IMG/VR virus record: IMGVR_UViG_3300028569_000030
Span: 15,100 to 79,099 of that record
Length of the DNA stretch: 64,000 nucleotides
Direction: 5' to 3' (one strand)
DNA from: a virus
The notes beneath the pieces are model-generated. The model was not told the DNA's origin. It ran no database searches and saw only the letters and a list, made by a program, of their open reading frames with translations. Of this stretch, positions 1-64,000 are shown piece after piece. How positions within the stretch are numbered: the first letter of the stretch is position 1; every line of letters begins with the position of its first letter. The translations under genes and the position numbers were made by a program.

Positions 1-1
1 A

Positions 2-1225
2 ACAAATACGCGCTGGGTTGCTCCGGAAAGTGGATATTATTCACTCCAATCAACAACTACATTTGGTTCAATAGCGGACGGAAAAGTTGCACAAACAAAT
101 ATTTATGTTAATGGTGCAGTTTCTTTAAGAGGAAGTTTTGTTCCTAATGGTGTAGCAGGACAATCGGTTTTTTCAGTAGCTTCCGGTATTAGCTATCTAA
201 ATAAGGGCGATTATGTAGAATCTTATGGGTTTCAAGATGACTCAGCTTCCGAAGCATATTCAACTGGCTCTAGTAGAACTTTTTTATCTGGAATTTTAAT
301 TAAACCTGAAACAGTATCTGCAAACTCTTTATCAAATGTAAGTTTTAGTGTTAGACCAGGAGCACAACAAACAGGAATTAACACAAATAATTCCTCAGTT
401 AAATTAACTCAATATAGTAATATACTATACGATACTGCTGGGGGATTTGATACAACAAACAACCAATACGTTATTCCAGATTCTGGGAAATACCACTTTT
501 CTGCTCACGTAAGAATTTTAGGAACAAATGTTCTGAACAATCTTTATGGCTTAACAATAACTCAGAATAGTTCGGTAGTAGTACGTGGCGGAGCGATTTA
601 TCCAACTGCTGGGGCTGAATTCTATGTGTCAATTGCTGGTGATGTTGATTGTGTAAAAGGCGATATAATTGAACTACAATTAATCGGCCTTGGAAATAAC
701 AGTGTAAGCACTATTTCAACTTCTTCAACTGGATTAACAACTTTAAGATGGTCTGGACATAAAATTGCAACTTCTGCACTAATACCTCCAACTGAAAAAA
801 TTGTAGCTATATATAATACAAACGCGGCTACTTCATTAGCAAGTGGCGGATCTGCTAAAATTGTGGACTTTGAAGATCGAGTTACTGATACACATAATGC
901 CGTAACTACTGGAGTTTCTTGGAAATTTACTGCTCCAATTAGTGATTATTATACTTGCAGTTTTGGTGTAGGATTACAAAGCAGTCCCGGCTGGTCCGGA
1001 GCCGAAGGGTTCATATGCTATTTTTATAAAAATGGAGTAGTACATACTGAGTTCTATGACTATCCTAATGGTGGAGGAGTTGACATTAGAACTTCAATTT
1101 CAAATACCCGTGTTATATATTTAGCTAAAGGCGATACTGTTGATGTTAGAACATTTCAAAATAGCGGTGGAGCAATTACGTATAATCCTTCCGAAGCCGA
1201 TGTTTGGATTTCAATCAAAAACTAA
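2..1225 (+). CDS. Tail fibre / receptor-binding protein with tandem C1q/TNF-like domains (5'-truncated by window)
   Basis: Frame is open from position 2, upstream of the track's 626 start. It repeats C1q-type motifs three times: WVAPESGYY..YLNKGDYV, YVIPDSGKYHF..DCVKGDII, FTAPISDYY..YLAKGDTV. Confidence 0.75.
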   Translation, partial: TNTRWVAPESGYYSLQSTTTFGSIADGKVAQTNIYVNGAVSLRGSFVPNGVAGQSVFSVASGISYLNKGDYVESYGFQDDSASEAYSTGSSRTFLSGILIKPETVSANSLSNVSFSVRPGAQQTGINTNNSSVKLTQYSNILYDTAGGFDTTNNQYVIPDSGKYHFSAHVRILGTNVLNNLYGLTITQNSSVVVRGGAIYPTAGAEFYVSIAGDVDCVKGDIIELQLIGLGNNSVSTISTSSTGLTTLRWSGHKIATSALIPPTEKIVAIYNTNAATSLASGGSAKIVDFEDRVTDTHNAVTTGVSWKFTAPISDYYTCSFGVGLQSSPGWSGAEGFICYFYKNGVVHTEFYDYPNGGGVDIRTSISNTRVIYLAKGDTVDVRTFQNSGGAITYNPSEADVWISIKN

Positions 1226-1240
1226 TAAAAGGTATAATAT

Positions 1241-1645
1241 ATGTTTAAAGTAAGCTTAGAAAATTTATTAGACGGAAGACAATGGGAAGCCAGATTCGAA
1301 ACTGAAGAACTAGCAAACTCTTGGTTAGCTCAACAAAAACTAAAGCCAGGTCGTTTAGATATCAGAATTGTTCCTATAAGTGATTCCTATAGACAAGAAG
1401 ATGTACTAGAAGTAATTGAAACAGAAATAGACGGACAAATGATGCAAACTCACGTTAGATTAGCAGCGCAAGCTAGTTATAATGTAGAAGACATCAGTGT
1501 CCAAGTTGCTTCTGACTTAGCAAAATATAATGCTAGAAAATATTTAGCAGAAACAGATTGGTATGCTATAAGAAAAGCAGACATCGGCACAGCAATTCCA
1601 GAAGAAATTAGTGCATTACGGCAAGCAGCTAGGGACATTCTATAA
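1241..1645 (+). CDS. Tail fibre assembly chaperone-like protein
   Basis: C-terminal ARKYLAETDWY..R...G..IP.EI...RQAAR motif; directly follows fibre gene. Confidence 0.6.
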   Translation: MFKVSLENLLDGRQWEARFETEELANSWLAQQKLKPGRLDIRIVPISDSYRQEDVLEVIETEIDGQMMQTHVRLAAQASYNVEDISVQVASDLAKYNARKYLAETDWYAIRKADIGTAIPEEISALRQAARDIL

Positions 1646-1647
1646 TT

Positions 1648-1845
1648 ATGAAAAGAGAATTATACCAGCAATTAATGGAAGAGTTAGAAAAAGAAGATGG
1701 TCAACCAGTTGGAATGGAAGCTCCAATTCATAGGTCCCCAATTCAAGTTCTAGAGGGCGAGTACACTAGTCCTGAAATGCAACTAAAACCAGAACCTACT
1801 CCATCAGTATTTGAAAGGATTAAGCAACGGTTAATGAACAAATAG
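1648..1845 (+). CDS. Hypothetical protein
   Basis: Tightly packed ORF in operon. Confidence 0.55.
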   Translation: MKRELYQQLMEELEKEDGQPVGMEAPIHRSPIQVLEGEYTSPEMQLKPEPTPSVFERIKQRLMNK

Positions 1846-1852
1846 GAGCTTT

Positions 1853-2362
1853 ATGTACTATATTAAGATAGAAAATATAGATACTAAAGAAGAGCAGACT
1901 ATTTATTTTGAAGATAGGGAACAGGCAATATTGTATAGAAATTATCATTGTACTTTTGATGCCTGGGATAAGAAAGAAATGTGGGTAGTAGATAAATTTC
2001 TTAATCCAAATTTTAAAAAGCTGATAGTAGAAGAAAAGACGGTAGAGCAGCTAAATAGTAAAAAAGAAAAAATATCAATTACTTATTATAAAATTAAACC
2101 TTTGTATCGAATAATTGCAGATAACTTAGAAGATACAGAAAAATCAGCATATTGGAATGCTTTAAGAAACGAAAGAAACCAAGTGCTTAAAAATACAGAT
2201 ATGACAATGCTATCTGACTTCCCTTTAACAACTAAAGAGAGGGGAATTTACAGAGAATATAGGGATTATCTAAGAAACCTACCTTTGAATTATAACGATA
2301 GTTCTATAGACAGGTTTAACATAATGAATTTCCAAGAATGGAAAGAGTTTTTTAGGAAATAA
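1853..2362 (+). CDS. Phage tail fibre assembly chaperone
   Basis: WNALRNERNQVLKNTD...SDFPL....YRDYLRNLP motif; GGAG RBS. Confidence 0.7.
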   Translation: MYYIKIENIDTKEEQTIYFEDREQAILYRNYHCTFDAWDKKEMWVVDKFLNPNFKKLIVEEKTVEQLNSKKEKISITYYKIKPLYRIIADNLEDTEKSAYWNALRNERNQVLKNTDMTMLSDFPLTTKERGIYREYRDYLRNLPLNYNDSSIDRFNIMNFQEWKEFFRK

Positions 2363-2644
2363 ATGAAAGAAAAATTTATGGAGTTTGTAAACTGGTGTAA
2401 CCAAAAAGGAATTCCAGTTCCTGTTGGTAGAGATCCAAAAACTCAAGAACCTTCTGTCTCTTTTACGTTAGTAGTAGTTAGTTCATTCTTTGTAGCAATT
2501 GGACTTTTAAATAGCGTAGCACAGATATTTAAAGGCATAGATATGCAAAGTGCTCTTTACTGGAACGGTATGTGTTTGGCTTTATATCTTAGCAGAAAAG
2601 TTAGCGGAAATGGAAAGTCTATAGAAATTTCAGATAAAGAATAA
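2363..2644 (+). CDS. Small two-TM membrane protein, holin candidate
   Basis: Two hydrophobic segments and charged C-terminus. Confidence 0.5.
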   Translation: MKEKFMEFVNWCNQKGIPVPVGRDPKTQEPSVSFTLVVVSSFFVAIGLLNSVAQIFKGIDMQSALYWNGMCLALYLSRKVSGNGKSIEISDKE

Positions 2645-2655
2645 TAGGAGATTAT

Positions 2656-3021
2656 ATGGGGTTTATCCTAGACGGAATATTAAAAAAAGAACTCCTAGAC
2701 GCTCCAGAAACGGTAAACGCATCGTTTACTAGTGAAGTTGTAGACTTAGATAATAGAGAAGGTGAGTTTAGCATAACGGTAGCATATGACAATGGAGTGG
2801 GTCTGAATATGACTACTTCTATAGAGCTAACTAATACTCCTCTTATAGAGGGAAGTTGGACTTTACTAGAAGATTCTGATCTTATACAGACAGACGCTTC
2901 TGGGAATATTATGTATGATATTGGAGGAACAGGACTTTCCTACATGAGAATTAAGATTGTAGTGTCATCAGGATCGTGTGATGTGCAATCAATACTTTAT
3001 GTCGCCAAAAGAAGACATTAA
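2656..3021 (+). CDS. Virion structural protein (beta-rich)
   Basis: AGGAG RBS, alternating beta pattern, structural-module context. Confidence 0.5.
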   Translation: MGFILDGILKKELLDAPETVNASFTSEVVDLDNREGEFSITVAYDNGVGLNMTTSIELTNTPLIEGSWTLLEDSDLIQTDASGNIMYDIGGTGLSYMRIKIVVSSGSCDVQSILYVAKRRH

Positions 3022-3035
3022 TTCTAGAGGATTAA

Positions 3036-3419
3036 ATGAGTAATCAATATAGACGATTAAATATAAGTACGCCAGGCGGTGGTGGAGGCGGAGGAGCTTC
3101 TGATGCTATTAATGTGGACTACGATCCATCTTCATCAGGACTTACGGCTATAAACGTACAGGCAGCATTAGATGAAATAGTATCAACTGCTTTTGTTCCT
3201 AGACCGCTAATAACTCTCTCTGGAGCTGATATTACCGCTGGATCAAAAAGCATAGTAATAACTCCGAATAGTCCAACTTTAGCTAGGCTAACTGTTGGTG
3301 GAGTAAGACAAACATACGGAATAGATTTTACAATATCAGGTTCAACTCTATCTTGGTCAGGATTAGGTCTTGATGGGGTATTGGAAGCCGGAGATGTTTT
3401 ACAACTAGAAATAAAATAA
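3036..3419 (+). CDS. Short fibre/decoration protein
   Basis: Poly-Gly linker and YDPSSSGLTAINVQAALDEI fibre motif; C-terminal domain shared with 3446..5119. Confidence 0.6.
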   Translation: MSNQYRRLNISTPGGGGGGGASDAINVDYDPSSSGLTAINVQAALDEIVSTAFVPRPLITLSGADITAGSKSIVITPNSPTLARLTVGGVRQTYGIDFTISGSTLSWSGLGLDGVLEAGDVLQLEIK

Positions 3420-3445
3420 TTAACCTTTCTTAGGAGGAAAGAGTC

Positions 3446-5119
3446 ATGACACAAATTTCAAAAAAGTTTATTTTAGCCAATGCAGTAGATCAATCAAAAA
3501 TCCGTCTATCCAACAATGCCTACCTAAAAGCTAGAAATGCTGCTGATAATGCTGACATTAACATGTTAAAAGTTAATGCTTCTGATAAAATTGAATTTGC
3601 ATCAGTTCCTCAAGTAACATCTGATCCATCTACTGGAAATGATTTAGTTCGTAAGTCATATTTAGATACAGTGCAACAAGGTCTTAAGCCTAAGCAAGCT
3701 GTTAGAGCTGCTACTACTGCAAACATTGTAATTGCTACAGCATTAAACTCTGGCGATGTAATTGACGGTATAACTCTTGCCAACGGTGATAGAGTTCTCG
3801 TCAAAGATCAAACTGCTTCAGAATTCAACGGTATTTATATTGTTGGAGCAACTCCAGCAAGAGCTACAGATTTTGACTCACTTTCTCCAATCGATGAAAT
3901 AAATGGCGCATATACTTTTGTTCAAGAAGGTTCTGCTAACCAAGGTAAAGCTTTTGTTCAAAGTGGAACAGTAACAACTCTTGACACAGATCCTATTAGT
4001 TTTGTTTTCTTCAACTCTGCTGGAACTTTAATAGGGCAAGACGGTATTACCATTTCTGGAGCTGACGTATCAGTAGATCACGATGGTCAAGGTTTAACTT
4101 TTTCTGGGGTTCAATTAGCTTTAGAACTTGATGGATCAACTCTTTCTAAATCAGCTTCTGGTTTAAAAGTTGCCGATCTAGGAATTGGTTCTGGACAATT
4201 AGCTTCGAACGCTGTTACAACTGCTAAAATTAATAACGATGCTGTAGATAAAGATAAAATTGCTGCTGATGTTGCTGGTAACGGTTTGGGACAAAATGTT
4301 GATGGATCTTTAGAGGTTAACGTAGATGGTTCTACATTAGAAATAAACACTGATTCATTAAGAGTTAAAGACTTGGGTATTACTTCTGCTAAATTAGCTG
4401 CTGACTCAGTGATCACTTCTAAAATCCTAGACGCTAACGTAACTAATGCTAAAATAGCTTCTGGAGTGGATGCTATTAAAATAGCAGATGGATCAGTATC
4501 AAATACAGAATTCCAATATATCAATTCCCTAACTTCTAATGCTCAAGATCAATTAGATGCAAAACTTACAAGTACATTAGCTGATGGTAAAGTATTTATT
4601 GGATCTGCTGGAAACTTAGCTGTTGCTCAAACTTTATCTGGAGACATTTCAAATACTAATGCTGGTGTTGTAACAATTGCAAATGATGCAATCACAACTG
4701 TAAAAATCCTTGATGCAAACGTAACTAACGCTAAAATTGCAACTGGAGTAGACGCAGCTAAGATTGCTGATGGATCTGTTTCTAATACTGAATTTCAATA
4801 TATTAACTCCTTAACGTCAAATGCTCAAACTCAGATTAATGCAAGAATTCAAAATGTTGATTCAGAGCAGTTAACTTTAAACGGAACTGACATTACAAAT
4901 CAATACAAAGACTTATCGTTTGCTGCATACTCTGCTTCTAGCATCTCATTAACTCCTGTTGGTGGAATTATGCAAAATAGAGGGGTGGATTATTCAGTGT
5001 CTCTAGCTGGTGGAGCCGGCGGTGTTACAAGGATCACGTTTTTAAACGATCTTGCTACAGGCGGAGCTGCTGAGTTAATTTCTGGAGATATCCTGATTGT
5101 TCAATACGCTAGATTGTAA
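3446..5119 (+). CDS. Long fibre protein
   Basis: KQAVRAATTANI..DGITLANGDRVLVKDQT..NGIY head domain, VTTAKI/VTNAKIA shaft repeats, internal ~50-aa duplication; GGAGG RBS. Confidence 0.75.
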   Translation: MTQISKKFILANAVDQSKIRLSNNAYLKARNAADNADINMLKVNASDKIEFASVPQVTSDPSTGNDLVRKSYLDTVQQGLKPKQAVRAATTANIVIATALNSGDVIDGITLANGDRVLVKDQTASEFNGIYIVGATPARATDFDSLSPIDEINGAYTFVQEGSANQGKAFVQSGTVTTLDTDPISFVFFNSAGTLIGQDGITISGADVSVDHDGQGLTFSGVQLALELDGSTLSKSASGLKVADLGIGSGQLASNAVTTAKINNDAVDKDKIAADVAGNGLGQNVDGSLEVNVDGSTLEINTDSLRVKDLGITSAKLAADSVITSKILDANVTNAKIASGVDAIKIADGSVSNTEFQYINSLTSNAQDQLDAKLTSTLADGKVFIGSAGNLAVAQTLSGDISNTNAGVVTIANDAITTVKILDANVTNAKIATGVDAAKIADGSVSNTEFQYINSLTSNAQTQINARIQNVDSEQLTLNGTDITNQYKDLSFAAYSASSISLTPVGGIMQNRGVDYSVSLAGGAGGVTRITFLNDLATGGAAELISGDILIVQYARL

Positions 5120-5130
5120 TATTTTTAAAC

Positions 5131-5158
5131 AGAGGGGGCTTTGGCCCCTTCTTTATTT
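5131..5158 (+). terminator. Rho-independent terminator
   Basis: GGGGC-TTTG-GCCCC stem followed by TTCTTTATTT just after the fibre gene stop. Confidence 0.75.
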
Positions 5159-5195
5159 CTCATACCAGCTTAGCTGATGATAAAACGAGAAAATA

Positions 5196-5714
5196 ATGAG
5201 TAGAATTAAACAAAAATTTATACGGTTTGGTACAGGAACTGACGACGTAAATGCTCGTCTTATCCCTGCCAACTATACAGCAGTAAATTATACACCATCT
5301 CAAGTTGCTTCCGAAGGAGCTGATAAAGTATCTGCCTATCTAAAAGGAATAGATAACGCAATTGGTTCAATTGGATCAACAACTGGCGACATTAGTTTAA
5401 GTACTTTTAGTGCGGCTAATAACCAAGCGTCGTTAGCTAACGTAACAGGACTAGCTTTCTCCAATGGAGTAGTTAGATCATTTGATGCAATAGTCTCTGT
5501 AGCAATAGATGCTACGACAGACTTATTTGCTGAATATAAATTACATGGAATACAAAAAAGCTCAGACTGGGAACTATCCTATGAATATTTAGGAGACGAT
5601 ACTGGTGTGGGGTTTGACATAACTAGTTCTGGACAGGTTCAATATATTTCTAGTAACATTTCTGGATTCGTATCCAATACTGTTAAATTTAGAGCATATA
5701 TAACCTCAGTCTAA
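5196..5714 (+). CDS. Fibre/decoration protein
   Basis: N-terminus MSRIKQKFI resembles MTQISKKFI of 3446; beta-rich C-terminal domain. Confidence 0.55.
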   Translation: MSRIKQKFIRFGTGTDDVNARLIPANYTAVNYTPSQVASEGADKVSAYLKGIDNAIGSIGSTTGDISLSTFSAANNQASLANVTGLAFSNGVVRSFDAIVSVAIDATTDLFAEYKLHGIQKSSDWELSYEYLGDDTGVGFDITSSGQVQYISSNISGFVSNTVKFRAYITSV

Positions 5715-5736
5715 AAGAGCGTTAACAGGATGTTAA

Positions 5737-6732
5737 ATGACTAAGCAAAACGATAAGTACATTGAGGACATCGATAGCCTTACTCAACTAGATTTTGGTG
5801 GAGTAATCAGAGACGTTCATTCCTATCCAGGACATTACCTAAGAGTAAAGAACGCTCTTACCGTAGTAAATAGTCACTATGATTATTTAGTTCCTGTTTA
5901 CGATATGTCAGGTAAGCCATTAGAAGTTAAATACTATGGCGGAACTAAGCAGCACGAAACTAATATATCAATATTAGGAGACACGGCTGGAAGTTTGAAT
6001 AATAAATACTTCTTTGTTTACGAAGGAAGAAGCGGAAGACAATTCCATATTTGGTATAATGTGGCAGGACTAGGAACAGATCCTGCACCTAGTGGAAGTA
6101 CTGGAATAGAGGTTCCTATTAGTACAAACGATAACGCTACAGTTGTAGCATACGCAACTGAGCTAGTATTAAAATCTAATTGGAGCGAATATTTTTATAG
6201 TAGAAGAGTTGCCGGATCTACTATAAATATGATAGCAGTTAAAACCGGAGAAACTAGTGATTCCATAGACAATAATACAGGATTTACAGTCCTAAATCAG
6301 CCTGGGGAATCATTATTACTACAAACAGTTACTATAGATTACGATGTGTTAGATCCATTATTTGAAGGAAGAGTTTTAAAAGGCTACTACTACGATATAT
6401 ATAGTGGAGCTTTTAAAAAAACCTTAGAGGTACCTGATTCAAACTCTGATAAGGCAACAGCAGTTACCACAGCAAATGTTGCTGTAGTATTGGCAAACAC
6501 GGAATATTCTTATACTTTTCCTGTAGGAACAAAGACGTTTTTACTTAGAGATAGAGATTCTGACTCAAAACTTAGAATAGCATATGCTTCTGGAGGAACT
6601 GGTACTAATTGGTTCACCAACTATCCTGGAAACATATATCCAGCAAATAACTTAAATACGCTAACTGGATTTACTATATACTTTAGATCAAATAAAGCCA
6701 ATAGAGTAATCGAGATAGAAAGCTGGCAATAA
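5737..6732 (+). CDS. Virion structural protein (modular)
   Basis: Central F(H)IWYN..G..DP....GIEV module also seen in the 13246 protein; C-terminal beta domain similar to 6785/8099. Confidence 0.55.
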   Translation: MTKQNDKYIEDIDSLTQLDFGGVIRDVHSYPGHYLRVKNALTVVNSHYDYLVPVYDMSGKPLEVKYYGGTKQHETNISILGDTAGSLNNKYFFVYEGRSGRQFHIWYNVAGLGTDPAPSGSTGIEVPISTNDNATVVAYATELVLKSNWSEYFYSRRVAGSTINMIAVKTGETSDSIDNNTGFTVLNQPGESLLLQTVTIDYDVLDPLFEGRVLKGYYYDIYSGAFKKTLEVPDSNSDKATAVTTANVAVVLANTEYSYTFPVGTKTFLLRDRDSDSKLRIAYASGGTGTNWFTNYPGNIYPANNLNTLTGFTIYFRSNKANRVIEIESWQ

Positions 6733-6749
6733 CAACTATATAACAAGAG

Positions 6750-6766
6750 TATCACATATAGTGATA
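6750..6766. promoter_or_regulatory. 17-bp palindromic operator-like site TATCAC-ATATA-GTGATA
   Basis: Perfect 6-bp inverted repeat in the short intergenic gap before the RBS of 6785. Confidence 0.35.
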
Positions 6767-6784
6767 TAACATAGGGGAGAATAA

Positions 6785-7783
6785 ATGAAAGATAAATTGG
6801 GCTTTGACACGACGGATGCTAACACCATCCTTGACAGTGACAGCGTTGGGGCATTTGTACGTGCCGGAGACGACGGTACGCTCATTGGACACGTTAGTGA
6901 TGCATTAAAGGTAAACTTTAGTAACACTACTATCGGAGTAACTGCTACAGATTTAGACATCAGAGACCTCGTTTTCGCTACGGATAAGGTTGATGTTTCT
7001 GGCTCAACTAACATTGGGCTAGACGCTGCTACATTAGCTGCTTTAGAATCAATCACTGTACAAAACGGTGCTGGAGCTGCTGCTGTTAACATTCAAGACG
7101 GTGGTAACTCAATTACTGTTGATGGTACTGTAGAACTTGGTGCTACAACTTTAGCTGCTTTAGAAAGCATTACTGTTGTTGCTACTGACTTTGATATTAG
7201 AGACTTAAGTCATTCGCAAGATTCAATTAAGATTGGTGATGGTACTGACTTCTTAGCAATCAATGCTGATGGTAGTATTAATGTTAATGCCGATATTTCA
7301 GTAGTTAACGGACATGAGAAAGCTGAAGATGCTGCTCACTCTTCTGGAGACATCGGTTCATACATGTTAGGGGTAAGACAGGACGTACTAGCTTCTAGTA
7401 CAAGTGCTGATGGAGATTATGCTTCATTCAAAATGTCTGCTGCTGGTGCATTGTATGTTAACTTAGCAGAATCTAGTGCTACTATCGAAGTATCTGATGC
7501 TGCTTTAGCAAATACTGCTATAATATCTAAGGCTTTAGTTTTAGGCGTTGCTGACACTGCTCAAGCTGTTGTTACTTCACCTTTAGCTGATAGAAAATAC
7601 CTAAGCATATACAACAACGATAATAGAAAAATGTTTATCGGGGGTTCTGGTGTAACTGCTGCTAACGGATTTCCTATCTCTCCAGGTTCTTATATGGAAC
7701 TTAGAGCTGGTGTATCTTCTGCTGTGTTCTTTGTTGGATCTACAGGAGAAACTGCTGCTATTAGAACTTTAGAGCTTTCTTAA
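6785..7783 (+). CDS. Fibre/decoration protein with internal repeats
   Basis: Repeats ATD(L/F)DIRDL x2 and TLAALESITV x2; GCT/ACT/GGT-biased codons; followed by terminator. Confidence 0.6.
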   Translation: MKDKLGFDTTDANTILDSDSVGAFVRAGDDGTLIGHVSDALKVNFSNTTIGVTATDLDIRDLVFATDKVDVSGSTNIGLDAATLAALESITVQNGAGAAAVNIQDGGNSITVDGTVELGATTLAALESITVVATDFDIRDLSHSQDSIKIGDGTDFLAINADGSINVNADISVVNGHEKAEDAAHSSGDIGSYMLGVRQDVLASSTSADGDYASFKMSAAGALYVNLAESSATIEVSDAALANTAIISKALVLGVADTAQAVVTSPLADRKYLSIYNNDNRKMFIGGSGVTAANGFPISPGSYMELRAGVSSAVFFVGSTGETAAIRTLELS

Positions 7784-7798
7784 TTTAAATACTGACGG

Positions 7799-7825
7799 GG
7801 GGAGGGAGAAATCCCTCCTCTTTTA
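7799..7825 (+). terminator. Rho-independent terminator
   Basis: GGGGAGGGA-GAAA-TCCCTCCTC stem with GNRA loop followed by TTTTA. Confidence 0.75.
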
Positions 7826-7854
7826 TTGACTCAGTATTATTCATAGTATATTAT
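7826..7854 (+). promoter_or_regulatory. sigma70-type promoter
   Basis: TTGACT-N17-TATTAT immediately after terminator, upstream of ORF 7875. Confidence 0.55.
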
Positions 7855-7874
7855 ATAATCAGAGGATTGACTAT

Positions 7875-8099
7875 ATGGGAAATAATTTTACGGAAGACGA
7901 TAAGAAAAAATTAGTAGATTTCTTAAATGCAGTAGCAAATAAAGCATCATTCAAAGATATGAATGTACAAGACATAATAAACTTCTTTAAGTTACTATCG
8001 CACATGCAAACTGTATTATTGCCAAAAATAGACGCAAATATTTTAGAGGTTCTACGAGTAGTAGAAACAAAACCAGAATCTGAAAAGAAGAGTGAGTAA
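7875..8099 (+). CDS. Hypothetical protein
   Basis: GAGGA RBS; TAATG coupling to next ORF. Confidence 0.6.
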   Translation: MGNNFTEDDKKKLVDFLNAVANKASFKDMNVQDIINFFKLLSHMQTVLLPKIDANILEVLRVVETKPESEKKSE

Positions 8100-8407
8100 T
8101 GGCTTTTCAATTACTTGATGGTCCGTCAAAACAAGATAGAGTGGCAGTAACTACCGCCACCGTAAAAGAATTAAAAGTCGGAGCTTCTGCTTTAGCGGAA
8201 AGACAAGTAATTACAATTCAGCCCACAGATGGTAATATATGGGTATATTTTGGAGATGGAACTACTCCATCTGCAGCTACCGTCTCCACAAAAGGATTTA
8301 AGCATGTTAAAAATGCTAAAGAATCTTACGAAGCTGGAGAAAGACAACAAGTGTTTATAGTGGCAGAAACAGGTACCGTCAATGTTACTTTTGTAGAGAG
8401 GGCATAG
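8099..8407 (+). CDS. Small beta-sandwich virion protein
   Basis: Resembles C-terminal domain of 6785 (R..I.I......IWVYFG...V....GF). Confidence 0.55.
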   Translation: MAFQLLDGPSKQDRVAVTTATVKELKVGASALAERQVITIQPTDGNIWVYFGDGTTPSAATVSTKGFKHVKNAKESYEAGERQQVFIVAETGTVNVTFVERA

Positions 8408-8893
8408 ATGAGCTTGCGTGATTTTTTTATTCAAGTTGCCAATTCTGTTTGGTTTGATAATTCAACTAATGGATTTACATCAGACAATGTACAAGAAGCA
8501 ATTGAAGAAGCTAAGCAGAATGCCGAAGGATTTCCTAGAGCAGGCATTAGATCTAACTATAACGGAACAGTTAGTGCTAGTCAGTGGCTAGGTCCTTCAG
8601 AATTATTCCCCAATACCCCACTTCTTGTTGCTCCGGTTACTTTAAAATTAAACGAAATAACTTGGTCTAATCAAAATACTAACGTCGCTTTTAGAATACA
8701 ATTTAGGTTAGCATCAAAAGTTGGAACTATTTTTTACACATTAACTGTAACTTCTCCTAACTCTGGTTACGGGTATGTTACCGGAATTAACTATACACTA
8801 AACGCTGGCGATATAATATATGCCCAGTATTTAGATGACGGAACTAACTGTTCAGATATGGACTTAATTCTTTGGGTATCGAGGATTCCTTAA
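8408..8893 (+). CDS. Fibre tip / receptor-binding protein
   Basis: FDNSTNGFTSDNVQEAIEE motif plus beta-sandwich head; paralog of next ORF. Confidence 0.6.
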   Translation: MSLRDFFIQVANSVWFDNSTNGFTSDNVQEAIEEAKQNAEGFPRAGIRSNYNGTVSASQWLGPSELFPNTPLLVAPVTLKLNEITWSNQNTNVAFRIQFRLASKVGTIFYTLTVTSPNSGYGYVTGINYTLNAGDIIYAQYLDDGTNCSDMDLILWVSRIP

Positions 8894-9585
8894 TGACTAT
8901 AACTAAAATAGTGAAAAATGTATCAGGAAGCACTCAACAAATTATTAATGCTGATGTAGCAAACAACGGCACGTTCAATATACCAGTTGAACTATGGTTT
9001 ATGGCAGCAAATGATACAACTCTTATAACCAAAATAAATAATGGCCAATTTATTATTAATGACGGAACTTCGGATTTATCAGCAGCTAATGGAGTTTTAC
9101 ATATAGAAAGATTCCAATTCGATTCTTCTAATAAAATATCATTCGACAATACTTCAAATGGATTTACTTCAACAAATGCTCAAAGCGCAATAGAAGAGTC
9201 AAAAAATACGGCAGTAGGAAAGGCTAGATTTACAATAGTAACAACCTTTAATTCTACGGTAGGGAATAACAATTGGCTAGGGTATAATGAGCTGTTGCCT
9301 GGGAATATAACTCCAATAAGAATACCAGTTTCTTGTGTTCTAAAAGAAATTACTTTTTCTTGGAGTGGTGCGGCGGTAGATGGTAGATATGATCTATATA
9401 AAAATGGTACTGCTGGCGGTAATATTGCATATCAGACTCCTAATATAGTTAATCAAGCTAATGGAATTAACATTACTGGATTAAACTTATCGTTTGTTGC
9501 TGGAAATTTTTTTATAGGGAGATGGATCGATAATGGGGATAATCCATCGGATATGGCAGTAGTTTATTTTTTCCAAACAACATAA
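8893..9585 (+). CDS. Fibre tip / receptor-binding protein (paralog of 8408)
   Basis: Start reassigned to ATG in TAATG overlap; FDNTSNGFTSTNAQSAIEE motif; head aligns to 8408. Confidence 0.6.
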   Translation: MTITKIVKNVSGSTQQIINADVANNGTFNIPVELWFMAANDTTLITKINNGQFIINDGTSDLSAANGVLHIERFQFDSSNKISFDNTSNGFTSTNAQSAIEESKNTAVGKARFTIVTTFNSTVGNNNWLGYNELLPGNITPIRIPVSCVLKEITFSWSGAAVDGRYDLYKNGTAGGNIAYQTPNIVNQANGINITGLNLSFVAGNFFIGRWIDNGDNPSDMAVVYFFQTT

Positions 9586-9594
9586 GGTATAAAT

Positions 9595-10374
9595 ATGAGT
9601 TCTAAGTACATACATAATATTTCGGGAGAAGCTAATACTTATCAGGGAATAGAAATTGATAATAATTCTTTTTACCAAATACCTGAAAATCTATTAATAG
9701 AGTTCCAAAATGAGTCGAACCTACTTACTGACTTATTAGCCGGAAACGTAAGAATGAGTTCTGATGGTATAACAGACTATTCTACGACACCAATAACTAA
9801 TTTTAATTTTTTAAGAAATGAACATTATCAAGTTGATGAAGAAGGGAGACAAATAACTCGTACTGCTGCTGGTAAGGCAGGGTGGGTTTATTTTGCACAC
9901 CCAATTGAGTTTGAGACTGCTAAGATAGGTAGTTTATATGAAAAAGATAAATCAGGTTCAAGTAGGGGAATTAGTACGATTAAGTTTTACGATGTAAATG
10001 ATGCTGAGATTACAGACGCTCAGTACGAAGCTAATATAGTAAAAACTGTAATACTATTCAAACCATCTTATGATTACGAACTTATAGCTGGTAATATACA
10101 ACAAATAGATTCTCCGAGTACTGACATTCGTTTATGGGTCATTGGCGGATTAATAGAGCTAGGCGGAGCTTACGTTAAGGAATTTGCAGGAGGATTGAAT
10201 ATGCGGTATTATGGAGCCAATGAATCAGTAAAAACAGACGGTAGGGCAGCTAAATATATGAAGAAAGATATTGACGGAGTTCCTTACCAAGCTAATCAAT
10301 TGCAAATAATAGTAAAACATAACGCAGGGGTGCAACATAGACTTATGCTAACTCTTGAATATTTTAGAGCGTAA
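9595..10374 (+). CDS. Virion structural protein
   Basis: N-terminal ~70 aa similar to N-terminus of the 8893 protein. Confidence 0.5.
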   Translation: MSSKYIHNISGEANTYQGIEIDNNSFYQIPENLLIEFQNESNLLTDLLAGNVRMSSDGITDYSTTPITNFNFLRNEHYQVDEEGRQITRTAAGKAGWVYFAHPIEFETAKIGSLYEKDKSGSSRGISTIKFYDVNDAEITDAQYEANIVKTVILFKPSYDYELIAGNIQQIDSPSTDIRLWVIGGLIELGGAYVKEFAGGLNMRYYGANESVKTDGRAAKYMKKDIDGVPYQANQLQIIVKHNAGVQHRLMLTLEYFRA

Positions 10375-10375
10375 T

Positions 10376-10867
10376 ATGGAAAATATGGTAATAGGATTTT
10401 CTAAGTCAAAAGGATTTAAGCCCTTTAGCTGGCTTATTAGATTATTCGAAGGCACTAATTATTCTCATGTTTATATTAAATTCAACAATACTTATTATAA
10501 CGATGTGGAAATTTACCAAGCAAGTAAAGGAATGGTTAATCATTTATTAGAAGGTCAATTTCTAATAGAGAACGACGTTCTTTCTGAATTTTTAGTATCA
10601 CTAGATGAGAAAAAACCTGTAATAAAATTTCTTAGAGAAAGACTGGGAAAGCCATATTCTAGGTCTACCGTTATTGGTATATTTTTATCTAAGGTAGGTA
10701 TTATTAGTAAAAAATTCTACGACAAAGAACAAGCATATATTTGTTCAGAGCTGGTAGCTAGAGCACTAAAAGAAATGAATAAATTGCCAAACGATATAAA
10801 TGTAGATATGGCAACTCCAGCACAATTATATAATCTATGCAAGAATAGTTTTACACAAATTAAATAG
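10376..10867 (+). CDS. Permuted papain-like (NlpC/P60, YiiX/YebB-type) hydrolase
   Basis: His first (YSHVYI), then LGKPY, then YICSELVA with catalytic Cys, then TP..L. Confidence 0.75.
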   Translation: MENMVIGFSKSKGFKPFSWLIRLFEGTNYSHVYIKFNNTYYNDVEIYQASKGMVNHLLEGQFLIENDVLSEFLVSLDEKKPVIKFLRERLGKPYSRSTVIGIFLSKVGIISKKFYDKEQAYICSELVARALKEMNKLPNDINVDMATPAQLYNLCKNSFTQIK

Positions 10868-10874
10868 GAAAGTT

Positions 10875-11804
10875 ATGGATAAAAAATCAATGTTAGAGAG
10901 TTATTTGCGAGGTCTTGGTCAAGATTTATCTTTTAACATGATCGACGAAGGGGAAGCTAAGATTAGAGAATTGATTGGAGAAGGTGATTACGAACAACTT
11001 GCTGAAAAAATAAGAAATGAATATAGCCAAGCAGAATCAGATAATCCTAAAAGCTATATGGCTGGCGAACTATCCGGAACTGCCGGAAGCTTGCTCATAC
11101 CAGGAGGAGCTGCTAAAGCTGCTCTAAAAGGAGCTAAAAGGTTAGCATTAGAGTCTGTAGCTAAAAATGCTCTAGGAACATATGGTCGCTCTAATGGAGA
11201 AGAATTATCTGCTGGAGATATGGCAATGGTAGCATCTTCCGGATTGCCTATGTCTAAGATATCTAATAAAATTCCTTGGAAGGTAGGTAAGGGTGTTAAA
11301 AAAATAGAAGATGGTGTTGAAGATAATTTTGGTAAGGTGACCAATAAGTTAGATCCTCTACAAGAAGCTCAGTTAAAAGTTAAAGGCAAGGTATTGCAAA
11401 AATTAGATCCTATTCAAGAAGCTGAATTAGGCTTTGGAGGTAAGGTAATACAAAAACTTGATCCAAAACAAGAAGCAGCTCTTGTCACCAAAGGCGGAGT
11501 GCATTGGGAAGGCGGAAGTTCTCCAACTAGAAGCAAAATGAAAGAACAGGCAGAAGACTTGGCAGAAAACGAGTCAAATCGTATATCACAAGCTAAAAAA
11601 AGAATAGAAACAAGGAAAGAGCTTGAAAATACTGAAAATGCTATTTCATCAATGCAAAAAGAAGTAAAACAAGCAGAAGACACTCTTCCATTAAGTCCAA
11701 GCCTAAGAAGACAGTTTTTTGAAGAGAAATCCAAAGAATTAGGTCAATCACAGCAAAACAAAGATAAGTTATTAAATTTACTACAATCCCTAAAATCTAA
11801 GTAG
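10875..11804 (+). CDS. Hypothetical protein with ejection-protein-like N-terminus and 18-aa repeats
   Basis: N-terminus aligns with that of the 23240 protein; GKV..KLDP.QEA x3. Confidence 0.55.
   Translation: MDKKSMLESYLRGLGQDLSFNMIDEGEAKIRELIGEGDYEQLAEKIRNEYSQAESDNPKSYMAGELSGTAGSLLIPGGAAKAALKGAKRLALESVAKNALGTYGRSNGEELSAGDMAMVASSGLPMSKISNKIPWKVGKGVKKIEDGVEDNFGKVTNKLDPLQEAQLKVKGKVLQKLDPIQEAELGFGGKVIQKLDPKQEAALVTKGGVHWEGGSSPTRSKMKEQAEDLAENESNRISQAKKRIETRKELENTENAISSMQKEVKQAEDTLPLSPSLRRQFFEEKSKELGQSQQNKDKLLNLLQSLKSK
11331..11492 (+). repeat. Three imperfect 54-bp coding tandem repeats
   Basis: GGYAAGGT...GATCC...CAAGAAGC units at 11331, 11385, 11439. Confidence 0.7.
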
Positions 11805-11860
11805 TTTTTAATTTGTGTTTTTAACAACTTATACTATAAACCCTCCTAGGAGTCAAGTCA

Positions 11861-12280
11861 ATGGAAAAGAAAAAAAATGCTAAAGCTATGGCATTAAAAG
11901 CAGGTTATCAAGCATTAAGAAATGATATGCAAGATATGCTCAAAGGAGACAGTCTAAAATCATTTGCTTCGTCTAATCCTAAAAAGATGATGAAAGTATC
12001 TGTAGCTGCTGATTCTGAAAAAGATTTAGAAAAAGGACTGTCAAAAGCACAGCAAATTCTTAAAGCTAAATTTAACGACATGCCTACAGAAGACTCAAAT
12101 CCAATGGAAGAAGAGGAATCAGAAGACTTAGAAGAGTGTCCTATGTGCAAAGGTGAAGGCTGTAAAGCTTGTGAAAAAGAAATGCCATATACTGATTCAA
12201 ATGAAGAATCCGAAGAGTCTATAGAAGAGCTAAAAGCTAAACTAGCTTTACTACAAGAAAAGATTAAATCGCTAACTTAG
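11861..12280 (+). CDS. Acidic protein with CxxCxGxGCxxC zinc-binding motif
   Basis: ECPMCKGEGCKAC flanked by Glu-rich tracts; AGGAG RBS. Confidence 0.55.
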   Translation: MEKKKNAKAMALKAGYQALRNDMQDMLKGDSLKSFASSNPKKMMKVSVAADSEKDLEKGLSKAQQILKAKFNDMPTEDSNPMEEEESEDLEECPMCKGEGCKACEKEMPYTDSNEESEESIEELKAKLALLQEKIKSLT

Positions 12281-12289
12281 GTAAATAAT

Positions 12290-13246
12290 ATGTCTAGACG
12301 GATGACTTCAGACGACCTAGTTCGTGCAGTCAGAAGTAGAGGGATGATTCCTTCGGATACTTCTACATACACAGACGAGGCGATAATCAATATTCTTAAT
12401 GAAGAGATAGATGTTGGGCTACTTGACTCTATTATGTCTGTTAGCGAAGAGTATTTAGTATATAGCGAAGACATAGCTGTAATTCCAGGACAAAAAGCCT
12501 ACAAAATTCCATATAGAGCAGTGGGAAACAAACTAAGAGACGTGTTTATAGTAGATTCAAGCACTTCATTATATGAGTGTACTAGAATTTCTATTGAAGA
12601 AATAGCGCAATACTCTGGAAATACTAGCTCTTTTTCAGGACGATTGTTTGGATTTTACGTTCAAAATGATTCAATTATATTCCCTAATGCAAGCATAGAT
12701 TCATATACTACAATTAGAATGTATTTTTATTTACGCCCTAATAAACTAGTACTAGAAGAGCAATGCTGTCAAATAACAGCTATAGATACGTTAACTGGGA
12801 TAATATCAGTATCTACTATAGACTCAGAGTTTTCTAGTCTACCTAATGTTGATTTTATATGCAACAAATCTCCAAATAAAATAATATCATACGACGTTCC
12901 TATTATGTCAATTAGCGCAAGCACTAATCCAAAAACTATAACATTAGATCCTTCTAATATACCAGCAGGACTAGCTGTAGGAGATTGGATCTCTCAACAA
13001 GAGGAAACTCCAATCCCAAACGTACCAACAGAATGGCATCCTGTATTAGCTCAAAGAGCTGTTGTTTATATAATGGAAGCTATTGGAGATACAGAAGGAT
13101 TAACTAACTCACTTAAAAAATTAGCTCAAATGGAAAAGTCTGTGATGAAAATGACAGATAATAGAGTAGAGGGCGCACCTCAAAAAATAAAAAATAGAAA
13201 TGGTTTGCTTTCGGGAAGAAATTCATTCAGATCTAGGGGGTTCTAA
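12290..13246 (+). CDS. Head-tail adaptor / tail tubular protein A-like
   Basis: N-terminal helical hairpin (DEAIINILNE), Y.IP motif, C-terminal VPTEWHPVLA...AV helix; precedes nozzle gene. Confidence 0.6.
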   Translation: MSRRMTSDDLVRAVRSRGMIPSDTSTYTDEAIINILNEEIDVGLLDSIMSVSEEYLVYSEDIAVIPGQKAYKIPYRAVGNKLRDVFIVDSSTSLYECTRISIEEIAQYSGNTSSFSGRLFGFYVQNDSIIFPNASIDSYTTIRMYFYLRPNKLVLEEQCCQITAIDTLTGIISVSTIDSEFSSLPNVDFICNKSPNKIISYDVPIMSISASTNPKTITLDPSNIPAGLAVGDWISQQEETPIPNVPTEWHPVLAQRAVVYIMEAIGDTEGLTNSLKKLAQMEKSVMKMTDNRVEGAPQKIKNRNGLLSGRNSFRSRGF

Positions 13247-16200
13247 TGCCCAGTTCAAATTTACTAACCTGTGTAGGTTTAGTAACATACACCTCAGAAA
13301 CTAATGCTCCTGAAGGATCGTTAGTTATTGCAGATAACGTAAATATAGATGAGCCTAATGTCATTACTCCTCGTAGAGGGTTTGACGACTTTTTAAGCAC
13401 TATATCTCTTTTAGATGATACTAAAAGACTAAAGCAAATAATACAATATAAGAATAAAATAATAAGACATTGGGATGATCATTTAGAATATGAAGACGGA
13501 ACTACGTTCTCTCAATTCTCTGGAAATTTTTCTGAGCTTCAAGCTGGCTTAAGAATAAAAGCAAAAGAATCAAATAGTAACTTATATATAACAACTTCTG
13601 ATGGCATAAAGAAAATATCTGCTACAGATTCTTCAGATTTTACTACTTCTGCCGACTATATAGTATCAGCAGGTGCAGCAAAAGCCACAGACTTGTTTGC
13701 TAAGATAGTTCCAAGTTCTGGTGGATTTCTTCCTCCTCAATCAAAAGTAGCATACAGATGTCTATTTGGATACAAAGATGCTAATAGTAATTTGTTATTA
13801 GGCACTCCAAGTTCTAGATATATTTTATCAAATACTAGTTCTGATTTATCAGTTCCTGAACAAGATACTCTAACTATAACAGGCACCACATTCTCTGCAA
13901 ACGATTATATTCTATTTAATTCCACTACAACTAGCTACTATCTTTGGTTTGATACAACTGGTTCATCAAATATACCAGTCACTAATGATACAGTAGGAAA
14001 GACCGCAATTAGAGTTATTTTAAATGGTTATACTGGATCAGCTAGTCAAATAGCAGCAAAAATAGCAGAGAGCATATCTTCTTCTAGTACAGAATTTGTA
14101 GTGTCGTCAAATTCCAATATAGTAACTATAGAAAATACAAAGGGTGGAAATGTTACTGATATTTCTACTGGATCATCAGGAGTTTTTAGTAGTAATATCA
14201 CAGTAGCTACATCGGTTTCCGGACTAATTGTTGAAGCTAGTGCGGCTAATGGACAGATAGAAGCAATTATCCCTACTGGAGTAGATACTAGTTATTTTTT
14301 CCAACTATATAGAAGCTCGATAATTACCGCAGCAGACGGAGTTAATGTAGATGAAATATCTCCAGACGATGAATTACAATTAGTTTACGAAACTCCTATC
14401 ACTGCATCCAATATAACATCTGGAACTATAATAGTTTTAGATAGTACTCCAGAATCTTTTAGAGAGTCTGGACTTCCTTTATATACGAATGCACAAACAG
14501 GTGAAACTATATTACAGTCTAATGACAGGCCTCCAGTAGCTACTGATTTAGAGTCGTTTAGAAACTCTATGTTCTACTCTAATACTTCTATAGCTCACAA
14601 ACTAAACTCTACATTATTATCAGTAGATGATTTTATATCAGAATCTACCCAATTTTATGTTGGAGATAGTTCTGGAATACAAAGTTACACATTTAGAGGA
14701 TCTAAAGAAACATTTGAACTAACTCCAGCTAGAAAATCTAGAACTGTTGGTGGGTCTTATTTAAATTTATACTCTGCTAATAATTTAGTAGATTATTATA
14801 TGTGGTTATACAAAGGGGCTTTTACTTTATCCTTTAACTCTACCGCAGATGTTAACGCTGCAACAGATGAAATAACAATACCATCTCACGGACTAGAAAC
14901 AAATGATGCTGTTGTTGCAGGCGGAACTACTCCAGGAGGAATAACTTCTGGAACTACTTATTACGCAATTAGAATTAGCGATAATATAATACAACTAAGT
15001 GCTACCGTAAACGGATCGGCTGTGAATATAGCCACTGCAATCGGTACAGGGACTCTTTTTCATGAGGCGGTAGATCCTGCAATAGCCGGTAAAGTCGGAA
15101 TTAGGGTCGATCTATCGCTTTACCCTGACTCTTTAGCCGGAACTAAAGAAGCTATAATTGATTCTTTTTTGGAAATTACTGATTTTTCTGTATCAGATAC
15201 AGTTACTACTGCATTATTGTTTACGTTGTCCTATAATGGAGATGCTAAATTACCAACATTCAGCACCCCTACTCCTGGATCTCAATGGAGTTTAGTGGTT
15301 ACTAACGAAGGAAGAGGAGAGACTAGAAGAGGATCTATTACAGCTCTAGCTCTTACAAATCCAGTTCAAATAACTGCTGCCAATCATGGATTAGAAACTG
15401 GAGATTCTGTAACACTATCTTTAAGTACTATAATTGCTCTTAATGGTAATCATACCATAACTGTCATAGATCCTAATACTTTTAGCGTAGTATATAACAA
15501 CACACTAGGATCTACTGATACTGGATCATATAGAGAAGTTACTAATTTTGTGTACTTATCTAACTATCCATCTATTTCCCAAGCTATAGAAGAAACGGCT
15601 AAATCATTAATTAAAATGATAAATTTAAACCAAAGCTCTTCTATTATAGGATTCTACACATCAGGAGCTGATGATCTTCCTGGCAAAATGTTATTTGAAA
15701 AAAAATCTCTGGAAGATGAATCTTTTTATATAGCAATAAGTAGCTCTTCTTTATCTGGAGAATTTAATCCAGATATTCCGGCAATAGCGTCAGTATCAAC
15801 TGTTACCTTTAGTGCTGGATCTGGGTCTGCTGCAAAAATTACAACTCCGTCTCCCAACGGACTATCATCAAACTCTTATTTATACGTATCTAGTCCTAAT
15901 ACTACTCCATCATTTGCTGGAAAATATAAAATAACTGTATTATCTCCTACAGCTTACACTGTTCCTGTCAATATTACCGGACAAGATTTAGTAGGTACTA
16001 GTTGTTTCTATTACTTAGCTACTCAAGAATCTAGTAATGAGAAGTCTATAAATAGATTATATTTTTCTAAGTTTGGAATACCGGAAGCTGTTCCGTATTC
16101 TAATTATATAGACATTGGCCCAAAAGATAAAGCAATATTAAGAATATTAGCACTAAGAGATAATCTTTTTGTTATTAAAGAAGACGGTATTTATATAGTA

Positions 16201-17577
16201 TCTGGTCAAATAGCCCCTAATTTTAGTGTTAGATTACTAGATAGAAATGCTGCGGTAACTGCTCCTGATACGGCAGTAGTATTAAATAACCAAATATTTG
16301 CACTAGCTGACCAAGGAGTCATATCTATCTCTGAGTCTGGAGCACCTATTATATCTAGATTGATTGAAGATAAAATAAAAGCAGTAACTAATAATAGATT
16401 TAATTATAAGTCTTTATCTTTTGGAGTAGGGTACGAAACTGATAGGGCTTATATAATTTGGCTACCTACAAAAACTACTGATGAAGTATCTACACAATGT
16501 TACAGATATAATATATTTGAAAAAACTTGGACTAGATGGACAAAATCAGCTACTTGTGTGTTAGTAAAAGATGAAGATGATAAATTATATCTTGGAGCAG
16601 GGGATAGGGCTTTTATCCAACAAGAAAGAAAATCAAATGATAGAACTGATTATGCAGATAGATCTATTTTAAAAGCAGTCTCTACAAATGGGTACAATCC
16701 TACGGATAGAACTATAATTTTAAATAGTGTTTTAGATGTGGAAGTTGGAGATGTTATCCTACAGGAACAAACAGTAACTATTAGTATATACAATAGACTA
16801 TTAAGAAAGTTAGATATTGATGGTGGAGTTGGGGATGCTAATTACGAAACCACTCTCTTAATGAACTCTGGAGATAATTTAGCAAGTAAATTAAATATGC
16901 TAAATGCTAAGCTATATGTCGATATAGGGAGTCCTATAGACAATTCTAGAGTGTTTACTAATGATTTTGAAGCTATGAGAACGAAGTATAATGATCTAAT
17001 AGATGAGCTTAATGATATCTCAGCCTCTACTCTTTTTAAGAATTACAAAAAAATAGAAACAGAGGAGGACTATCCAACTCCTTATGAAGCTATTATTATA
17101 GAAGTGACTAAATCTATAAATAAGGTTAAAATAAGTCTACCTGCTGCTTTTGTAGAAGGTGAATTGACAATTTACAAAAACATAAAGAATGTAATTCAAT
17201 GGTCTCCATTACATTACGGAAACCCTATGGCATTTAAACAAGTAAATACCGCTACTTGTATATTTGATCAGAATAATTTTTATAGCGCAACTATGTCTTT
17301 TAGCTCTGACTTATCTCAGTCATTTGTTGAGATTCCTTTTTACGGAAAAGGCTTAGGGTATTGGGGATATGGAACTTGGGGAGATGTTAACCTATACTGG
17401 GGCGGTAATGGTAATGATGTTCCTTATAGAGACTTTGTTCCACAAGAAAAGCAAAGATGTAGATATTTAAATGTTAAATTTTCCCATGTCAATTCTAGAG
17501 AATATTGGAGAATATTGGGTATTTCATCAAATGTTAGGCCGTACTCTGACAGAGCATATAAGAGTGTTAGGGGGTAG
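13246..17577 (+). CDS. Tail nozzle / tubular protein B-like (podovirus type) with inserted domains
   Basis: ADNVNIDEPNVITPRRGF N-terminus, RLYFSK..PEAVP, ALRDNLFVIKEDGIY propeller-like repeats; three inserted IT...(H/N)GL domains. Confidence 0.65.
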   Translation: MPSSNLLTCVGLVTYTSETNAPEGSLVIADNVNIDEPNVITPRRGFDDFLSTISLLDDTKRLKQIIQYKNKIIRHWDDHLEYEDGTTFSQFSGNFSELQAGLRIKAKESNSNLYITTSDGIKKISATDSSDFTTSADYIVSAGAAKATDLFAKIVPSSGGFLPPQSKVAYRCLFGYKDANSNLLLGTPSSRYILSNTSSDLSVPEQDTLTITGTTFSANDYILFNSTTTSYYLWFDTTGSSNIPVTNDTVGKTAIRVILNGYTGSASQIAAKIAESISSSSTEFVVSSNSNIVTIENTKGGNVTDISTGSSGVFSSNITVATSVSGLIVEASAANGQIEAIIPTGVDTSYFFQLYRSSIITAADGVNVDEISPDDELQLVYETPITASNITSGTIIVLDSTPESFRESGLPLYTNAQTGETILQSNDRPPVATDLESFRNSMFYSNTSIAHKLNSTLLSVDDFISESTQFYVGDSSGIQSYTFRGSKETFELTPARKSRTVGGSYLNLYSANNLVDYYMWLYKGAFTLSFNSTADVNAATDEITIPSHGLETNDAVVAGGTTPGGITSGTTYYAIRISDNIIQLSATVNGSAVNIATAIGTGTLFHEAVDPAIAGKVGIRVDLSLYPDSLAGTKEAIIDSFLEITDFSVSDTVTTALLFTLSYNGDAKLPTFSTPTPGSQWSLVVTNEGRGETRRGSITALALTNPVQITAANHGLETGDSVTLSLSTIIALNGNHTITVIDPNTFSVVYNNTLGSTDTGSYREVTNFVYLSNYPSISQAIEETAKSLIKMINLNQSSSIIGFYTSGADDLPGKMLFEKKSLEDESFYIAISSSSLSGEFNPDIPAIASVSTVTFSAGSGSAAKITTPSPNGLSSNSYLYVSSPNTTPSFAGKYKITVLSPTAYTVPVNITGQDLVGTSCFYYLATQESSNEKSINRLYFSKFGIPEAVPYSNYIDIGPKDKAILRILALRDNLFVIKEDGIYIVSGQIAPNFSVRLLDRNAAVTAPDTAVVLNNQIFALADQGVISISESGAPIISRLIEDKIKAVTNNRFNYKSLSFGVGYETDRAYIIWLPTKTTDEVSTQCYRYNIFEKTWTRWTKSATCVLVKDEDDKLYLGAGDRAFIQQERKSNDRTDYADRSILKAVSTNGYNPTDRTIILNSVLDVEVGDVILQEQTVTISIYNRLLRKLDIDGGVGDANYETTLLMNSGDNLASKLNMLNAKLYVDIGSPIDNSRVFTNDFEAMRTKYNDLIDELNDISASTLFKNYKKIETEEDYPTPYEAIIIEVTKSINKVKISLPAAFVEGELTIYKNIKNVIQWSPLHYGNPMAFKQVNTATCIFDQNNFYSATMSFSSDLSQSFVEIPFYGKGLGYWGYGTWGDVNLYWGGNGNDVPYRDFVPQEKQRCRYLNVKFSHVNSREYWRILGISSNVRPYSDRAYKSVRG

Positions 17578-17579
17578 TA

Positions 17580-17987
17580 ATGAGGATGTATAGCAAATTA
17601 AAGATAAGTGCTGAGGACTACCCAGATGAGTTTCAAGAAGCAATCGGGATATTAGCAGATACATATAATCCATTTGTAGACGAGTTAGAGACTATTTTAA
17701 ATGGGAATATAGATTTTGAAAACCTAAATCAAATAACTTTCCAAATAGAAATTACTGTAGATTCTACAGGAAAGCCTATTTCTGGAGGAAAAGCTACTCT
17801 TTCTGGAAAGAATCAGCCTTTGGGATTGCAGGTTATAAAAGCACAAAACTTAACTAGTTCCAATACTTATCCGACTAGCCAGCCGTTTATAAGCTATACT
17901 CCGTCTGGAACAGGTATTATACAGTTTAATAATATCAGTGGTTTACAAGCTAATAATAAATATAGATTAACCATAATAGCCTACTAG
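17580..17987 (+). CDS. Tail-associated hypothetical protein
   Basis: Follows nozzle gene; LNGNIDFENL motif. Confidence 0.5.
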   Translation: MRMYSKLKISAEDYPDEFQEAIGILADTYNPFVDELETILNGNIDFENLNQITFQIEITVDSTGKPISGGKATLSGKNQPLGLQVIKAQNLTSSNTYPTSQPFISYTPSGTGIIQFNNISGLQANNKYRLTIIAY

Positions 17988-18005
17988 GATTTAACAACTT
18001 AATAT

Positions 18006-20708
18006 ATGGCATACTTACAAAACGACGCAAAAAAATTATTAAATAAAGTAGCTAATTCTCAAGTTTTGAGTCAACAAGCTGCACAACAGCCAAACCAAGA
18101 TCCCAATCAACCTCAACAAGAAATTCCTAGTAACCAAGGAATTAGTGGATCACAGCCTATTGGACAACAGATTCAACCATCTGCCCCAAAAGCTCCCACT
18201 GCTTCTGGAGCATTTACTAATATTCAACAATATGCTCAAAAAAACGTGAAAGCTGGAGCTAATTTAGCCGGAGCTGTTCAACAGGGACTACAGACTGCTG
18301 CTGACGTTACTAAGAAGAATATAGACCAAACTGGACAAAAGTTTAATACTGAAGTAGAAGCTGGGTCTTTGCAAAACAGAGGTACGGCTCAATCTGAGAT
18401 ACAGAAAGCAACATTAACGGCTGCTGGTGGAGTTCAAGATCCTACAGCTCAAGCTAAGCAACTAGCAGAACAACAAGCACAGTATAAGCAACTAGTCCCA
18501 ACTTATGATCCTAAAATTAAAGCTCAACAAGCTCTTTTAGACGAAGCCAATAAAAAACAAGCTCAATATAATGATTATACAAAAGCCAAAGCAGTAATAG
18601 AAGACGTTAAGAAGTATTTTTCTCAGACTAATACGGAAAATGCTTACGGAACTATTAATCGACTTAAAGATTTAAAGGGTAATCAATTTGCCGATACATA
18701 TAGTAGAAATCCTTTATTACCAACTTCTAAAGCCACAGTTCTTCAGAATGCTCTAGATAGTATATATGGAAAAGGAAAAGTTAGTATATATGGAAAAGGT
18801 AAGCAGTATTTTGACTTAACAAAAGCACTAAAAGATCCTAAGTTTGCTAATAAGTATTATGCTAGTGTTTTGGGACAAGTGGGATTTAAAAATAAAGAAC
18901 TACTTGCAGATTACAACACTGCTCCAGTTATCGGTAAGAATGGAAAAATAGTACAAGCAGCAACTGCTACTCCAAAATATACAGACCAAACAAAGCAACT
19001 TACCGATTATAATACCGCTATAGCTCAATTAAATGCTGAAAAGAAATCAAACGAAGCGCTCTCTACATTTGCCCCAAGATCAGTTGATGTTCCTGCACTA
19101 CTAGCACAAGCATCTTCTTATACTGGAGATGTGTCTGACCAGCGAGTAAAGGACATTTTAAATGCTGCTTACAAAGGTCCAGAAGCTTTATACGAAATTA
19201 AAGGGTATGATGAGACTCTAGAGAAAGCTAGGCAAGCAGATAGAAAACTAGGAATGGTTGATAGATCTGGAGTAAAAAGTAATTTACTTCAGGATATATT
19301 TAGTAAACCAGAAAGATCCTATACTAGAGGAAGCAGGAATTTAGATTCTGCCATACTAGGACAATCTGGAAAATTAGGCGATATATTACAAACTAAAAAA
19401 GATATTGGAAATGTGTCAGATGTTTTGACTGCTAGAGAACAAGCAGCTAGAGGATTATCAGGAGAAAGAACTTCTGAGATAGATTCTATAAGAGAAAAGT
19501 CTAAAGGCAGTTTACAAGATATTGCTAAAGCTAGAGATACTCAAATAGAGTCCAGGTTGGAGAATGTTGTTAAGGATTGGGATAAACTTCCTACTTACTT
19601 AAGAACAAGGCTAAAAGAAGGTCTAAAGAGTGGTGGAGCAGGGATTGAGCTTTCTGGAGCTGAACTATCTTTACTTGGTGCTTCTGGTGGGGAAGGTCTA
19701 TATAATGCTATTAGTAAAGCTGGGATAAATAATGTTATAAAAACTACAGCCGCTTCTAAAGATAGATTAATAGGTAAAGATGAACAGTCTCAGTTAGCTA
19801 GATTACAAGAATTAGCTAAAATGAGCGAAGATTATGGTACTGCTGGCCAACCACTTAATTACGCCAATAAATATAGTAGAGCTAACAGAGCAGGGACTCA
19901 AACGTCGTTGGACGCATTTGATAGAGAGAATTTTTCCGCCCTTCAAAAACAAGAAGAAGATAAGTTTATGAAAGCTGCTAAAGCGGCTAATATTGCAGTT
20001 ACAGGCAGAGGAGAAGAGTCTACTGAAGGTGGATACTTTAGTAGTGATACTATTTCTTATGCAAAAAGAGATGCTAATGCTAAGATTAAAGACGTACTAA
20101 AGAAAATGGGATATAAGTCAGATTATATAGACTCTGCTGAAGGAAAAGATTTTGCAAAAGCACTAGCAGGATCGATGAATATGGGACATGGGGAAACGGA
20201 AGATGAGATAAATAATTTAATAGCTACTAGAGTTAGTGCTCCACAAGCTAACGCTAATTTTAAAAACATAGCAAATAATCCAATAAGCTATTTAAGTCCT
20301 GCAAATGGGTTTGGAACATTTAGCACTCCTGCTATAGCCGCTGCAACTGCTGGTCTTATTCCAAAAATTATGGGAAATAAAGCAGTATCAAATGCTGTTG
20401 GAAATGTTTTTGGTAAAGATACTGGACATGCTCAAGGTGTTGCTGCACAAAGAGCAGAAGCAGATGCAAAAAAGAAGCTACAAGCTGGAGTAGAGAAGTG
20501 GTTTAAAGATCAGGGATTTAGCAATAGATTAGTCCAAAATTCTTCTGATGCTAATACCTTAGCTCGTATGCCAGAATTAGCAAGGATATTAGCTGGACTA
20601 GATCTAACAAACTCTAATCCCACTGCTATACCTGCTCAAAATCAATCGAATCAAGCAAACAATACTAATGATATTATAACTAAACTACTAAAATCTAACA
20701 GGAAATAA
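18006..20708 (+). CDS. Putative internal virion / DNA ejection protein
   Basis: Large, Cys-free, Ala/Gln/Lys-rich helical protein after tail genes. Confidence 0.55.
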   Translation: MAYLQNDAKKLLNKVANSQVLSQQAAQQPNQDPNQPQQEIPSNQGISGSQPIGQQIQPSAPKAPTASGAFTNIQQYAQKNVKAGANLAGAVQQGLQTAADVTKKNIDQTGQKFNTEVEAGSLQNRGTAQSEIQKATLTAAGGVQDPTAQAKQLAEQQAQYKQLVPTYDPKIKAQQALLDEANKKQAQYNDYTKAKAVIEDVKKYFSQTNTENAYGTINRLKDLKGNQFADTYSRNPLLPTSKATVLQNALDSIYGKGKVSIYGKGKQYFDLTKALKDPKFANKYYASVLGQVGFKNKELLADYNTAPVIGKNGKIVQAATATPKYTDQTKQLTDYNTAIAQLNAEKKSNEALSTFAPRSVDVPALLAQASSYTGDVSDQRVKDILNAAYKGPEALYEIKGYDETLEKARQADRKLGMVDRSGVKSNLLQDIFSKPERSYTRGSRNLDSAILGQSGKLGDILQTKKDIGNVSDVLTAREQAARGLSGERTSEIDSIREKSKGSLQDIAKARDTQIESRLENVVKDWDKLPTYLRTRLKEGLKSGGAGIELSGAELSLLGASGGEGLYNAISKAGINNVIKTTAASKDRLIGKDEQSQLARLQELAKMSEDYGTAGQPLNYANKYSRANRAGTQTSLDAFDRENFSALQKQEEDKFMKAAKAANIAVTGRGEESTEGGYFSSDTISYAKRDANAKIKDVLKKMGYKSDYIDSAEGKDFAKALAGSMNMGHGETEDEINNLIATRVSAPQANANFKNIANNPISYLSPANGFGTFSTPAIAAATAGLIPKIMGNKAVSNAVGNVFGKDTGHAQGVAAQRAEADAKKKLQAGVEKWFKDQGFSNRLVQNSSDANTLARMPELARILAGLDLTNSNPTAIPAQNQSNQANNTNDIITKLLKSNRK

Positions 20709-20711
20709 AAT

Positions 20712-21758
20712 ATGGCTGTTCCTTTAATCGCTGCTGGTGCCTTAATGGCAGCAAAAATGGGCTCTGACTACATGGCAGGGCACGCAGCAAAAGACGCTGC
20801 TCAAGCTGCTGCTGATGCTAAACATCTTGCTATGTTAGAAGCTAAAAAGTTAGTTGAAGCTGTTGGAATACCAGAAGTAGAGGCTTTAAAAATAGTATTA
20901 GCTAAACCAGAATATGAAAATTTAGATTTTAGTCCAGAGCTACTTGGACAATCAGCTCAAGAAGATATTGCACCAGATGCATTAACTGAATCAACTAGAA
21001 AAAAAGCATTACTTAATTTAATACAAAGATCTGAGCAAGGATTATCTCCTCTTGACTTAGATATGGCTAGACAGATACAAGACCAAGGAGCTGCAAAAAC
21101 AATAGCTGCTGGTAAGGCTATGCAAAATAGTTTAGCTCAGCAAGGAATTAATCCATCTAGCGGATTATCTCAAATGCAAGCTCTATTATCCTCTCAATCT
21201 GCTGCAAACAATGCTGCACAGGATTCTAGATCATTATTGAGAGATGCTTATGCTAATAGAATATCTGCTCAAGAAGCTGCTGGAAGAATGGCGGAAAGTC
21301 AAGGATCTACTGATTATAGTAGAAAGTTAAATAAAGCTAATAGAAAAGACACTATTTCAGAAATTAACCAAAAATACAGTAACCAAGCTAAAGATGCTAG
21401 TAGATCGTTTAACATAGAGACGGCTAGACAAGAAGCTGATAGAAAAAATAAAGAACAGCTTTACAATAAAGATATTTTGGTAGATGATTATGGTAGACAA
21501 TTAGCTAGAGCAGAGACTATGGGTAATTTTGCTCTTGGCCAAGGAAATAATGCTGCAAATATTGCGGTACAACGTGGACAAGGTAAAGCTGATATGTATA
21601 GAGGAATTGGAAAGGCTGCTGGATCTCTTGCTGGAATAGCGGGAGGGATGTATAATCCCAATGCTGACGCTCTTACAGCAGGATTAGGGGGCGCTAAACC
21701 AAAACCAGCATCACAAATTTACGATTACAATTCTGACGATGATGGTGAATGGTCGTAA
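20712..21758 (+). CDS. Putative DNA ejection (pilot-like) protein
   Basis: Hydrophobic Ala/Gly N-terminus (MAVPLIAAGALMAA), Q/A-rich helices, Gly-rich C-terminus. Confidence 0.6.
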   Translation: MAVPLIAAGALMAAKMGSDYMAGHAAKDAAQAAADAKHLAMLEAKKLVEAVGIPEVEALKIVLAKPEYENLDFSPELLGQSAQEDIAPDALTESTRKKALLNLIQRSEQGLSPLDLDMARQIQDQGAAKTIAAGKAMQNSLAQQGINPSSGLSQMQALLSSQSAANNAAQDSRSLLRDAYANRISAQEAAGRMAESQGSTDYSRKLNKANRKDTISEINQKYSNQAKDASRSFNIETARQEADRKNKEQLYNKDILVDDYGRQLARAETMGNFALGQGNNAANIAVQRGQGKADMYRGIGKAAGSLAGIAGGMYNPNADALTAGLGGAKPKPASQIYDYNSDDDGEWS

Positions 21759-21785
21759 CTAAGGCTTTAAAAATAGGATATAGCA

Positions 21786-23237
21786 ATGGTAAATGAATAT
21801 CAAAAACTACTAGATCAATGGAATAGCTTAGGAGGTAAAAAACAACTACCTTCTGAAACCTTATTGCCAGATCCAAATGCATATGATACTCCAATGGAAC
21901 AACAGCTACCAGATCAAACTTCTAATTTAGGAAATTCTAATAATTACGAAGATTTACTAAACAACTGGAATAGTTTATTAGGGACTAACTCAGCTCCTGC
22001 GTTACCTGATCCAAATAATCCCCAAATTCCTGAGCTAGAGCAACAGCCTATAGAAAATCCACCTACTATAGGATTACAAAATCCAGAATCATTTCCTATA
22101 ATAGAAAAAGATCTGGCTTCAGACTCTACTCAATCATTAGTACAAGAACCTACTAAACAAAGCGAATACGAAAGATTAATGGGAGAGTATGAAAAATATC
22201 TAACAGATAGCGATGCTCAATTAAAAGCAGCTCAAGAACAGAAATCTAGTAGCGATATGATAACTAATGTGATAAATGCGCTTGGACATGCATCTACCGG
22301 ATTAGCTAATAGAGGCGGAACTGGTAGATATGAGCACAAGGATATAGATTTCCAAAATAAAGACTTAGTAAATAATGTTAGTCAATCCATAGGATTAATG
22401 GGCAAGAAGTTTGATAAGATTGATGATTTTACAAAACTAGGAAGAGAAGCTGATTTACATAATCCAAACAGTGAGCAGTCTGTAGCTGCTAGAAAAATGA
22501 TTGAAGCTAATTTCCCAGATTTAAAAACTCAATACGGAGCTGGTTGGGAAAAAATGACCGCAGCATCTTTTGATGATATATTTAAGGTACTTAGCCTTAA
22601 AGAAAATACTGATGCTAGAAAAGAGGCAGCAATCTCTCTATCTGGAGAAAGAGCTTTAGCTAAGAAAGAAAAAGATAATGAAAAACTAGAATTGCTAAAA
22701 ACTCCTTACGGAATAGCTAGAACTAATGATGATGCTAAAAAACTAAAAGAAGCTGCTCAAAACAAAGATGATTTTGATACTTTATTAAGTGAAGCAATAG
22801 CACTAAGAGAGAAGCATGGCGGTGGGCAAGTGCTTAATAGAGATGATCAGAAGATAGCAGATGGGCTATCAGCAGATCTATTAGCAAAATATAAAAGCTT
22901 AATTAAATTAGGTGTTTTAAGTGCAACCGACTATAAACTCTTAGATTCTATTGTTCCTAAAGACGTTTTAGGATATAATAATCCTGTTGCTGCTATACAA
23001 GGACAAGATCCAATACTGGCGCAATTACAAGCTCTTAAAGGTAGAGTAGATACTCAATTTCAATATAGCATACCTCTAAGAATACGAGAAGGAGTTCAGA
23101 CTGATGTATTTGAAAAAGAACCGAAAGAGTCTGAAAAATCTGCTATTAGCCAGGAAGATAAGGAAGCAATTGATTGGGCTAATAAAAATCCAAAAGATCC
23201 TAGAGCTAAACAAATACTTCAGTTACATGGGATGTAA
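21786..23237 (+). CDS. Putative DNA ejection protein
   Basis: Helical, Pro/Gln-rich N-terminus, ejectosome gene context. Confidence 0.55.
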   Translation: MVNEYQKLLDQWNSLGGKKQLPSETLLPDPNAYDTPMEQQLPDQTSNLGNSNNYEDLLNNWNSLLGTNSAPALPDPNNPQIPELEQQPIENPPTIGLQNPESFPIIEKDLASDSTQSLVQEPTKQSEYERLMGEYEKYLTDSDAQLKAAQEQKSSSDMITNVINALGHASTGLANRGGTGRYEHKDIDFQNKDLVNNVSQSIGLMGKKFDKIDDFTKLGREADLHNPNSEQSVAARKMIEANFPDLKTQYGAGWEKMTAASFDDIFKVLSLKENTDARKEAAISLSGERALAKKEKDNEKLELLKTPYGIARTNDDAKKLKEAAQNKDDFDTLLSEAIALREKHGGGQVLNRDDQKIADGLSADLLAKYKSLIKLGVLSATDYKLLDSIVPKDVLGYNNPVAAIQGQDPILAQLQALKGRVDTQFQYSIPLRIREGVQTDVFEKEPKESEKSAISQEDKEAIDWANKNPKDPRAKQILQLHGM

Positions 23238-23239
23238 TA

Positions 23240-25903
23240 ATGAGCGATTCATTTAATCCAGACAAATATTTAAAAAGTAAAGCAGGCGCGTCTTTTGATC
23301 CTGATACTTATTTAAAAAAGAAATCTCCATCTTCTGATACTAGCAAACTAGAGTCTGGACTTTTAGGCTTAGCTCAGGGCGCTACGTTTAATTTTGCAGA
23401 CGAGGGAGTTGCTGGGATAGAAGCCGCTTATGATGCTCTAACTAGCGACGAGACGCTAAAAAATTCTTACCAAAAGAATTTAGAAGAACAAAGAAAAATG
23501 TACGACGAAGCTAAAGAAGCTAATCCAGCTAGTTACCTTACTGGAGAAATAGGTGGTGGAGTAGCCTCTGCTTTTATTCCTGGAGTTGGCGCTATTGGAA
23601 ATGTGGGAAGAGTTGCTAAAGGCGCAGGACTGGCTACTAAAATTGGAGCTGGTGTTTTAGGTGGAGCTACTCAAGGAGCATTGTCTTCTGTTGGAGCATC
23701 TGAAGAAACTGATGTTCCTGGATTAGCTGTAGACGCTCTTACTGGGGGACTTGTTGGGGGATCGTTAGGTGCAGCATTGCCAATAGCCGGAGCTGGAGTG
23801 TCGCCACTAGCTTCTGGGACAAAGAACGTAGCAAGAGCAGGGGCTGATTATTTAGGTAGCCATCTCGGTAAAGTAGAAGATTTGCTTAGCGCGTATGATC
23901 TTAGAAAAGCAGGAGTTAAGGTTATTGGAAAAGAGGCAGAACAAGCAGTAAAAAAAGAGACTTCTGAGACATTAGATAATTTAGTTAGAGAATTGAAAAA
24001 AAGCGTTGGAAAAGATAGTGAGGTTATTGGAGCTGCTATTAAAGACGTCAAAGCTGGAAAAATATCTACAGCAGACTTCCTTAATGAAATAGAGGACGGC
24101 ATTTCTAAAAAAGAAATACCAGAAGGCGCAATTAGAAGTGCAATAAATAAAGTTAAAGCAGAGCTTTCTACTACAGAAAAAATAAAAGATGTAGAAGGAG
24201 CTATGGCCGCTGCTAAAAATTGGCAGACAGAGCAACAAGATTTATTTCCAGATATAACTGTAAAAGATCCTTATGTAGCTAAAAGTGGGGAAAATGTAAT
24301 AGCTGAATTAGAAAAGCCAGGATCGCTAAAAGAAAAGGTTAAGGCTTTACAGGTAGAAGTTCCAGAAATAGATGGAGAGCTTTTGCCTGAGTCTGCATTA
24401 GCTAGAGCTAAAAAGCTACTTGGTAAGGGAAAATTAAAATCTGAACTACTAGAAGAGCAATCATATCCATCAAAATTATCAATGGCTACAGCAGATGATG
24501 GTACTAAGTATGTGCAAAACATTGTGACTACATTACAAGAGGCTGAACCAAAAGAAGCTAAAAAACTATTTAAAGTACTAGAAAAAGAAGTAGTTAAGGC
24601 TGCTGACGATCTAAGTACCAACGATGCTTATGATTTATATAAAAAACTAAGAGATAGTGCCAATAAAGCTAGAGGAGCTGGAGGAGAAAACTATCTTGAT
24701 AATTTGGCTAACAGCCTATTAGTTAAAATAGAAAAAGCATTGCCAGAGAAAAGCAGAGAAGCATTGTCTACAGGCAGAGTACAAATGGCTACAAAAATAG
24801 GCCAATTAGAGCAAATGCCTAAGTTTAAAGATTTATCAGATTGGCTATCTAGAAAAGAAACAAGTGGATTTGTTGAGCCGGTTGAGGAAGTATTGACTAA
24901 AGGTAAAATAGGACAAGATTTATTTGGAGATAGTGACCACAACAAAACACAAAGAGAAGCTGTTTCTAAATTAGAAGAATTGCTAACTGGAAAACAAGAT
25001 TACTCTAAGAAACTAGAAGAGTTAAATACTAGAGATAGGCTTTTAAACTTGTCAAATAGAGATTCAAATTTGGGACAGGATTCCTTTTCCCTTACTGGGC
25101 TAGCTAAATCAGTGCTTCCAAAAGCATCTATTCCTGGATACGCTGGTAACTTTGCTGGATGGACTGCCACGCTAAAAGATAGTCCTATGGGCAAGCTTAT
25201 AAAAAGTGTTTCTGATATTCTTGATGGCCCAACAAAGAATGTGGCTATTAGAGAGCTTGCTAAGTATGCAAATATTCCAGAAAGCGAAGCTATTGAGTTA
25301 GTTTCACAATATAAAACAGATGAGATATCTATACCAGATTCAGGTATAGCAAAAAAGAAAGACTATGAATCTGAGTATGATACTATAGATCCTATTGAAT
25401 TTTTAGAGGCTTCTGAGGGAAGTGCAGAAACTGCTTTACCTGGTAATGTAAAAGTTCCAGGAAAAACTGGGTCCTATGATGATGGTAAAGGTAACATAAC
25501 TCATGGACCATTTGGAGCCAATCAAAACTCTCTTACTACTAAAAAAGCGTATAAAGATTTGGGACTAGATATAAACAACTCTACTTATGATGAACACGCT
25601 AAAGCTGCAAGATACAATTGGCAATTACACAGAAAAACTATGCAACAATCTTTAGACAATAAAAAAGTTAATCTGGATGCTGTTCCACAAGAGAAAAAAG
25701 CACTAGTAGATTTTCTCCTTACAGACTTAGTATATAATGGAGGACTAGCTCCTATCAATAGTAGTAGCGGAGCTAAGATGCTAGACTCTATTAAACAAGG
25801 CGATATTCCTTCTTTTGTTCAGCAATATCAAAGATTTATAATGGCTAAACCTGGGGCTGGTCCTAGAAAATCTGAAATAATAAAAGTACTAAAACAATTG
25901 TAA
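23240..25903 (+). CDS. Putative ejection protein with C-terminal lysozyme-like (GH24) domain
   Basis: FNPDKYL/FDPDTYL N-terminus, Gly/Ala-rich hydrophobic segments, C-terminal SEG...YDDGKGNITHG...LTDLVYNGG. Confidence 0.6.
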   Translation: MSDSFNPDKYLKSKAGASFDPDTYLKKKSPSSDTSKLESGLLGLAQGATFNFADEGVAGIEAAYDALTSDETLKNSYQKNLEEQRKMYDEAKEANPASYLTGEIGGGVASAFIPGVGAIGNVGRVAKGAGLATKIGAGVLGGATQGALSSVGASEETDVPGLAVDALTGGLVGGSLGAALPIAGAGVSPLASGTKNVARAGADYLGSHLGKVEDLLSAYDLRKAGVKVIGKEAEQAVKKETSETLDNLVRELKKSVGKDSEVIGAAIKDVKAGKISTADFLNEIEDGISKKEIPEGAIRSAINKVKAELSTTEKIKDVEGAMAAAKNWQTEQQDLFPDITVKDPYVAKSGENVIAELEKPGSLKEKVKALQVEVPEIDGELLPESALARAKKLLGKGKLKSELLEEQSYPSKLSMATADDGTKYVQNIVTTLQEAEPKEAKKLFKVLEKEVVKAADDLSTNDAYDLYKKLRDSANKARGAGGENYLDNLANSLLVKIEKALPEKSREALSTGRVQMATKIGQLEQMPKFKDLSDWLSRKETSGFVEPVEEVLTKGKIGQDLFGDSDHNKTQREAVSKLEELLTGKQDYSKKLEELNTRDRLLNLSNRDSNLGQDSFSLTGLAKSVLPKASIPGYAGNFAGWTATLKDSPMGKLIKSVSDILDGPTKNVAIRELAKYANIPESEAIELVSQYKTDEISIPDSGIAKKKDYESEYDTIDPIEFLEASEGSAETALPGNVKVPGKTGSYDDGKGNITHGPFGANQNSLTTKKAYKDLGLDINNSTYDEHAKAARYNWQLHRKTMQQSLDNKKVNLDAVPQEKKALVDFLLTDLVYNGGLAPINSSSGAKMLDSIKQGDIPSFVQQYQRFIMAKPGAGPRKSEIIKVLKQL

Positions 25904-25926
25904 CGTCTTAAAAAAGGGCTAATCGT

Positions 25927-26196
25927 ATGAAGCAGCAGTTGGATAAAATCGAAGATAAACTAGATGGATTGGATAGGCGATTAGATAGTGTAGACATTAC
26001 ATTAACAAAACAACACTCTTCTCTAGAAGAGCACATGAAAAGAAGCGATCACTTAGAAAAAAGAATTGAATTACTAAAACAAGAACTAATCCCAGTTGAA
26101 AAACACGTAGCTGCTGTTGGAGTTATTTTAAAGGCTATAGGAACTTTGTCTATATTTCTAGCAATTTTCGCGTCAATAAAACAAATAATGCGTTAG
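25927..26196 (+). CDS. Coiled-coil protein with C-terminal TM (holin/XhlA-like candidate)
   Basis: Heptad N-terminus plus single hydrophobic helix; last gene of + arm. Confidence 0.5.
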   Translation: MKQQLDKIEDKLDGLDRRLDSVDITLTKQHSSLEEHMKRSDHLEKRIELLKQELIPVEKHVAAVGVILKAIGTLSIFLAIFASIKQIMR

Positions 26197-26594
26197 TCTT
26201 TCTCATCTCTAGTAACCTTGCCTTCATTTATTGGAGTTAGTTCGCATAGAGATGAAGCGCTTTTCTTTCTGTTGAATAAACAGCGATTTCTAGCGTTATT
26301 TTCTTGATAAATCTTTACCCTAGCCTTTGCATCAGTATAGAACCTAGCGTCTCTAAAATCGGCATTTATAGCTTCTTTAATGAACTGATTGTAGTATTCA
26401 GCAGCTTTTGGATTATTTGCTAGGTCTTTTAGGAATTTTTGGTCTATATCAATATAATCATGTCTAAGCTTAATGTTTCTAGCCTTACCAATATATGGGT
26501 ACTTTCTTAGCATTTCTGCTACGCTCATACTTTTGGGTTTTTTTGATTTGGTCGAAGTAGTCTTTGGCTTCTTTTTTGATTTCATCATTAACAC
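26193..26594 (-). CDS. Hypothetical protein (start uncertain, possibly 26528)
   Basis: Last ORF of - arm, converges with + arm. Confidence 0.5.
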   Translation of the reverse strand: MLMMKSKKKPKTTSTKSKKPKSMSVAEMLRKYPYIGKARNIKLRHDYIDIDQKFLKDLANNPKAAEYYNQFIKEAINADFRDARFYTDAKARVKIYQENNARNRCLFNRKKSASSLCELTPINEGKVTRDEKD

Positions 26595-26922
26595 CTTTTT
26601 CTACCGAAAAAAACCGCCTTCTACCCCAGCGACCCTTTCCTAACATTCTTCCCATTTCTCTAAATAATATATACCAGTTAACTTTATCTACGTCTTTTAC
26701 TTTAGTGAATTTTTTAAAATACAGATATGCTATTATTCTAGGTTCTATTTTAGCAGAGGTTCCAGGAACTAAATCAAATTCTCTTAAGAATATTTTTAAA
26801 TGAGAGAGGTCAGACTTCCGTTTTCTGACCCCCTTATTCGACCTATCCTTGATCTTTGTAGATTCTTCCTGAATCTTAATCTCTTGTAGCACAACATTTA
26901 GAGCAGTTTCTAGTTTTTTCAT
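26485..26922 (-). CDS. Hypothetical basic protein
   Basis: Packed ORF in - strand operon. Confidence 0.5.
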   Translation of the reverse strand: MKKLETALNVVLQEIKIQEESTKIKDRSNKGVRKRKSDLSHLKIFLREFDLVPGTSAKIEPRIIAYLYFKKFTKVKDVDKVNWYILFREMGRMLGKGRWGRRRFFSVEKGVNDEIKKEAKDYFDQIKKTQKYERSRNAKKVPIYW

Positions 26923-26925
26923 ATT

Positions 26926-27714
26926 TTAAAGAATAGAATTACCATTAGTTTTACTTAGCACTTTCTGTGGATTAAACAAGTCAAATATTGCCGACTCTAC
27001 CGCTTTAGTTAACTTTTTGCCTGAACTAGAGGTAGCGCTTATTGGAGCTGTAATTAATGGGCACTTAGAAAATGTAACATGAAAAGATCCAAACATACTA
27101 GCAACGGTTTGAGATTCTGTAGCCTGTAAGCTCTCTCCACAATTAATACTAACTACTGCATCTGAATGTCCATTAGCTACAGCAGCATCAGATAGTAACC
27201 ACAATTCGTTTACAATAGACTTTTGGTAATCGGCTAGTGATTTACCAATTCTTTTTGCAACAGCTTTATCCATCAAAGTAGTTAGTCCAGTCAACCACTC
27301 TAACCTACTATTGGCTTCTCCTGGGATCTGACCACTAAGTCCTCCAATTGCTGCTCTATGGCTCATTAATACTCCACTGCCAACAATAAATCTATAGTCT
27401 AGTGATTGAGCTATGTGGTATCCCATTGATGCTGCAAAAATAGTAATAGTGTGTACTTTTCTATTTAGTCCTTTAGCTGCCTCAATAAATAAATTACCAG
27501 CGTCAATAGATCCACCTGGAGTATATAGGACGACATAAAGAGGTACATTTTTTGGAAGCTTTGAGGACTTGGCATATAATTCTCTAGTTTTAGCTGACAT
27601 CAGCTCGCTTGTGACAACTCCCCTAATAGAGATAGTGTTGTTGTCCTCAAGAGCAATAATTGCAGAGTTAGCATAAGATGCAAATAACATGGTTAAAGTC
27701 AGTAGTAATTTCAT
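26926..27714 (-). CDS. ClpP/crotonase-fold serine protease with N-terminal signal peptide
   Basis: YTPGGS..AG, AASMG (catalytic Ser), LMSHRA (His), WL....A...G..D; MKLLLTLTMLFASYANS signal. Confidence 0.8.
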   Translation of the reverse strand: MKLLLTLTMLFASYANSAIIALEDNNTISIRGVVTSELMSAKTRELYAKSSKLPKNVPLYVVLYTPGGSIDAGNLFIEAAKGLNRKVHTITIFAASMGYHIAQSLDYRFIVGSGVLMSHRAAIGGLSGQIPGEANSRLEWLTGLTTLMDKAVAKRIGKSLADYQKSIVNELWLLSDAAVANGHSDAVVSINCGESLQATESQTVASMFGSFHVTFSKCPLITAPISATSSSGKKLTKAVESAIFDLFNPQKVLSKTNGNSIL

Positions 27715-28112
27715 TTTTTCTTATTCCTTTTTCTTTCTTCTTGTTCCAATCTAGTTTTTTTCTCAGAGCATTCTGAGCAGAGGAGTTGAAATCCTTCCTT
27801 AGAACAAAAAAGTTGGTTTATATATGAATCCCAAGTCGTAAATCCTTCCATTGGAGGGACCACAGGATATATGTGATCCATAACTGTCTTACCCATTATA
27901 ACACGAGAAGTTGTTTGATTGCAAATATTATCGTAATTTTCTTTCGAAGAGCCTTCGTAAACTAGAATTCCACAACTTTTGCACTCGAAAGTAGCAGGAA
28001 ATCTTTTTGCAGCAGCCTTCACTTCATTTCTAGGATACCAAGAAAATGATAGTCTTCTAAGTGCTGCAATTATTCTACCTTTAAATCTATTTGACTCGTT
28101 TTTTGTTTCCAC
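27711..28112 (-). CDS. HNH-family endonuclease
   Basis: CKSC...DHIYPV....W..YIN.LFC....Q.LC..C..KT. Confidence 0.7.
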   Translation of the reverse strand: METKNESNRFKGRIIAALRRLSFSWYPRNEVKAAAKRFPATFECKSCGILVYEGSSKENYDNICNQTTSRVIMGKTVMDHIYPVVPPMEGFTTWDSYINQLFCSKEGFQLLCSECSEKKTRLEQEERKRNKKK

Positions 28113-28575
28113 TTTCCTTCTTTTTAAGGTCAGAAGACGTAACTCCAGTCACCTCAGTGTTGTATGGCTTTAGTTTAGTTCTGTTTTGGCACTTAGGAGA
28201 GTTGCACGCTCTAAAATAAAAATCTCCATCGTGTCTAGGTAGGATTATCAGCTTCATAATTCCAGTACCACAAGAATGACATTCCCATTTTTTTATCATA
28301 TCGTCTATAGTATCTTCTTTCTTTTCCTTAGCTTCTTTTAAAGTTAGATCGTTTTTAGCTGCTACTATAAGCTCTTCTACGGTCAAATCTTTTGATACGC
28401 CTTTTAAGAACTGTACATTCTTATGGAAGGCATCTGTAAGAGTTTTAACTTCAGAAAGAAGTTGTCTTTTGTCTGATTCTAATCTTCTTATGATACTTTT
28501 TAACTTTTTCTCTTCTGAAGATTTTGGTTCTTTATCTCTGTATATGTACTTATCTTTACGTATTTTTCTTGCCAT
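28087..28575 (-). CDS. Coiled-coil protein with C-terminal Zn ribbon
   Basis: CHSC...CNSPKC; start at ATG after GGAG RBS. Confidence 0.5.
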   Translation of the reverse strand: MARKIRKDKYIYRDKEPKSSEEKKLKSIIRRLESDKRQLLSEVKTLTDAFHKNVQFLKGVSKDLTVEELIVAAKNDLTLKEAKEKKEDTIDDMIKKWECHSCGTGIMKLIILPRHDGDFYFRACNSPKCQNRTKLKPYNTEVTGVTSSDLKKKESGNKKRVK

Positions 28576-28585
28576 GTCATCTCCA

Positions 28586-28999
28586 CTAATTATTTGAAGA
28601 ACCGAATCCTTTGTCACCGCGATCTGTACTGTCTAATGAACTAGCCTCTACTATATCAAATCTTTCATACTTAACAATAACAAGCTGGGCAATCCTTTCT
28701 CCTGGAATGTATATCCCATCTCCTTGAGTCTTTTTAAATCTAGCTTTAATCTCGCCTCTATACGACTCATCAATAACTCCAACACAATTGCCTAACATCA
28801 AAGAAGTATTAGTAACACTAGATCTAGGAAACAACAATCCTACATGGTCTTTTGGAATTTCTACAGCAATCCCAGTTCCGTATTCTATGTAGCTATTAGC
28901 TAATTTTATAGATACTGCTGTAAGATCTAGTCCAGCATTTCCATTACTGTAGTTTGGAATTATTGCGTCTGGATGTATTTTTTTTATTTTTAGTTCCAT
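28586..28999 (-). CDS. dut: Trimeric dUTPase
   Basis: AGLDL, PRSS, GVIDESYRGEI, ERIAQL, RGDKGFGSS motifs. Confidence 0.95.
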   Translation of the reverse strand: MELKIKKIHPDAIIPNYSNGNAGLDLTAVSIKLANSYIEYGTGIAVEIPKDHVGLLFPRSSVTNTSLMLGNCVGVIDESYRGEIKARFKKTQGDGIYIPGERIAQLVIVKYERFDIVEASSLDSTDRGDKGFGSSNN

Positions 29000-29195
29000 T
29001 AGTTCTCCGTATTAAATCACGTTCTAAACATAGCTTTAGAAGAGTTTTATTGGTATATCCCATGTTTTTAAGCTGAGTGTAGCAAATGCTTTTGAATGGT
29101 TCTTGTTGGTTAAATAAGCCGTCTAATAATCTATCTATTCTATCCATTAGATCTCCTAGTAAATCCAGTCTATCAGCTATTTGATATATGGTCAA
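28944..29195 (-). CDS. Hypothetical protein
   Basis: Packed ORF overlapping dut start. Confidence 0.4.
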   Translation of the reverse strand: MTIYQIADRLDLLGDLMDRIDRLLDGLFNQQEPFKSICYTQLKNMGYTNKTLLKLCLERDLIRRTNGTKNKKNTSRRNNSKLQ

Positions 29196-29503
29196 TCATC
29201 ATTCTCGGTATATTTTTTATCATTATATGCATAGTAACTAGGATCGTTTACGTATTCCTTTTTTCTTATTTTTTTTACCTCAGATGGACTACATACGAGT
29301 AATCTATATCCAAAATCTATGGTAATTACAGGTATTTTTTTTCCTCTGTATTTTTGCAATTCTTTTTTGCAAATTATCCCTACGTCAAATTGACGAACAT
29401 CAGAATCTTTATATTTATCAGTATATATCCTTATGTACGTACCTTTTCCTGGAGTTATAAATAATATAAACCATTCTATTAACATCTGTAAATACTTTTT
29501 CAT
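29192..29503 (-). CDS. Hypothetical protein
   Basis: Start reassigned to MKKYLQ just after upstream stop. Confidence 0.45.
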   Translation of the reverse strand: MKKYLQMLIEWFILFITPGKGTYIRIYTDKYKDSDVRQFDVGIICKKELQKYRGKKIPVITIDFGYRLLVCSPSEVKKIRKKEYVNDPSYYAYNDKKYTENDD

Positions 29504-29504
29504 T

Positions 29505-30020
29505 TTACCTGCTTGCTTTATATTTTTGTATGAGTTGTTTATGTTTATTAATCTGTTCTTCGTCAGTAGGAAACTCTGCTGTTTTATAGTACACTTCGTA
29601 TTGCCATATGTCAAACTCTGCTGCCATCTCAATTTTCCATTTAGGAATCTTTATGTCCACATCTTTTACAATAATGTCCCAATATTTAGCGCTCTCTACT
29701 TCTAAATTGTATATTTTTTTTCTCAATTTTTTAGGCATCTCTTTAGTGATAGGATACATCAATGCTTCCTCTATTTTAAGATCTGGTTGACGCTCTTTTT
29801 CGTATATGAACCAGAGATGGTGCCCTAGTTCGTGGATTAGAGATAGGATTGTGTCGGTTTTACTGTGTGATTTATTTACGTAGATAGTAATATTAGATCC
29901 GTCTGTTGTCCAGGATGCTGCAACTGCATTATCGCTAGTTTGAGTAGATAGAGTTACTTTAACTCCTAAAGCAGTTGCATATTTCTTAAGACGATCAATT
30001 TCTCTATCTCTTATATGCAC
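29505..30020 (-). CDS. HExxH zinc metallopeptidase-like protein (ImmA/IrrE-like)
   Basis: SLIHELGHH with downstream E..A..Y. Confidence 0.6.
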   Translation of the reverse strand: MHIRDREIDRLKKYATALGVKVTLSTQTSDNAVAASWTTDGSNITIYVNKSHSKTDTILSLIHELGHHLWFIYEKERQPDLKIEEALMYPITKEMPKKLRKKIYNLEVESAKYWDIIVKDVDIKIPKWKIEMAAEFDIWQYEVYYKTAEFPTDEEQINKHKQLIQKYKASR

Positions 30021-30024
30021 TTAA

Positions 30025-30666
30025 CTATTCCTTATTTGGTATATCAACATTAAATTGAAATTTAACAATTTTACTAATCCACTCAAAAAACTTTTTATAA
30101 GTGTGTGTACCTTTTGCTATGTTACACTGCTTACAGCAAGATAGTACATTCCCTTCTACATACCCTAAATCGCTATCAATTCTATCAATTCCATTATAAA
30201 CATAAGACGGATCTGTACCTTTAGTCCTAGATTTCCTAATCTGTCTGGGCTCTAATCCACAGTAATGACAATTTGCCGTGGTTAAATATAAAAAAGTTTG
30301 CTTATCTAACTCAAATTTTAAATCCCTATCTTTAGCTCCGTTTTTATACGATTGCCAAACAGCTGAAAACGTACAATAAGAGCTTTTGGTTTTGTGGGCT
30401 ATATTGTGAGCAATAGTAGCTTCTCTTTTGTGGCATCCACAAGACTTAGTCTTTGCTCCTAAATCAGAGCCTCTAACTAAAGTAGTAGTTCCACAATCGC
30501 ATTTTACTTCCAATACTGATTTATATTTGTGTTTAGGTATGGTTTGAACCAATTCGCTTCCAACATATTTAACTGCTACTAATCTTCCAAATCTTTTACC
30601 AGTTAGATCTTTTCGGTTATTAGCAGCGCAAGTAGTTTGTATAATGGGATTTTTTATAACAGCCAT
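30025..30666 (-). CDS. HNH homing endonuclease
   Basis: DLTGKRFGRLV, CDCG, SCGC, CHYCG, NGIDRIDS..GY...N...CC..CN..K. Confidence 0.85.
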   Translation of the reverse strand: MAVIKNPIIQTTCAANNRKDLTGKRFGRLVAVKYVGSELVQTIPKHKYKSVLEVKCDCGTTTLVRGSDLGAKTKSCGCHKREATIAHNIAHKTKSSYCTFSAVWQSYKNGAKDRDLKFELDKQTFLYLTTANCHYCGLEPRQIRKSRTKGTDPSYVYNGIDRIDSDLGYVEGNVLSCCKQCNIAKGTHTYKKFFEWISKIVKFQFNVDIPNKE

Positions 30667-30668
30667 GA

Positions 30669-31832
30669 TTATTCCAAACACACTGGAAAACTGTGATAAA
30701 ATGGGTCAGTCCTATCTTTAGTCTCTATATAATAATTAATTGTTTGAGATGCTTCACTATCGTACCCATTAATTTCACTATACCCATCTTGTCCAGCTAA
30801 AGATGCGTTTACTATAATCCTACCTCTACCAAAACTAGTCATTTCATGGTAGTGACCTAATCTAAAAAACCTAATAAGTTTACCGACTTGTTTACTTCTT
30901 TTCGAAAGATGCGCCTCGCACGACTTTCTAGTGACTCCACCTTTCATATGGTCCCCATGCTCATATAAAACATCACTTCCGTATATGTTTAAAACGTGAT
31001 AAACTCCTTCTGGTATTATAAATTCTATATTCTTGTATCCAGCAAGTCTGCACATGTCTGCTAACATATTATATATTATCCAAGTTAAGTTTTCTTTACC
31101 TGGATCTTGGTATGTATTTTCATGACTAAGCCTATCGTGATTTCCAGTAACACAAATAAAAGTACATTTTTTTCCAGTAGAAACAATTGGAACAATGTAA
31201 TGTTCATATATAGATTTAATTGCATGCACTACTTGTTCGCTATTTCCAAATTCGCAAGCTCTTCTAGACTCCATTCCGTGAAAATCCGAATTTTCAATCA
31301 TATCTCCGCCCATAAAAGTTACAATTCTCTCAACATTGTATAGGCTATTATATCTAGAGTATTCTGATAATACGACTCTTCCAAGTTTCTCCATTCTTTT
31401 TTTAGCAACAGCTATGTTAAACGTCTTGCTTTTTTTCCCGTAGTGAAGGTCGGTTAGCATTACCTCCATAGTCATCTTTCTTTTGGTTTTATCAAGACTA
31501 GCTTTTTGAATAACTGGCTTAGTAAATCTAATTTCTGATATTAAATCTTTTATTTCAGTTAATAAATCCTGTCTTTTTTCTAAATACCTAATTACATCTA
31601 AATTTTGCTTTTGGGCAACACTCTTTTGTTTTCTTGCCCTATCTGTAGCTTTTAAACTCTCAACTAAAGGATCTACAGTTTGTTCAATTCCGTCATATCT
31701 ATAAAAAGTTTTACGAAGAGCATTTGCAGTAAATCCTGGAAAGTGTTTTGTTAGTTTATCCCAACTAAGTCCTTCTTTTTGTCGTAAACTAATTAATCTA
31801 CTAATGCTAGTTTCTGTCCATTTACTCGACAT
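30669..31832 (-). CDS. Calcineurin-like metallophosphoesterase with N-terminal Myb/SANT-like HTH
   Basis: DLHYG, GGDMIE, GNHD, HGD, GHYH; N-terminal WT......L......LSW..L...FPG.T...LR..F. Confidence 0.85.
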   Translation of the reverse strand: MSSKWTETSISRLISLRQKEGLSWDKLTKHFPGFTANALRKTFYRYDGIEQTVDPLVESLKATDRARKQKSVAQKQNLDVIRYLEKRQDLLTEIKDLISEIRFTKPVIQKASLDKTKRKMTMEVMLTDLHYGKKSKTFNIAVAKKRMEKLGRVVLSEYSRYNSLYNVERIVTFMGGDMIENSDFHGMESRRACEFGNSEQVVHAIKSIYEHYIVPIVSTGKKCTFICVTGNHDRLSHENTYQDPGKENLTWIIYNMLADMCRLAGYKNIEFIIPEGVYHVLNIYGSDVLYEHGDHMKGGVTRKSCEAHLSKRSKQVGKLIRFFRLGHYHEMTSFGRGRIIVNASLAGQDGYSEINGYDSEASQTINYYIETKDRTDPFYHSFPVCLE

Positions 31833-31843
31833 AATGCCTCCTA

Positions 31844-32200
31844 TTATCTAGTAGATTCTATAGCAACTTTTGCGCATAGTCCAGTAATTACTGCTCCTAA
31901 TGCAAAAAATCCCACACTACTCCAAAATGTTTTTCTTTGAGAAGAAGAGAGGTCTTCCCTGACCGTTTTAACTTCCTGTTTGTATAATTCTATACGTTGA
32001 TCGCTAATATCTGCTAGATCCTTTAGCTTAATATTTTGCTGCTCAAGTAATTTATTTTGCTCATCTGTTTTTCTAAACTTTGCCATTTGCTCTTGGTTTG
32101 ATAAAATTCCATCAAAAGGAGCTTGATCTCCTTTTTTTAGAATAACCATATCATTTGCTAATACTGAGAAAGATAATAGTGCAAACATTAAGTATTTCAT
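31844..32200 (-). CDS. Exported coiled-coil protein with C-terminal TM (spanin-like)
   Basis: Signal peptide, GDQAPFDGIL, coiled coil, C-terminal TM; downstream of endolysin. Confidence 0.5.
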   Translation of the reverse strand: MKYLMFALLSFSVLANDMVILKKGDQAPFDGILSNQEQMAKFRKTDEQNKLLEQQNIKLKDLADISDQRIELYKQEVKTVREDLSSSQRKTFWSSVGFFALGAVITGLCAKVAIESTR

Positions 32201-32406
32201 TTTTTACTCCAATAGGCTAATTCATCTTCCAAGCTTTTAGAAGTTGTATCTTTTTTACTCTCTTCTATTTTTTTGTCCAACTCTTTAATTTCTGTTTTTA
32301 AAACTTCTTGGTTTTTTTGTAAACTTGTTTGTTTAATTTCTTGTTGTGTTTGCTTACGCTTAAACAAGCTTAGTATAAATTTTATGATGTTAGAAAAAAA
32401 ACTCAT
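32197..32406 (-). CDS. Small membrane-anchored coiled-coil protein (spanin-like)
   Basis: Hydrophobic N-terminus plus coiled coil; adjacent to endolysin. Confidence 0.45.
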   Translation of the reverse strand: MSFFSNIIKFILSLFKRKQTQQEIKQTSLQKNQEVLKTEIKELDKKIEESKKDTTSKSLEDELAYWSKK

Positions 32407-32413
32407 AATACTC

Positions 32414-32797
32414 CTATGGATTAAATACTCTAGTTCTTCCTTTTACTCTAGACTTAGGTTCCCTAGTCTGAACATGAACCCAAGTTTTTGCAACTTCTGG
32501 ATTCTCCATCCAAAGTCCACACTGTTCCAGTATATCGTCAGTGCAGAAGTTTGTCAAATCTCTGGATTTATCAGCAAAATCAGCTGCTTCGCAAGTTAAA
32601 TGACATGACCTACTTCCCCCACCAACCTTAGTATTAATAGAAGGTGGCCTATATCCAGAAGAAACTATCATTTGCTTTCCGTATAAAGCCCTTAGTTTAT
32701 TAACTGCTATAAGCAACTTATCCAAATTACTCTCTTGTTCTTTTGATAGTGGCTCTGCTTTCTCTCTTCCCATTAAAATCTCATCTCTAGTAATCAT
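32414..32797 (-). CDS. Peptidase M15A endolysin
   Basis: SSGYR...N..VGG...S.H....AAD...WVH zinc motif. Confidence 0.85.
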   Translation of the reverse strand: MITRDEILMGREKAEPLSKEQESNLDKLLIAVNKLRALYGKQMIVSSGYRPPSINTKVGGGSRSCHLTCEAADFADKSRDLTNFCTDDILEQCGLWMENPEVAKTWVHVQTREPKSRVKGRTRVFNP

Positions 32798-32811
32798 ATG
32801 ATATCCTTTTG

Positions 32812-35800
32812 TTAATGAGCGTCTTTTAAGTTAGTTCCTATAACTGCTGGAGCTTTTAGTGCGATAGATAGTCTGTAGTTGTTTTCCATAATGTCTTGAA
32901 CAATCTGTCTACATTCTTCTGCCTTAGATTTAGGAGCATCTATAACCAATTGATCGTGGATATTTAAAATAACTAATGCATCTATACTTCTTTTTTTGAA
33001 CTCTCTATTAATCTGTATTGCTGCCATATTTACTATGCTAGCAGCCAGTCCTTGTATTTGTACGTTCTTAGCGTTATTTAGCCCGTTTTTGTAATCTTTG
33101 TACCATCCCTCAACTATCTCTGGCTCATACTTTTTCTTTAGTGCATTTTTGTATTTATAATCTAGAAGCTTATCACCATGTATCCTATACAATTCTTTAA
33201 CTGCTGGAAGATGTCGTATTCTTCCTGTTTCTATTTTTATATATCCATTGGCTTTAACAAAATACTCTGATTTTTTCATCCATTCTTTTAGCTTAGGAAA
33301 TCCATTTAAGTAACCATTGATAAGAACCTGGGCTTCTTCTGTAGTTACGTTTAGAGTTTTACCTAGAGCATACGCGCCCATTCCATACGGGACCCCAAGA
33401 CTGTAAGCTTTTGAAAACGATCTTTTTGGTTTATTTACTTTTCCTAAATAATTAGGGGCGTTTTTATCAGCACTAACATCTTTTAATTTTTCCGTGGCTA
33501 TAGCAATTGTAGAATAAAAGTCATATCCTTTTCTAAAAATATCTCGTAGCCCTTCGTCTCCAGAAACGTGAGAAAAGCAATTATGAACTCTTATGTTATC
33601 GCATATAAACTCTTCTACTCCGTCTACCGTAATATCTACCATGTCTCGCTGTTCTTTTTTATTTACTTCCAAAACTATAGCATCTGGAGATTTTAACTTT
33701 CCAATTTTTGATTTTGTAAATATTTTTTTTCTTTCACAAGCAATAAAATTGTATAACTTATAATCTACTAGCTTATTAATACTAATAGCTGTAAATCTAA
33801 TTTGGTACACTTTATGAACACCTTTGTGAGCTTTACCTATTCTGCCATCTAGTCCTAGAGTATTACCTAAACTACAAATGTCAGATGCTAATTTTGCAGA
33901 TTTAGTTGATATAGATAACTCACTCTTTTTTTGATTAAAAGTTCCGTCGGTATCTATAAGTCCCGCTAAAAAAGACAGTCTATTAGCTATACTAGATGTC
34001 ATTATATAATCTGGTATATGAAATTTTTTACTCCTATCATCCATCATATCAAAAGTTTGTTTAAATATATCCACCAACCAAGAATCATGGCATACGCAGG
34101 ACTCCATTCCATAGGTTCTACGATCCAAGTAGTCTTTTGGTTTTGCCCCAAAAGATTCCATTATTTCTTTAAATTTAGTAGTAACCATATCAGCTTTTAG
34201 TCCGCATATGCCTACATACTTAGAGGTTGTCGTACATGCAACTCCGTCTCCCAAAAAAGCACCAAGCATCCAACATAATTCTGCAGATAGTGGTAAATAT
34301 GAGAACGGTTTATTTGCTCCCTTTAGATATACATTTAGTTTATTGGAATTATTTTGAATTACATTAGTGTTAAATTTACACTCTTCTAGAATGTCTCCTG
34401 CAACAATGTCCTCCGCTTTTTTCCAACCAGTTCCATTTACATAAATTTTATGGTCGGGAGAGCATCTCACTACTCCTTTTTTAGTAATTATTTCTAGCAT
34501 GTCTTTTTTTGAATTCCACTTATTAACCAGTTTCTTCCAACCATGAACAGTATTAATATAGTCTCCTACTTCTACTTTAGATATTTCTAAAATTCCTTTA
34601 TCTTTTATTTCTACTTTTGAATCTATACATACACAATGAGGCTCTAAAGCTTCATAGTCATTATCTATAAACACTCGTCCTTCATCAGCTATAAAAAATT
34701 CCCTAATTACATTATTATACTTTAGAACAATCTCATCCAACTCTCCAGTTTCTTTTGGTCTAGGTAATTGTTGCAAGTTAGAAGAGTATCTACCGGAGAT
34801 AGTTCTGTGTTGCTGAAAGTTAGGATAAAAGTATCCATTCTCTGATTCATCTAAAAACCTATCAATATAGGTGCCTTTTATCTTTATTAATGAATTATAG
34901 TTACTTAGGTCTCCGGCCCATTTAATGTTTAATACTTTAAACAAATGATCTATCATATCATCATTAAATTGGGCATTACCTTTATCCGTAGTACTTAGTG
35001 GCTTAATTTTCATACACTTAAATACTAAGTCTGCCATTTGTTTTTTAGAGAATATATTTATCCTATTAGTTCCATCTTTTTCGGATAATCTCTGCGCTAT
35101 TTCTAGATGATGATTATGCTCTAAGTCTACGTTATTGATAAAATAGTCTCTAACTATATCAGTTTCTATAAGTAATATAGATTTTTCAGTTAGTGAGTAC
35201 TTTCCATTCTTAGTTTTTGTAAGGTATTTTCCACAATCAAAGTACTCAATAACTTCCTGAGAAAAAGACCCAGATCTTGTTTGTGGGTAATCTACAATAA
35301 GATTTTCATTTTTCCAATTTCTAACATCTTCGTTTGATTCTATAGCTGTAACTATTCTATCTTCTAGCATTGCTAGATCGCTCTCAATATTCGCTTTCGT
35401 TTTTAAAATAAGCGGTATGTCTAACTTTATTGAGTTATTTTCCATAGGAATAGTCACTTCTTTATATAGAGGCATAACTTCCTTGTCATAGAAAAATTCT
35501 TCTAGTTTATCCTTAGATAGACGATCTCTAACTAGGATAGCTAGTCTTAGCGTTAAATCAGCATCAGATGCAGCATACTTTCCCATTACTTCTAAATCAG
35601 CTTTATACATTTCATAATTTGTTTTAGTTATGCTACCGCCATTCATTTTTATATTATGCTTAAGTTCTATTTGCTCCTCATTAGCATCCGATTCTACATC
35701 TAATCCTATTTTTGATTGGTATTGCTTGGCAACTTCTTTCAAAGCAAAATTACCCTCTTCCTCTACAGTGTGTTTCATTAACATAATATCGGCAAGCAAC

Positions 35801-36150
35801 GAGTCTATCAAATCAACTTTTAAATCATTTTTAACAATGCTTATATCGTAAGCAGCGTTCCACATTAACAATTCTTTTTTAGATAAAAGATGCAGAAGCT
35901 CTAATATGTCCGAATCAGGAAGAACTTGCTCTAGCTTTTCTGTTTCTTTATTCCAAGAAAATCTAGGGGCATAAAATGATTCTCCAGGACTTCCGCAAAA
36001 AGAAATACCAATAACCTGAGACTTTCTTACATTTAGTCCAGTAGTCTCTGTATCAAATCCTAAGAATAGACTTTTTTCTATGTGAAGTTTTGCTTGTGTT
36101 AACTGTGCTTGTGTGGTGATTATAGTGTAGTTTTTATTAGTATGTGTCAT
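32812..36150 (-). CDS. polA: DNA polymerase family A with 3'-5' exonuclease and intein
   Basis: FDTETTGL exonuclease, TISGRYSSNLQQLP, DYEALE motif A, R...K...LG..YG motif B, IHDQ motif C. Confidence 0.95.
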   Translation of the reverse strand: MTHTNKNYTIITTQAQLTQAKLHIEKSLFLGFDTETTGLNVRKSQVIGISFCGSPGESFYAPRFSWNKETEKLEQVLPDSDILELLHLLSKKELLMWNAAYDISIVKNDLKVDLIDSLLADIMLMKHTVEEEGNFALKEVAKQYQSKIGLDVESDANEEQIELKHNIKMNGGSITKTNYEMYKADLEVMGKYAASDADLTLRLAILVRDRLSKDKLEEFFYDKEVMPLYKEVTIPMENNSIKLDIPLILKTKANIESDLAMLEDRIVTAIESNEDVRNWKNENLIVDYPQTRSGSFSQEVIEYFDCGKYLTKTKNGKYSLTEKSILLIETDIVRDYFINNVDLEHNHHLEIAQRLSEKDGTNRINIFSKKQMADLVFKCMKIKPLSTTDKGNAQFNDDMIDHLFKVLNIKWAGDLSNYNSLIKIKGTYIDRFLDESENGYFYPNFQQHRTISGRYSSNLQQLPRPKETGELDEIVLKYNNVIREFFIADEGRVFIDNDYEALEPHCVCIDSKVEIKDKGILEISKVEVGDYINTVHGWKKLVNKWNSKKDMLEIITKKGVVRCSPDHKIYVNGTGWKKAEDIVAGDILEECKFNTNVIQNNSNKLNVYLKGANKPFSYLPLSAELCWMLGAFLGDGVACTTTSKYVGICGLKADMVTTKFKEIMESFGAKPKDYLDRRTYGMESCVCHDSWLVDIFKQTFDMMDDRSKKFHIPDYIMTSSIANRLSFLAGLIDTDGTFNQKKSELSISTKSAKLASDICSLGNTLGLDGRIGKAHKGVHKVYQIRFTAISINKLVDYKLYNFIACERKKIFTKSKIGKLKSPDAIVLEVNKKEQRDMVDITVDGVEEFICDNIRVHNCFSHVSGDEGLRDIFRKGYDFYSTIAIATEKLKDVSADKNAPNYLGKVNKPKRSFSKAYSLGVPYGMGAYALGKTLNVTTEEAQVLINGYLNGFPKLKEWMKKSEYFVKANGYIKIETGRIRHLPAVKELYRIHGDKLLDYKYKNALKKKYEPEIVEGWYKDYKNGLNNAKNVQIQGLAASIVNMAAIQINREFKKRSIDALVILNIHDQLVIDAPKSKAEECRQIVQDIMENNYRLSIALKAPAVIGTNLKDAH
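33580..34635 (-). mobile_element. Intein (352 aa) with LAGLIDADG homing endonuclease in PolA motif A
   Basis: EPH|CVCIDS...CSPDHKI...LGAFLGDG...LAGLIDTDG...VHN|CFSH; splicing restores DYEALEPHCFSHVSGD. Confidence 0.92.
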
Positions 36151-36428
36151 TAATTTTTATGCTCCCCATATCCAATACTGTAGAAGTTTACATAACACTC
36201 TTCTAACTTTTGTCTATCTTCTGGAGAAAGCGCTTTTTTTTTCATGTATTTTTCTATTACGTCCATGATATCCAAAGGAAGTACATCTATTAACTCTTCT
36301 AGTTCTTCCATAAGAGACTCATTATCTAATCCAGAACACCCTATCGTATTATCCAATACAGATAGGGAGCTTACATAGGATTCTAACGTAGTTGTGTTAT
36401 TCATAGCAAGTAGTATATGTCTAGTCAT
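36150..36428 (-). CDS. Hypothetical acidic protein
   Basis: Between helicase and polA, TAATG coupling. Confidence 0.55.
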   Translation of the reverse strand: MTRHILLAMNNTTTLESYVSSLSVLDNTIGCSGLDNESLMEELEELIDVLPLDIMDVIEKYMKKKALSPEDRQKLEECYVNFYSIGYGEHKN

Positions 36429-36443
36429 TATTTGCCTTCTGCC

Positions 36444-39400
36444 TTAGAATGAGCTGTCGTCTTCCATTTTTGCACGATTCTTCGAATCTCGCAAGTCTTT
36501 TAATTCCGATGCTTCAATAGCTTCTAGCGGCCTAATAGTTCCAGTTAGTCCATCCCAAGCTAAATCGCAAGAAAACAAAGCTCCACTTCTATTTTTTACA
36601 CAATCAATAGAAAAGTATCTGTCATTTTCTGGAGTTCTTGAGCTGTATCCTGGCCTATGTACAGTTAACATAGCAGTTAAAGCTTGTGCTATAGACGAAC
36701 TACCTTTAGCGGCATTATAAGACGTTATTGGCTCGTCAATAGATCCTAGAGCTTTAGACGGCTGTAACATAACAACTACGGCTTTATTAAGATTAATAGC
36801 TATTTCTCGCAGTCCTTGAATAGCCTCCATGCTAGATTGAGTAGGGTCAGAAAATCTAGACTGTACTAGCTCTAAATAGTCAACTATGACTAATCTGATG
36901 TTAACTCCTAGCATCTTTTCTCTTTCGATAATTGTGTTCTTTATTTCTTCAATTGTTTGCCCTGTTTTAAACACAAAGCTGCACTTTTGATAATTATCTT
37001 TTAGAATAGTTCTGAACTGATCTTTCTTTTGCTCATCTCTATTTTTGAAGAATTCGTACAAAGAATTTCTATTTAGTCTAGTGTGTCTTTGTATTAATTT
37101 TTGATATACATCAAACTGGGACATATCATAACTAAAGAACATGCTATGTTCGCCCATTTTAGAGGTATTATTTATCATAGTAATAGCGGTAGAAGTATTA
37201 TGCGTTACTGTAAAGTCTCCCAATAAGTACCTATGATTTCCATCTAACTCAAACCCAAAGTAATCTCCTACTTCTAATTTTTCTACCTCTATTTCAGTTA
37301 AATCCTGGTATCTTTGTCTGTCTTGCGCTAAGGCTTTTTTTCTACTCACTCTATTAGGTATGTCGTTTAAATTATCTCCGCTAATGTACAGTCTAAACGC
37401 TTCTGAGTACCCTTCGTACCATTTTCCCCTAGTAAAAGATTTATAGTGTTTCATTTCTCTTGATTTAGTGGCTTTAAATCCTAAACTGCGTATTAAAAAC
37501 AAAACCTGATCTGTCGTTTTTTCATTAGATTGGGAAAATTCATACGTTCCTTTTTTATGGTCATAGTATCCATCAGTATCTAATAGACCAGCCAACAACT
37601 TAAGCCTGTCTTCTCTATTAGAAGTAAGATATTCGTTAGGAATATATTTTCCATTCATTAGATTTTTTTGTTTTAAAAAAGTTCTAAAAATGTTATTTTC
37701 CCCAGTTATAGAAATAGTATACACCTTATCTGATCCCGATTCATACTGCTTTAAATTAGCTTTTAGGTTTTTAGAATCTGCCCATCCTTGAATATCTTCA
37801 ATTAGCTCTACATCTTGCTTTGCTATAGTAAACTGTGGTTTACTAGTTGTGCCATCTCCTATCCATACACCTAAGATGTACGGATCTATTTCTAAATGTT
37901 TTTTAGAAAACTCTACTGGAACTTTATATCCCTTTACTCTTTTTTTAAAATCTACACCCTTATTTAAGTATTCCAATAACGGAATGTCAAAAACCTGGCC
38001 ATATTTATACTGATCTTTTGTAGCACTACTTCCTTTAAGACTTAGTATGTGGCTTTCATTAATAACGTAATCATCTCCGTTTTTTTGGTTAATTTTATAC
38101 AAAGTTTCTCGTCCTCTAGCTAACGATAAAACTGTTCTAGGAGAAGAGTCATCCCCCATTAATAAATCACCAACACAAACGTCTTCTACGTTTTTTATAG
38201 TTCCATCAAACATTAAAATTTTAGTGCCTTTTCCATGGCACTTGCCCGAGCCAGGGCTCCCTAAAATTCCATATAATCTTCCTACTTGAACTTGCAATTT
38301 TTCATCTAATTGAGGTATTCCAAACTTTAGAGTGTTCTTATCAATGTCTTCCGCATACGATATAAAAGAATCAAATCCTTCGTTAATAGTAACTACTTCT
38401 TTTGAGCTGGTAGCTTTAATGGATTCTGGAATCAATATACTTAATGATTTTAGTAATGGATCATCAGCAGTTGAATAAGTCCCACCTAGCCAATTTGGCC
38501 CAAATACTTGGGATATAATATTATTATATATAAGTTCTTTCGAAAACTTATCAGATCCTGTTCTTTTTGATTGCAGCTCAGCAGCGGCTTTTAAAAAATG
38601 ATATGTGTGAGTTTCGTTAAACCCTTGATTCTTTAGTGTACTAGCCAATATCATCAATGCGTGATTTCTAATGCCACTCTCAAAATAGCCTAAAGAAATT
38701 AAGTATTTTTCAGGAGTAAAGAATTTTGGCTTTATTGACCAATCTACTTCTGATAAATCTAAGCTTAGTGGAACTTTATTTTTCATAGTCTTAACTATTG
38801 TTGGGGTTTTATTCTTTAGTTCTACAATCCGTTCTGGTAGATTTACAACTTCCCATGCGTCTTTTATATCAGAATACTCAAAAGTAGTTTTAGCTAGTTC
38901 CATAATTCCATCTATAGTAAAGTCCGTTAGTTCTGAAATAGATAAAGGAATTTTGTATAGTCCAGACTTTTGGTGCTTAGTTAACGGTAGTCTTAGTATC
39001 CTAGTTGCATTGTATATTACAGGGTCAGCAGTAGTAAGTCCCTCAGCTAGGCTCATACAAATATTTTTTAATTGATTTGGAGTTAATTGTTGGTCTAGGA
39101 TTTCTACTGAAATATCGAATCCTTTATTCCCACTAAAAAAAATTCGTATGCTACTAGCAGGAAATCCAGAGTCTATTAGTCTGTTAACTAAAGATATTGC
39201 GTCTTTTTGAGCTAATCCTAAGTCATCTTCTGAATCAAAATCCCATACTAATTTTTTACAAACAACGTCAGTTATTCCAGCCACGCTACCTTTGTCTTTA
39301 AAAATGGCTTTATGGGAGTCGTTAAACTGATATATAGATACGTAGGCTTCCTTATCTAAAGAAATTCTGTTATATATATCAGACAAATCTCCGTCATTAA

Positions 39401-39458
39401 ATGGAACTAATGTGCCTTTATCGGCTAAACTAGTGCATAATCTAACATAATCAGTCAT
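36444..39458 (-). CDS. Primase-helicase: AEP/PrimPol-like N-terminus, PriCT-like region, DnaB-like SF4 helicase, with intein
   Basis: WDFDS, FSGNKG, RILRLP.T.H.KSG; GIRNHAL; GSPGSGK|T, VIVDYLEL, CVKNRSG; start at ATG after GGAGG. Confidence 0.88.
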   Translation of the reverse strand: MTDYVRLCTSLADKGTLVPFNDGDLSDIYNRISLDKEAYVSIYQFNDSHKAIFKDKGSVAGITDVVCKKLVWDFDSEDDLGLAQKDAISLVNRLIDSGFPASSIRIFFSGNKGFDISVEILDQQLTPNQLKNICMSLAEGLTTADPVIYNATRILRLPLTKHQKSGLYKIPLSISELTDFTIDGIMELAKTTFEYSDIKDAWEVVNLPERIVELKNKTPTIVKTMKNKVPLSLDLSEVDWSIKPKFFTPEKYLISLGYFESGIRNHALMILASTLKNQGFNETHTYHFLKAAAELQSKRTGSDKFSKELIYNNIISQVFGPNWLGGTYSTADDPLLKSLSILIPESIKATSSKEVVTINEGFDSFISYAEDIDKNTLKFGIPQLDEKLQVQVGRLYGILGSPGSGKCHGKGTKILMFDGTIKNVEDVCVGDLLMGDDSSPRTVLSLARGRETLYKINQKNGDDYVINESHILSLKGSSATKDQYKYGQVFDIPLLEYLNKGVDFKKRVKGYKVPVEFSKKHLEIDPYILGVWIGDGTTSKPQFTIAKQDVELIEDIQGWADSKNLKANLKQYESGSDKVYTISITGENNIFRTFLKQKNLMNGKYIPNEYLTSNREDRLKLLAGLLDTDGYYDHKKGTYEFSQSNEKTTDQVLFLIRSLGFKATKSREMKHYKSFTRGKWYEGYSEAFRLYISGDNLNDIPNRVSRKKALAQDRQRYQDLTEIEVEKLEVGDYFGFELDGNHRYLLGDFTVTHNTSTAITMINNTSKMGEHSMFFSYDMSQFDVYQKLIQRHTRLNRNSLYEFFKNRDEQKKDQFRTILKDNYQKCSFVFKTGQTIEEIKNTIIEREKMLGVNIRLVIVDYLELVQSRFSDPTQSSMEAIQGLREIAINLNKAVVVMLQPSKALGSIDEPITSYNAAKGSSSIAQALTAMLTVHRPGYSSRTPENDRYFSIDCVKNRSGALFSCDLAWDGLTGTIRPLEAIEASELKDLRDSKNRAKMEDDSSF
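37197..38240 (-). mobile_element. Intein (348 aa) with LAGLIDADG endonuclease in helicase Walker A
   Basis: GSGK|CHGKGTKILMFDG...NESHIL...LGVWIGDG...LAGLLDTDG...VTHN|TST. Confidence 0.93.
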
Positions 39459-39535
39459 CACATCATCCTCCAAAATAAAGGCAGGATTGAAAATCAATCC
39501 TGCTGTAGAGATTCTAGAATTAGTAAAGGGGATTA

Positions 39536-39832
39536 CTAATCTTGATTGATAGATACGTTTAGTTCGTACTTGACATAAGAGGGGAGCTTCTCAAGTCTTT
39601 CCTGGGCAGCATCTTCTGTGATGTAGCCTTTTTCCGCTAAACGCTTAATCGACTCTCTTGGGTCATCTAAATTAAGAAACTGTGTTGTTACTTTTCTAGT
39701 TCCACTTTTATCTTTTACTACAAATTCTACTGGCTCACTAAGTTTAATATAAAATTGCTTATCATTATCTTTTCTTTTTAGAACAGATCCGATTTGTCTA
39801 GTAATTGTTTTCTTTTTTGTAATCTCACTCAT
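39536..39832 (-). CDS. Hypothetical protein (possible ssDNA-binding)
   Basis: Beta-rich basic protein between ERF and primase-helicase. Confidence 0.45.
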   Translation of the reverse strand: MSEITKKKTITRQIGSVLKRKDNDKQFYIKLSEPVEFVVKDKSGTRKVTTQFLNLDDPRESIKRLAEKGYITEDAAQERLEKLPSYVKYELNVSINQD

Positions 39833-40157
39833 TTGCGCTCTCCTTGTTTTGGGCTTCTGAATCAGAAGCTTTTAGTAATGATATTATTGTATCTAGTGCT
39901 ACTATTTCTGTGTAGGTCTGCATATATACCATTCCTGCCGCAACAGCTAGTTTTTCATCTTCTTTTTCAATAAGCTCAGAAGTTGGAAATGGATAATCTA
40001 AAACAGCTCTAATTACTCTATCTTTTCTTCCGTCCATTTTAATCTTCTTTAGCAGATTAACGTAGTTCTTGCTAGACTCATCGCTAACCTTTTTTAATTT
40101 TGCATAGGAATCATATAGCTTATCTAACTCTTCTTTGGTATTGTTAGTTTGTTCCAT
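39825..40157 (-). CDS. Hypothetical protein
   Basis: Packed ORF. Confidence 0.55.
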   Translation of the reverse strand: MEQTNNTKEELDKLYDSYAKLKKVSDESSKNYVNLLKKIKMDGRKDRVIRAVLDYPFPTSELIEKEDEKLAVAAGMVYMQTYTEIVALDTIISLLKASDSEAQNKESANE

Positions 40158-40673
40158 TTAAAAATCCTCTTCTTTACTAGCCACAACTACTGCCGGTCTT
40201 CTAAAAGAAGAGGACGCCGGAGCTTTTGCTGCTGGTTGGTCTTGTTTTGTAGCTGTTACTTTTTCTGGAATTGTATTTCTCCCTACTGCCGTTTCTCCAT
40301 CATTATCAGTATCACCTAGGTTAACAAGGGCTTGTAGTCCATATCTTCTAGCATATGTAATACCTCCACCTTGCTGCTGAGCATCGTTTTCTTTTGCAGT
40401 TAGTATCTCAGTTAGGCTAGAAATAAACTCTCCAGATTCGTGTAATAATAGAGTTTGTACGTATTTTTTCCCATCAACTACAACTGTTGGTTGAACAGCA
40501 GATATTCCGTATTTATTTAGAGCAGGAAGACACGCTTCTCTAACTGAATTTAGATTAGCGTACGTATTTTTAAAAAATGGATTCCTAGCATCCTTTACTG
40601 CGTTACTCATTTCTGATTGCGCTTTTACTAGGGCTGAGGCTACTTTAGCAATAGTATCACTTGTTAATTTCAT
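40158..40673 (-). CDS. erf: ERF-family ssDNA annealing protein
   Basis: AL.KAQ......KDARNPFFK..YA.L, LLHESGE, Q..G..ITYARRY.L....D.DG. Confidence 0.9.
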   Translation of the reverse strand: MKLTSDTIAKVASALVKAQSEMSNAVKDARNPFFKNTYANLNSVREACLPALNKYGISAVQPTVVVDGKKYVQTLLLHESGEFISSLTEILTAKENDAQQQGGGITYARRYGLQALVNLGDTDNDGETAVGRNTIPEKVTATKQDQPAAKAPASSSFRRPAVVVASKEEDF

Positions 40674-41155
40674 ACAATCTCCTTATTAAGTTTAGAAGCA
40701 ATTTCTAGTAGTCCTTTGAGTGCTTCATTTTGAGCTTTATTTGCATCTAAATTAACGACATTAAAAGATACCTTACTTAGTGTAGTAAGCTTTCCATTAA
40801 TAAGATCAAATAACTCTAATTTTCCAACTACAATAAAGCTATCGTCTTTTTGTGGAAATGGTTGAGAGATTGCAAAATCATAACCAACTCCCTTTTTAGA
40901 TAAACTAGATAGTATACTGTTGTCTAGTAGTTTAGTTATTTCTGAAACAGAAGTGTCTATTGCCTTTTGGATATCGTCATTTATTCCTCCAACTAGCAAT
41001 TTAATCTTTGGAAGAAGTTTTCCTTCTGAGTCTAATGCCAATCCCTCTAATTTAAACTGGACTAAAAACTCTCCGCTAACCAGTTCTTGAGGAGAACTCA
41101 TTGCTAGATCTGCTCTAAGTTCTAAAGATTTTAATCTGTCTAAAATACTAATCAT
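40670..41155 (-). CDS. Hypothetical protein
   Basis: Packed ORF. Confidence 0.55.
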   Translation of the reverse strand: MISILDRLKSLELRADLAMSSPQELVSGEFLVQFKLEGLALDSEGKLLPKIKLLVGGINDDIQKAIDTSVSEITKLLDNSILSSLSKKGVGYDFAISQPFPQKDDSFIVVGKLELFDLINGKLTTLSKVSFNVVNLDANKAQNEALKGLLEIASKLNKEIV

Positions 41156-41484
41156 GTTAAACTCCTAAGTTGATCAATCACTGATTGACCTAATGTTGTT
41201 TCTAATGCAAGTCTTGCCATATGCCCTAATCTTCCTTTGTTTTCTACTTTAACTACCTTAGCTGCCAAAGTCTCGGGATTATATTTTATCTCTACGTAAC
41301 TATGTTGCAAGTCTTTATCGATATAAAGAGCTACTCCAATGTGAGTTAAATCGTTTTCACTGGGATTATTTTGCTTCGCTGTGTTTTTAGCTTCGAGCAA
41401 TTCCATTTTCATATCCTGAATTAATTTAATTAACTCAGCTTTTGTAGCACTTTCAAAATTAGCAACTTTTGATACAATACTCAT
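41152..41484 (-). CDS. Hypothetical protein
   Basis: Packed ORF. Confidence 0.55.
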   Translation of the reverse strand: MSIVSKVANFESATKAELIKLIQDMKMELLEAKNTAKQNNPSENDLTHIGVALYIDKDLQHSYVEIKYNPETLAAKVVKVENKGRLGHMARLALETTLGQSVIDQLRSLT

Positions 41485-42482
41485 TTGCGTTCTCCTAGTT
41501 TAACTAAACCATCCATAGATCCTTCTTTACATATTCCGAAGAAGGGGCATTTCTTACCAAAGAAATTATAGCATTTTTTATGGTTCTTTTCAAAAATACC
41601 TTTTTTTATTATATCTAAGTCTCTTTGATAGTCAAGGAATATTTTTTCCATTAATTCATTAGTAAGCTTACCTTTTAGTATTTGAGTCCTAACTCTAGGT
41701 TCATTTTTTCTTATCTTTTTTTCTAATACCAAATAAGCAACGTATGGATTTTGTTTATATTCTGAGTATGTAGCTAATTGTTTTGAGTTGTAAAGATCAG
41801 ATTCTTTATATGGAGTTGAGCTTGTTTTATTGTCGCATATATAAATAATATCGTCGTCTTTAAATTTAATAATAGCGTCTATAACTCCAACTAAAATATC
41901 ACCACTATCATTTACCAGCTCAACTTTTTCTTGGACACTTACCACATAATCTATTGTTGGAAGTATGTCTTCTCTGTATGCAGATAATAACATTAGTCCT
42001 TTTCTGTATAAACACATCCAGCCTATTTTAGAAAATAACCTAATTTCATTTTCTTCTAACTCGCCTTTGTAATAGTGGCAAGATTGAACGAAATCACCTA
42101 TTTCTGAGGATATTTCTTTTGAAAGTTCGGCTATATCATCCTCAGTCAATAAATCTAGATCAAAATCACCTTTTGAATAAGTTATAAGAGTTAGTCCCTT
42201 TCCTTCGTGTTTTACGTCATTTATTTCTATAGTAGACATTGATTCTAAAAATACTTGTTCTGGTGTTTTGTTTGTGAGAATTGGCGATAAGAGCTTTTCT
42301 TCTAGCATAGTGTTGAGAGCATTATCTATTGCTGATCCGAATATTAAAGCAGATCCAGTAGTTTCTGGGCGTATTCTATCTACATATTGGAATTTGTAAT
42401 ATTGTTGACAGTCGGATAGTGCGTTTGTAGAACTATTTGAAACTCTAATTGGAGCTTTCTTAGTATCTCCAGGATTTTGCAT
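41481..42482 (-). CDS. PD-(D/E)XK exonuclease (RecB/AddB/Cas4-like)
   Basis: S.S......C..Y, GVID, DNKT, QL..Y, C-terminal C...CPF..IC. Confidence 0.85.
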   Translation of the reverse strand: MQNPGDTKKAPIRVSNSSTNALSDCQQYYKFQYVDRIRPETTGSALIFGSAIDNALNTMLEEKLLSPILTNKTPEQVFLESMSTIEINDVKHEGKGLTLITYSKGDFDLDLLTEDDIAELSKEISSEIGDFVQSCHYYKGELEENEIRLFSKIGWMCLYRKGLMLLSAYREDILPTIDYVVSVQEKVELVNDSGDILVGVIDAIIKFKDDDIIYICDNKTSSTPYKESDLYNSKQLATYSEYKQNPYVAYLVLEKKIRKNEPRVRTQILKGKLTNELMEKIFLDYQRDLDIIKKGIFEKNHKKCYNFFGKKCPFFGICKEGSMDGLVKLGERK

Positions 42483-42774
42483 AGATGGTTCCTAATTGTT
42501 TATACCACTGTCTTTCTTCTTCAACTGAAATAGTTCTATGTACTTTCTTTTTTGGAAACTTTACTCGATTTTCTTCTTCATTTATAAAAACTATTCTTTC
42601 AGTGTACTCGTCTTTATCGTACACTACTTCTCCTATTTCCACAACAGAAAGTGGATCAACTCCCTTAAAAAAAGTTCTAGAAACTTTAAACAGCTCTTTA
42701 AATTCTGCTATAGTGCCTTTTTCCAAGTTATCGAATATTAGTACTAGCTCAGCATGTGTGCGTTTCTTTATCAC
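42460..42774 (-). CDS. Hypothetical protein
   Basis: Packed ORF. Confidence 0.5.
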   Translation of the reverse strand: MIKKRTHAELVLIFDNLEKGTIAEFKELFKVSRTFFKGVDPLSVVEIGEVVYDKDEYTERIVFINEEENRVKFPKKKVHRTISVEEERQWYKQLGTIYAKSWRY

Positions 42775-42775
42775 G

Positions 42776-42928
42776 TTATTTCCTTAATTTAGACATTACA
42801 ATTTTAACAAAGCAAGCAAACCCCAAGCCAAAGAACAAAGTTGCATAATATGGATTTTGATAATAGTTAGCTATCCAACCAGCAATTAAAAATACCCAAG
42901 CAAATATCCTAACTTTAAATAGTTCCAT
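42776..42928 (-). CDS. Small two-TM membrane protein (50 aa, not in ORF track)
   Basis: MELFKVRIFAWVFLIAGWIANYYQNPYYATLFFGLGFACFVKIVMSKLRK fills the gap with TAATG overlap. Confidence 0.55.
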   Translation of the reverse strand: MELFKVRIFAWVFLIAGWIANYYQNPYYATLFFGLGFACFVKIVMSKLRK

Positions 42929-43146
42929 TAGTTTCTTCCTTTAGCTGGAGAGCATACAACAGCATATTCTCTATCTGCCCTTTTATAGAACGTACTTAAA
43001 CAAGGAGTATCTGTGTATCTAGGATCTGTTGAGCAGACTTTAGCCGCTCTTTTTAGGATTACTTCGTCTTGATGTGTCCATGGAACAGATGATTGGTCAA
43101 TTATTTTAACTTTAGCGCATGTTATAAACAGGATAAAAGTTATCAT
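42928..43146 (-). CDS. Small Cys-containing, possibly exported protein
   Basis: Hydrophobic N-terminus, 4 Cys. Confidence 0.5.
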   Translation of the reverse strand: MITFILFITCAKVKIIDQSSVPWTHQDEVILKRAAKVCSTDPRYTDTPCLSTFYKRADREYAVVCSPAKGRN

Positions 43147-43760
43147 ATTTTAATCTCCATAAGTTTTGCTCTAAGATCCTCTAAAGATCCGTTGTTGTCG
43201 ATAACTACGTCTGCTAGTTCTTTTAGAGCAGTTACTCCAGTCTCGGACACGTGACTATCAGAAAATCCAGTATCTCTTTCTATATAGACGACTACAGAGT
43301 CATTTTTAAAGAAATCAACTTCATTTTTAAAGCGACAATCGGAAATAATAGCTGGAAACTCTTTACTATTTTTTAAAAATTTACAATGTACGTCTGGATC
43401 AAAGTTTCTTAGAACCTCAGTCCCTAGGAACTGCAGCATTTCTCTTATGTTCTTAACATCTGTATGAACCACTCGACTTGCAATAGCTTCTGTATATGGA
43501 GAAAATTCTTCTACTCTATACCCAAACAAGGTAAATATTGCATCTATGTGTGGTTTTTTAAACCTAATAGGAAATCTAAATGGTTTTTCTTTGTATTCCT
43601 GGTCATTAAAATGAATGAGCGGTATTGAGGTAGTTAGTGCACATGCTCTCTTTAGCGCGTCAGCTAAAGCCACTTGTTTTAATCCGGTAATCTCACACAG
43701 TATGTCAGAAGCAGTTGTTTTACCACTACCCTTCTGTCCGCATATTAAGATTGTTTTCAT
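43143..43760 (-). CDS. Deoxynucleoside monophosphate kinase
   Basis: GQKGSGKTT, ADALK, REMLQFLGTEVLR, ISDCRFKNE, HVSE, IDNNGSLEDL. Confidence 0.9.
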   Translation of the reverse strand: MKTILICGQKGSGKTTASDILCEITGLKQVALADALKRACALTTSIPLIHFNDQEYKEKPFRFPIRFKKPHIDAIFTLFGYRVEEFSPYTEAIASRVVHTDVKNIREMLQFLGTEVLRNFDPDVHCKFLKNSKEFPAIISDCRFKNEVDFFKNDSVVVYIERDTGFSDSHVSETGVTALKELADVVIDNNGSLEDLRAKLMEIKI

Positions 43761-43768
43761 ATTGTCCT

Positions 43769-44122
43769 TTATGGAAATCTATAGGATAGAGAAGCTCCGA
43801 CTTGGAAAGACTCTTTTCTTATATTGTATAGCATAATTGGTCTGATTTCAAGTTTAGTGCTATCTGTATATTTTTTATACTTAATGCCCTTAAATGTTGA
43901 TATATCTAGTTTTCCAGTAACTACTGGCAGTATTCCTAATAGATAGGTTTCCGTTTTTAGATCGAGGCCTAAATTAATCCTAATCTCTTTTCTTAGGGAA
44001 TTCTTAAAGTCTCTGTATCCTTGGTAATGGCTACCGGCTTCGTCTACTTTTTTTATTATATTTTCTTGTGTTTTAGTCCACGCTATTGTTGACAGGCATG
44101 TAAATATAAACCACTTTATCAT
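43769..44122 (-). CDS. Exported protein with outer-membrane beta-strand-like C-terminus
   Basis: Signal-like N-terminus; ends QVGASLSYRFP. Confidence 0.45.
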   Translation of the reverse strand: MIKWFIFTCLSTIAWTKTQENIIKKVDEAGSHYQGYRDFKNSLRKEIRINLGLDLKTETYLLGILPVVTGKLDISTFKGIKYKKYTDSTKLEIRPIMLYNIRKESFQVGASLSYRFP

Positions 44123-44367
44123 TATTTTAAAGTCAGTATTACTTTAGACTCTATAATACCCCCTCCGGCTTTATAGTCTCTTTTATATGATATGGCTTTT
44201 ACCTTTTCTAGTTTTCTAAGAGATTTTCCCACTCTGCTTGTATCACTTCGTAGAATACTTGAAAGTTCCTGTTGGGTATAGGATAGCTTTCCTTTATTTT
44301 GTTGAGCCAATAAGAGAATCCTAAGTTCTAACGCTGTAAATATACAAATAGCTTCGTCCACTAACAT
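44122..44367 (-). CDS. Winged HTH DNA-binding protein
   Basis: TQQELSSIL..DTSRV.KSLRKLEK..AI. Confidence 0.7.
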   Translation of the reverse strand: MLVDEAICIFTALELRILLLAQQNKGKLSYTQQELSSILRSDTSRVGKSLRKLEKVKAISYKRDYKAGGGIIESKVILTLK

Positions 44368-44376
44368 AAGATACTC

Positions 44377-44835
44377 CTATTTTTTAAACATCTCGTCTAC
44401 ATACTCATACCAGTGATCTTCTAAGCATTTAGGAGATAGGATTTGATAGTGCATAAAGCTAGCTGGACATCCGTCTTCTAGTACTGTAGTGGTATGCTCT
44501 CTGTCATATAAGCAATGAAGACTTTCGTGGAAAATAAGGTTACTTTTTTCTACTTCGTCTAAATATGACCAAACCTTCCTATCTATTTTTATTAGTCTCT
44601 TAGTTACTACTTTAGATATGTTATTTACGTATCTAGTACATTCTCCTGCTACTCCAGGAGAAAGATCTGCAAACTTAATAACTACGTGCTTATCAGCATA
44701 AGAACATTTGCATAACTTACTAAACTCTAAAGCATGTGGAACAAACTCACTAGCAATATCAGTAGATACTGGAACCATAGTCAGTGCTATTACCGATAGT
44801 AAAAATATAGAATAAATCATAATGCGTTTTCTCAT
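44377..44835 (-). CDS. Exported zinc metallopeptidase (metzincin-like)
   Basis: Signal/TM, FHESLHC...REH, CPASFM Met-turn-like. Confidence 0.7.
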   Translation of the reverse strand: MRKRIMIYSIFLLSVIALTMVPVSTDIASEFVPHALEFSKLCKCSYADKHVVIKFADLSPGVAGECTRYVNNISKVVTKRLIKIDRKVWSYLDEVEKSNLIFHESLHCLYDREHTTTVLEDGCPASFMHYQILSPKCLEDHWYEYVDEMFKK

Positions 44836-45287
44836 TTCTTTTTGCCTTTTTTCACTACCTTAGGTGGCATATCTTGCGTAATAGTGTGTTTGTATATGTA
44901 AGATTCTGTTGGAGGATGTGGAATGTAGTTGGCATCATAGTATGTCCTATAGTCATATGATTCTCCACAAAGCTTAGCTTTTAGTTTTTGAAGGTCTGAC
45001 ATTTTACGTTCAAGTTCTCCAATTGGAAACTCTTCTTTAACAATATCTACACCGAATTGTTCATAAAAACGAAGTACTCCTCCTGTAGTACTATAATCAG
45101 CATATTTCATTGTGTTTTTATATGTTTCTATATATGGTCGTTTTTTTTCTATTAAGTCTTGTAGTTGTTGCCTCCTTAGGTCGTCTATATAACCTTGGAT
45201 AGACTGTACGTCTAGCTTTAGGGAGTAAAATCTCCAACATTGTATTAGAAATACTGCTGTTATAAGGATGTATGTTATTATTTCCAT
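44832..45287 (-). CDS. Membrane-anchored hypothetical protein
   Basis: N-terminal TM. Confidence 0.5.
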   Translation of the reverse strand: MEIITYILITAVFLIQCWRFYSLKLDVQSIQGYIDDLRRQQLQDLIEKKRPYIETYKNTMKYADYSTTGGVLRFYEQFGVDIVKEEFPIGELERKMSDLQKLKAKLCGESYDYRTYYDANYIPHPPTESYIYKHTITQDMPPKVVKKGKKK

Positions 45288-45297
45288 GGTGCTCCTT

Positions 45298-46338
45298 TTA
45301 TTTTAAGACATTTCCTATTGGTCTTATGTAATTCATTATATACTTATCATGTCTTCCAAGTAAATAGGGAAATATTGCATCTGAGTGAACTATTCCAGTA
45401 TTTTTACTTACGAGGAATATTCCAATAGCTTTTTTCCCTTCAGGAGTAAGTTCTGTAGTGGGTAAGATCTTTAAATCATTTTGTATTTCTGAAATTACTT
45501 TTTGATAGCTATGTTCTAGGGATTTTTTAATAGGCTCCCATTCATTTCTGAATTCCTCCGGTATTTGACACAAGTACTGGCTCTCAACTATACCAGACTT
45601 CATGCATTCCCACAAAGAAAGTGGACTAAGGTGGGATAATAGCTTAGCAATTTTCAAATACTCATCGCCTTTTATTTTGATCCTAAGTCCTGATTCAAAT
45701 CTAACTACCCACCCCTCTTTGTCTTTTGGTATAGTTTTTTTTAACTTTACACAGTCTTCAATTGTCCCACCGTAAGAATGGGCAATTGGAAAACAAGTAG
45801 CAACTTCTAGTGGGTGCATATCCCTATAGTGGATATCAATTGCGCCAAGTAGTACTAGCTCTTCTTTGTTTTCGTAATTTACAATAATTTTATTACTGGG
45901 ATAAATAATCTCAACTAAGTAAGTAGTTCCAGGAGTTAAAATGCTAGTATTGTATTTTTTTAAAAGTTCTGCACCTTTGATTGCTTGATCTGACGTAAAA
46001 GCTCCTCTAGTAGCAACATTCCATTTATTATTGTAATAATAGACTATTCCCAAAGATCCATCCATTTTTTCCCACACGGAGTATAACTCATCAGGCAAAT
46101 TATCCAAGGTAACATTTTCCATTTCTCCAAGATTAAAAAACTTGGGAAACGGTCTAGCAATAATCTCCCCAGTATCTTTTTCAAAGATAATACCTCGAGA
46201 TCTTATAGTATATTCATCCCACGCTCTTTCAAACGTGCATTTGTCTGTGTAGTTATATAGAATAAGACCGTCTTTCTCTACTGATCTAAGCAAGCCTAGT
46301 TTTACTCTATCATTGTATGGAACTAGTGATGGGTGCAT
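45298..46338 (-). CDS. RNA ligase 1 (T4 Rnl1-like)
   Basis: SRGIIF, RPFPKFFN, EKMDGSLG, TRGAF.S.QA, EGWVV, KIKG.EY. Confidence 0.92.
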   Translation of the reverse strand: MHPSLVPYNDRVKLGLLRSVEKDGLILYNYTDKCTFERAWDEYTIRSRGIIFEKDTGEIIARPFPKFFNLGEMENVTLDNLPDELYSVWEKMDGSLGIVYYYNNKWNVATRGAFTSDQAIKGAELLKKYNTSILTPGTTYLVEIIYPSNKIIVNYENKEELVLLGAIDIHYRDMHPLEVATCFPIAHSYGGTIEDCVKLKKTIPKDKEGWVVRFESGLRIKIKGDEYLKIAKLLSHLSPLSLWECMKSGIVESQYLCQIPEEFRNEWEPIKKSLEHSYQKVISEIQNDLKILPTTELTPEGKKAIGIFLVSKNTGIVHSDAIFPYLLGRHDKYIMNYIRPIGNVLK

Positions 46339-46722
46339 TTAGACCTGCTTATTTTGTAAATTTTTATTTAAGCTTTCTATTTTATTTAAATAATCTATTT
46401 GGTTATTTTTTTGTACTTCTAATTCTTTTGCTTTAATTTCTAAAGCAGCTCTAATTGCCTCTTCATTAATATTTTTTATTTCATCTCTTTTATATAGTCC
46501 CGGAAATGCACAAAAATCATCACAGCTTACATCAGCAAATGTAAGTCTTCCCCAGCCGGCAATACAACGATCTCCAGTGCATGATGATCCATCTGAAAAT
46601 ACATAATTTGTAATATATGCATCATTTAAAAGTTGCTTCATTTCTTCAATTGAAACGGCATTAACTTTTTCAAAGGTATGGTTCTCGAACATAATCCAAG
46701 CAGTAAATTTAATAGCTTTCAT
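46339..46722 (-). CDS. Hypothetical protein
   Basis: Between PNK and RNA ligase. Confidence 0.5.
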   Translation of the reverse strand: MKAIKFTAWIMFENHTFEKVNAVSIEEMKQLLNDAYITNYVFSDGSSCTGDRCIAGWGRLTFADVSCDDFCAFPGLYKRDEIKNINEEAIRAALEIKAKELEVQKNNQIDYLNKIESLNKNLQNKQV

Positions 46723-47586
46723 TTAAAAGTCTCCTGGGGCACATTGAAGGCAGACAATACCTCGCCTTCTCCATAGGTCAACCACTTGTTTACGGTCGTC
46801 TACAGCGAATAAGACATCATATCTCGTATGAATTTCAAAATCAAGTAAAATTTCTTTGATTATATAATCTTGTCTAAAATCATTACTAGATCTCATAAAT
46901 AAATCAGCATGTTTTCTATTAACATGGTGTTGTAGCCATGATTTAGTCTGAGGCATATGGCTATCGGGCCTTCCAGAACAGAAAACAATATTCCACGGCA
47001 TGTTATTAACTAGTTCTAAGCACCATAGATTAGGTACATCTGATACTAGTTCATCTAAAAAGCTTTTCCAATTCTTTTTTCCTTCTGTTCTTATGTGGTG
47101 TAGTCTATGATCAATGTTACATAAAGTCCCATCTAAATCCACTATGATACATCCTTGCTTCTCTATATTATTGTTGTAATATTCAAAATCAGTATCACCC
47201 TCGTCTTCGGTAGGACGTTCAAATTTACTAAAAAAAGTACGTAGTGCAGCTTTAGCGGAGATTTCATCTTTTATAGTAGGATGGTTCTCTCGTTTTAAGC
47301 ACCTTTCTAAGCATATATCATATGGAACAAACAAAGTTTTTACTACAATCTCATATCCTGCTTCTTTTGCTGGCACGATGTATCTAGCTCTTTGTTCTTT
47401 GTTAAAATTCATCCTATCCACGACTATATCTAAACCTTTTGATAGAGCTTCTGCAAAAATAAGCTTATGACCTTCTTTACCTTGATCATCTTGACTAACA
47501 CGCACAAATCCTTCACAGTTGGAAGCTAATTGGCTTTTTCCTGAGCCAGGAGGTCCTACTAAAACTGTAAGCCTTCTATTTGACAT
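46723..47586 (-). CDS. pseT: Polynucleotide 5'-kinase / 3'-phosphatase (T4 PseT-like)
   Basis: GPPGSGKS kinase plus HAD DLDGT, SGR, MR...D.R.D...K, DDR..VV..WR. Confidence 0.92.
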   Translation of the reverse strand: MSNRRLTVLVGPPGSGKSQLASNCEGFVRVSQDDQGKEGHKLIFAEALSKGLDIVVDRMNFNKEQRARYIVPAKEAGYEIVVKTLFVPYDICLERCLKRENHPTIKDEISAKAALRTFFSKFERPTEDEGDTDFEYYNNNIEKQGCIIVDLDGTLCNIDHRLHHIRTEGKKNWKSFLDELVSDVPNLWCLELVNNMPWNIVFCSGRPDSHMPQTKSWLQHHVNRKHADLFMRSSNDFRQDYIIKEILLDFEIHTRYDVLFAVDDRKQVVDLWRRRGIVCLQCAPGDF

Positions 47587-47688
47587 TTAAGACCTCTTTT
47601 TTATAAAGGGATACATACTTTCTCCATTGGCATATTTACACCATGCGTTGTTGCATGGAGTTGTGTAAAATGGACATTTATTAGGCAT
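47587..47688 (-). CDS. Small Cys-rich peptide (33 aa, not in ORF track)
   Basis: MPNKCPFYTTPCNNAWCKY... fills the gap exactly, abutting both neighbours. Confidence 0.4.
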   Translation of the reverse strand: MPNKCPFYTTPCNNAWCKYANGESMYPFIKKRS

Positions 47689-48053
47689 TATTCCAACGTA
47701 TTTTTATATATTCTATGTATTCTTGCTAAAAATTGTCCTTTACATAAGTTTGATTTTAAAAAATTACATTCAGTACAGCAAACGGCACAGTTTTTTTTTA
47801 AATAGCCCTTGGTATTATCTAATCTATCTAAATAATAACCATTTGCTTTTTTACCATGCGGTATCCACGGAATTGAGTCTCCACAATAAGAACAATCTTT
47901 TTCTTCAGTAAAAATTAAATAATCTTTATAAGTAATATCGCATTCTAAATTCTTTAATCTAACCGATCTTAATAATCTATTATAATTTCTTTTATATGGA
48001 GTTTTAAAATGTCTAGCATTTAATTTTTTAGACCAATCATTATTATATTCCAC
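47688..48053 (-). CDS. HNH homing endonuclease
   Basis: CSYCG, NGYYLDRLDN.KGY...N...CC..CN..K; adjacent to nrdJ. Confidence 0.8.
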   Translation of the reverse strand: MEYNNDWSKKLNARHFKTPYKRNYNRLLRSVRLKNLECDITYKDYLIFTEEKDCSYCGDSIPWIPHGKKANGYYLDRLDNTKGYLKKNCAVCCTECNFLKSNLCKGQFLARIHRIYKNTLE

Positions 48054-48065
48054 AAACTCCTCCTA

Positions 48066-49979
48066 TTATTTTAACTCACATTTATCGCCAGTGCAAGCAT
48101 AATTTCCTTGAGATTCAGTATTGTCTTCTTGTTCATAATTAATCAATTGTGAATAATCAATTTTTATTTCTAAAGATTTCAATTGATTATATTCATTTTC
48201 AGTAATTTCTTCATAGGGAGCTTGTTTGTAAATACCTCCATCATAGGGAAGAAACGATAGACCTCCAACATAATCCCAATTTTCATATACCCAATTCCCG
48301 ACTAAGAACCATTCATTATCTTTAACATATATTGTACAAGACGCATTGTGCTCACACCAATTTTTTTGGATTTTCTTATAATATTCTAATTGCTCTAAGG
48401 CTGAAACATTATGCCTGGTAACAGCACTTTCTGGAGATTTTACTGCGAAACTTAAAACCCAAGTAGTAACATCCTTTGTCTCTAAATGTTCTTGACCATT
48501 CTCCGGAAACATAGGAACTTTTTGATCTTTTAATAATTGAAATAATGAATCCGTGGCTGATATTCTATATCTTCGTATATAGAAAGGAGAGTATCTAACG
48601 TGTAATCCTGAAGCCGAATTTACCAATTGCGACACAGTTCCTGACGGTTTAACACAAGTAATTGCTGCGGGCATGTTTATTTCGAGAATAGCTGATGCTT
48701 TTTTAGCAATTTTTATAGCTCTATTTTTCAATGCTTTAAAAGTACTTTCAGTCATTAACGATGGATTATCCATTTGTCCAGTTAACGATACTCCCAACAA
48801 TCTCTCTTCTTCACAGTTTTTTTTCCAATTTTCATTTAAATATGGAAAGTATGTAAAAGTAGACTGTATAGTCCCGATCCAAGTTGCACATTCAACTTTT
48901 TCTAAAAGGTCATCAAGATCATCATTAGCTCTAATAACTACTTCGGATAAATTACAAAATTGTTCATTCCGTAATAGTATCTCCCCGCAAGGATTTGTTC
49001 CCAGTATTTTAGTAGAATCTCGGCGACTTGGAGCATTTAATTTAGCTGCTCCTAAATTAAAAATACCCCTCTCTCCTGATCCACTAGACGCTAATGATGA
49101 CCACTCTTTTAAAAAATCTACAGCATTTGGTTTAGTTTCATATACAGCACTATTATTTGCCATATATCTTCGAGGAGGAAATGGAAAATTTTTAGCATTT
49201 CGCATTTCAACATCATTTAAATCCGATAAACTAATCTCACTAGATCTTCTTACTCCGCCGACTACAACAATTTCAGCAACTTCATTACAAACATCATGAC
49301 ATTCTAATGTAGTAAGTTTTCTCCCTTGAGCTTTAGCAAAAGTATCTCTAATGAAGTTATGAAGTTTTATTAATGGTTCACTTCCACTAGCCCTACCTCC
49401 CATTGTTTTTAGTTTATCTCCCTTTTTTCGGATAACAGAGTAATCAAAATCAATGTCTTTACCTGAATATAAAGAATTTAGTAAAAGTTTAATAGAGTCT
49501 GCCCATCCGGCTTTATCATCGGATATTTTATATATACCAGCCCCTTGAGATGTAAGGGTTGGGACAACCGGAAGAGACTCTGAGTCAATATTTATTTTTT
49601 GAACACTGAATCCATAACCAGTTCCACACATTAAAATATATAAGCATTCGGCAAAAGCCCTCACGGTTTTAATTGATTGAAAAGAGCAGTTATACATACA
49701 GGTATTATCGACTTTGGCTGCGGTACCTGCCGCCCATAATGCTCTCATTGATGGCATTACTTCCATATTTACAATATATTGTTTCATTTTTTTTAATACT
49801 TTTTCGGGTATTTTATTGCCTCTTTCTTCTTTAATGAAGTTTATATATCTATCAACGGTTTCGTCCCAAGTTTCTCTTCTTTTTAATGACTCATTCCATC
49901 TGGAATATGTCCTAATAAAAACAAATTCCGAAGATAAATCGGGGAAATAGCTAATAATTTTTGTATCTTTAACACTCAT
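48066..49979 (-). CDS. nrdJ: Class II (B12-dependent) ribonucleotide reductase, monomeric RTPR type
   Basis: RTYSRW..RRETW.ETV.R, PSMRALW, GGVRRSS, TNPCGEI, VKPSGTVSQL, C-terminal CTGDKCE; no small subunit nearby. Confidence 0.92.
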   Translation of the reverse strand: MSVKDTKIISYFPDLSSEFVFIRTYSRWNESLKRRETWDETVDRYINFIKEERGNKIPEKVLKKMKQYIVNMEVMPSMRALWAAGTAAKVDNTCMYNCSFQSIKTVRAFAECLYILMCGTGYGFSVQKINIDSESLPVVPTLTSQGAGIYKISDDKAGWADSIKLLLNSLYSGKDIDFDYSVIRKKGDKLKTMGGRASGSEPLIKLHNFIRDTFAKAQGRKLTTLECHDVCNEVAEIVVVGGVRRSSEISLSDLNDVEMRNAKNFPFPPRRYMANNSAVYETKPNAVDFLKEWSSLASSGSGERGIFNLGAAKLNAPSRRDSTKILGTNPCGEILLRNEQFCNLSEVVIRANDDLDDLLEKVECATWIGTIQSTFTYFPYLNENWKKNCEEERLLGVSLTGQMDNPSLMTESTFKALKNRAIKIAKKASAILEINMPAAITCVKPSGTVSQLVNSASGLHVRYSPFYIRRYRISATDSLFQLLKDQKVPMFPENGQEHLETKDVTTWVLSFAVKSPESAVTRHNVSALEQLEYYKKIQKNWCEHNASCTIYVKDNEWFLVGNWVYENWDYVGGLSFLPYDGGIYKQAPYEEITENEYNQLKSLEIKIDYSQLINYEQEDNTESQGNYACTGDKCELK

Positions 49980-49995
49980 TATCTTCTCCTTTTAA

Positions 49996-50205
49996 TTAAT
50001 TTTCAGATTCCCATTTGTTTATAGTAATTACATGCTTTTCTTGATAATAACTTCCCTGTACTTTTTTCGTTCCACAAGTTGGTGGCAACATTCCTTTATG
50101 TTCAAGTAATGCCAACAGATTATCAGCTTCTTCAAGCTCATTATCCAAATTTTGGTAATCTGATAGATAATCAGCTATTAGTTTGACCACTTCACTTCTT
50201 CTCAT
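49996..50205 (-). CDS. Small hypothetical protein, MxRSE...GMLPP family
   Basis: MRRSEVVKLIA...LE..GMLPP...WE; ATGA overlap. Confidence 0.55.
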   Translation of the reverse strand: MRRSEVVKLIADYLSDYQNLDNELEEADNLLALLEHKGMLPPTCGTKKVQGSYYQEKHVITINKWESEN

Positions 50206-50375
50206 TCTTCCTCCCATATACTTTGTGGTATTATTCCGGCATCTTCTAATGTAATAAGAATTGTATTCGCATCTCCAAGAGCCCTTTTAGAAAAATATAA
50301 TGTATATGAATCAAGTGCTCCATCTATAATATCTAATTGATTAGCTATCAATACTAATGCTTCACTTCGTTTCAT
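50202..50375 (-). CDS. Small hypothetical protein, paralog of 49996 ORF (57 aa, not in track)
   Basis: MKRSEALVLIA...LEDAGIIPQSIWEEE; GGAGG RBS. Confidence 0.6.
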   Translation of the reverse strand: MKRSEALVLIANQLDIIDGALDSYTLYFSKRALGDANTILITLEDAGIIPQSIWEEE

Positions 50376-50427
50376 TTTCATCCTCCCATCTATAATTTGC
50401 TAATTTCAGCCTTTAAGTTTTTTCATA

Positions 50428-50664
50428 TTATTCCAAATCTGCTAAATCAATTCCATATTTATTCATGTAATCATACAAATCTGATTGTATTTTTTCAACA
50501 ATAGCTAACTGCTTTTCGTCTAGCTCTTGGTATTTAATCATATTCCTGATGGTAGTATATGCTAAATTATGTAGCACCAAATATGCGTCGGTTCCACTAA
50601 TGGCTCTCTTATGTGCTAATTTGCCTTCATGAGTATCCAGATCAAATTGAAGTATTCCTTTCAT
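50428..50664 (-). CDS. Hypothetical protein
   Basis: MKGILQFDL...IR..IKY phage-type small ORF. Confidence 0.55.
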   Translation of the reverse strand: MKGILQFDLDTHEGKLAHKRAISGTDAYLVLHNLAYTTIRNMIKYQELDEKQLAIVEKIQSDLYDYMNKYGIDLADLE

Positions 50665-50665
50665 A

Positions 50666-50974
50666 TTACATCTCACTTAGTTTGTATAATTGTTTTTGTA
50701 AATCAAAAAGGGCTTTTGAGTACATTTCTGCTTTTTCTTTTAAGTTTTCAATATAGACATCTATATACTTTTTAGGATCGATTAATGAAAATCTAACCAT
50801 TTCTGTTTTATGTTTATTAAAGGTTTTTGTAATTATAGCTTCTGGGTATAGTTTTTTACACATAGTCAATTGTTCTTGAGATAGACGACAATCCCATGTA
50901 GTATAAGAAATCTCATCAAAAAGTATATTTAAAAAGTATTTTTCTTTTTTTGTTAATTTTTTCACGACCACCAT
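50666..50974 (-). CDS. Hypothetical protein
   Basis: Packed ORF. Confidence 0.5.
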   Translation of the reverse strand: MVVVKKLTKKEKYFLNILFDEISYTTWDCRLSQEQLTMCKKLYPEAIITKTFNKHKTEMVRFSLIDPKKYIDVYIENLKEKAEMYSKALFDLQKQLYKLSEM

Positions 50975-51465
50975 CCTTGTATGTATTCACCCATTAGTTT
51001 ATATAGCAGTTTTCTATCTCTATCTTTAAGTCTATTTTCACTGTTAGCAGCATTTAAAAATATATCCCTATAAACTGCAGGATCTGCTAACTCGTTTGTT
51101 TCTACACATCTAGTTACAATCGTCGAATCCTTAAAATCCAACGTATAGAGACTCCAGTAATGTTCTAGGCCGCTTATTTTATCGTAATACGATTCGGTAA
51201 GAATACGATTAAAAAGAGCTATACATAATCGCAAAGCTTTATGAGCCTTTAAATTTAAAAGTAAATTCGGTCTTTCTGATTCGTTACAAGTGAAAAGTTC
51301 TCTTCTATAATCCGATTCATTCATGTTGTATGGATCATTATCTAATGCATGTTTCATTCTTTTAAGTTTGATTAATATCATTTGCTCAAGATACCCAGAA
51401 TCCCAATCGTGATTATCCTTAAGCGTCCAGCCCCAAAAGAAAAACCTTTTTATTCTCTCAAACAT
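50962..51465 (-). CDS. Hypothetical phage protein
   Basis: D.DWD.GYL..MI..KLKRM N-terminus, terminal WW. Confidence 0.6.
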   Translation of the reverse strand: MFERIKRFFFWGWTLKDNHDWDSGYLEQMILIKLKRMKHALDNDPYNMNESDYRRELFTCNESERPNLLLNLKAHKALRLCIALFNRILTESYYDKISGLEHYWSLYTLDFKDSTIVTRCVETNELADPAVYRDIFLNAANSENRLKDRDRKLLYKLMGEYIQGWWS

Positions 51466-51637
51466 CTAAATCCTTTGGTACAAGTAATTCTTGATTTTCA
51501 TCATATACCTTAACTTCAATATTACCATCTTTTTCGTCAATTGTATAGAATGCAATTTTACTTACATCATACCAAGACCTTAGTTCATTAATGTCAAAAT
51601 AAGCACCTTCATCGTCGTATTTTAATGTTAGTTTCAT
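51458..51637 (-). CDS. Hypothetical protein
   Basis: GGAG RBS, ATGA overlap. Confidence 0.5.
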   Translation of the reverse strand: MKLTLKYDDEGAYFDINELRSWYDVSKIAFYTIDEKDGNIEVKVYDENQELLVPKDLDV

Positions 51638-51906
51638 TCTTCTATCTCCTCTTTCCACATACGACACCATTGCAATGCAAATTCGATGTCTCGTTTAGGA
51701 TATCCGTTATCTAATATCCATTGTTTAAAATCTACTACACCATCTGGTAGTATTTTTGGAAAACCGTACTTATGTCCACTTGGTGGATCTACATAAGTTA
51801 TTGTTTTCTTTTTGCTAGGATTAAGTTTAACATGAGGAAGCTTATCCTTGTTTTTCTTAGCTTTTTCAATTCGTTTAATTAATTCTTTATTACTATATTC
51901 TTTCAT
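51634..51906 (-). CDS. Hypothetical phage protein
   Basis: VDPPSG.KYGFPK...W....GYP motif. Confidence 0.6.
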   Translation of the reverse strand: MKEYSNKELIKRIEKAKKNKDKLPHVKLNPSKKKTITYVDPPSGHKYGFPKILPDGVVDFKQWILDNGYPKRDIEFALQWCRMWKEEIEE

Positions 51907-52163
51907 TTTCTAAACCTATGGTTATGCTCTCGTCTACAATAATCAGAACAGTACACTACCGCCCTACCTCTATTTGTTTCATACACATAATACGGATGGT
52001 TTAAATAATGAAATATTGTATAGAATTGTTTTTCATCAGTTTGTAAATGACTACATACCGGCATATCAATTATCTTTGAGCATTTAGCACATAAACATTT
52101 TCCCATCTTTGGATTAGGAAATTGATTAGATACTTTACCTTCAAGTTTTTTTGACATAGTCAC
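51903..52163 (-). CDS. Small Zn-finger protein
   Basis: CAKC...YCSDYC. Confidence 0.5.
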   Translation of the reverse strand: MTMSKKLEGKVSNQFPNPKMGKCLCAKCSKIIDMPVCSHLQTDEKQFYTIFHYLNHPYYVYETNRGRAVVYCSDYCRREHNHRFRK

Positions 52164-52175
52164 TCTTTTATAAGA

Positions 52176-52457
52176 CTAATTTTTTATATAATATTTTCTA
52201 CATTTTTTATTAAGATCGTTTTTATTGTCAAGATAATATTGTTTTATTCTATCTTTGTTGTTAATACGATACAATCTTCTTGATTCTTTTATTTTGTCTT
52301 TATTTTCTATTAGATATTGTTTTCTTTTTTCTTTAATAGTTTCTTTGTTATCAACGTAATATTGTTTAGCAGATTCTTTTATTTTCTCTCTATTATTAAT
52401 GCGATACAATTTTCTTGTATTTTTTAATTTCTGTTTTTTACATATCTTAAGATTCAT
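52176..52457 (-). pseudogene. Probable homing endonuclease remnant (basic repeats only)
   Basis: ~15-aa repeats Y...N(K/R)(E/D).IKE..(K/R); no nuclease domain follows; right after thyX. Confidence 0.45.
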
Positions 52458-53179
52458 TATTCTTTTCCTTCTTCCCAAACCGCGTTGAATGTATGAGGAA
52501 AATGAATTTTAATTTGATTTTTTATAGCTAGGGCCAGGTCAACGTGTTCTTTCTGAGTCCCATTTTTTTCTCGAACTAGTATATAATGAATAAAGTTTCG
52601 CAAGTTTCCGGTAACGTACATTTTAGTCTTTAGTGAAGTCGGTAATAAGTATCTTGCAGTTTCTTTGGCTATTCCTTTCGCAATAGCCTCCTTATATGCC
52701 GTTATTGCCTTAGCCTCTATCATTTGTTTTTGTACTTGAAACCACGCTTTATCCATAGGACTTAAACTATCGGTACTTGATTGTCTGTTTTTTGAATCTT
52801 GCTCTCTTGCTTCTATATAGACAAATTCGACATTGTCCGAACTATATCGTCTAGATAATTGTTGAAAAAACAGGGATCTGTGACGAAGTAACTGCATGGA
52901 AGTTGCTAAATCTGTTTCCACTTCCATAGTAAGACTTATTTGCTCAAATACTGAAAAATGAGAATTTTTCCAACAATAGCGTAAAAGTTTAGAATAATCT
53001 GGATTGGTTTGATTCGGACTACTAACTCTTGCGATAAAGATAAGCAACTGCTCTGGGTCTTTCTGTATGTTGCGATAAAACTCTAAAGTCTGAATATCTT
53101 GAGGTTCTTCATAGTCTAAAATAAAGTCTACATAATCTGGATCGACTTGAGTTTTAGATACAAGCATTGCTTTAGTCAT
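52457..53179 (-). CDS. thyX: Flavin-dependent thymidylate synthase
   Basis: ARVS, HFSVFE, QLLRHR..FQQLSRRY, ETARYLLP, GNLRNF.H....R....TQ.EH. Confidence 0.93.
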   Translation of the reverse strand: MTKAMLVSKTQVDPDYVDFILDYEEPQDIQTLEFYRNIQKDPEQLLIFIARVSSPNQTNPDYSKLLRYCWKNSHFSVFEQISLTMEVETDLATSMQLLRHRSLFFQQLSRRYSSDNVEFVYIEAREQDSKNRQSSTDSLSPMDKAWFQVQKQMIEAKAITAYKEAIAKGIAKETARYLLPTSLKTKMYVTGNLRNFIHYILVREKNGTQKEHVDLALAIKNQIKIHFPHTFNAVWEEGKE

Positions 53180-53200
53180 ATATTATCCTATTGTTAATAA

Positions 53201-53235
53201 AACATGTCGCAATTTTTATAAAACTACGACACGTT
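53201..53235 (-). terminator. 16-bp RNA hairpin (terminator or processing site) upstream of thyX
   Basis: On - strand AACGTGTCGTAGTTTT-ATA-AAAATTGCGACATGTT pairs fully using three G-U wobbles. Confidence 0.5.
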
Positions 53236-53253
53236 CATTTATCATTAAATACT

Positions 53254-53736
53254 CTAAAAATCTAAACCAATACTAACTAATCCTGATTTGTTTGTTTGTC
53301 CCTGCACTCCCACAGACCATTTCTTATTCAACATTCTTTGATACTGCAATCCTCCAACAGTTCCAACTCTAGATTCAATCTCTGCTTTATTAGGATTAAT
53401 AGTACGATCAAGTCCTTCCTTTGGACCTCTACCACCAAGAATTGAAATACGATTCTTGTTAAGTTCTGCCGAGCACATAGTTACCGAACTCTTTGACACT
53501 TTAGTAACTAGGTATTGTTGCTTACGAGGAACTACTTTAAAAGCTTCTGCAGGAACTTCTGATTCTCTACCATCAGCAAGTCTTACAATAATCTTCGCAC
53601 CTTTAAGATGAGAAGGTACGTCAGTATTAATTATTTTCTGCTCTTCAACTTTATTCTCAGAATCTTGAGTAGAACAATTTTCTTCAGAAAATACTGACAT
53701 GCTTAGTAACATTGTTATTAAACTTATGTATTTCAT
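53254..53736 (-). CDS. Exported protein with C-terminal amphipathic beta strands and terminal Phe
   Basis: Signal peptide; ends GGLQYQR...WSVGVQGQ...GLVSIGLDF. Confidence 0.6.
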   Translation of the reverse strand: MKYISLITMLLSMSVFSEENCSTQDSENKVEEQKIINTDVPSHLKGAKIIVRLADGRESEVPAEAFKVVPRKQQYLVTKVSKSSVTMCSAELNKNRISILGGRGPKEGLDRTINPNKAEIESRVGTVGGLQYQRMLNKKWSVGVQGQTNKSGLVSIGLDF

Positions 53737-53744
53737 ATATCCTC

Positions 53745-54941
53745 CTAATGTGTAAATGCTGAAGCTGGTATTACGGCTTCTGCCGTGTTTGGTCCAGATA
53801 GTTTAAGTTCAAGGGCAATTTGTGTTACAGGACCTTGATAGTATACTACATTTATTTTATTTTGACCACGGTTTAAGTTACCCGTTTTAGATACCGTAGC
53901 TGGAGCGTGTAGTCCTTGATTTTCAATTACTAGATAATCATCTTCAATTGAAAGTCTAGAACCATCATCACTAAGAAGTTTAAGAGTATGTTGTCCTGAT
54001 GTTTTGATATTCAAGTATCCATTACAATCAAGAGCATATCCTTCAATTCCTACTAGATCTTGAAGATCCTTTGGCATACCAGGAAATCCATTAACAGCTT
54101 GACTATCAGGAACGCTTAGATTATTAAGTACAAAAGTTCCGACAATCGGATTATTAGCAAGAGCTTCTGGAAGTGAAGTTTTTTTGTCCCAAGATTTAAG
54201 ATCGTGTAAATTGCATAAAAGTCCTGGCTGAATTGCAGATTCACCATCTTTACCATCTAAACCATCTCTACCCTGCTCTCCTTGAGGTCCAACAGATCCT
54301 TGAGGTCCAATTGCTCCGTTAGCAATAAATACTGGAGAACTGTTTCCGCAAGTTATATTAGCTCCACCTTCGGTAGCAATTGCTGAACATGATGTTCCTT
54401 TCTTTCCATCTTTTCCATCTTGACCATCATAGATATATGAGAAATTTTTACCACATTGAATTTTAACTTTATTTTTTTCACGGATACTTTTGCAAGATTT
54501 TCCATCTTTCCCATTTTCGCCATCTTTTCCGTTACTGATTAGTATAGGAGATTGATCTGGACACGCCAACCATACTCCAGTAAATGGAACAGATTCGTAT
54601 GCTTGACAACTAACTCCAGCAATACCTTGAGGACCTTGAATGCCGGCAATACCTTCAATACCTTGTTCTCCTTTATCACCTTGAGCTCCTTCAATTCCTT
54701 GCTGACCTTGCTCTCCGTTATAAACAATTGAAAAACTTCCATCTGTACATGAAATTCTAGCACCAACGATATTTTCTTCTTCGTCAAATTCTGAAGCTAC
54801 CGAACAAGATGTTCCGTCCTTGCCGTCTTTACCATCTTTTCCTGCATCTCCATTAGTTCCTTTGTAAACATCTACAGTATGTTTTTTAGCACACCCATTT
54901 GCAAATAATGCAATTAGTAATAATAGCCCTAATTTTTTCAT
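53745..54941 (-). CDS. Lipoprotein with interrupted collagen-like repeats and C-terminal PA14 domain
   Basis: MKKLGLLLLIALFANG|C lipobox; Gly-X-Y tracts; GYLNI...G..T..L.SDDGSRL.I....VIEN.GLH...I.V.YYQG. Confidence 0.8.
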   Translation of the reverse strand: MKKLGLLLLIALFANGCAKKHTVDVYKGTNGDAGKDGKDGKDGTSCSVASEFDEEENIVGARISCTDGSFSIVYNGEQGQQGIEGAQGDKGEQGIEGIAGIQGPQGIAGVSCQAYESVPFTGVWLACPDQSPILISNGKDGENGKDGKSCKSIREKNKVKIQCGKNFSYIYDGQDGKDGKKGTSCSAIATEGGANITCGNSSPVFIANGAIGPQGSVGPQGEQGRDGLDGKDGESAIQPGLLCNLHDLKSWDKKTSLPEALANNPIVGTFVLNNLSVPDSQAVNGFPGMPKDLQDLVGIEGYALDCNGYLNIKTSGQHTLKLLSDDGSRLSIEDDYLVIENQGLHAPATVSKTGNLNRGQNKINVVYYQGPVTQIALELKLSGPNTAEAVIPASAFTH

Positions 54942-54957
54942 TAATCCTCCTAAAATG

Positions 54958-55203
54958 TTAAACATATAGATCTTCTAATTCTGATGTAATATCAGAAATA
55001 AAATCTTCGTAAAGTTGGGTTTGTTCAATTTCGTAAATATTAGCATCCATTCCCTTTTGGAATAGATATTCATGGACATCATCTCTAGCTACAGAACTTT
55101 TGTTATTAATTAAATCTGATATAAAACTATCTACGGATATGAAATCGACTAGGACATTATTAACTCTACAAAGATTAGCAAAGTGCGATACTAAGTTTGT
55201 CAT
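54958..55203 (-). CDS. Hypothetical acidic protein
   Basis: AGGAG RBS. Confidence 0.55.
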   Translation of the reverse strand: MTNLVSHFANLCRVNNVLVDFISVDSFISDLINNKSSVARDDVHEYLFQKGMDANIYEIEQTQLYEDFISDITSELEDLYV

Positions 55204-55225
55204 ATATTTTCTCCTAATATACTAA

Positions 55226-55534
55226 TTACTCTCCAACTATTTCGTCATAATATTCATCTGATATTAAACAACACATATCATGTTTATGTCCATTTTTCTC
55301 TAACAATTCTAAAACTACATCGTTTCCTTGTTCATCTCTAAATTTACGAACTCTAATATTCATGTCATATATATCTTCAAATCCTTCAATCTCATGTTCA
55401 TGAATATCATTTATAATTAAATCGCTAATTACTTTAACATAGTAAATATCTTTTACCATTAAAGATACAATTTCTTCATCGCTAAACATCAATCTAAAAT
55501 CTTGATAGTCGTAAGAATCTAATAAATGTCTCAT
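55226..55534 (-). CDS. Hypothetical acidic protein
   Basis: AGGAG RBS. Confidence 0.55.
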   Translation of the reverse strand: MRHLLDSYDYQDFRLMFSDEEIVSLMVKDIYYVKVISDLIINDIHEHEIEGFEDIYDMNIRVRKFRDEQGNDVVLELLEKNGHKHDMCCLISDEYYDEIVGE

Positions 55535-55556
55535 ATGTTTTTCTCCTTATTAGATA

Positions 55557-56468
55557 TTAAGGCCTCTTTGATCCTATATCAAGATATTTCTTTATATAAA
55601 ATATCATTGGGTGTCTTTCCTTGTACTTACCTAATCTATCGAAGTATGCAATTGCTAATACTTCTGGGTATCTCTGCCCATATTTTTTGGCAAGTCTAGA
55701 GTTAAATATGTTAATAGCGAGTTTAAGTATGTATCCTTTATATCCAGCTAATCCTGTTCGTTTTAGAGCAATATTTCTAAACCAAGCCATAAGAATAGTA
55801 CCGCCCCTAGATCCGTCGGTAATAGTCGATCTAGTTGATAATACCATGGCAATAGCAAGCCATAATACGCTAAATAATGAGGCTGATTGATTTGCCACTA
55901 TCTTATAGAATGCAACATCTCTTGGCTGTCTAAAGCTTGATATTGCTGTTATATCGCCATCATGTCTAAAGTCTACAGAAGCGGTGTCTTGAGGGTTTTC
56001 TTGATAGTCTTTTAAATAAGCTTTTAATTTAATGATCGTACTTATTGGCGACTTTAAGAAAGCTTTAAAAAAGCTGCTTCCTGGATTAAGATCGTTATAC
56101 TGCCATCCATTTTCTTTTCCGTACTGTATCATGTTATTGAGGTGTCCAATAAGTTCTGGAGCAGCAGCTACCATCATTGTTATACCGTTTTGTTCATCAT
56201 GTGATATACCATGCCAAGGTATGTCAAAGCGATCTTGATATACAGGAGGATGTCTCCTATATAATCCTGGAAATACTCTGCATTGGGTGAGTATTGATGC
56301 CATGAATTCTTTTTGTGAATATGTCAGTTCATTCAATTCTGCAAGCAAAAGAGCCGCTTCTCCTGTAAAAAGAAGTCCGTTGTCTGTAATGCCTTTTTCT
56401 ATGTGACTTGGCTTATCGGACACTCGGTCAATAGGGTCTAGAAACGGTGCGAAGTTTTTAAAGCTCAT
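55557..56468 (-). CDS. Hypothetical protein (helical, possibly enzymatic)
   Basis: 303 aa; DNGLLFTGE, PGLYRRHP, SHDE motifs. Confidence 0.6.
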   Translation of the reverse strand: MSFKNFAPFLDPIDRVSDKPSHIEKGITDNGLLFTGEAALLLAELNELTYSQKEFMASILTQCRVFPGLYRRHPPVYQDRFDIPWHGISHDEQNGITMMVAAAPELIGHLNNMIQYGKENGWQYNDLNPGSSFFKAFLKSPISTIIKLKAYLKDYQENPQDTASVDFRHDGDITAISSFRQPRDVAFYKIVANQSASLFSVLWLAIAMVLSTRSTITDGSRGGTILMAWFRNIALKRTGLAGYKGYILKLAINIFNSRLAKKYGQRYPEVLAIAYFDRLGKYKERHPMIFYIKKYLDIGSKRP

Positions 56469-56688
56469 AATTACCTCTTAATGTTAAAACTATTCCACTA
56501 CTTTCCATAGTGTCAATGAGATAGTTTAAAGCTCGATCTCTTTCTTCAAATCTTTTGATATCTTCATCGGTGATTGTAAATTCTCCATTAGAACCGTCAT
56601 AACTAAATCCTATTTTGGCTGGAGGAATAACCAATCCATCAGAAAGAAATATCTCTAGAATTTCTAATATTCTATATCTATTATTCAT
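56458..56688 (-). CDS. Hypothetical protein
   Basis: GGAG RBS. Confidence 0.5.
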   Translation of the reverse strand: MNNRYRILEILEIFLSDGLVIPPAKIGFSYDGSNGEFTITDEDIKRFEERDRALNYLIDTMESSGIVLTLRGNYEL

Positions 56689-56893
56689 AAATACTCCAAA
56701 AAATTAATATATGCGACTTTTTCTCTTTCCTTTATGTTTACGTTTTCTCCTACTTTCTTCTTTTACAGAAAATAAACTCTCAGCAAGCTCTGTAAGCTTT
56801 TTATCAGCATAAGGTTCGTTCTTTTAATATTTTATTTTCAAATTTCTTTTATTCTTATTTGCCATGTGAGTCCTATTTATGACTTTGTCTATT

Positions 56894-57145
56894 TTATAGC
56901 TCGCTAAGTATGGCAATTTCAGAATTAGTTTGCAAATAATTATACCTAGCCTCAGCATGTCTATATAATATTCTCATCTCTTCATCGCATAACGGGACTT
57001 TTACGTTTTTGAATCTAATATCATCTAACATAACTTTTAAATCTCCAATTAAATAGCCTGGACATACGCCATTAATATGCGAATCAAAAATAATAAGATT
57101 AGCATTAGTAATTCTAATTGAACATCTTTCAAAAAAATCTATCAT
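56894..57145 (-). CDS. Hypothetical protein
   Basis: AGGAG RBS. Confidence 0.5.
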   Translation of the reverse strand: MIDFFERCSIRITNANLIIFDSHINGVCPGYLIGDLKVMLDDIRFKNVKVPLCDEEMRILYRHAEARYNYLQTNSEIAILSEL

Positions 57146-57157
57146 GGTATTTCTCCT

Positions 57158-57346
57158 TTATTTTAAAATAATTTTACCAAATTTAGTTCTAACTGCCGGA
57201 AATAATACTTCTCGCAAAAGATAAAGTAAATCCTCTTTTGATAGTTTGGTCCAGTTTTTTACCTTTATTTCTTTATAAGAAAGACCTCTATAATAATCTG
57301 GATCAGAGTTCTTATTTAAATCTATAATTAATGTCTTATTTTTCAT
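57158..57346 (-). CDS. Hypothetical protein
   Basis: AGGAG RBS. Confidence 0.5.
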   Translation of the reverse strand: MKNKTLIIDLNKNSDPDYYRGLSYKEIKVKNWTKLSKEDLLYLLREVLFPAVRTKFGKIILK

Positions 57347-57362
57347 AATCTACTCCTTTATT

Positions 57363-57650
57363 TTATAATTTTTCCAAAAATTGTTCACGAACTTTCATAT
57401 CTTTTAATATATAAGTAAGAAGCAGTAGTTCTCCTTTTGGCTTTCTAGTTTTCTTTAAGTATATATTCTTTAATACTCTAAAGGATTGGTATTCTAAATT
57501 TTTTAGTCTATATTTTTCCATACGAGCTGCATATTTTTTCTTATGTTTAGTTTGAAATATCTTTGCGCTAACTCTTCTATATTCTTTACTATTAGTTCCG
57601 TATTTTTCTTTAATAGCATTTCTTTTTATCTCTAATTCTTTAACAGTCAT
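57363..57650 (-). CDS. Hypothetical basic protein
   Basis: Packed ORF. Confidence 0.5.
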   Translation of the reverse strand: MTVKELEIKRNAIKEKYGTNSKEYRRVSAKIFQTKHKKKYAARMEKYRLKNLEYQSFRVLKNIYLKKTRKPKGELLLLTYILKDMKVREQFLEKL

Positions 57651-57652
57651 AT

Positions 57653-57889
57653 TTACTCTCTTATTTGTTTTATAATGTTAGTTGGATTAAGTATATCCAC
57701 TCCGTTTTTCCCTAAGAAAAAAACATTACAATTATGTAGGGTGTTATTTTCTTTGTTATATGTTTCGCAAACCATCCCATCTACCATATAAGTGTAGTTA
57801 GATTTATCTGATAAAAACGTACTTACTCCTAAATAAAGGAGTCCTAATGCTACCATAGCTACTAATATCCATATACTTTTAAAACCCAT
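57653..57889 (-). CDS. Membrane-anchored small protein
   Basis: N-terminal TM, Cys pair; AGGAG RBS. Confidence 0.55.
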   Translation of the reverse strand: MGFKSIWILVAMVALGLLYLGVSTFLSDKSNYTYMVDGMVCETYNKENNTLHNCNVFFLGKNGVDILNPTNIIKQIRE

Positions 57890-57900
57890 AAAACTCCTTA

Positions 57901-58323
57901 TTATACTTCTTGTTTACAATCTGGACAATACCAGAACTCTAAGGTTCTAGATAATCGGTTTAGATATTTGTTCTTATGAGAACAGAGATTAAATTTTGGA
58001 GGGGCGTCTGTTTTTGTTGCTATAAGCGATAACATCTCATCATTAATTCCTCCGGTTCCCCAAAATCCAGTTATCATTACTATTCCCATAGGGACAATCC
58101 ATTTATTTTTATCAAGTATTTCTATCTCTGCATTTGCCATATAAACTAAAGCCTCTGTTATATCGTCTATGGTATATTCTGTAGGCCACGTTTCGTCAGG
58201 ATCATAAAAAGAAAGGATACCTCTACTGTCAAGTAAGTCGTTTAATTCCTCTATTTTTGGCATTAATATTCTAAGATCTTCCTCGCTTTTTACTTTATAC
58301 TTGTCACCTGCCTTCATTATCAA
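57901..58323 (-). CDS. Hypothetical protein with C-terminal Zn ribbon
   Basis: CSH...WYCPDC. Confidence 0.55.
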   Translation of the reverse strand: MIMKAGDKYKVKSEEDLRILMPKIEELNDLLDSRGILSFYDPDETWPTEYTIDDITEALVYMANAEIEILDKNKWIVPMGIVMITGFWGTGGINDEMLSLIATKTDAPPKFNLCSHKNKYLNRLSRTLEFWYCPDCKQEV

Positions 58324-58489
58324 TCCTTCTATTGATTTCTGTTACTAGGAACGTCTCTAAAAATGCTAATTTCTCTTCTAAAAAAACAACTCTCTTTTCT
58401 AATTTCAAATAATTTTCCATTAGATTTGCTGTGAATTTTTCCATATCTTTAAGATTTTTAAAGGCATTAAGATCTGTTACGTTACTCAT
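58304..58489 (-). CDS. Small coiled-coil protein
   Basis: MSNVTDL.AFK N-terminus. Confidence 0.5.
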   Translation of the reverse strand: MSNVTDLNAFKNLKDMEKFTANLMENYLKLEKRVVFLEEKLAFLETFLVTEINRRIDNEGR

Positions 58490-58713
58490 AGTCTATCCTT
58501 GGTTAGGATTCTTTTTAGTTCAGCATTCTCTTTATTTAAGTCCCTAATGACTTCCACAAGAGTGTTAATTTCTCTTGAAATAATCTTGTCTGTACCAAGA
58601 CGGTAAACTATGCCCATAGCCGCTATGAAAGCATTCTTAGCTGCTATATACTCACCAAGAGTTAAGTTCATCTCTTTGTCTTGTATATAAGTTTTAAAAT
58701 CGTCTTCAAACAT
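58486..58713 (-). CDS. Hypothetical protein
   Basis: GGAGG RBS. Confidence 0.5.
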   Translation of the reverse strand: MFEDDFKTYIQDKEMNLTLGEYIAAKNAFIAAMGIVYRLGTDKIISREINTLVEVIRDLNKENAELKRILTKDRL

Positions 58714-58754
58714 AATTCCTCCAATGAAATATACCCACTATATGATAGCACGTA

Positions 58755-58937
58755 CTATGTATCATCGTCAATATATTCCTTATCGTCTTCTAGATCATCT
58801 TCCAATAGAGATTCATATATGTCGTTAACATCTATCCCAACGTACTCAGCAACTTTTTCATAGTACCAGTTATAAGAATCAATTAGCTCTTCTTTTTTCT
58901 TTTCAATCTCTCCTAATGATCTCACTTTATTTAACAT
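58755..58937 (-). CDS. Small acidic protein
   Basis: GAGG RBS; D/E-rich C-terminus. Confidence 0.5.
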   Translation of the reverse strand: MLNKVRSLGEIEKKKEELIDSYNWYYEKVAEYVGIDVNDIYESLLEDDLEDDKEYIDDDT

Positions 58938-58952
58938 TACGACCTCATTAGA

Positions 58953-59633
58953 TTATAGTGTTGCAGCCATTTTTAAAAATTGTAGATTTAAATCTTCTTG
59001 GTTTTTTCTAGCATCAGCATAAGCAGCAGCATAAGCAGCATAAGCAGCATAAGCAGCATCAGCAGCATAAGCAACAGCAGCATAAGCAGCATCAGCAGCA
59101 TCAGCATCAGCAGCAGCAGCAGCATCAGCAGTATAAGCAGCATAAGCATCAGCAGCATCAGCATAAGCATCAGCATCAGCAGCAGCAGCAGCAGCATCAG
59201 CAGCATAAGCAGCAGCATAAGCAGCATAAGCAGCATCAGCAGCAGCAGCAGCAGCATCAGCAGCATAAGCAGCAGCATAAGCAGCATAAGCAGCATCTCT
59301 ATGCATTATAATTTTCTCTTTTTGAATCTTTGTAATATCTTCAAAGTTTTTAACTTTGATTAAGTACCTAATACAATCTCCAACTCTTTTATCTTCTGGA
59401 TATTTACTTTCAAATATATTTAAAACACTTTCTGCACATAATAGTCCAAAATGACAAAGTTGGTTTTTATTTAATACCTGTTTAGCTACCCAAATTTTAT
59501 CGTTATAAGATATGTGTTCTAAATCTATAAAATCATCAAAAGTAAATTCAAGATTTGAATAATGTTGTAAATAATTGTCTAGTCGATCTTTACATGGGTT
59601 TAAAGCCGTAATCAATTGTGTTGTTATTTTCAT
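58953..59633 (-). CDS. Imm5-like domain protein with Ala/Tyr/Asp low-complexity tract
   Basis: CAE.VL.IFE.KYP.D.R....I followed by ~96 codons of A/Y/D; AGGAG RBS. Confidence 0.65.
   Translation of the reverse strand: MKITTQLITALNPCKDRLDNYLQHYSNLEFTFDDFIDLEHISYNDKIWVAKQVLNKNQLCHFGLLCAESVLNIFESKYPEDKRVGDCIRYLIKVKNFEDITKIQKEKIIMHRDAAYAAYAAAYAADAAAAAADAAYAAYAAAYAADAAAAAADADAYADAADAYAAYTADAAAAADADAADAAYAAVAYAADAAYAAYAAYAAAYADARKNQEDLNLQFLKMAATL
59008..59297. repeat. Coding trinucleotide microsatellite (GCT/TAT/GAT on - strand) with a 60-bp duplication
   Basis: GCA/GCATAA/GCATCA runs; DAAYAAYAAAYAADAAAAAA occurs twice in tandem. Confidence 0.9.
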
Positions 59634-59645
59634 AATACTCCTTTA

Positions 59646-59888
59646 TTAATTTAAATGAATATGGTTACTATGGTTAGTACCTATTTGGCGATTGTAGGCT
59701 AAAGCTGATCGTTCTAGCTCTAGAATTAAACTAATCATGTCGTCTATGTCCCTAACCTTGGCCTCATCTAGTCCGGATACTGCCACTTTGTTATCATTAG
59801 ATGATGCCTCAATGCCAAGTCTAGTTAGATTAGATGCTACTAATCCTGCCCAATTATAATCACTGAATGTAAAGATGGATATTCTCAT
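59646..59888 (-). CDS. Hypothetical protein (first gene behind leftward promoter)
   Basis: AGGAGG RBS before MRISIF. Confidence 0.55.
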   Translation of the reverse strand: MRISIFTFSDYNWAGLVASNLTRLGIEASSNDNKVAVSGLDEAKVRDIDDMISLILELERSALAYNRQIGTNHSNHIHLN

Positions 59889-59904
59889 ATTACCTCCTAA
59901 CACA

Positions 59905-59932
59905 AACATATCACACAAATATTATTTTGCAA
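59905..59932 (-). promoter_or_regulatory. Leftward sigma70-type promoter
   Basis: TTGCAA-N16-TATGTT with TGn extension; -10 box ends 16 nt upstream of the 59888 ATG. Confidence 0.5.
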
Positions 59933-59955
59933 TATAAATCGCTATGTGATATAAT
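59927..59955 (+). promoter_or_regulatory. Rightward near-consensus sigma70 promoter
   Basis: TTGCAA-N17-TATAAT with TGn extended -10; no + strand ORF downstream. Confidence 0.75.
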
Positions 59956-59960
59956 TAACA

Positions 59961-60275
59961 TACCCTTGGACCGTGAAAAATAGGTGCAAGTCCTACGTTC
60001 ATTTGAACGACAAGCTTCTGAGTAGGCACTATGCTGAAAGGTTACGATGAAACAGCTTGATAGGGGAAGTCCTGATTGAACAGGGCTAACTCTCTGACCT
60101 AAGTCGGAGAGCGGAAAGCCAGGGTAGTAAGTCCGAACACTGTCGTAAGGTGGGACAAGACAAAGGTGTGTGAAAGCCATACCACATTTAGAGATAGCAT
60201 CTCACAGGGCTTAATGGGAATTTTAAAGTACCATTACTCCGAGAATCACCAATACCTTGGATTATTATAAGGGTA
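59961..60275 (+). ncRNA. Putative ~315-nt highly structured non-coding RNA of unrecognised class
   Basis: Starts at predicted TSS. TACCCTT(59961-67) pairs with AAGGGTA(60269-75); at least 8 internal helices, two T-loop-like hairpins, AGUA/GAA loop-E motif; GC-richer than flanks. Confidence 0.65.
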
Positions 60276-60455
60276 GGGGATAGATACTCGTATGCAAATT
60301 AATTCAAATAACAGGATAAAATATATGTTCTATTGCATATGTTTATCATTATTTTGAAAGTAGTTTTGGGAAATTGGAAAACCAGTATTTTTTGTTCTCT
60401 GTAAACATAGACCTTAAAAAGGTAAATGATTGTCTTTTCGTAAACCTTGGTCTTC

Positions 60456-60510
60456 CAAGTAGTTGATATTAGGATAGGATTTTATAAAGTCCATTGGTTT
60501 CAATGTGTTA
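60456..60510. promoter_or_regulatory. IHF-consensus sites
   Basis: TATCAACTACTTG (- strand, 60456-60468) matches WATCAANNNNTTR; TTTCAATGTGTTA (60498-60510) has 1 mismatch. Confidence 0.45.
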
Positions 60511-60594
60511 GAGTGGTAATATAGGGCAAAATACCATAGAATTGTGATGATGATAGCAAAACGAATCCAATGCATACTTAGCCCCATGATTGAG

Positions 60595-60939
60595 TTATTG
60601 TAATGATTGACTCAATTGGCCAATTTCATTCCTAGAATAGAATTCCAAGGAGTCTTTGTTCAGCAAGCTGAAAACCGCTGCCGGAAGTACCGATATCTTT
60701 TTCTTCCTACTTGGAAGAAGCGATCCAACAAGGGTGACATCACCGATGAAAAATTCAGCCACAAAAGCATTCACGCTTGAAATGTAGTTGTCTTGCTCTG
60801 ACAATTGGTCATCATAGGGATAGATTCGAGATCCTGATAGAGATTTCACTCGAATCCTGGCCAATTTACGTCTAGCAGTCTTCCCTAAATAGTAAACTTC
60901 AATTGAAGAGTAGAGCGTTGGTTGGGTTGTAATTTTCAT
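60595..60939 (-). CDS. Hypothetical early protein
   Basis: YLG.T.....RI.V......IYPYD..L...DNY motif; AAAGGA RBS. Confidence 0.55.
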   Translation of the reverse strand: MKITTQPTLYSSIEVYYLGKTARRKLARIRVKSLSGSRIYPYDDQLSEQDNYISSVNAFVAEFFIGDVTLVGSLLPSRKKKISVLPAAVFSLLNKDSLEFYSRNEIGQLSQSLQ

Positions 60940-61063
60940 AGAAATCCTTTCGTTATTGGTTAATTAAGTAACATTGATGGATCAATTCCTAAAGCCATGG
61001 CAGCTATGAACAATCCTAGAAATACCCCTAGAATGATCAAAATCAGCCCATAGACAAGTGATT

Positions 61064-61303
61064 TTAGCATGTGGTTACTCCTTTACTAGGGTGATGATTT
61101 ACTAAGGCAATGGTATCGACCTGACTCATGTACAGATTCGTGTAGAGGGTGAATTCCACTTTGGCTCCACGTTTCATTTTGGAAACCTCGGACTCATTGG
61201 CTATAGCCGTGACATGCATGTAGTATGTGCGACCATCTTCATTGCAATTCACGGTACCCTCATCGTTATCAAACCATTGAATGTTTCCTGTTAATGTCTT
61301 CAT
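61064..61303 (-). CDS. Cold-shock-domain (CspA-like) protein, divergent
   Basis: TG.IQWF....G.V...DG..YYMH.TAI......M..G.KVEF. Confidence 0.65.
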   Translation of the reverse strand: MKTLTGNIQWFDNDEGTVNCNEDGRTYYMHVTAIANESEVSKMKRGAKVEFTLYTNLYMSQVDTIALVNHHPSKGVTTC

Positions 61304-61495
61304 GTTATTTCCTTTCGTTCAAACAGTTAGTATTAAGACCTTGAGAATTACAGCTATATGACCTCACATTCTGCATATAGTCCTCATATGAACCGAATAC
61401 CAGAGCAAGCAATGATAAGGCAAGCATAAAGGCTAAGAATCCTAATAGGGCATATTGTAAGCATTTTAATAACATGTTAAACTCCTAGTTTATTG

Positions 61496-61768
61496 TTATA
61501 ATAAAGAATAAACAGCGTATAATTCTTTATAATTGACGTAAAAGTCAAGTTCTCGGTCAATGGCTTCTTTGTCTTGATCGGTCAATGATTCAAACAGACC
61601 AGAAACATAGCAAGCCTGACCCTCATAGCTGATATTTTCCAATTGGTCAGTTACTTCTTCCATTCCGATTGATTTTTCCCAACTCCAGTCACTTCCTGTT
61701 AAAAAAGCATTTCTACAATGATTTAAATAGTCGATAACTTTTTTTTGTTTGTCAGTGGTATCTTTCAT
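61496..61768 (-). CDS. Hypothetical early protein
   Basis: AGGAG RBS. Confidence 0.55.
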   Translation of the reverse strand: MKDTTDKQKKVIDYLNHCRNAFLTGSDWSWEKSIGMEEVTDQLENISYEGQACYVSGLFESLTDQDKEAIDRELDFYVNYKELYAVYSLL

Positions 61769-61791
61769 AATATTTTCTCCTTAATTAAATG

Positions 61792-62007
61792 CTATAAGCC
61801 TAATTTATTATTCAATAATTCCTTAAAATCAACTTTGTTTAGATCAATACCATCATGACCATTGAAGTAATTGTCCTCAAAACATTTCCTCAATGCCTCA
61901 ATTGTATAACAATCTTCATATTGTAGATACACATTTTCGTTGTTGCTTGTGAGCCATAGGTTTACTGCCCATGTATCTCTATTACTCCACCCATTATATT
62001 TTTCCAT
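61792..62007 (-). CDS. Hypothetical early protein (YNGW.N..TW.VNLW family)
   Basis: Motif typical of small phage early ORFs. Confidence 0.6.
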   Translation of the reverse strand: MEKYNGWSNRDTWAVNLWLTSNNENVYLQYEDCYTIEALRKCFEDNYFNGHDGIDLNKVDFKELLNNKLGL

Positions 62008-62008
62008 T

Positions 62009-62371
62009 CTATACCGCCTTCTTAATTTGATTTAGCAATTCTGCTGTTTGGTCCTCGGTAAACTCAGTTTCAATTACAGTACTTAGATAGTACGTAGTAG
62101 ATTCACACCATAATTCGACTAATCCTTGTTTGAACAATTCAAGCTTGTGTGCACCGGCTTTATAACCATCATCATCAACTAACCTTGATAGAGTTAGTCT
62201 ATTTTTGTAAACCTCACATTCAGACACATCAATATTCCTAGTAAGGTCATCAATACTGTTAAAATATAATTTCTCAATGCACCCTAAGTCTTGAAAAGTA
62301 TCTGGATCACATCCAGTTTCATAATTATCTAATTCTCTAGTAACATGTACGTAAACTTTAATGTGTTTCAT
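62009..62371 (-). CDS. Hypothetical early protein
   Basis: Packed ORF. Confidence 0.55.
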   Translation of the reverse strand: MKHIKVYVHVTRELDNYETGCDPDTFQDLGCIEKLYFNSIDDLTRNIDVSECEVYKNRLTLSRLVDDDGYKAGAHKLELFKQGLVELWCESTTYYLSTVIETEFTEDQTAELLNQIKKAV

Positions 62372-62372
62372 A

Positions 62373-62720
62373 TTATTCCGCCTTTTTATTGATTGAATCA
62401 GTATATTGACCTATTAAATACTTATTAACTAACGGTAGAACAGAATAAGGATCAATGTTATATATGCACCTATTAAATGCAGAAAATGATTCGTCTATTC
62501 CTAGAGTAATGTCACCTATCCTTGATTTTAATTCATTAATCAATCCAAGGTCTAGAGTGTTTTGTCTAGTGTTAGCCGATTTTACTTTAAATGTAATCTT
62601 AATATTATCTAGACGATACACTGCAATGTAGTGATCCCATCCAGTAACTTTATGAACATACCCAAACTCAAGATTACAGCTTCTTATTATCTTTTTAACT
62701 TGTTCTGTTGATACATACAT
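62373..62720 (-). CDS. Hypothetical early protein
   Basis: AGGAG RBS. Confidence 0.55.
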   Translation of the reverse strand: MYVSTEQVKKIIRSCNLEFGYVHKVTGWDHYIAVYRLDNIKITFKVKSANTRQNTLDLGLINELKSRIGDITLGIDESFSAFNRCIYNIDPYSVLPLVNKYLIGQYTDSINKKAE

Positions 62721-62806
62721 ATATTACTCCTATAAATTATTAGTTATAAACATTATTACAAATAAGAAACTTGTGCTGATCATCATATTTAATAGATATA
62801 TCATAA

Positions 62807-63034
62807 TTACTCCTCTGTATAAACAATGCGGCTAATTGGTAAAATTGAACCATCTTTAAGACCGTTAATAAAACTCATAGCTTCTTCTTGTGTGTCAAAG
62901 GCAACTCTATCAGTGTTAAGTTCATAATCATGTCTGGATAATATACGCCACGTCATAAATCTGCTATCGGAACACTCTTTTCTTTCAACAAAATAAGTTT
63001 GAGTATATGGTTTAATAATTCTATATTTACTCAT
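62807..63034 (-). CDS. Hypothetical early protein
   Basis: Start reassigned to MSKYRII. Confidence 0.5.
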   Translation of the reverse strand: MSKYRIIKPYTQTYFVERKECSDSRFMTWRILSRHDYELNTDRVAFDTQEEAMSFINGLKDGSILPISRIVYTEE

Positions 63035-63035
63035 A

Positions 63036-63242
63036 TTAAGCCACCTTTTTATTATCATTGTTAATAACAATAATAACGCCTTGATCAATCCAATTTAGTA
63101 TTATGCTTGGGGTCAATATACCAAAAGACTTAGTATTTAAAAAAAGCATTGTACTATCGTCAGTAACATGGCCTAAGCTTAACACATACCGTGTATATTC
63201 AATGATTTTTTTATCTTCTTGTTTCATTTCAAATTCAGTCAT
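63036..63242 (-). CDS. Hypothetical early protein (first of - arm)
   Basis: Start reassigned to MTEFEMK after AAGGA RBS. Confidence 0.5.
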   Translation of the reverse strand: MTEFEMKQEDKKIIEYTRYVLSLGHVTDDSTMLFLNTKSFGILTPSIILNWIDQGVIIVINNDNKKVA

Positions 63243-63377
63243 ACATTCCTTTTTGTTACGTTCTGTTAATACCAGTTTACTCTTGCACATGAAAAAAAGC
63301 AAGCACTGTGTGTAACTATTACATATTAGGTAAATCAACCGTAGGCTAAATGACAAAAAAAAGAGGCACTAAGGCAT

Positions 63378-63413
63378 GGCAATAGCATAGGCAATAGCAT
63401 AGGCAATAGCGTA
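63378..63413. repeat. 3 x 12-bp tandem repeat GGCAATAGCRTA
   Basis: Directly visible in non-coding DNA. Confidence 0.85.
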
Positions 63414-63830
63414 TATTAATTATTACTGGAAGTACTACAATAAAAGGCCATATATTTGTAGGAACTATTCGGAATAGCCTAATGGTTAGGAGTATTGTGA
63501 TGGGATCAATAATGAGCTGAATGATTGTGGTGTATAGGAATGAAGTGTTGCATATTATGCATGGGTTGAAAGGTAGAGTAGATGAACAATTTCAACTAGT
63601 TAGCACACCCCTCTCTCACCCTCTTCCAAAATCAACTACGCTTTCAATCAATGATTTCCTACTGCATATGGTCATCATGACACCACTGGATTCTATATGG
63701 TCGGGCTAGAGGTTACCTACTGCAATAGTATGGTTTGGCCAATCAACTTCTATGGTATGGTCGAGTACTATCATAGCCCACAATTTCTTGTCTATATTAT
63801 ATAGATCAATCTATAGAGATATGCTAAGGA

Positions 63831-63862
63831 TATCAAGTACTTACGTTGGCATGAAAGTTGCA
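63831..63862 (+). promoter_or_regulatory. IHF site abutting a sigma54 (-24/-12) promoter motif
   Basis: TATCAAGTACTTA (63831-43) matches WATCAANNNNTTR; TTGGCATGAAAGTTGCA (63846-62) has GG-N10-GC. Confidence 0.55.
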
Positions 63863-64000
63863 GTAGGGGGGGGAGGGGGTGCCCTTTATCTGCTGTAGTT
63901 TGGAGAAGTATACCCTCGCTACCAAATAATAGAACATATCTACAATACATCTACAATTCTCAGCTAGTCTCGGGCTACTCTTAGCGCGTACTCGGGCTAT

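Follow-up and report, generated by a model that had tools for sequence, protein, structure and literature searches.

Lambda OOP and P22 sar are phage cis-antisense RNAs directed against an operon, and prophages carry type I antitoxin RNAs, such as SR4/bsrG and RatA/txpA of B. subtilis, that are convergent with small genes for hydrophobic peptides. RNAs of the OOP, sar, SR4, and RatA type are about 70-220 nt long, and the overlap with their targets has been demonstrated. ColE1 RNA II and the promoter-dependent origins of T7 and T4 are described by transcription-primed, R-loop-type models. At the other end of the size range, GOLLD (RF01998) and ROOL (RF03087) are RNAs of about 600-800 nt that are phage-borne, occur in lakes and other environments, are GC-enriched relative to the genome, and contain several helices (PMC12286853). 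Finally, GC-rich intergenic regions in AT-rich genomes are an established predictor of structured non-coding RNAs, and the candidates that the Breaker lab found in this way were accepted only after covariation had been seen in comparative analysis (PMC6429828, PMC8632094, PMC11109978).

The locus described here, a GC-rich and gene-free island in the early region of a lake-water phage, has points of contact with all of these systems. As with OOP, sar, SR4, and RatA, its promoter, a strong and presumably constitutive one, faces the surrounding transcription, and the predicted RNA has no ORF and runs toward a small ORF for a membrane peptide (60414-60587). However, this peptide gene lies within an operon and is itself doubtful, an overlap with the target presumes read-through, and there is no sequence similarity to these RNAs. 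With ColE1 RNA II and the T7/T4 origins, the island has in common a promoter and a predicted G-rich transcript that would run into AT-rich DNA. It resembles GOLLD and ROOL in its phage and lake origin, its GC enrichment, and its several helices, but the predicted RNA of 315-400 nt is shorter and gives no covariance-model match, the island has no adjacent tRNA genes, and no homologue family was found. The Breaker-lab candidates are likewise long GC-rich intergenic regions in AT-rich genomes, whereas the island is a singleton for which no homologue was found.

The source record is a 79,099-bp IMG/VR virus from lake water with a CheckV completeness of 93%. As its final ~135 bp are a copy of its initial ~135 bp, the record is essentially whole. 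The window that we analyzed, to which all coordinates refer, is the stretch of 64,000 nucleotides that comprises bases 15100-79099 of this record. The phage looks lytic, and its genome has a GC content of 34%. Its gene products include PolA, a DNA polymerase of family A, and a DnaB-like helicase, each with a LAGLIDADG intein, as well as a class II (B12-dependent) ribonucleotide reductase (RNR), ThyX, an Rnl1-like RNA ligase (RNA ligase 1), and a polynucleotide kinase. ARAGORN detected no tRNA or tmRNA genes in the 64-kb window, and a tRNA or tmRNA identity of the island was thereby rejected. The window positions 26.9-63.4 kb form an arm of about 68 densely packed genes, all of which are on the - strand, and the neighbors of the island were confirmed to be encoded on this strand, as had been claimed for the whole arm. 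The stretch was present in five sequencing runs, all of lake-water DNA and none of RNA, with identical copies, so that there was no micro-diversity to be used.

The candidate core at 59961-60275 on the + strand has a GC content of 47% that stands out from the 25-35% of the flanks, and the GC skew, which is negative in the flanks, turns to +0.21 (G>C on the + strand) in the core. Only two non-coding islands with a GC content of at least 0.45 exist in the genome, one of which is this core. The original prediction had described about 640 bp without a credible + strand ORF, and we indeed found only ORFs of 30 and 34 aa on the + strand from 59961 to about 60600. None of the + strand micro-ORFs of 9-18 codons had a convincing ribosome-binding site. 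Once an antisense ORF, which is treated below, is discounted, the gap without credible genes amounts to about 500 nt, which ties for the largest gap in the 68-gene - arm and is the sole such gap with a GC-rich core.

A sigma-70-type promoter is positioned at the 5' edge of this core (59927-59955, + strand), with the -35 element TTGCAA at 59927-32, a 17-nt spacer, and the extended -10 element TGaTATAAT (TATAAT at 59950-55), and the predicted transcription start is near 59961-63. The description as a near-perfect extended -10 promoter was borne out in sequence and coordinates, as the promoter scan gave 10/12 consensus matches plus the TG. Sites that combine a perfect -10 element, the TG, and at least 4/6 matches in the -35 element occur 3 times in the 79-kb genome versus 1.4 +/- 0.9 times in dinucleotide shuffles, and the promoter by itself is therefore weak evidence. 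Sigma-70-like sites in general are rarer in the genome than in shuffles (14 versus 23.5), and sites that were kept are thus more likely to be used; other - strand genes are also preceded by similar TG-extended promoters. We estimate the chance of finding an inward-pointing promoter at the exact 5' edge of the GC island at roughly 1e-3. A putative leftward promoter of the 59888 operon (59905-59932, - strand) has the palindromic -35 element TTGCAA in common with the rightward promoter, followed by a 16-nt spacer and the -10 element TATGTT at 59910-59905, and the two opposed -10 regions form the inverted repeat ATATCACA/TGTGATAT.

It was in principle possible that the island is protein-coding on the - strand and that the antisense 89-aa open frame at 59911-60180 is a small early gene. 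This frame is on the same strand as all neighbors and stops 23 nt ahead of the start codon of the next gene, and its orphan status does not settle the matter, given that real genes on both sides are orphans as well. Its codon log-likelihood ratio, however, is -0.25 bits per codon, in comparison to 0.24-0.8 for long genes, -0.08 to 0.8 for small neighbors, and a mean of 0.03 for spurious frames; it thus lies under every plausible nearby gene and is outscored by 84% of the spurious open frames. The GC content at the second codon position is 0.48 versus 0.38 in real genes, Cys, Ser, and Pro are abundant in the encoded sequence, the + strand promoter itself provides its C-terminal codons, and no Shine-Dalgarno sequence was present. 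There was no Pfam match, and exhaustive phmmer searches against 1.84 billion representatives returned two giant repeat proteins in which only a 13-residue YPG.PLS.LGQ motif was matched. As this motif was matched many times over in these proteins, we regard it as a repeat-amplified chance match. Conservation of the frame as a protein had been named as an outcome that would speak against an RNA gene, and we found neither true homologues nor a typical codon usage. We therefore judge the frame to be non-coding and consider a small early gene at this place highly improbable.

The genes on both sides of the island frame it in opposite orientations. The downstream leftward unit opens with an 80-aa orphan gene (59646-59888, - strand) that has AGGAGG as its ribosome-binding site and points away from the RNA promoter. 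On the other side, the upstream leftward unit closes with an ORF of 57 aa with one hydrophobic helix (60414-60587, - strand), toward which the candidate RNA would be transcribed; this ORF scores weakly as coding sequence (-0.08), and it has no significant PHROG match. The flanking proteins have no relatives in viral contigs, and in the set of 5.8 billion proteins only self matches were obtained. A second contig that carries the 80-aa gene was recorded.

On the level of RNA structure, the 315-nt unit has a minimum free energy of -91.8 kcal/mol, with z-scores of -2.63 and -2.46 for the + strand in two shuffle runs and of -1.65 for the - strand. The folding of the + strand is hence better than that of dinucleotide shuffles even at the weaker value of -2.46, on a point at which the original prediction could have failed. 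The excess is concentrated in the first 150 nt: The 5' half (59961-60112) reached a z-score of -3.26 on the + strand, with 0/150 shuffles as good, versus -1.1 on the - strand, and the 3' half had z-scores of -1.26 (not significant) on the + strand and -0.37 on the - strand. In a composition-corrected genome-wide scan with 152-nt windows, whose grid started at 59961 and thus gave the candidate a slight advantage, the 5' half ranked 14th of 4,156 windows on the + strand, and its antisense window ranked 735th. This 5' domain (59961-60112, + strand) is the sole part that is a folding outlier at the genome level, and 300-nt windows over the island were no outliers genome-wide. The folding excess of the island is modest.

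To describe individual helices, we used pair probabilities from the ensemble fold of the 315-nt unit, in which values of 0.75-1.0 are termed high. Six robust local hairpins were found in the core (59996-60009, 60011-60059, 60068-60087, 60090-60111, 60165-60183, and 60191-60203), together with two well-supported long-range helices (60119-26/60253-60 and 60128-34/60207-13) that had not been listed before. All stems that had been listed are present in the sequence at their given positions, and several of them are stable: The CGTTC/GAACG hairpin, the CAAGCT/AGCTTG helix, the 9-bp hairpin CTCTCTGAC/GTCGGAGAG, and the GAGAT/ATCTC helix all have ensemble probabilities of 0.75-1.0. In contrast, the proposed helices GTCC..CAC/GTG.GGAC and TAATGG/CCATTA reached only 0.2 and 0.17. 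Of two hairpins described as T-loop-like, GGTGTG/CATACC with its U....A 7-nt loop is favored (p = 0.9) and TAGG/CCTA is not (0.02), and the proposed loop-E motif is framed by a stem, GGCA/TGCT, with a probability of 0.2. The segment AAGTCCTG had been suggested to pair either locally or over a long range; the local pairing with CAGGGCT has a probability of 0.75-1.0, and the long-range pairing with CAGGGCTT has a probability of 0. An alternative partner of the 5' end also has a probability of 0 in the 315-nt ensemble, and with both alternative long-range pairings at 0, the proposed pair of conformers finds no counterpart in the ensemble.

The closure of the unit needs a more differentiated view. 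The terminal sequences TACCCTT and AAGGGTA are perfectly complementary, as claimed, and the resulting terminal helix P1 (59961-67/60269-75) has a high probability in the 315-nt fold. When the fold was extended by 85 nt, to 60360, P1 was lost and the 5' end re-paired with 60121-26, which lies within the alternative partner region that had been suggested for it. As the partner of the 5' end changes with the chosen 3' end, a closed 315-nt unit is not robust. The suggestion that G-U wobbles favor the + strand was confirmed in five supported helices, each with one G-U pair that becomes an A-C mismatch on the - strand. This fits a function of the + strand, but the G>C composition would likewise produce it. 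As judged by these model ensembles, the T-loop, loop-E, and two-conformer features do not hold up thermodynamically, and this failure of the exceptional features is the main practical result of the analysis, a negative one.

With regard to known RNA families, Rfam 15 (4,227 covariance models) gave no gathering-level match in the whole window, and a 2.5-kb search gave no match at E <= 10 in the island region. In a 476-nt search, the best score was that of engA, with 14.4 bits versus a threshold of 46. The models covered GOLLD, ROOL, HEARO, OLE, raiA, 6S, tmRNA, pRNA, T-box, and small ribozymes, and as no family claims the region, the expected novelty relative to Rfam was upheld. Single-family model searches of the phage genome were about 25x more permissive, and control genomes gave matches in these searches.

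Several specific identities were considered and rejected. The island has a P4/CR-I/CR-V-like arrangement, GGGGAAGTCC...CACAGGGCTTA, that is similar to the GAGGAAAGTCC...ACAGAAnnnGGCTTA of RNase P; its two P4-like strands can form a long-range helix, and its 5' and 3' ends pair like P1. However, three hairpins precede the P4-like strand in the island, whereas RNase P has only P3 at this place, and the helix order is incompatible by inspection. The P4-like helix has an ensemble probability of 0, and the models of the RNase P RNA types A and B (RF00010 and RF00011), which did respond in the control genomes, left the phage genome without a match at E <= 10. A cobalamin riboswitch was rejected because RF00174 matched nowhere in the phage genome at E <= 10, the B12-box-like AAGCCAGG precedes the P5-like hairpin, contrary to the order in the riboswitch, and no + strand gene follows downstream; the phage does possess a B12-dependent RNR, which touches on this idea. 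A group I intron is disfavored, as RF00028 had no match at E <= 10, which is weak evidence because this model also misses a candidate capsid-gene intron of the same phage, and as no + strand gene is interrupted. The region of this candidate capsid-gene intron is among the top folding outliers of the genome. A T-box-like AAGGTGGGAC had no model match and no downstream gene, and a hammerhead-like CUGAUUGA has one base too many and no model match. A MITE with 7-bp inverted ends was dismissed, as the island lacks a target-site duplication and occurs only once in the genome, and attP or host-derived DNA was dismissed in view of the lack of matches in genome contigs.

These results also bear on the view that the RNA of the island is large, acts in trans, and adopts a defined tertiary fold, and that it serves as a ribozyme, as a decoy for proteins or an anti-defence sponge, or in some other catalytic or scaffolding role. 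Such an RNA would draw on the same promoter, composition, and strand-specific folding. In its favor are motifs with several copies in the core (three of AAGTCC and two each of ACAGGGCT and GAAAGCCA), the GGTGTG/CATACC hairpin, and the ability of AAGTCCTG to pair locally or, in a P4-like geometry, with CAGGGCTT 130 nt away. The phage moreover has an RNA ligase 1 and a polynucleotide kinase, yet no tRNA genes in the window. On the other hand, the ensemble gives TAGG/CCTA a probability of 0.02, the loop-E stem one of 0.2, and each of the two alternative long-range pairings one of 0, the models of RNase P A/B, group I, cobalamin, GOLLD, ROOL, HEARO, and the other Rfam families gave no match, and the motif recurrences are near chance for 315 nt of biased composition. 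The original proposal of a tertiary-folded ribozyme, decoy, or primer is thus unsupported, with TAGG/CCTA and the loop-E stem thermodynamically disfavored and no homologue found, and we consider a trans-acting RNA of this kind improbable. A bolder version, to which we assign a slightly smaller probability, would make the island the first and, to date, only representative of a novel class of medium-sized phage RNAs with tertiary structure, with a terminal helix, AAGUCC/CAGGGCU/GAAAGCC modules, and a switch between local and P4-like pairing. Such an RNA might act in trans as a ribozyme, as a decoy that binds a host protein of defence or RNA processing, or as a substrate of the phage RNA ligase and kinase.

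Homologues of the island were sought at several levels. Blastn of the island against 50,697 phage records gave no homologue, a search in its own genome gave no paralogue, and the relatives L002-L008, which were identified through neighboring genes, had no similarity to the island. Relatives that possess the neighboring 226-aa and 303-aa genes diverge completely around the island, and in one of them (L003) the syntenic position is occupied by tightly packed genes without any gap or island. The nearest complete relative, G001, has a genome of 81.7 kb and an exonuclease with 74% amino-acid identity. Blastn of the island against G001 gave nothing, and nhmmer gave only a reciprocal 52-nt match (E-values of 4.4 and 0.85) in a 510-nt early/late intergenic region that folds no better than shuffles (z +0.28). 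With the covariance model R1, which was built from the island, only an 18-nt hairpin was matched in G001 (7.9 bits), and a motif derived from the island/G001 stretch found only G001 itself plus unrelated sequences, three of which looked protein-coding. We therefore judge the G001 match to be due to chance. Translated-pattern scans of metagenome, viral, and genome contigs with the antisense frame as the probe gave nothing, and two gapped-motif scans of the collections gave chance-level matches, none of which was confirmed by nhmmer or model R1. Given that the genes on both sides are orphans as well, the entire segment may have been acquired recently.

This distribution agrees with the idea that the island is a non-functional, decayed remnant of horizontally acquired GC-richer DNA in a hypervariable early region, with a promoter that is fortuitous or a mirror of the leftward one. 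The 80-aa gene, the island, and the 57-aa and 114-aa genes are all unique to this phage, the island is missing in relatives, the small neighboring genes have weak coding scores as well, a promoter of such quality is expected about 1.4x per genome by chance, and the excess of folding is modest. A mere remnant would, however, have to combine a promoter at the exact 5' edge, a GC island, a skew opposite to that of the flanks, and a folding excess on the + strand only (14/4,156) by coincidence. Phage genomes are also compact, whereas this gap is among the two largest in the - arm, and neither Pfam nor phmmer revealed a trace of a decayed gene. We regard non-functional DNA as rather unlikely.

As for the 3' end of the predicted transcript, a relaxed scan pointed to a possible weak intrinsic terminator at 60315-60357 (+ strand), in which an AU-rich hairpin (60315-60347) is followed by TTATTTTG, with a dG of -10.2. 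An RNA that ends at this candidate would be about 395 nt long. A stricter tool called no terminators on either strand, and the relaxed scan of the - strand gave weak candidates, including one inside the island near 60165. The region beyond the core is also of interest for the possibility that transcription itself matters, in that a G-rich transcript running into the AT-rich segment 60276-60413 would open or prime a replication origin via an R-loop. The GC skew of +0.21 of the transcribed strand is in line with this, as is the G-run GGGTAGGGG at 60271-79, located at the junction of the island with 135 bp of AT-rich DNA. The AT-rich segment (27-31% GC) contains the palindromes I1 and I4, and the phage supplies a PolA (family A) of its own as well as a DnaB-like helicase. 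Against such an origin, no iterons or initiator-binding repeats are evident, the cumulative skew has no turning point at the island beyond a local blip, and the model has no need for the excess of RNA structure that the 5' domain shows on one strand. We consider an origin of this type quite improbable.

Taken together, the promoter at the edge of a GC island with reversed skew, the lack of credible ORFs, and the folding excess of the + strand make a real RNA gene the likelier case, and we consider it on balance probable that the island is the gene of a real RNA. The core idea of the original prediction, an unannotated RNA gene against the early-gene flow, withstood three of the comparisons that could have overturned it, namely folding, the antisense ORF, and Rfam. 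Our preferred reading is a stand-alone, orphan early non-coding RNA gene that acts locally, as an antisense RNA or as a promoter competitor; as a whole package this reading is tentative, and we give it a little less than an even chance.

According to this preferred reading, the host sigma-70 RNA polymerase would start near 59961 at the near-consensus extended -10 promoter and would transcribe the GC-rich core 59961-60275 rightward, opposed to the leftward early genes. The + strand core would fold into a run of stable hairpins, best in the 5' domain 59961-60112, and this structured core may give the RNA its stability; transcription probably would end near 60355. As the palindromic -35 element TTGCAA is part of the RNA promoter as well as of the putative promoter that would drive the 59888 operon leftward, the two promoters should compete, with a polymerase on one of them excluding a polymerase on the other. 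The RNA would be perfectly complementary to any transcript of the upstream unit that reads through leftward, or to its 3' UTR, and it could therefore insulate or down-regulate this transcript via antisense pairing or polymerase collision. For base-pairing targets elsewhere in the phage genome, only chance 11-mers were found. The convergent 57-aa ORF with its hydrophobic helix could be viewed as a type I toxin candidate, but its coding score is -0.08, and the antisense overlap assumes read-through.

The value of the finding is limited in that the island is a singleton and the RNA is tied to no broader RNA class. If real, the RNA would be one more phage-encoded early non-coding RNA, in this case from an uncultured freshwater phage, and its gene would have an unusual layout in which two back-to-back promoters use one common -35 box. 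Such an arrangement would provide a simple model for how a phage separates adjacent early transcription units or times the switch to its DNA-metabolism genes.

The gene for a 226-aa protein with a long Ala/Tyr/Asp low-complexity repeat lies on the - strand at window positions 58953-59633. This repeat accounts for a local GC peak of 53% and also for a spurious match to the Rfam family isrG. The N-terminal domain of the protein has at least seven tandem paralogues in the relatives L004 and L005, two contigs that carry neighbor genes of the GC-rich candidate ncRNA island (window 59961-60275, +).

Also encoded on the - strand of this arm are a family A DNA polymerase (window 32812-36150) and a DnaB-like helicase (window 36444-39497), each with an intein bearing a LAGLIDADG homing endonuclease. 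An Rnl1-type RNA ligase (window 45298-46338, -) and a polynucleotide kinase (window 46723-47586, -) correspond to the tRNA-repair pair of T4. The 64-kb window contains no tRNA gene. The gene at window 53745-54965 (-), whose product combines a PA14 domain with collagen triple-helix repeats, sits in this early/DNA-metabolism arm, away from the structural genes.

A second non-coding GC-rich island was found at genome positions 176-550, about 14.5 kb upstream of the window start, with a GC content of 0.475. It contains two of the strongest folding outliers of the genome-wide scans, at genome position 201 (-, 300-nt window) and genome position 238 (+, 152-nt window), and it shares no sequence similarity with the island at window 59961-60275. 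Top folding outliers also cluster at genome 7701-8180 on the + strand, outside the window, and the Rfam Intron_gpI model gave no match at E ≤ 10 in the entire phage genome, this cluster included.

About 135 bp at the start of the record (genome 1-135) recur at its end (genome 78965-79099, corresponding to window 63866-64000). The record is thus complete in effect, and its repeated ends point to a terminal repeat or else to a circular assembly. The G-run with which the repeat opens differs between the two copies, G7AG6 in one and G8AG5 in the other. IMG/VR classes the record as "linear" despite the repeated ends.

In the nearest complete relative, G001, a 510-nt gene-free region separates the leftward and rightward gene blocks (G001 55547-56058, or 15547-16058 of the excerpt L012). 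It carries a near-consensus promoter directed rightward (TTGACA-17-TAATAT) and has no detectable structure (folding z +0.28). In our phage, the - arm has, besides the gap that holds the island at window 59961-60275, one other gene-free gap of this size, about 505 nt (window 29000-29504), which is AT-rich with 29% GC. Across the whole phage genome, sigma-70-like sites, defined as a perfect TATAAT plus a -35 element matching at least four of six positions, were depleted, with 14 observed against 23.5 ± 5.2 in dinucleotide shuffles, which suggests that stray host-type promoters are selected against in this phage.
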